Shown: positions 1 through 17,211 of the stretch, in pieces
How the letters are laid out: the number at the start of each line of letters is the position of its first letter
How positions within the stretch are numbered: position 1 is the first letter of the stretch
NCBI GenBank assembly: GCA_965612865.1
Contig: CBFDTJ010000027.1
Coordinates: 1 to 17,211 of the forward strand
DNA: 17,211 bases
Origin: an uncultured bacterium
GTDB taxonomy: Bacteria; Caldisericota; Caldisericia; B22-G15
Direction of reading: 5' to 3'
Translations under genes and position numbers: made by a program
The notes under the pieces: generated by a model
Database searches by the model: none
Told to the model about the DNA's origin: nothing
What the model saw: the letters and a program-made list of their open reading frames with translations, nothing else

Positions 1-190
1 TTTCCAAAGCTTTAAGCTCGGCAGCGTTAATGTAGTTTATTGAGGAAGCGATTCCTTGGTGATGTCCGGGCATGAAAGAAAATGGCATGTTTCCTCTAAT
101 TCTGAATATGTACCAGCCACTGAGGAAAAAACCTATCCCCACTGCTATTATGACTAAAACCACTATAATTATATTAAAAGTATCTTTCAT
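1..190 (-). CDS. Partial membrane-anchored or exported protein, third gene of the copper operon (3' end outside the window)
   Basis: Not in the ORF track; translated by hand. ATG at 190-188 directly follows the ATPase stop codon, with an AGGAGG SD at about 199-204. Open frame MKDTFNIIIVVLVIIAVGIGFFLSGWYIFRIRGNMPFSFMPGHHQGIASSINYINAAELKALE runs off the window edge. N-terminal hydrophobic helix followed by a Met/His-containing segment. Confidence 0.75.
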   Translation of the reverse strand, partial: MKDTFNIIIVVLVIIAVGIGFFLSGWYIFRIRGNMPFSFMPGHHQGIASSINYINAAELKALE

Positions 191-2206
191 TTAAATTTCC
201 TCCTTGGTTTTTAATTTGTTTAATGTCTGAGCATTTATTGCTACAATTATAGTGCTCAAAGACATAAGTATTGCTCCCACTGCTGGGGAGAGGAAAAAAC
301 CTATACCTGCAAGCACTCCTCCTGCCAGAGGAATTGCAAAGGCGTTATATCCTGCTGCCCACCACAGGTTCTGCACCATCTTTTTGTATGTGGCGCGAGA
401 TAGTTTAATTGCCTCCACAACATCTCCTGGATCGTTTCTTACAAGTATTATGTCGGCACTTTCTATGGCCACATCTGTTCCTGCTCCAATGGCTATTCCA
501 ATATCAGAAGTTACAAGGGCAGGAGCATCGTTTATTCCATCACCAACCATTGCAACTTTAAGTCCCTTCTCCTTTAATAGTTTTATCTTTTCCTGCTTTT
601 TGTGAGGAAGAACCCTTGCAAAATATTGATCAATTCCAATTTCTTTTGACACCCATTTTGCCACTTCCTCTGTATCTCCTGTTAGCATAAAAACCTTAAT
701 TCCCACCTCTTTTAGTTTTCTGACAGCCTCTTTTGATTCTTTTCTCACCTGATCTGAGAGAAAGATTGCTCCCACAAGTTTTCCATCGTAAACTATAAAC
801 ACAGGAGTTTTACCATACTCTTTTAAATCCTTTATTTCATCGCTCTCTATTTTTATATTCAGTTTGGTTAGAAGGCTTTCATTCCCAGCAAATGCTTCTT
901 TGTCTTCTATCTTCCCATATACTCCTCTTCCAGGAAGAGCTTTAAAATCTTTTATATGGGGTATTTTTATTCCCCTGCTCTTTGCGTAATTAACAATCTC
1001 TTTTGCTATTATATGCTCGGAGTTTACTTCAAGGGCTGATGCAATGCGAATCAACTCATTTTCCTCTATGAAAGACACTACTTTATCAACCTTAAAATTC
1101 CCAAGAGTTAAAGTTCCTGTTTTGTCAAACACAACAGCATCTACATCCTTTAGATTTTCAAATGCTCTTCTATCTCTTATAAGTATTCCTCTCTTCGCTG
1201 TAAGAGATGTAGATATTGCTACCACGAGAGGAATGGCAAGACCGAGAGCGTGAGGGCAGGCTATTACAAGTACTGTTACGCTTCTTTCAAGAGCGAAGTC
1301 AGGTCCTCTATAAATTATCCAGAAAATGTATGTTATTATTCCTGCTGCAAGGGCAATGTAAAACAAAAGACCGGCAGCTTTATTTGCAATATCCTGTGTT
1401 CTTGACTTACTTTCCTGAGCCTCCTTTACCAGCTTTATTATCTGAGATAAGTATGTTTCCTCACCGGTTTTTAAGATTCTGATTCTTAGATTTCCCTCTT
1501 TGTTTATAGAACCACCTATAACTTCTTCTCCCTTTCTCTTTATTACAGGCTTTGATTCTCCTGTAAGGAGTGATTCATTTACAAAGGATTCTCCCTCTTC
1601 GACCACTCCATCAGAGGGAATTTTTTCTCCTGGTTTAACTAAAACCAGATCCCCTTTCTTTAATTCTGAAATAGATACATCCATTATTTCGTTGTTCTTT
1701 ATGAGGTGAGCCATTTTGGGCATAACTTTTACAAGCTCTTCAAGTGCCCTTGATGCTCCCATAATACTTTTTGCCTCAATCCAGTGTCCAAGGAGCATAA
1801 TATCCACAAGGGTTGCAAGTTCCCAGAAAAAGTCTTTTCCCTGCCCTGAGAAAACCGTGAAGGATGAGTATATAAAAGCTACACTTATTGCCATTCCAAT
1901 AAGTGTCATCATGCCTGGCATTTTTTTCTTTATTTCCTCTACCATTCCCTTTAAGAAGGGCCAGCCACCGTAGAAAAATATGAAGGTGGATAAGCTAAAA
2001 ACGGCGTATTTTCTAAAGGGAAAATCAACTTTAAAACCAAACCACATCTGTATCATATCTGAAAGAATCAGGATAGGGATTGTAAGTAGAAGAGATACAA
2101 AGAATCTCTTTTTAAATTCTTCTATGTGGTGGGAATGGGTGTGTTTTGTATGCTTGTCGTGTTTTGAGTGGTCTGTTTCGTGTTCTTTATGTTCATTGTG
2201 ATTCAT
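191..2206 (-). CDS. copB: Copper-exporting P1B-3-type ATPase (CopB-like)
   Basis: His-rich N-terminus without CxxC, TGES actuator motif, transmembrane CPH motif (IACPHALGLA), DKTGT phosphorylation site, GDGINDAP hinge, YN and MSxST transmembrane motifs. SD AGGAGG just upstream. Confidence 0.93.
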   Translation of the reverse strand: MNHNEHKEHETDHSKHDKHTKHTHSHHIEEFKKRFFVSLLLTIPILILSDMIQMWFGFKVDFPFRKYAVFSLSTFIFFYGGWPFLKGMVEEIKKKMPGMMTLIGMAISVAFIYSSFTVFSGQGKDFFWELATLVDIMLLGHWIEAKSIMGASRALEELVKVMPKMAHLIKNNEIMDVSISELKKGDLVLVKPGEKIPSDGVVEEGESFVNESLLTGESKPVIKRKGEEVIGGSINKEGNLRIRILKTGEETYLSQIIKLVKEAQESKSRTQDIANKAAGLLFYIALAAGIITYIFWIIYRGPDFALERSVTVLVIACPHALGLAIPLVVAISTSLTAKRGILIRDRRAFENLKDVDAVVFDKTGTLTLGNFKVDKVVSFIEENELIRIASALEVNSEHIIAKEIVNYAKSRGIKIPHIKDFKALPGRGVYGKIEDKEAFAGNESLLTKLNIKIESDEIKDLKEYGKTPVFIVYDGKLVGAIFLSDQVRKESKEAVRKLKEVGIKVFMLTGDTEEVAKWVSKEIGIDQYFARVLPHKKQEKIKLLKEKGLKVAMVGDGINDAPALVTSDIGIAIGAGTDVAIESADIILVRNDPGDVVEAIKLSRATYKKMVQNLWWAAGYNAFAIPLAGGVLAGIGFFLSPAVGAILMSLSTIIVAINAQTLNKLKTKEEI

Positions 2207-2216
2207 TATTCCTCCT

Positions 2217-2486
2217 TTACAAAAATTTTTTAATCTCTCTTATTACTTCATTTATCTTTACATCTTCATTCTTTTTATCTCTTAATGCATCCTTAACACA
2301 TGTCTTTATATGTGATTCAAGAACTATCAAGGCAATGCTTTTTAATGCACCCCGTATTGCAGATATTTGCTCAAGTATGTCAATGCAGTATCTTGGCTCC
2401 TCAATCATTTTTTTGAGTCCTTCAAGCTGACCTTTAATTTTGTTAAGCCTTCTTAAAAGATTCTCCTGTTCTTTTTTCTTTAACAC
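2217..2486 (-). CDS. csoR: CsoR/RcnR-family metal-sensing repressor, probably Cu(I)-sensing
   Basis: RLNKIKGQLEG...YCIDILEQISAIRGAL...ESHIKTC gives the Cys-His-Cys ligand set. GTG start with AGGAGG SD at about 2493-2498. Directly upstream of the Cu ATPase. Confidence 0.93.
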   Translation of the reverse strand: MLKKKEQENLLRRLNKIKGQLEGLKKMIEEPRYCIDILEQISAIRGALKSIALIVLESHIKTCVKDALRDKKNEDVKINEVIREIKKFL

Positions 2487-2517
2487 TTCTTTCCTCCTTT
2501 ATCCAGAGTCTATAGGT

Positions 2518-2536
2518 TATACCCTCATGGGGTATA
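2518..2536. promoter_or_regulatory. CsoR operator (inverted repeat)
   Basis: TATACCC-TCATG-GGGTATA is a perfect 7-bp inverted repeat with C/G tracts, resembling the ATACC...GGTAT operators of CsoR proteins. It abuts the -10 element of the csoR promoter. Confidence 0.85.
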
Positions 2537-2563
2537 GTATACAGGAAAAAATTATTTTGTCAA
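2534..2563 (-). promoter_or_regulatory. Sigma70-type promoter of the csoR-copB operon
   Basis: On the minus strand, TTGACA (2563-2558) is followed by TATACT (2541-2536, 16-nt spacer) or TACTAT (2539-2534, 18-nt spacer). Confidence 0.75.
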
Positions 2564-2616
2564 GGAAATAAAAGATTTAAATATTTGTCCACTTTTAACT
2601 TATATTTTATTATAAA

Positions 2617-2645
2617 TTGCAACGATTTAACAATTTTGATATAAT
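2617..2645 (+). promoter_or_regulatory. Sigma70-type promoter of the riboswitch-nrdD operon
   Basis: TTGCAA (2617-2622), 17-nt spacer, TATAAT (2640-2645) with an extended -10 TG at 2637-2638. Located just 5' of the riboswitch. Confidence 0.75.
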
Positions 2646-2657
2646 TATTCCAATCTG

Positions 2658-2857
2658 AAATCTGGGTGGTTCAAGGGAAGTGGGTGAAAATCCCACACGG
2701 TCCCCGCCACCGTGACCGATGACGAAAGCATTGATCGCCACTGAGCAGGTTAATCATAAGGTTGCCTGTTTGGGAAGGCAATGCGAGTAGGATGAATCGG
2801 GAGTCGGGAGACCTACCATCCAGGTTTTTTCTCTTCCTCGGGGTAAGGAAGGGAAAA
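2658..2857 (+). ncRNA. Cobalamin (AdoCbl, class I-like) riboswitch
   Basis: Conserved elements appear in order: AGGGAA (2674-2679), GGTGAAAATCC T-loop, P5 CACGGT/ACCGTG with loop CCCCGCC, GCCACTG (2737-2743), GGGAAGG (2772-2778) and the B12 box AGTCGGGAGACCTACC (2802-2817). P1 pairs 2658-2670 with 2815-2827. The P13 hairpin (2827-2857) has loop CGGGG, complementary to L5 CCCCG. Confidence 0.95.
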
Positions 2858-2879
2858 GGAACTTATCGGAGGATTTCTT

Positions 2880-4979
2880 ATGAGAAAGGTCAGAAAGAGG
2901 GATGGTTCAATTGTAGATTTTGATGAGTCAAAGATAAAGAGGGCAATTTTTAATGCATTAGCCTCCACAGGGAATCCAGATATTGATTTAGCAGAGAATC
3001 TAAAGGACCAGGTGGTAGCTGTTCTTGAAAGGCTTTATGGTGATTCCAGCATACCAGATATTGAAGATATACAGGATGTTGTGGAAAAGATTTTGATGAA
3101 GAACGGTTTGGTTGATGTGGCCAAGAGCTACATAATATATAGAAAACAACATGAAGATTTAAGGGAGATAAAAAGGGTTTTTGAAAACATATATTCAATA
3201 ATAGATAACTACATTGATGACAAAGATTGGAGGGTAAGAGAGAATTCAAACATGACATACTCCCTTCAGGGTTTAAACTTTCACATCTCCTCCACTTTAA
3301 TATCAAAGTACTGGCTATCAAAGATATATCCAAGAGAGGCGGCGAAAGCTCATATAAGGGGAGATATACACATACATGATCTTGGAATTCTTGGTCCCTA
3401 TTGTGTTGGTTGGGATCTTGAAGATTTATTGAGGAGAGGTTTTGGCGGCGTTTCTGGGAAGATCTCATCAGCTCCCCCGAAGCATTTTAGATCAGCTCTT
3501 GGTCAGATAGTTAATTTTTTCTATACCCTTCAGGGAGAGGCAGCTGGTGCCCAAGCTTTCAGTAATTTTGACACCCTTCTCGCACCCTTTGTAAGATACG
3601 ACAATTTAAGTTACAGAGAGGTTAAACAAGCTCTTCAGGAGTTTCTGTTCAATATTAATGTTCCAACCAGAGTTGGCTTCCAAACACCTTTCACAAATTT
3701 AAGTTTTGATCTTTCACCCTCCCCTCTATATGTTAATAAGCATGTGGTCATTGGAGGAGAGGAGAGGAGGGAAGTTTATGGAGATTTTCAGAGAGAGATG
3801 GATATAATCAATAAAAGTTTTGCAGAGTTAATGATAGAGGGAGATAGAGATGGAAGACCATTTACCTTCCCAATTCCAACATACAACATAACATGCGATT
3901 TTGATTGGGAGAATGAGAAACTAAAGCCCCTGTGGGAGATGACAGGTAAATATGGAATTCCATACTTTGCCAATTTTGTAAACTCCCATATGAAGCCAGA
4001 GGATGTAAGAAGTATGTGCTGTAGATTGAGACTTGATGTGAGGGAGCTGAAGGAGAGAGGGGGAGGGTTGTTTGGAGCAAATCCCCTCACTGGTTCAATA
4101 GGTGTTGTAACAATCAATCTTCCAAGAATAGGGTATCTATCAAGAACCGAAGAGGAGTTTATGGATAGATTATACGAACTTATGGAGATAGGAAAGAGAG
4201 CTCTTGAGGTGAAGAGAAGGGTTGTTGAGAGATTTACAGATAAAGGACTCTACCCATACTCAAAGGTTTATCTTGAGAGCGTGAAGAGAAACCTTGGGAG
4301 TTATTGGGCAAATCACTTCTCAACAATAGGAATAATAGGTATGGCTGAAGCTGTGGAGAATTTGTTGAAAGTGCCATTTAGATCAAGAGAGGGGAAGGAG
4401 TTTGCAATTCGTGTTTTAGAGTTTATGAGGAAGACACTCCTCTCATTTCAGAAGGAGACAGGGAATCTCTATAACCTTGAAGCAACACCAGCAGAGGGAG
4501 CTTCATTTAGGCTTGCTAAAATTGATGTTGAAAAATTCCCAGATATAATTCATCAGGGGACAGAGGAGGAACCATACTATACAAACTCTGTTCACCTTCC
4601 AGTGGATACAACAGATGATATTTTTGAGATTCTTGAGTTTGAAGATGATCTTCAGGTTATGTTCACAGGAGGAACTGTCGTTCACCTCTTTCTTGGAGAG
4701 AGTATAATGGATCCAGATTTAGTTAAGATGCTTGTAAAAAAGATTGTAGAGAGATACAAGCTTCCATACTTTACAATAACCCCCACCTTTTCAATATCTC
4801 CTGTCTCAGGTTTTATACCTGGAGAGCACAGGTTTGACCCAAATCCTATACCAAGGGATCTTATAGAGAAGTATGGAGTTGTTGTGGAAATTTCTGAGGA
4901 GGAGTTGAAGAATCTTCCAGAGGGAAGTTACATATTAATTGAGGATGAGGAAAATAGAAAGTTTGATTTCTATGTTTAA
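2880..4979 (+). CDS. nrdD: Anaerobic (class III) ribonucleoside-triphosphate reductase, catalytic subunit with N-terminal ATP cone, lacking the glycyl-radical domain
   Basis: ATP cone (VRKRDG...FDESKI...EDIQDVVE), HIHDL, YCVGW, GAQA, PFTFPIPTYN, finger loop SMCCRL, EATPAEG, YYTNS, TGGTVVH and PYFTITPTFS. No RVxGY motif in this ORF. SD GGAGGA at 2868-2873. Confidence 0.95.
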   Translation: MRKVRKRDGSIVDFDESKIKRAIFNALASTGNPDIDLAENLKDQVVAVLERLYGDSSIPDIEDIQDVVEKILMKNGLVDVAKSYIIYRKQHEDLREIKRVFENIYSIIDNYIDDKDWRVRENSNMTYSLQGLNFHISSTLISKYWLSKIYPREAAKAHIRGDIHIHDLGILGPYCVGWDLEDLLRRGFGGVSGKISSAPPKHFRSALGQIVNFFYTLQGEAAGAQAFSNFDTLLAPFVRYDNLSYREVKQALQEFLFNINVPTRVGFQTPFTNLSFDLSPSPLYVNKHVVIGGEERREVYGDFQREMDIINKSFAELMIEGDRDGRPFTFPIPTYNITCDFDWENEKLKPLWEMTGKYGIPYFANFVNSHMKPEDVRSMCCRLRLDVRELKERGGGLFGANPLTGSIGVVTINLPRIGYLSRTEEEFMDRLYELMEIGKRALEVKRRVVERFTDKGLYPYSKVYLESVKRNLGSYWANHFSTIGIIGMAEAVENLLKVPFRSREGKEFAIRVLEFMRKTLLSFQKETGNLYNLEATPAEGASFRLAKIDVEKFPDIIHQGTEEEPYYTNSVHLPVDTTDDIFEILEFEDDLQVMFTGGTVVHLFLGESIMDPDLVKMLVKKIVERYKLPYFTITPTFSISPVSGFIPGEHRFDPNPIPRDLIEKYGVVVEISEEELKNLPEGSYILIEDEENRKFDFYV

Positions 4980-4989
4980 GGAGGTAGAC

Positions 4990-5139
4990 ATGCTTAAAGA
5001 GAAGAAAAAGGTGAAGGTAAAGGTTGTTCCATGTGAGGTTTATTCAAGGGTGGTTGGCTATTTCAGACCCATTAAAAACTGGAATAAGGGAAAGAAGAGA
5101 GAGTTCAAAGAGAGGAAAACACTAAAAATGCCTCAATGA
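4990..5139 (+). CDS. Stand-alone NrdD glycyl-radical domain peptide (49 aa)
   Basis: SD AAGGAGGT (4978-4985) overlaps the nrdD stop; ATG at 4990. MLKEKKKVKVKVVPCEVYSRVVGYFRPIKNWNKGKKREFKERKTLKMPQ contains the class III RNR C-terminal motif YSRVVGYxRP..WNxGK..EF..R. Its stop overlaps the nrdG start (ATGA). Confidence 0.9.
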   Translation: MLKEKKKVKVKVVPCEVYSRVVGYFRPIKNWNKGKKREFKERKTLKMPQ

Positions 5140-5825
5140 TTAAAGGTTTTCAGGGAATAAGTCTTATTGATTATCCAGAACACATAGCTTCAATAGTATT
5201 TATAGGAGGCTGTAATTTTAGATGTCCCTTCTGTCATAATATAGAGCTTGTTCTTCCTCGGGAGTTGAACAAACTCCCCACTTTGAGTGAGGAGTATATC
5301 CTTGAGGAACTTATAAGACGCAAAAATTTTATAAATGGAGTGGAGTTTACAGGTGGTGAGCCAACCCTTTATAAAGGATTAACTAAATTCCTAAAGAGAA
5401 TTAAAGAGGAAGTAAAAATTGATATAAAACTTGATACAAATGGAACAAATCCCAGTATTATTGAGGAGTTGTTAAGAGACTCTCTTGTGGATTACATAGC
5501 CATGGATATAAAGAGTTCACCAGATAATTACAATAGAGCGGCAGGTGTGAAGGTTGATATTGATGCCATTAAAAAGAGTGTTGAATTAATAAAATCTTCT
5601 CAGATTGATTATGAGTTTAGAACCACCCTTGTCCCTGACTTTGTTAAGGAAGAAGATATAGGGAAGATTTGTAGGTTTCTTGGAAATGTAAAGAGGTATG
5701 TATTACAAAGATACAGACCAGAGAAAACCTTAGATTATCTTGAAATTAAGCCGTACAAAGAAGAAGAGACGAGGCGTTTCCTTTCCCTCATTGATTGTGC
5801 CGAGATAAAATTCTTACGAAGTTAA
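5136..5825 (+). CDS. nrdG: Anaerobic ribonucleotide reductase activating enzyme (radical SAM)
   Basis: SLIDYP...GCNFRCPFCHN (CxxxCxxC), TGGEPT, LDTNG, DYIAMDIK and YEFRTT motifs. In the operon with nrdD. Confidence 0.93.
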   Translation: MIKGFQGISLIDYPEHIASIVFIGGCNFRCPFCHNIELVLPRELNKLPTLSEEYILEELIRRKNFINGVEFTGGEPTLYKGLTKFLKRIKEEVKIDIKLDTNGTNPSIIEELLRDSLVDYIAMDIKSSPDNYNRAAGVKVDIDAIKKSVELIKSSQIDYEFRTTLVPDFVKEEDIGKICRFLGNVKRYVLQRYRPEKTLDYLEIKPYKEEETRRFLSLIDCAEIKFLRS

Positions 5826-6802
5826 GTCTGTATCCATTGCTGCTCTTTAAGAGACCTTCCTACAAAATAGAGAAAAAGAAGGAAGAATATTCCCACAAAG
5901 ACCATGCCGTTTTTTGGGTTTAAAAAACATAAGAGTATAAAAAATAGTAAAGATCCAGAGATAAAGAGATATATATGTTTGTTGGTAACATCACTGTTTA
6001 AAATCTGGGTGATGAAGAAGAGAGCCATAAATATTATAAAAGTTATCTGAAAAAAAATTGTTATTAAGTCGTTAATTTTTAATGTGGCAAAAATATATGG
6101 TAGAAACAGGTTTATTCCCTGAGACAGAAAACCGACTATTCCAAACCAGATAGGGGAGAGAATCCTTGTTTTTGTTGAAATGATTCTTTTATCCTTAAAA
6201 AGAAATGAAATATATATAAGCAAGAAAACGGAGAGAAGAGAAGACACTGAAAGAACTGGATTTGGATAAAAAGGCTTTATTTTTCCTCCAAGTTTTGTTC
6301 CAGCGAATATAAAACCAACCAGGGTAATAAATATTAAACCAAGAGTTGTGTAAATAAATCCTTTTCTGTTTAAGAGAGGTTTGTTTTTGTAGGCAGGCCA
6401 CAGGAGATCAACTATTTTAATTGGTATCAGTGTACTAATTGTGGAATGGAAGAAGATAAGCATAATTGTCCATGGCCACTGAATTCCAAGATACATCCCG
6501 TATGCTGAGAGAGCCTGAAGGTCTTCCCAGCCAGGATTAAAAAAAGATTTTGTAAGCAACCCTTCTTCAATAATTCCATAGGCTACTACCAGAAATATGA
6601 TACTCCACTGGAGATTCCACCTTACCCTGAGTTCTCTTATAAGCAAAGCGCCAAAACCATAGAGAAGAATGAGCATTAGTAAAGTTAAAGGATTAAAGAA
6701 TTCTCCGGGTGGAGACGAAGAAGATAGAAGCTCTCCCAATGCTGGAGATAATAAAATTAAAAAAATAAAAATTTTTGACTCTTCTTTTAAATTAAATTTC
6801 AT
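5822..6802 (-). CDS. Uncharacterised polytopic membrane protein
   Basis: 326 aa with many hydrophobic segments and an AYGIIEEGL segment. Convergent with nrdG, overlapping by 4 nt. Family not recognised. Confidence 0.75.
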   Translation of the reverse strand: MKFNLKEESKIFIFLILLSPALGELLSSSSPPGEFFNPLTLLMLILLYGFGALLIRELRVRWNLQWSIIFLVVAYGIIEEGLLTKSFFNPGWEDLQALSAYGMYLGIQWPWTIMLIFFHSTISTLIPIKIVDLLWPAYKNKPLLNRKGFIYTTLGLIFITLVGFIFAGTKLGGKIKPFYPNPVLSVSSLLSVFLLIYISFLFKDKRIISTKTRILSPIWFGIVGFLSQGINLFLPYIFATLKINDLITIFFQITFIIFMALFFITQILNSDVTNKHIYLFISGSLLFFILLCFLNPKNGMVFVGIFFLLFLYFVGRSLKEQQWIQT

Positions 6803-6854
6803 CTTATATTGTAGAGAGTGAAAAATAATAGTTTCCGTTATAGTTTATTAGCTG

Positions 6855-7610
6855 TTACAGTTGGGGTTTCGGTAGTTCCTCCCCTTTTATATGTACAATA
6901 AATTTTAATGCTTCCTCTACTTTTTTTTCTTCCCCTTCTATGCCAATTACGATAGATCCTTCATCTTCCCAGAGACCTTCCTTTGCAATAAGAATAGATT
7001 CAACATCAAAGAGGATTTTAAATGCATCCATTTCAGTTACAACTTTAATATTAACCAAAGGGAAAAGTCCTGATGGTTTTCCCATGGAATAGTTAAAGGT
7101 ATCTGTCTTTGCAAAGCAGGATGCCTCAATTACACTAGGTATGAGTTTTCCTATGCTTATGGGAGATATCCAAGTTACACCTCTTGATAGCATTATTCCA
7201 ATGTATTTTCCTATAGTCCCCCCCTCTCTATTAGCAACCAGTACTCCAACATTTCCTTCTGGGTCTATGGCATTTCCACCTTTAATAAACACATCCCCTT
7301 TACTCATCTCCCTGGCTACCTCTTCTGGATTTCTCTCTGTGAGCCTCCCATTAATTAAAATAAACGGAGGAAGTCGTTTTTCCCTTGGCAAGACGTTAAG
7401 TATCCCTTCTCCTATAAAGCCTGCAAGATATCTTTCTTTCTCTATCTTCCTGTCAATTAATTCTTCTACCACATAGGCACATGTTGAGCCCCTTGCAATA
7501 TAAACAATTCCTCTGTCTAAAACCCCCATACCCTCTAATAACTTTTTAACACCCCTTGCTATAAGCCTTTTGGACATGGAAGGCCTTAATACAAGTTCTG
7601 CTTTAGCCAT
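6855..7610 (-). CDS. Conserved hypothetical cytoplasmic protein (alpha/beta enzyme-like)
   Basis: 251-aa ORF with Gly-rich motifs IARGSTCAYV and IKGGNAID..G..GVL...GGT.G. Starts 7 nt after the upstream stop codon. Function not assignable. Confidence 0.75.
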   Translation of the reverse strand: MAKAELVLRPSMSKRLIARGVKKLLEGMGVLDRGIVYIARGSTCAYVVEELIDRKIEKERYLAGFIGEGILNVLPREKRLPPFILINGRLTERNPEEVAREMSKGDVFIKGGNAIDPEGNVGVLVANREGGTIGKYIGIMLSRGVTWISPISIGKLIPSVIEASCFAKTDTFNYSMGKPSGLFPLVNIKVVTEMDAFKILFDVESILIAKEGLWEDEGSIVIGIEGEEKKVEEALKFIVHIKGEELPKPQL

Positions 7611-7617
7611 CTTTTAT

Positions 7618-8124
7618 TTATCTTCTCCTTCCTCCCTTTAATTCATTTTGTAATTTTTTAAGTTCCTCCCATTTGCCCGCTGCAGCAAGCTTTGCCTGCT
7701 CCGGCCATGTCGTTGGATCAACAATTCCTCTAATTCCTTTACTTTCCAGAAGTTTCTTTATGTCTTCTGGTTCCTTATCTCCCAGATCTTTAAAAGTCTT
7801 AATTCCATGCTCTTTAAGTATCTGGGATACTTTTGGCCCAATTCCTTCAATGATCTTAAGATCGTCTTCTTTAACCTCCTCTTTCTTTATTACCTCTTTT
7901 GTTCTTTCCTTTAATTCTGTAGGTTCAACCCTTTTCTCTTCTTCGTGGGTTTTTTCTGTCTCAGAAGGTTTAAACATTATCCATATTAGAAAGATTATAA
8001 TGGCAATTATTATGATTAGCCAGATCCACCATAAAATACCCTTTCCACCTTGAGCGTTTGAAAAACCCATAGATAGGAAGCTAAAAATAATTAAACCGGT
8101 AAAGATTTTGAACCTTTCAAGCAT
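7618..8124 (-). CDS. Membrane-anchored helix-hairpin-helix (DUF4332-like) domain protein
   Basis: Signal-like N-terminus, TM helix (ILWWIWLIIIIAIIIFLIWIMF), charged linker, then DDLKIIEGIGPK...GIKTFKDL...TWPEQAKLAAAGKW...LKGGR. Strong SD GGAGGT. Confidence 0.8.
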   Translation of the reverse strand: MLERFKIFTGLIIFSFLSMGFSNAQGGKGILWWIWLIIIIAIIIFLIWIMFKPSETEKTHEEEKRVEPTELKERTKEVIKKEEVKEDDLKIIEGIGPKVSQILKEHGIKTFKDLGDKEPEDIKKLLESKGIRGIVDPTTWPEQAKLAAAGKWEELKKLQNELKGGRRR

Positions 8125-8210
8125 GATACCTCCTCACTTCCTCCTTTTTTATTTTTTTGATAAAAATTTTACTGTTCGGTTCAATTATATTTTAGCAAAA
8201 TTTCTTTTAA

Positions 8211-9071
8211 TTAGAAGTCCATTGTATACCTGGAAAACTTTATAAATTTTATGTTTTTGTTGTGAGAAGAAGCAGGGACCACAATTGTCATTGCGCTACT
8301 TTCTCTATCCAAATTTTTCACTATGCCCAGTGAAATACAAAACCTGTCCCTGTCCAGGAGAGAAATCAGAGTGCCAGGAGGCGGTATTTCATAGTCAAGA
8401 TTAATACCAAGGAGATTTTTCTCTGAAAAGATGACCTTTAAAATTTTTCTCTCTTTAAAGTACTCTTTAAATCTATTCTCTCTGTATTTAATCCTTTCTT
8501 CCCTGTTTCTTTGAGACACATATGGTGAAGGTCTAAGTCTTATTATCTCCTTCTCACTGTATAGAAATGGTTTTATAAGGTTTTCTCTTTCTTCCTTTTC
8601 TTCAAACAGGATAATAAAATCAGGATTAATTATCTCAATTTTTGCTTCCTTTAGAATTTCTGCGACAGGCCCATCCACGAGTCCTGTAGTATCAACAAGA
8701 AGATAGTCTATTCTGTATTTTTCAGATTCTTTCGTAAGCTTTTCTACTCCAATAAGCATCTGTAGAAGATGTCCCTTTGGTGAGACAGAACCGACAAAGT
8801 AGAGTTTTTCAGGCTTTATTTCACCAAGAGATTTCACCTCTTTATTTGCTAAACCAAATCCTACAGTGGTGGGAGGACCTATACTTGATTGTCCAATGTC
8901 AAAATCCAATATCCCAACTTTTTTCCCTCTCTTTAAAAGAAAATTTAGAATAAACAATAAAAAAGATGTTTTTCCAGAATCAGATGCTCCAATTACAAGG
9001 AGTTTCTTCCCCTTTCTTTCAAAAAGTTCACCTATTTCTACCCATTCCTCAGAAGGCTTTATCTCCACCAT
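8211..9071 (-). CDS. Clp1/Grc3/Nol9-family polynucleotide 5'-hydroxyl kinase
   Basis: Walker A GASDSGKT, family motif DFDIGQSSIGPP, YFVGSVSP, DTTG and an Arg-rich lid (RNREERIKYRE). Confidence 0.85.
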   Translation of the reverse strand: MVEIKPSEEWVEIGELFERKGKKLLVIGASDSGKTSFLLFILNFLLKRGKKVGILDFDIGQSSIGPPTTVGFGLANKEVKSLGEIKPEKLYFVGSVSPKGHLLQMLIGVEKLTKESEKYRIDYLLVDTTGLVDGPVAEILKEAKIEIINPDFIILFEEKEERENLIKPFLYSEKEIIRLRPSPYVSQRNREERIKYRENRFKEYFKERKILKVIFSEKNLLGINLDYEIPPPGTLISLLDRDRFCISLGIVKNLDRESSAMTIVVPASSHNKNIKFIKFSRYTMDF

Positions 9072-9561
9072 TGTTTTTCCCTAAAATATACCAATGTGAT
9101 ACCGTGGTTCCACTCTCTACAATTTTTATTCCTCTTCTGATTAATTCCCCTTCTATCTCCTCAAGGGAAAAGTAATTTTCCCTCACCCCTGTATCATAAC
9201 CCTTCTTCCAGTCCACCAATATCAAAAATCCCTTTCTCTTTAAAACCTTTTTGATTTTGTCTAAAAACAGTTTATGGTTATTTAAATGATGAAGACTGTT
9301 TATGCTGTATATTATGTCAAATTTTTCTTTAATTTTATCTATATTTTCGCCGGAAAGCTCTATGCATTTTATATTTTTTCCAACCCTGTGATAAAAACAA
9401 AATGGATCAATACCCACACCCTCTATTTTGAATTCCTCCTCAAGGAATTTTAATACATCCCCATCACCACATCCTACATCAAGAACAGTGTATCCAGGTT
9501 TTATAACTTTCTCTATTAAATTAAACAGGTCTTTGTACCCCTCTATTTCATCAAAAAACAT
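9049..9561 (-). CDS. Class I SAM-dependent methyltransferase
   Basis: Motif I VLDVGCGDG, GID, FDIIYSINSLHH and LKRKGFLILVDW. Confidence 0.88.
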   Translation of the reverse strand: MFFDEIEGYKDLFNLIEKVIKPGYTVLDVGCGDGDVLKFLEEEFKIEGVGIDPFCFYHRVGKNIKCIELSGENIDKIKEKFDIIYSINSLHHLNNHKLFLDKIKKVLKRKGFLILVDWKKGYDTGVRENYFSLEEIEGELIRRGIKIVESGTTVSHWYILGKNNGGDKAF

Positions 9562-9564
9562 ATT

Positions 9565-10254
9565 TTAATAGCTTTCTCCCGGTTTTAAAACTATACATCT
9601 TGATTTTGTCTCTTCTTCTACTCTTCTTTTGAATTCCTCTGGATCCTTCTTTATAACAGGAAAGGCACTATAGTGCATAGGTATCACAACTTCAGGTTTG
9701 AGCAAGTTTACTGCATATACTGCATCATCTATATCCATTGTATAGTTTCCTCCAATGGGAAGGAGTGCCACAGTTATTTTGTTTCTTTCTCCTATGAGTT
9801 CCATATCCATAAATAGACTCGTATCTCCAGCATGATATATGGTTCTGTCCTTAAGCTTTATTACGTATCCACACGGATTCCCTGTATAGATTATTTCGCC
9901 CTCCTTAATTACCGCTGAGCCGTGATGTGCAATGGTCATTGTAAGTTTTCCGAATGGAAAGGTAAAGGTTCCACCAATATGCATTGTATGAACATTCCTT
10001 ACTCCCTGCATTCCTATATATGTTCCAAGTTCGTAAGGTGCAATTACTAAAGCACCACTTCTTTTTGCAATTTCTACTGTATCCCCGAGATGATCTCCAT
10101 GACCGTGGGTAACAAGTATGAATTTTGGATTAACCTCATCAGGTTTTACAGGGGAGTCAGGGTTTCCAGACAGGAATGGATCAATCAGTATATCTCCAGC
10201 TTCACTTTTAATTAAAACTGCCGCATGCCCAAGATATGTAATTATACTCCTCAT
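9565..10254 (-). CDS. Metallo-beta-lactamase-fold metal-dependent hydrolase (UPF0173-like)
   Basis: YLGHA, LIDPF, THGHGDH, AHHGS, YHAGDT, LPIGGNYTM and IPMHY motifs. SD GGAGGT upstream. Confidence 0.9.
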   Translation of the reverse strand: MRSIITYLGHAAVLIKSEAGDILIDPFLSGNPDSPVKPDEVNPKFILVTHGHGDHLGDTVEIAKRSGALVIAPYELGTYIGMQGVRNVHTMHIGGTFTFPFGKLTMTIAHHGSAVIKEGEIIYTGNPCGYVIKLKDRTIYHAGDTSLFMDMELIGERNKITVALLPIGGNYTMDIDDAVYAVNLLKPEVVIPMHYSAFPVIKKDPEEFKRRVEEETKSRCIVLKPGESY

Positions 10255-10308
10255 CCTATCACCTCCAGATTAATTATACAATTTAATTTTAAAAAAGGCG
10301 TTTGTATC

Positions 10309-10337
10309 TTCACAAATCTCCCTTTTCTTGATAAAAT
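10309..10337 (+). promoter_or_regulatory. Putative sigma70 promoter of the CoA-disulfide reductase operon
   Basis: TTCACA (10309-10314), 17-nt spacer, TAAAAT (10332-10337) with an extended -10 TG. Confidence 0.55.
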
Positions 10338-10376
10338 CTTAACAGTCTAATCAAAAACTAAAAGGAGGAAGAATTG

Positions 10377-12032
10377 ATGAGAGTTGTAATTGTAGGAGGA
10401 GTTGCTGGTGGAGCAGCTACAGCCACAAGATTGAGAAGACTTAATGAAGAGTGTGAGATAGTGATGTATGAGAGAGGAGAGTATATTTCCTTTGCAAACT
10501 GTGGACTTCCCTACTATATAGGGGGTGTTATTAAGGATAGGGAGGGGATAATCGTAGTCACAGAAAAGGAGATGAGAAAAAAATATAACATTGATGTAAA
10601 GACAAAGCACGAGGTAGTTTCCATAGATAGAGAAAACAAAAGAGTAAAAGTTAAGAACCTCAATACAGGAGAAGAATTTGAGGATTCATATGATTTTCTC
10701 GTTCTTTCTCCAGGGGCAAATCCAGCAAAACCCCCCATACCTGGAATTGATAGTGATAAGATATTTACACTGAGAACAATTCCTGATGCAGACAGAATTA
10801 TTGCTGAAATAGAAAAGGGAAGCAAAGAGGTGGTTGTTGTTGGTGGTGGTTTTATTGGTATTGAGGTGGCTGAGAATCTTAAATTGAGGGGGCTCAATGT
10901 TCATGTGGTGGAAATGTTACCTCAAGTTTTGTCATTTCTTGACAGAGAAATGGCAGAATTTGTGCATGAAGAACTTATATCTAATGGAATTAACCTCCAT
11001 CTTGGTTCTGCTGTTAAGGAGTTTAGGGATAAAGGAGATAGGATAGATGTAATCCTTGAAAATGGAAAAACTGTTTCTGGAGATTTTGTTGTTTTTGCCA
11101 TAGGGGTTAAGCCAGAGGTAAATCTTGCAAGGGATGCTGGTCTTTCCATAGGTAAGTTTGGTGGAATAGAAGTTAATGAGAGAATGCAGACATCTGATCC
11201 AGACATATATGCTGTGGGTGATGCAGTTGAGATACCCCACTGTGTAGTGGATATGAATGTAAGAATTGCTCTTGCTGGACCTGCTACAAAGGAAGCTCGT
11301 ATTGCTGCAGATAATATATGTGGTATTAATTCTAAATATGATTGTGCCATGGGAACATGTGTTGTTAAAGTGTTTGAGATCTCTGCTGGCTCCTGTGGTT
11401 TAAACTCACACCTCCTTAAGAAATCTGGAATCAAGTATGACTCTTTGTATGTATGGGGATTTGGACATGCATCATACTACCCCGATGCTAAACCCCTCTA
11501 TATAAAAGTCCTTTACTCACCAGAGGATAAAAGAATTCTTGGTGCACAGGTTGTTGGATATGAAGGTGTTGATAAGAGAGTTGATGTACTTGCCACTGCT
11601 ATGAAGTTTGGAGCAAATTTGGTTGATGTGAAGGATTTGAATCTTTCTTATGCACCACCGTTTGGGTCAAGTAAAGATCTTGTGAATTATGTTGGCTTTG
11701 TTGCAGAAAATATCTTCAGAGGACTATCTCCCTCAATATCTCCTTATGAGGTAGATGACTACATTAAGAAAGGTGCTATCCCTCTCGATGTAAGAAATAG
11801 AGAGGAACTTGCCACTGGAAAAATCGAAGGTTCCATCAATATTCCTCTTCCTGAGCTGAGAGAAAGGCTGAATGAACTTGATAAAAATAAGACATATTTA
11901 ACATACTGCAAAGCAGGACTTAGAGGATATATAGCTCAGAGAATTCTTATAGGAAATGGATTTAAGGCACTTAACATTAGGGGAGGGTATGACCTTTACA
12001 GGAGTTTTAATAGAGATAGATTTGGAGTATAA
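10377..12032 (+). CDS. CoA-disulfide reductase / persulfide reductase-family flavoprotein with C-terminal rhodanese domain
   Basis: GGVAGG FAD motif, SFANCGLPY redox Cys, GGGFIGIE NAD(H) motif, IYAVGD, YAPPF and rhodanese LDVR...YCKAGLRG. ATG 10377 is preferred over TTG 10374 because of the AGGAGG (10363-10368) spacing. Confidence 0.9.
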   Translation: MRVVIVGGVAGGAATATRLRRLNEECEIVMYERGEYISFANCGLPYYIGGVIKDREGIIVVTEKEMRKKYNIDVKTKHEVVSIDRENKRVKVKNLNTGEEFEDSYDFLVLSPGANPAKPPIPGIDSDKIFTLRTIPDADRIIAEIEKGSKEVVVVGGGFIGIEVAENLKLRGLNVHVVEMLPQVLSFLDREMAEFVHEELISNGINLHLGSAVKEFRDKGDRIDVILENGKTVSGDFVVFAIGVKPEVNLARDAGLSIGKFGGIEVNERMQTSDPDIYAVGDAVEIPHCVVDMNVRIALAGPATKEARIAADNICGINSKYDCAMGTCVVKVFEISAGSCGLNSHLLKKSGIKYDSLYVWGFGHASYYPDAKPLYIKVLYSPEDKRILGAQVVGYEGVDKRVDVLATAMKFGANLVDVKDLNLSYAPPFGSSKDLVNYVGFVAENIFRGLSPSISPYEVDDYIKKGAIPLDVRNREELATGKIEGSINIPLPELRERLNELDKNKTYLTYCKAGLRGYIAQRILIGNGFKALNIRGGYDLYRSFNRDRFGV

Positions 12033-12065
12033 TCAAGAAAAGAGGTCTCTTTATAAAGAGGTGAG

Positions 12066-12575
12066 ATGTTGATTAGAAGGTATCTTGATAAAGAACCAAA
12101 GATAGACAAAAATGCATGGATTGCTGAAAGTGCAGATGTTATAGGAGATGTGGTTGTTGAGAGGGGGGTGAGTGTGTGGTATGGTGTGGTGATAAGAGCA
12201 GATCTTTCAAAGGTTGTAATTAAAGAGAATTCCAATGTTCAGGATAACTGTGTTATTCATGTTGATCACGATAAACCCACCATAATCGGGAAAGGTGTTA
12301 CTGTTGGGCATGGCGCGATTCTCCATGCCTGTGAAATTGGGGACAACTCCCTTATAGGAATGGGCGCCATAGTGCTCTCCGGTGCAAAGATAGGAAAAAA
12401 TTGTATTATAGGTGCTGGTGCATTAATTCCAGAGGGTAAGGAGATTGTTGATAACTCCCTTGTTCTTGGGATTCCGGGAAAGGTGATAAGAAAAGTTACT
12501 GATGAAGAAGTGGAGAAGTTAAAGGAGTCAAGTAAAGAATACCTGAAATTAAAAAAAAGCCATGAAGCCATATAA
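12066..12575 (+). CDS. Gamma-carbonic anhydrase family (hexapeptide-repeat) protein
   Basis: VIGDV, SVWYGVVIRAD, NVQDNCVIH and TVGHGAILHAC (three His ligands), plus hexapeptide repeats. The start could be TTG at 12069. Confidence 0.9.
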   Translation: MLIRRYLDKEPKIDKNAWIAESADVIGDVVVERGVSVWYGVVIRADLSKVVIKENSNVQDNCVIHVDHDKPTIIGKGVTVGHGAILHACEIGDNSLIGMGAIVLSGAKIGKNCIIGAGALIPEGKEIVDNSLVLGIPGKVIRKVTDEEVEKLKESSKEYLKLKKSHEAI

Positions 12576-12579
12576 ATTA

Positions 12580-12607
12580 AGGCTCCCGAATCGGGAGCCT
12601 ATTTTTT
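12580..12607 (+). terminator. Intrinsic terminator-like hairpin
   Basis: AGGCTCCC-GAATC-GGGAGCCT stem-loop followed by ATTTTTT, starting 5 nt after the gamma-CA stop codon. Confidence 0.8.
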
Positions 12608-12618
12608 ATGAGGTGAAG

Positions 12619-14340
12619 ATGGGTCTTAAAGAGAGAATTGAAGTTGCGAGGGGTGAGAGAGAGGGAGATGTTTTACTTAAAAATGCAAAAATCGTAAATG
12701 TTTTTGATTTATCCATTGAAGAGGGGGACATCATAATTTATGAAGGCGAAATTGTAGGCATTGGTGATTATAAACTGGCAAAGGAGACATACGATCTTAA
12801 GGGATACTATGTATCACCCGGGCTTTTTGATTCTCACATGCATATTGAAAGCACACTCCTTATTCCTGGTGAGTTTGCAAAGGCAGTTGTTCCACAGGGA
12901 ACCCTCTATGTTATAGCTGATCCTCATGAAATTGCCAACGTTTCAGGTGTTAGAGGAATAAAGTTTATGCTTAACGCTACAGAGAGTCTTCCAATGGATA
13001 TATTCTTTATGCTTCCCTCATGTGTTCCGGCCTCCCCCTTTGAAACATCCGGGGCAAGACTTTTAGCAGAGCATCTGTATCCATTTATGTCTCATCCAAG
13101 AGTCCTTGGTCTTGGAGAGGTTATGAATTTTCCCGGTGTGGTGAATGGAGACGAAGGAGTTTTAAAGAAACTTGAACTTTTTAAGGAAAAGATTATTGAT
13201 GGACACTCCCCATTTCTTATGGGTAAAAATTTAAATGCTTATCTTACAGGAGGAATTGGCTCTGATCACGAATGCACAAATCTTCATGAGGCAAAGGAAA
13301 AACTTAAAAGGGGAATGTGGATAATGATAAGGGAGGGGAGTGTTGCAAAGGATTTAAGTGCACTATACCACCTTATAGATGAAAAAACATATCCAAGAAT
13401 TCTCCTATGTACCGACGACAGGCATCCAGGAGATTTAATTACAGAAGGACACATAAATTCCATAGTGAGAGAGCTAGTTAAAAGGGGTGTTGATCCAATA
13501 CTCTCTATAAGACTTGCAACATTAAATCCTGCAACATACTTTAAGCTTAAGAAAAGAGGGGGAGTGGCTCCAGGGTACTTCGCCGATGTCGTGGTGTTCT
13601 CAGATCTAATTAATTTTGAGCCAGTTCTGGTGTTCCATAGAGGAAAGCTTGTTGCAAAAGACAGGAAACCTCTGTTTGATTATGAGAGAACAAAATCTGA
13701 GGGAGGGGTTAAAAACACAGTTAATGTAAAAACCATGACCTATGAAAAACTCATGGTTAAGAGAAATGGAGAAAAGATGAATGTTATAGGAGCCATAGAA
13801 AATTCTCTTATCACAGAGAGATACGAACTTGAGCCAAGAGTTGATGGGGATAATGTAATAGCAGACACAAGTAGGGATATACTAAAAATTGCCGTTGTTG
13901 AAAGGCATAAAGCAACTGGAAATGTTGGTGTCGGCTTTATAAAAGGTTTTAAGTTAAAAAGGGGTGCTATTGCATCAACTATTGCTCATGACAACCACAA
14001 CATAATAGTTGTTGGAACGAACGACAAGGATATGCTTCTATCCATATTTGCCCTTGAGTCTCACGGTGGAGGCATCTGTGTTGCAGCAGATGGAAAAATT
14101 CTTGATTTGCTTCCACTCCCCTTTGGAGGTCTTATGACAGACATGCCAGCCCATGAGGTGGATTCAGAGTTTAAAAGACTTGTAAAGATTACAAAGGATC
14201 TTGGTTGCCCGATGGATGATCCATTTATGACCCTTTCCTTTATGGCACTTCCCGTTATACCGCACCTTAAGATAACGGACCTTGGGCTTGTGGATTCAGA
14301 CAAGTTCAAAATTATATCCCTATGGGATATAGGAGGATAA
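12619..14340 (+). CDS. ade: Adenine deaminase
   Basis: PGLFDSHMHIES, DPHEIANV, GLGEVMN, IDGH, DHEC, IREGS, LCTDD, VVERH, AHDNHN and LSFMALPVIP motifs. Start moved to ATG 12619 (SD GAGGTG at 12610-12615). Confidence 0.93.
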   Translation: MGLKERIEVARGEREGDVLLKNAKIVNVFDLSIEEGDIIIYEGEIVGIGDYKLAKETYDLKGYYVSPGLFDSHMHIESTLLIPGEFAKAVVPQGTLYVIADPHEIANVSGVRGIKFMLNATESLPMDIFFMLPSCVPASPFETSGARLLAEHLYPFMSHPRVLGLGEVMNFPGVVNGDEGVLKKLELFKEKIIDGHSPFLMGKNLNAYLTGGIGSDHECTNLHEAKEKLKRGMWIMIREGSVAKDLSALYHLIDEKTYPRILLCTDDRHPGDLITEGHINSIVRELVKRGVDPILSIRLATLNPATYFKLKKRGGVAPGYFADVVVFSDLINFEPVLVFHRGKLVAKDRKPLFDYERTKSEGGVKNTVNVKTMTYEKLMVKRNGEKMNVIGAIENSLITERYELEPRVDGDNVIADTSRDILKIAVVERHKATGNVGVGFIKGFKLKRGAIASTIAHDNHNIIVVGTNDKDMLLSIFALESHGGGICVAADGKILDLLPLPFGGLMTDMPAHEVDSEFKRLVKITKDLGCPMDDPFMTLSFMALPVIPHLKITDLGLVDSDKFKIISLWDIGG

Positions 14341-14342
14341 AA

Positions 14343-15704
14343 ATGAAGCTTATTAAGAACGGGATGGTTTTCTTTGAGGGGAGGCTAAATAACCAGGATA
14401 TTTTAATTGACGGGGAAAAGATTGTTGGTATAGGTAAATTTAGTTCAGATGGTAAGGAGATAATAGATGCTACTGGTTTAATGATTCTTCCAGGTGGAGT
14501 TGACATGCATGTCCACTTTAATGATCCTGGATACACCCACAGGGAAACATTCAAAACGGGAAGCATGGGGGCAGTATCAAGTGGTATAACAACAGTTGTT
14601 GACATGCCATGCACTTCAATTCCTCAGGTGAGAGATGTAAAGTCTCTTCATGAAAAACTAAATGTGATAAGCAAAGAATCTTTTGTTGATTTCTGTCTCT
14701 ATGGCGGAGTGACAGGAGAGGAGATAAGGAAAGGGGAGCTACCGAAATTAAAAGAGCAGTGGGAAGAGGGAGTTATAGGATTCAAAATATACGGATACTC
14801 CTCTGCCCAAACCTATGAAAGAGTCTCCTACGGAGAGATGAAGGAGCTCTTCTCCTTTGCCAGTGATTTTGATGCTCTATTTACTATACATGCTGAGGAT
14901 TTTTCCCTTGTTGATCACTTTACAAAACTTATGTTAAAAGAGGGGAGGAAGGATGCTCTCGCCTGGATTCAGGCAAGGGTTTACGAGGCAGAACCCCTGT
15001 GTATCTGGGCTTCATCAAGAATCTCCATGGAGGAAGGTGTTAGACTCCACATAGCACATCTATCCACAGGAGAGGGAGGAGTAATTATTAAGGAGAGAAA
15101 AGAGGAAGGAGCAAAGATAACAGTTGAGACAACTCCTCACTATTTACTTCTTTCTGAGGAAGACCTTTTAAGGGATCCCATTAAAGTTAAAACCTCTCCC
15201 CCTGTAAGAGGAGAATGGGATAAAGAGACTCTGTGGGAGTTTGTAAGGGATGGAACCATTGACGCCATTGCCTCTGATCACTTCTCTGCCAACTGGGAAA
15301 AGGAGAAAAATAAGGAAAACATTTTTGAAGTTGGAGCAGGAATTCCTGGTATTGATACGATATTTCCCCTCATCTTCTCTGAAGGAGTTATGAAAGGAAA
15401 ATTAACCCTTAAGAGATTTGTTGAAGTTATGAGTGAGAATCCTGCAAAGATAGTTCACATATATCCAAGAAAGGGGGTTATACTTCCCGGTTCAGATGCA
15501 GACCTTGTCTTTATAGATACAAAGAGAAAATGGAAGATAAAGGGAGAGAATTTCTTTAGTAAAGGGAAATATACACCTTTTGAGGGAAGGGAGATTTTTG
15601 GTAAGGTTGTTAAGACAATGATAAGGGGAGAAGTTATCTTTGATTTAGAAAGAGGATTTCTTGTTGAACCCGGCTTTGGAAAATGGATTAAAAGGGAGTA
15701 TTAG
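14343..15704 (+). CDS. Cyclic amidohydrolase of the allantoinase/dihydroorotase/hydantoinase family; allantoinase-like by context
   Basis: PGGVDMHVH, TTVVDMP, GFK (carboxylated Lys), HAED, HIAHLS, ETTPHYL, PPVR, ASDH and GSDADLV motifs. ATG 14343 follows AGGAGG (14331-14336) and is coupled to ade. Confidence 0.85.
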   Translation: MKLIKNGMVFFEGRLNNQDILIDGEKIVGIGKFSSDGKEIIDATGLMILPGGVDMHVHFNDPGYTHRETFKTGSMGAVSSGITTVVDMPCTSIPQVRDVKSLHEKLNVISKESFVDFCLYGGVTGEEIRKGELPKLKEQWEEGVIGFKIYGYSSAQTYERVSYGEMKELFSFASDFDALFTIHAEDFSLVDHFTKLMLKEGRKDALAWIQARVYEAEPLCIWASSRISMEEGVRLHIAHLSTGEGGVIIKERKEEGAKITVETTPHYLLLSEEDLLRDPIKVKTSPPVRGEWDKETLWEFVRDGTIDAIASDHFSANWEKEKNKENIFEVGAGIPGIDTIFPLIFSEGVMKGKLTLKRFVEVMSENPAKIVHIYPRKGVILPGSDADLVFIDTKRKWKIKGENFFSKGKYTPFEGREIFGKVVKTMIRGEVIFDLERGFLVEPGFGKWIKREY

Positions 15705-15758
15705 GTTAAGAAAGAAGAGTTAAGTAATTATTAAATCAAAGATTAAAAGAGACGATAG

Positions 15759-16880
15759 ATGCTTAAAAGACTGTTTGTATGTTTAATCATTGTTGGTTTT
15801 ATTTTAACAGGTTCCCTGATTCTTTCCTTATCTGGTTGTAATGTAAAGAAAGTGGATAAAATTCCCTTTTTCTCCTTCTCTTTTTACAATGAGAGGGATA
15901 AAAATAGTGTATTTTTAAATTACTGGGATGTTGAGAGTGGAAAAGTTTATTTAAACGAAAAGAGGCTATACATAGGTTATAGAAGAGGAGTAAATACAGA
16001 TATTCTTCCATACTTCTGGGATGGTAAAGGAAATATGTATTTGAACTGCCTTTTGAAGAAAAAGGATAAAAGCATAAACCCAATTGTCTCAAATATATCA
16101 TCCTATTCACAGGAAAGGTTCTATTCATTTTCAGATGAGAAAGAAGTATTCTATGTGGATTTGAAGGATGATGTGTTAAAAATTTACAAACAAGAAAATG
16201 AAGATATAATCTTAACTAAAACTTTTCAAATCTCCCATCTTTTACCCAAGGATATTCTTCCCGGTCAAAAACCATTACCGCTTTTTCTTTTTAAAGAAGA
16301 TGATAAGATGTGGATTATAATTGATTATCTTTCAAAGAACATGATTTATGAAGATACTCTAACAGAGAAGTTTTTTATCTATAGGATTGAAGGAGATAGT
16401 ATCAAGTTTATAAAGATAAAAGGCATAGATAATTTCTCCTTAAATTTTCTTGTCTCAGAGGAAGTTTTTAAGAAAATAGCAAAGGACAATAAATATATTT
16501 ATATTCCTCTGTGTTTAAAGGATATGTGTGGAAGAGTTTGTAAGATAAACCTGGATACTGGTGAGGTTTCTTTTCTTAACTCAAAAGAGGAGAATCTTCC
16601 TCCCATCTCTTTTGTTGGAATTTACAATGATTTCTTAATAGTTTACACAAGATATGAAATATTTGCCTTAAAAGATGGAAGAGTAGTTGGAAAGATTTTA
16701 ATTTCCAAGGATGGAAAGAATCTTACCGTTTATAAAGGAGGAAGAATTACACAGAGAAGAGAGATTAAAAATCCCTACCCAGATATCATGTTCCCAAATA
16801 CAAATTCACCTAAAGAAATTAAATTTGACGCCCCTTTCAAATTTTTTATACAGTTATCTCAAGGAGTGGGGTGTGATTAA
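15759..16880 (+). CDS. Hypothetical lipoprotein
   Basis: Basic N-terminus, hydrophobic stretch and lipobox LSGC (Cys27). The body is rich in aromatic and beta-strand residues and in A+T. No family recognised. Confidence 0.7.
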   Translation: MLKRLFVCLIIVGFILTGSLILSLSGCNVKKVDKIPFFSFSFYNERDKNSVFLNYWDVESGKVYLNEKRLYIGYRRGVNTDILPYFWDGKGNMYLNCLLKKKDKSINPIVSNISSYSQERFYSFSDEKEVFYVDLKDDVLKIYKQENEDIILTKTFQISHLLPKDILPGQKPLPLFLFKEDDKMWIIIDYLSKNMIYEDTLTEKFFIYRIEGDSIKFIKIKGIDNFSLNFLVSEEVFKKIAKDNKYIYIPLCLKDMCGRVCKINLDTGEVSFLNSKEENLPPISFVGIYNDFLIVYTRYEIFALKDGRVVGKILISKDGKNLTVYKGGRITQRREIKNPYPDIMFPNTNSPKEIKFDAPFKFFIQLSQGVGCD

Positions 16881-16943
16881 AAAATTAATTGTTGCTTTGG
16901 TAGTTTTAGAAGATAACTTATACATAAATGAGGGAGGAACTAC

Positions 16944-17186
16944 ATGAAAAGAAAAATTATTATCTTTTTATTGATCTTTATAGGTATCTTTGTTGTTTCA
17001 GGTCTTTACTTTATAGAAAAAATATCCAAAGAGAGTTTCATTGGGGAAGTTAAAAGTGTTACAATATTCTTCAACAAAGCATTTCTAACTCTTCCAGATG
17101 GAAAGAGAGTAATTGTTGATATACCAAAAAAAGGAATGTCAGTGGCCTTTCTTCCAAAAGATAATAAATATCCAAAGGGTGTAGAG
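16944..17186 (+). CDS. Partial hypothetical exported or membrane-anchored protein (truncated at the contig end)
   Basis: SD GGAGGA and ATG 16944. Frame MKRKIIIFLLIFIGIFVVSGLYFIEKISKE...KYPKGVE stays open until the adapter. Confidence 0.75.
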
Positions 17187-17211
17187 CTGTCTCTTATACA
17201 CATCTCCGAGC
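17187..17211 (+). other. Nextera/Tn5 sequencing adapter (technical artefact)
   Basis: CTGTCTCTTATACACATCT (19-bp mosaic end) followed by CCGAGC, the start of the Nextera read-through adapter, at the extreme end of the sequence. Confidence 0.98.

Follow-up and report, generated by a model that had tools for sequence, protein, structure and literature searches.

Class III ribonucleotide reductase (RNR) is the textbook example of an enzyme whose glycyl radical is kept on the catalytic chain itself. The small protein GrcA (YfiD) is a spare for pyruvate formate-lyase (PFL), which keeps its own radical domain in cis. In a 2026 review, formate lyases constitute the sole class of glycyl radical enzyme (GRE) with known spare-part proteins. 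Other GRE catalytic subunits are accompanied by small proteins (HPAD gamma, BSS beta and gamma, and MASS beta, gamma and delta), which are described as Fe-S or rubredoxin-like subunits, not radical carriers. An RNR catalytic chain made from two genes is known from Pseudomonas aeruginosa (NrdJa/NrdJb); that enzyme is of a different class, class II, and is not known to have a protein radical on its small part. For T. maritima NrdD, PMC4493059 gives Gly621 as the radical site, and it describes as a feature of class III RNR a Zn-ribbon that follows the last barrel strand and precedes the radical loop. Our literature searches, which covered papers open without subscription, found no published description of a split NrdD. 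Here, we describe what is very probably a functional three-component class III RNR, in which separate genes encode an NrdD body, a 49-residue subunit bearing the radical glycine, and the activase NrdG.

A radical loop encoded by its own gene

The window, a 17,211 nt stretch of DNA from an uncultured member of the Caldisericota (GenBank assembly GCA_965612865.1, contig CBFDTJ010000027.1), includes the following features.

2617..2645, + strand: promoter-like candidate (TTGCAA, 17 nt, TATAAT, with TG) directly 5' of the riboswitch; from a consensus scan only, 10/12 matches
2650..2834, + strand: cobalamin riboswitch aptamer, operon leader (Rfam RF00174)
2880..4979, + strand: nrdD body, 699 aa, stop TAA 4977-4979 (Pfam NRDD, NCBIfam NF006126)
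4011..4028, + strand: finger-loop motif SMCCRL, double-cysteine type, aa 378-383 (sequence motif)
4791..4844, + strand: degenerate Zn-ribbon knuckle, aa 638-655 (comparison with homologues)
4854..4976, + strand: acidic tail at the NrdD C-terminus, aa 659-699, net charge -7; strands onto which the peptide is predicted to dock (charge, complex model)
4978..4985, + strand: peptide-gene Shine-Dalgarno site AAGGAGGT, which overlaps the stop codon of nrdD (sequence)
4990..5139, + strand: 49-aa glycyl-radical peptide (NRDD and NF006126 matches)
5047-5064, + strand: radical loop RVVGYF, with the Gly23 codon at 5056-5058
5136..5825, + strand: nrdG, radical-SAM activase, 229 aa, ATG at 5136 (TIGR02495, Pfam Radical_SAM)

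Two adjacent ORFs together tile one NrdD profile. The product of the first consists of an ATP-cone (aa 3-92) and an NRDD barrel (aa 121-650), and matches positions 1-521 of 562 in PF13597 (NRDD; 573.3 bits, cut-off 26.2) and positions 2-646 of 684 in NF006126 (1000.9 bits, cut-off 548). The 49-aa product of the second matches NRDD positions 533-560 and NF006126 positions 650-682. A sequence-only reading of this DNA had placed the glycyl-radical motif on the small ORF, and the motif, RVxGY, was indeed found there and nowhere in the 699-aa NrdD chain. The coordinates which that reading gave all agree with the sequence, as does the dedicated Shine-Dalgarno site that it assigned to the peptide. 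The peptide ORF starts 10 nt after nrdD in the +1 frame relative to it (ATG 4990), and its stop (TGA 5137-5139) shares an ATGA overlap with the start of nrdG, again as first read. The nrdG product scored 214.1 bits against TIGR02495 (NrdG2; cut-off 131.15) and also matched Pfam Radical_SAM.

The locus shares with the solved one-chain class III RNRs (T. maritima 4COI/4U3E, phage T4 1H78, 8P23, 9D3X) an ATP-cone, a barrel of the ten-stranded NRDD family, finger-loop cysteines, an RVxGY radical loop and an NrdG2-type activase, and finger-loop residues S378 to L383 are invariant across 51 homologues. It differs from them in that a gene of its own encodes the radical loop, NrdD ends in an acidic tail that lies outside the profile (the NF006126 match stops at position 646 of 684) and this copy lacks the Zn-ribbon ligands.

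The peptide begins with a basic strand (aa 1-13, net +5), and the stretch that follows its radical loop includes conserved W31, N32, G34, K35, E38, F39 and R42. Across 53 stand-alone peptides, 16 positions are invariant, G23 among them. The peptide can be aligned to T. maritima NrdD residues 614-643, around Gly621; in a PDB search with the peptide profile that protein was matched at an E value of 0.36 only, so the alignment served for residue mapping, and homology to NrdD is drawn from the Pfam and NCBIfam profile matches. No PFL-type glycyl-radical family was found for the peptide in Pfam at E values up to 0.1, where NRDD and a weak AF2212-like match were the only hits. Like GrcA, the peptide is a small stand-alone carrier of a radical glycine and, by analogy, would use its partner's activase and act inserted in a large barrel protein, but its partner here has no cis domain and its family is NRDD. 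It is also unlike the small HPAD, BSS and MASS subunits in that it would itself be the radical site.

The junction in independent contigs

The assembly to which the window belongs is of metagenome type, with 111 contigs, and a stop and frame change in such a sequence could be an assembly or sequencing error. The junction was compared with assembled contigs (Logan), not raw reads. Contigs from four independent runs, belonging to four different studies, bridge 4977-4990, with 0 gaps and without any listed indel (X3, 4782-5383; X4, 4584-5129; X5, 4761-5257; X6, 4963-5078), and they carry strain-level substitutions. In addition, an independent sister genome of the same genus, G001, has an identical layout. 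The probability that an error produced the split is thus negligible, and the earlier statement that it is no frameshift artefact holds.

Of the contig substitutions, the four nearest the junction are all synonymous in the assigned frame of each ORF. Overall, 13 synonymous and 4 non-synonymous substitutions fall in nrdD, and 2 and 0, respectively, in the peptide gene. Judged from these substitutions and from the invariant peptide positions, nrdD and the peptide gene are under purifying selection. For nrdG there are 10 synonymous and 11 non-synonymous variants, a balance that speaks against a functional enzyme; some of them may belong to other organisms (88% likeness).

Distribution of the split

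The sequence-only reading had proposed a search for the same split in independent genomes, and the split proved to be conserved and widespread. The radical motif is missing from 118 of the 120 closest NrdD homologues, including one of 690 aa that bears the name of Thermodesulfatator indicus DSM 15286 (P0179), and 485 stand-alone proteins of 26-86 aa contain it. Cultured carriers of the split layout are T. indicus DSM 15286 and Thermodesulfatator autotrophicus S606 (locus L036). When the phylum was surveyed, 63/93 genomes had a match, and the motif lay in a frame of at most 82 aa in 48 and of at least 469 aa in 14, with 1 undecided. As sampling was skewed to relatives of the window's NrdD, these counts should not be read as a census. 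In a tree built from 190 NrdD bodies, the split or fused state has changed at least 10 times; the tree, made with FastTree only, is unrooted and does not distinguish gain of the split from loss.

The arrangement is variable. The NrdD body and the peptide gene of relatives are separated by thyX or by an approximately 470-aa gene, and the distance reaches 6.8 kb. In 27 split loci, the motif shares the nrdD frame in 11 and is in the +1 frame in 10 and in the +2 frame in 6. Locus L106 is also split. At other loci, 36 of the 42 small frames with the motif have a Shine-Dalgarno-like site ahead of a start codon, a count for which the start codon was picked in favour of such a site. Around the interrupted peptide gene of G010, no intron was found with Rfam at E values up to 0.01 (L007, L008, L012, L031).

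In the window, the peptide frame is open from 4939, which gives an overlap of approximately 40 nt with the end of nrdD, and with the ORFs only 10 nt apart a one-chain NrdD could in principle arise within 4939-4979, if ribosomes slipped at the TAA stop or made a programmed +1 frameshift. However, the peptide has its own strong Shine-Dalgarno site and ATG, the substitutions nearest the junction are silent in separate frames, and whole genes intervene in relatives. As the frame relation differs among the split loci, no single recoding event fits them all, and as the tails of the closest homologues vary in length and sequence, there is no conserved slippery site. We consider recoding highly improbable.

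Two loci from Patescibacteria (L079 and L103) encode a fused NrdD and an additional small motif ORF, and four genomes of the phylum have one NrdD body and two peptide genes. In one extra copy, away from nrdD, Glu replaces the radical Gly; both extra peptide genes adjoin genes that look mobile, as judged by reading their translations. The fused loci and the second copies would suit a peptide that only rescues an NrdD equipped with a radical domain in cis, like GrcA with PFL. In the window's genome (87.6% complete), though, the NRDD profile found the body and one peptide only, and no second NrdD or cis radical domain. With no other NrdD found in it, a role of the peptide as a mere spare for a cis domain is exceedingly unlikely.

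Predicted docking of the peptide on NrdD

A complex model of the peptide on the NrdD body scored 0.88, while the best of three controls scored 0.00; the model may only mirror the solved one-chain NrdD structures, and its score indicates likeness, not binding. As a rough guide, for which our own alignments were used, 116/157 solved complexes and 2/215 mismatched pairs reach the 0.88 mark. Between runs of the model at least 97% of contacts coincide, with a partner pLDDT of at least 80. NrdD residues 636-643 and 649-653 are predicted to contact peptide residues 13-18, and residues 665-673 and 683-688 the N-terminal strand of the peptide. Confident contacts within the acidic tail cover 661-663, 665-673 and 683-688. 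Finger-loop residues 378-383 fall outside the confident contacts, which were taken from contact lists, not coordinates, so that a place for Gly23 beside Cys380/381, a point the sequence-only reading had proposed to check, is not part of the confident prediction.

Charges elsewhere are consistent with this arrangement. Peptide N-termini are positive in 105/119 cases and split NrdD tails negative in 115/118. What had first been described as a remodelled NrdD tail is, on comparison with the closest homologues, an acidic module conserved across the split clade.

A probable three-component RNR

The proposed architecture of barrel, separate radical-glycine peptide and activase is supported by the contigs, the homologues, the 485 peptides, the intervening genes, the variation in frame and the complex model. 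We read the peptide as an obligate component of the class III RNR, on which activity would depend. One transcript, with the cobalamin riboswitch at its head, would encode the NrdD body, the peptide and NrdG. The cut in nrdD would fall within the hairpin that links the Zn-ribbon region to the C-terminal radical loop. The peptide would pair, through its basic N-terminal strand, with the acidic tail strands of NrdD, and this non-covalent strand clamp would stand in for the lost peptide bond. The RVVGY loop would enter the barrel in the manner of one-chain NrdD. With SAM, NrdG would abstract a hydrogen from Gly23, and the glycyl radical would then generate a thiyl radical on the finger loop to start NTP reduction.

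If the peptide is obligate, an essential enzyme has as its radical cofactor a 5-kDa protein that can detach. It would then become testable by what route the activase gains access to a glycine buried in the barrel, whether activation requires the radical domain to exit, and whether O2-damaged RNR is repairable, like PFL via GrcA. As the split layout occurs in cultured Thermodesulfatator, such experiments are feasible. For annotation, hundreds of these peptides are nameless or 'hypothetical', and NrdD bodies that lack the motif could be mistaken for truncated proteins.

The adaptive rationale of the split may be the cheap replacement of a peptide after cleavage by O2. A bolder version, which we regard as possible but doubtful, is that the peptide is an exchangeable cartridge, activated by NrdG off the enzyme, docked by charge and swapped after O2 cleavage or quenching. 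Were this so, the 699-aa body would survive exposure to oxygen, the additional peptide genes remote from nrdD would serve as spares, hijackers or plugs, and the repeated gain or loss of the split would reflect selection for repairability, perhaps in hot, intermittently oxic habitats.

Class II RNR, riboswitch and Zn-ribbon

The same genome encodes a class II RNR, NrdJ, on contig C8, and nrdD therefore need not be essential. For this genome taken alone, selection on nrdD may be relaxed. The window's NrdD has no Cys or His at any of the four Zn-ribbon ligand positions (aa 638-655, compared with homologues), where relatives have C-x2-H ... C-P-x-P-H. Together, the B12-dependent class II enzyme and the lost ligands could indicate a broken gene on its way out. 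Against this, the three ORFs are intact and tightly spaced, the split is common to nearly all of the closest homologues, the peptide core is invariant among stand-alone peptides, and variants in nrdD and the peptide gene are mostly synonymous. The riboswitch is also full-length (RF00174, model positions 1-189, 98.9 bits, gathering score 31.5). Decay is very unlikely. For a functional three-component RNR, the riboswitch would be expected to turn the operon off once B12 permits use of the class II enzyme.

The four missing Zn-ribbon ligands and the cobalamin riboswitch ahead of the operon are the distinguishing marks of the window. The T. maritima paper conjectures that the Zn-ribbon domain interacts with the activase (PMC4493059), and the loss of the ligands weighs against a working three-component enzyme. 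The ligands have also been lost from 13 of the 120 NrdD homologues. A cobalamin riboswitch likewise precedes nrdD in G001 (L002) and in a split locus from Anaerolineae (L046).

A class III ribonucleotide reductase encoded in two parts

The locus consists of three tightly packed ORFs on the + strand of the window:

2880–4979, + strand: nrdD, 699 aa, stop codon TAA at 4977–4979
4990–5139, + strand: peptide ORF, 49 aa, in the +1 frame
5136–5825, + strand: nrdG, 229 aa

A Shine–Dalgarno (SD) sequence, AAGGAGGT (4978–4985), overlaps the nrdD stop and is followed five bases on by the ATG at 4990, and the ATGA at 5136–5139 is common to the peptide TGA and the nrdG ATG. This layout, with both overlaps, had been described in the sequence-only reading and was confirmed from ORF and motif positions. 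The nrdD product, here called the body, includes an ATP-cone (aa 3–92 in a family scan) and SMCCRL (aa 378–383), and matches profile positions 1–521 of 562 in Pfam NRDD and 2–646 of 684 in NCBIfam NF006126. The peptide matches the same profiles at 533–560 and 650–682, respectively, and contains RVVGYF at residues 20–25, with the Gly23 codon at 5056–5058. The nrdG product matches TIGR02495 (NrdG2). These family matches are consistent with one enzyme that has been divided, and as both ORFs match parts of one NrdD profile they support the architecture proposed earlier, namely a barrel, a separate radical peptide and an activase. A profile of stand-alone peptides aligned with residues 614–643 of Thermotoga maritima NrdD, weakly (E 0.36), the query being short; the available text on that enzyme places its radical site at Gly621 (PMC4493059). 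We conclude that the locus is a class III ribonucleotide reductase (RNR) with its radical site on a separate, probably obligate subunit. The peptide might, in addition, be inexpensive and replaceable.

Among known systems, one-chain NrdD with NrdG comes closest; in function, the nearest counterpart is GrcA/YfiD of pyruvate formate-lyase. The available portion of a June 2026 glycyl radical enzyme review gives small subunits as known only for HPAD, BSS and MASS, none of which carries the radical. It also names the formate lyases as the sole class of these enzymes for which spare-part proteins have been described. A full-text literature search found no paper on a split NrdD.

Integrity of the junction

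The stretch is present, whole or in part, in 19 listed runs. Contigs, rather than raw reads, were compared from four runs belonging to four different studies, with the two possible source samples left out:

4782–5383: contig X3
4584–5129: contig X4
4761–5257: contig X5
4963–5078: contig X6

All four span the junction, none with a gap or a listed insertion or deletion, which at the level of contigs answers the concern that an indel had separated two fused ORFs. They do contain strain-level substitutions. Those closest to the junction, at 4928 and 4935 in nrdD and at 5013 and 5019 in the peptide ORF, are all synonymous in the assigned frame. Across all listed variants, synonymous versus non-synonymous counts were 13 versus 4 in nrdD, 2 versus 0 in the peptide ORF and 10 versus 11 in nrdG. 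The layout is identical in a genome of the same genus (G001), with 98% protein identity. On the evidence of these contigs and of G001, the split at the nrdD/peptide junction is not an artefact.

Distribution of the split form

The same split was found in independent genomes. Among the best 120 NrdD homologues (60–99% identity), which, like the peptides and loci below, were picked by similarity to the window locus and are not a census, 118 lack the radical motif; one of these, a protein of 690 aa from a 2.3-Mb contig, bears the name of Thermodesulfatator indicus DSM 15286. A search confined to proteins of 26–86 aa returned 485 bearing the motif. Each of the 120 listed opens with a start codon, given as Met in 119 and printed as Val in one; contigs of megabase size carry some of them. 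Within the phylum of the window, 63/93 genomes contain a peptide match; the motif frame is at most 82 aa in 48 of these, at least 469 aa in 14 and cut by the contig start in one. The 80 named species loci include split forms from Caldimicrobium, Thermodesulfobacterium, the isolate Thermodesulfatator autotrophicus S606, Anaerolineae, Aquificales, Hippea, WOR-3, Victivallales, Elusimicrobia, Spirochaetota and Leptospirales.

For the 27 split loci whose two parts share a strand, the motif frame relative to nrdD is the same in 11, +1 in 10 and +2 in 6. In one six-member family of relatives, a gene for roughly 470 aa separates body and peptide; in another (L007, L008 and L012, in genomes G030, G010 and G014), a thyX-like gene, from translations read by eye, does so, and the parts are 6.8 kb apart in G030. 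Hence, no one frameshift or read-through event explains the family. An SD-like word precedes the start codon in 36/42 small motif frames, a generous count as start codons were picked in favour of one. The earlier argument against a simple frameshift is thus upheld.

An unrooted FastTree phylogeny of 190 bodies, built after the tail columns had been taken out, requires the split and fused forms to have interchanged at least 10 times, with seven of these changes forced by well-supported branches; because the tree is unrooted, it does not set their direction. The body of the window falls in a supported clade of three rows, the other two being split, Cys-less proteins as well.

Fit of body and peptide

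The cut lies 3′ of the Zn-ribbon region and 5′ of the radical loop, at a position where a short hairpin is seen in two fused members of the closest set. Where fused relatives have this hairpin, split bodies end in a conserved acidic tail, which contains an acidic-x-L-xx-[Y/F]G word in 107/118 cases and is net negative in 115/118 (mean –4.8). Peptide N-termini are basic (positive in 105/119, mean +2.4). The corresponding charges in the window are –7 and +5.

The predicted complex of body and peptide scored 0.88, while the best of three controls scored 0.00. This mark was reached by 116/157 solved complexes and 2/215 mismatched pairs, a rough calibration since own alignments were used. Contact agreement between runs was at least 97% and partner pLDDT at least 80. 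Confident contacts in the model join body residues 636–643 and 649–653 to peptide residues 13–18, and body residues 665–673 and 683–688 to the N-terminal strand of the peptide. The complex prediction suggested earlier therefore passes its controls; because one-chain NrdD structures have already been solved, the pass may reflect likeness to these rather than binding of the two chains. The confident contacts do not extend to the finger loop (378–383), so that proximity of Gly23 to Cys380/381 does not follow from the model.

Four Elusimicrobia loci (L073, L084, L092 and L109) have a different split design, with a helix-like body tail (...IEKQIALLEEQLYSK) and a peptide that opens with a helix-like stretch to match (MTAQERKNIENKITELK...), an arrangement that suggests docking by a coiled coil instead of by paired strands.

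Zn-ribbon loss and possible cobalamin control

Compared with homologues, the NrdD of the window lacks Cys or His at 4/4 Zn-ribbon ligand positions. Ligand loss is common to 13 of the best 120 homologues and needs two changes on the tree. The available text of the T. maritima paper describes the ribbon and offers contact with the activase as a conjecture (PMC4493059).

Three further features may bear on expression of the operon and on the reductases of the window's own genome (G000):

2617–2645, + strand: promoter-like site, from a consensus scan
2650–2834, + strand: cobalamin riboswitch, full-length, 45 nt upstream of nrdD
G000 contig C8, 12280–14709, – strand: B12-dependent, intein-containing class II RNR

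No second NrdD was found in G000, which is 87.6% complete. It is known logic for a B12 riboswitch to repress an isozyme that does not need B12. Because a riboswitch leads the split nrdD operon and a class II RNR is present in G000, B12 may switch this genome between class III and class II enzymes. Of 18 other loci scanned, G001 and one Anaerolineae split locus also have a cobalamin riboswitch upstream of nrdD.

Additional peptide genes and interrupted genes

Four genomes of the window's phylum contain one body and two peptide genes. The two extra copies that were inspected are unlinked, each in a genome with a single body:

L114 (G036:C26), 2178–2390, – strand: second peptide gene
L113 (G039:C102), 3228–3419, – strand: second peptide gene

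In one, Glu replaces the radical Gly (SRVVEY) and the adjoining gene is integrase-like; the other has Pro two residues before the Gly (SRPVGY; RPVGY versus RVVGY) and phage-like neighbours, both kinds of neighbour being named from translations read by eye. The position of both beside mobile-looking genes fits mobility of the peptide gene but is no demonstration that the peptide is exchanged.

In a genome of the same class, the peptide gene is broken directly after the radical Gly (L031, G010:C26, 1492–2583, – strand; ...EIYSRVVG, stop). A 265-aa frame with a putative LAGLIDADG-type motif, seen by eye, follows the stop, and then the peptide remainder (LRPVSQWNNGK...). An Rfam scan (E up to 0.01) found no intron model around this gene. 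Similar peptide end pieces of 27–29 aa are present in G042, G043 and G045. Many close NrdD homologues (P0123, P0169, P0233 and others) reach 1000–1180 aa and contain intein or LAGLIDADG Pfam domains, and the NrdD body clade is therefore a frequent intein target.

In two Paceibacterota (Minisyncoccales) loci, a one-chain NrdD has a radical motif in cis, and an extra ORF of 96–97 aa (L079, 4147–4437; L103, 4125–4418) between nrdD and nrdG adds another such motif together with Cys pairs. This ORF is a candidate for a true spare part of a class III RNR.

Elsewhere in the window, a run of small genes on the – strand includes an ORF (8211–9071) whose product has a CLP1-type P-loop domain (PF16575, of the polynucleotide kinase family); it is unrelated to the split NrdD.
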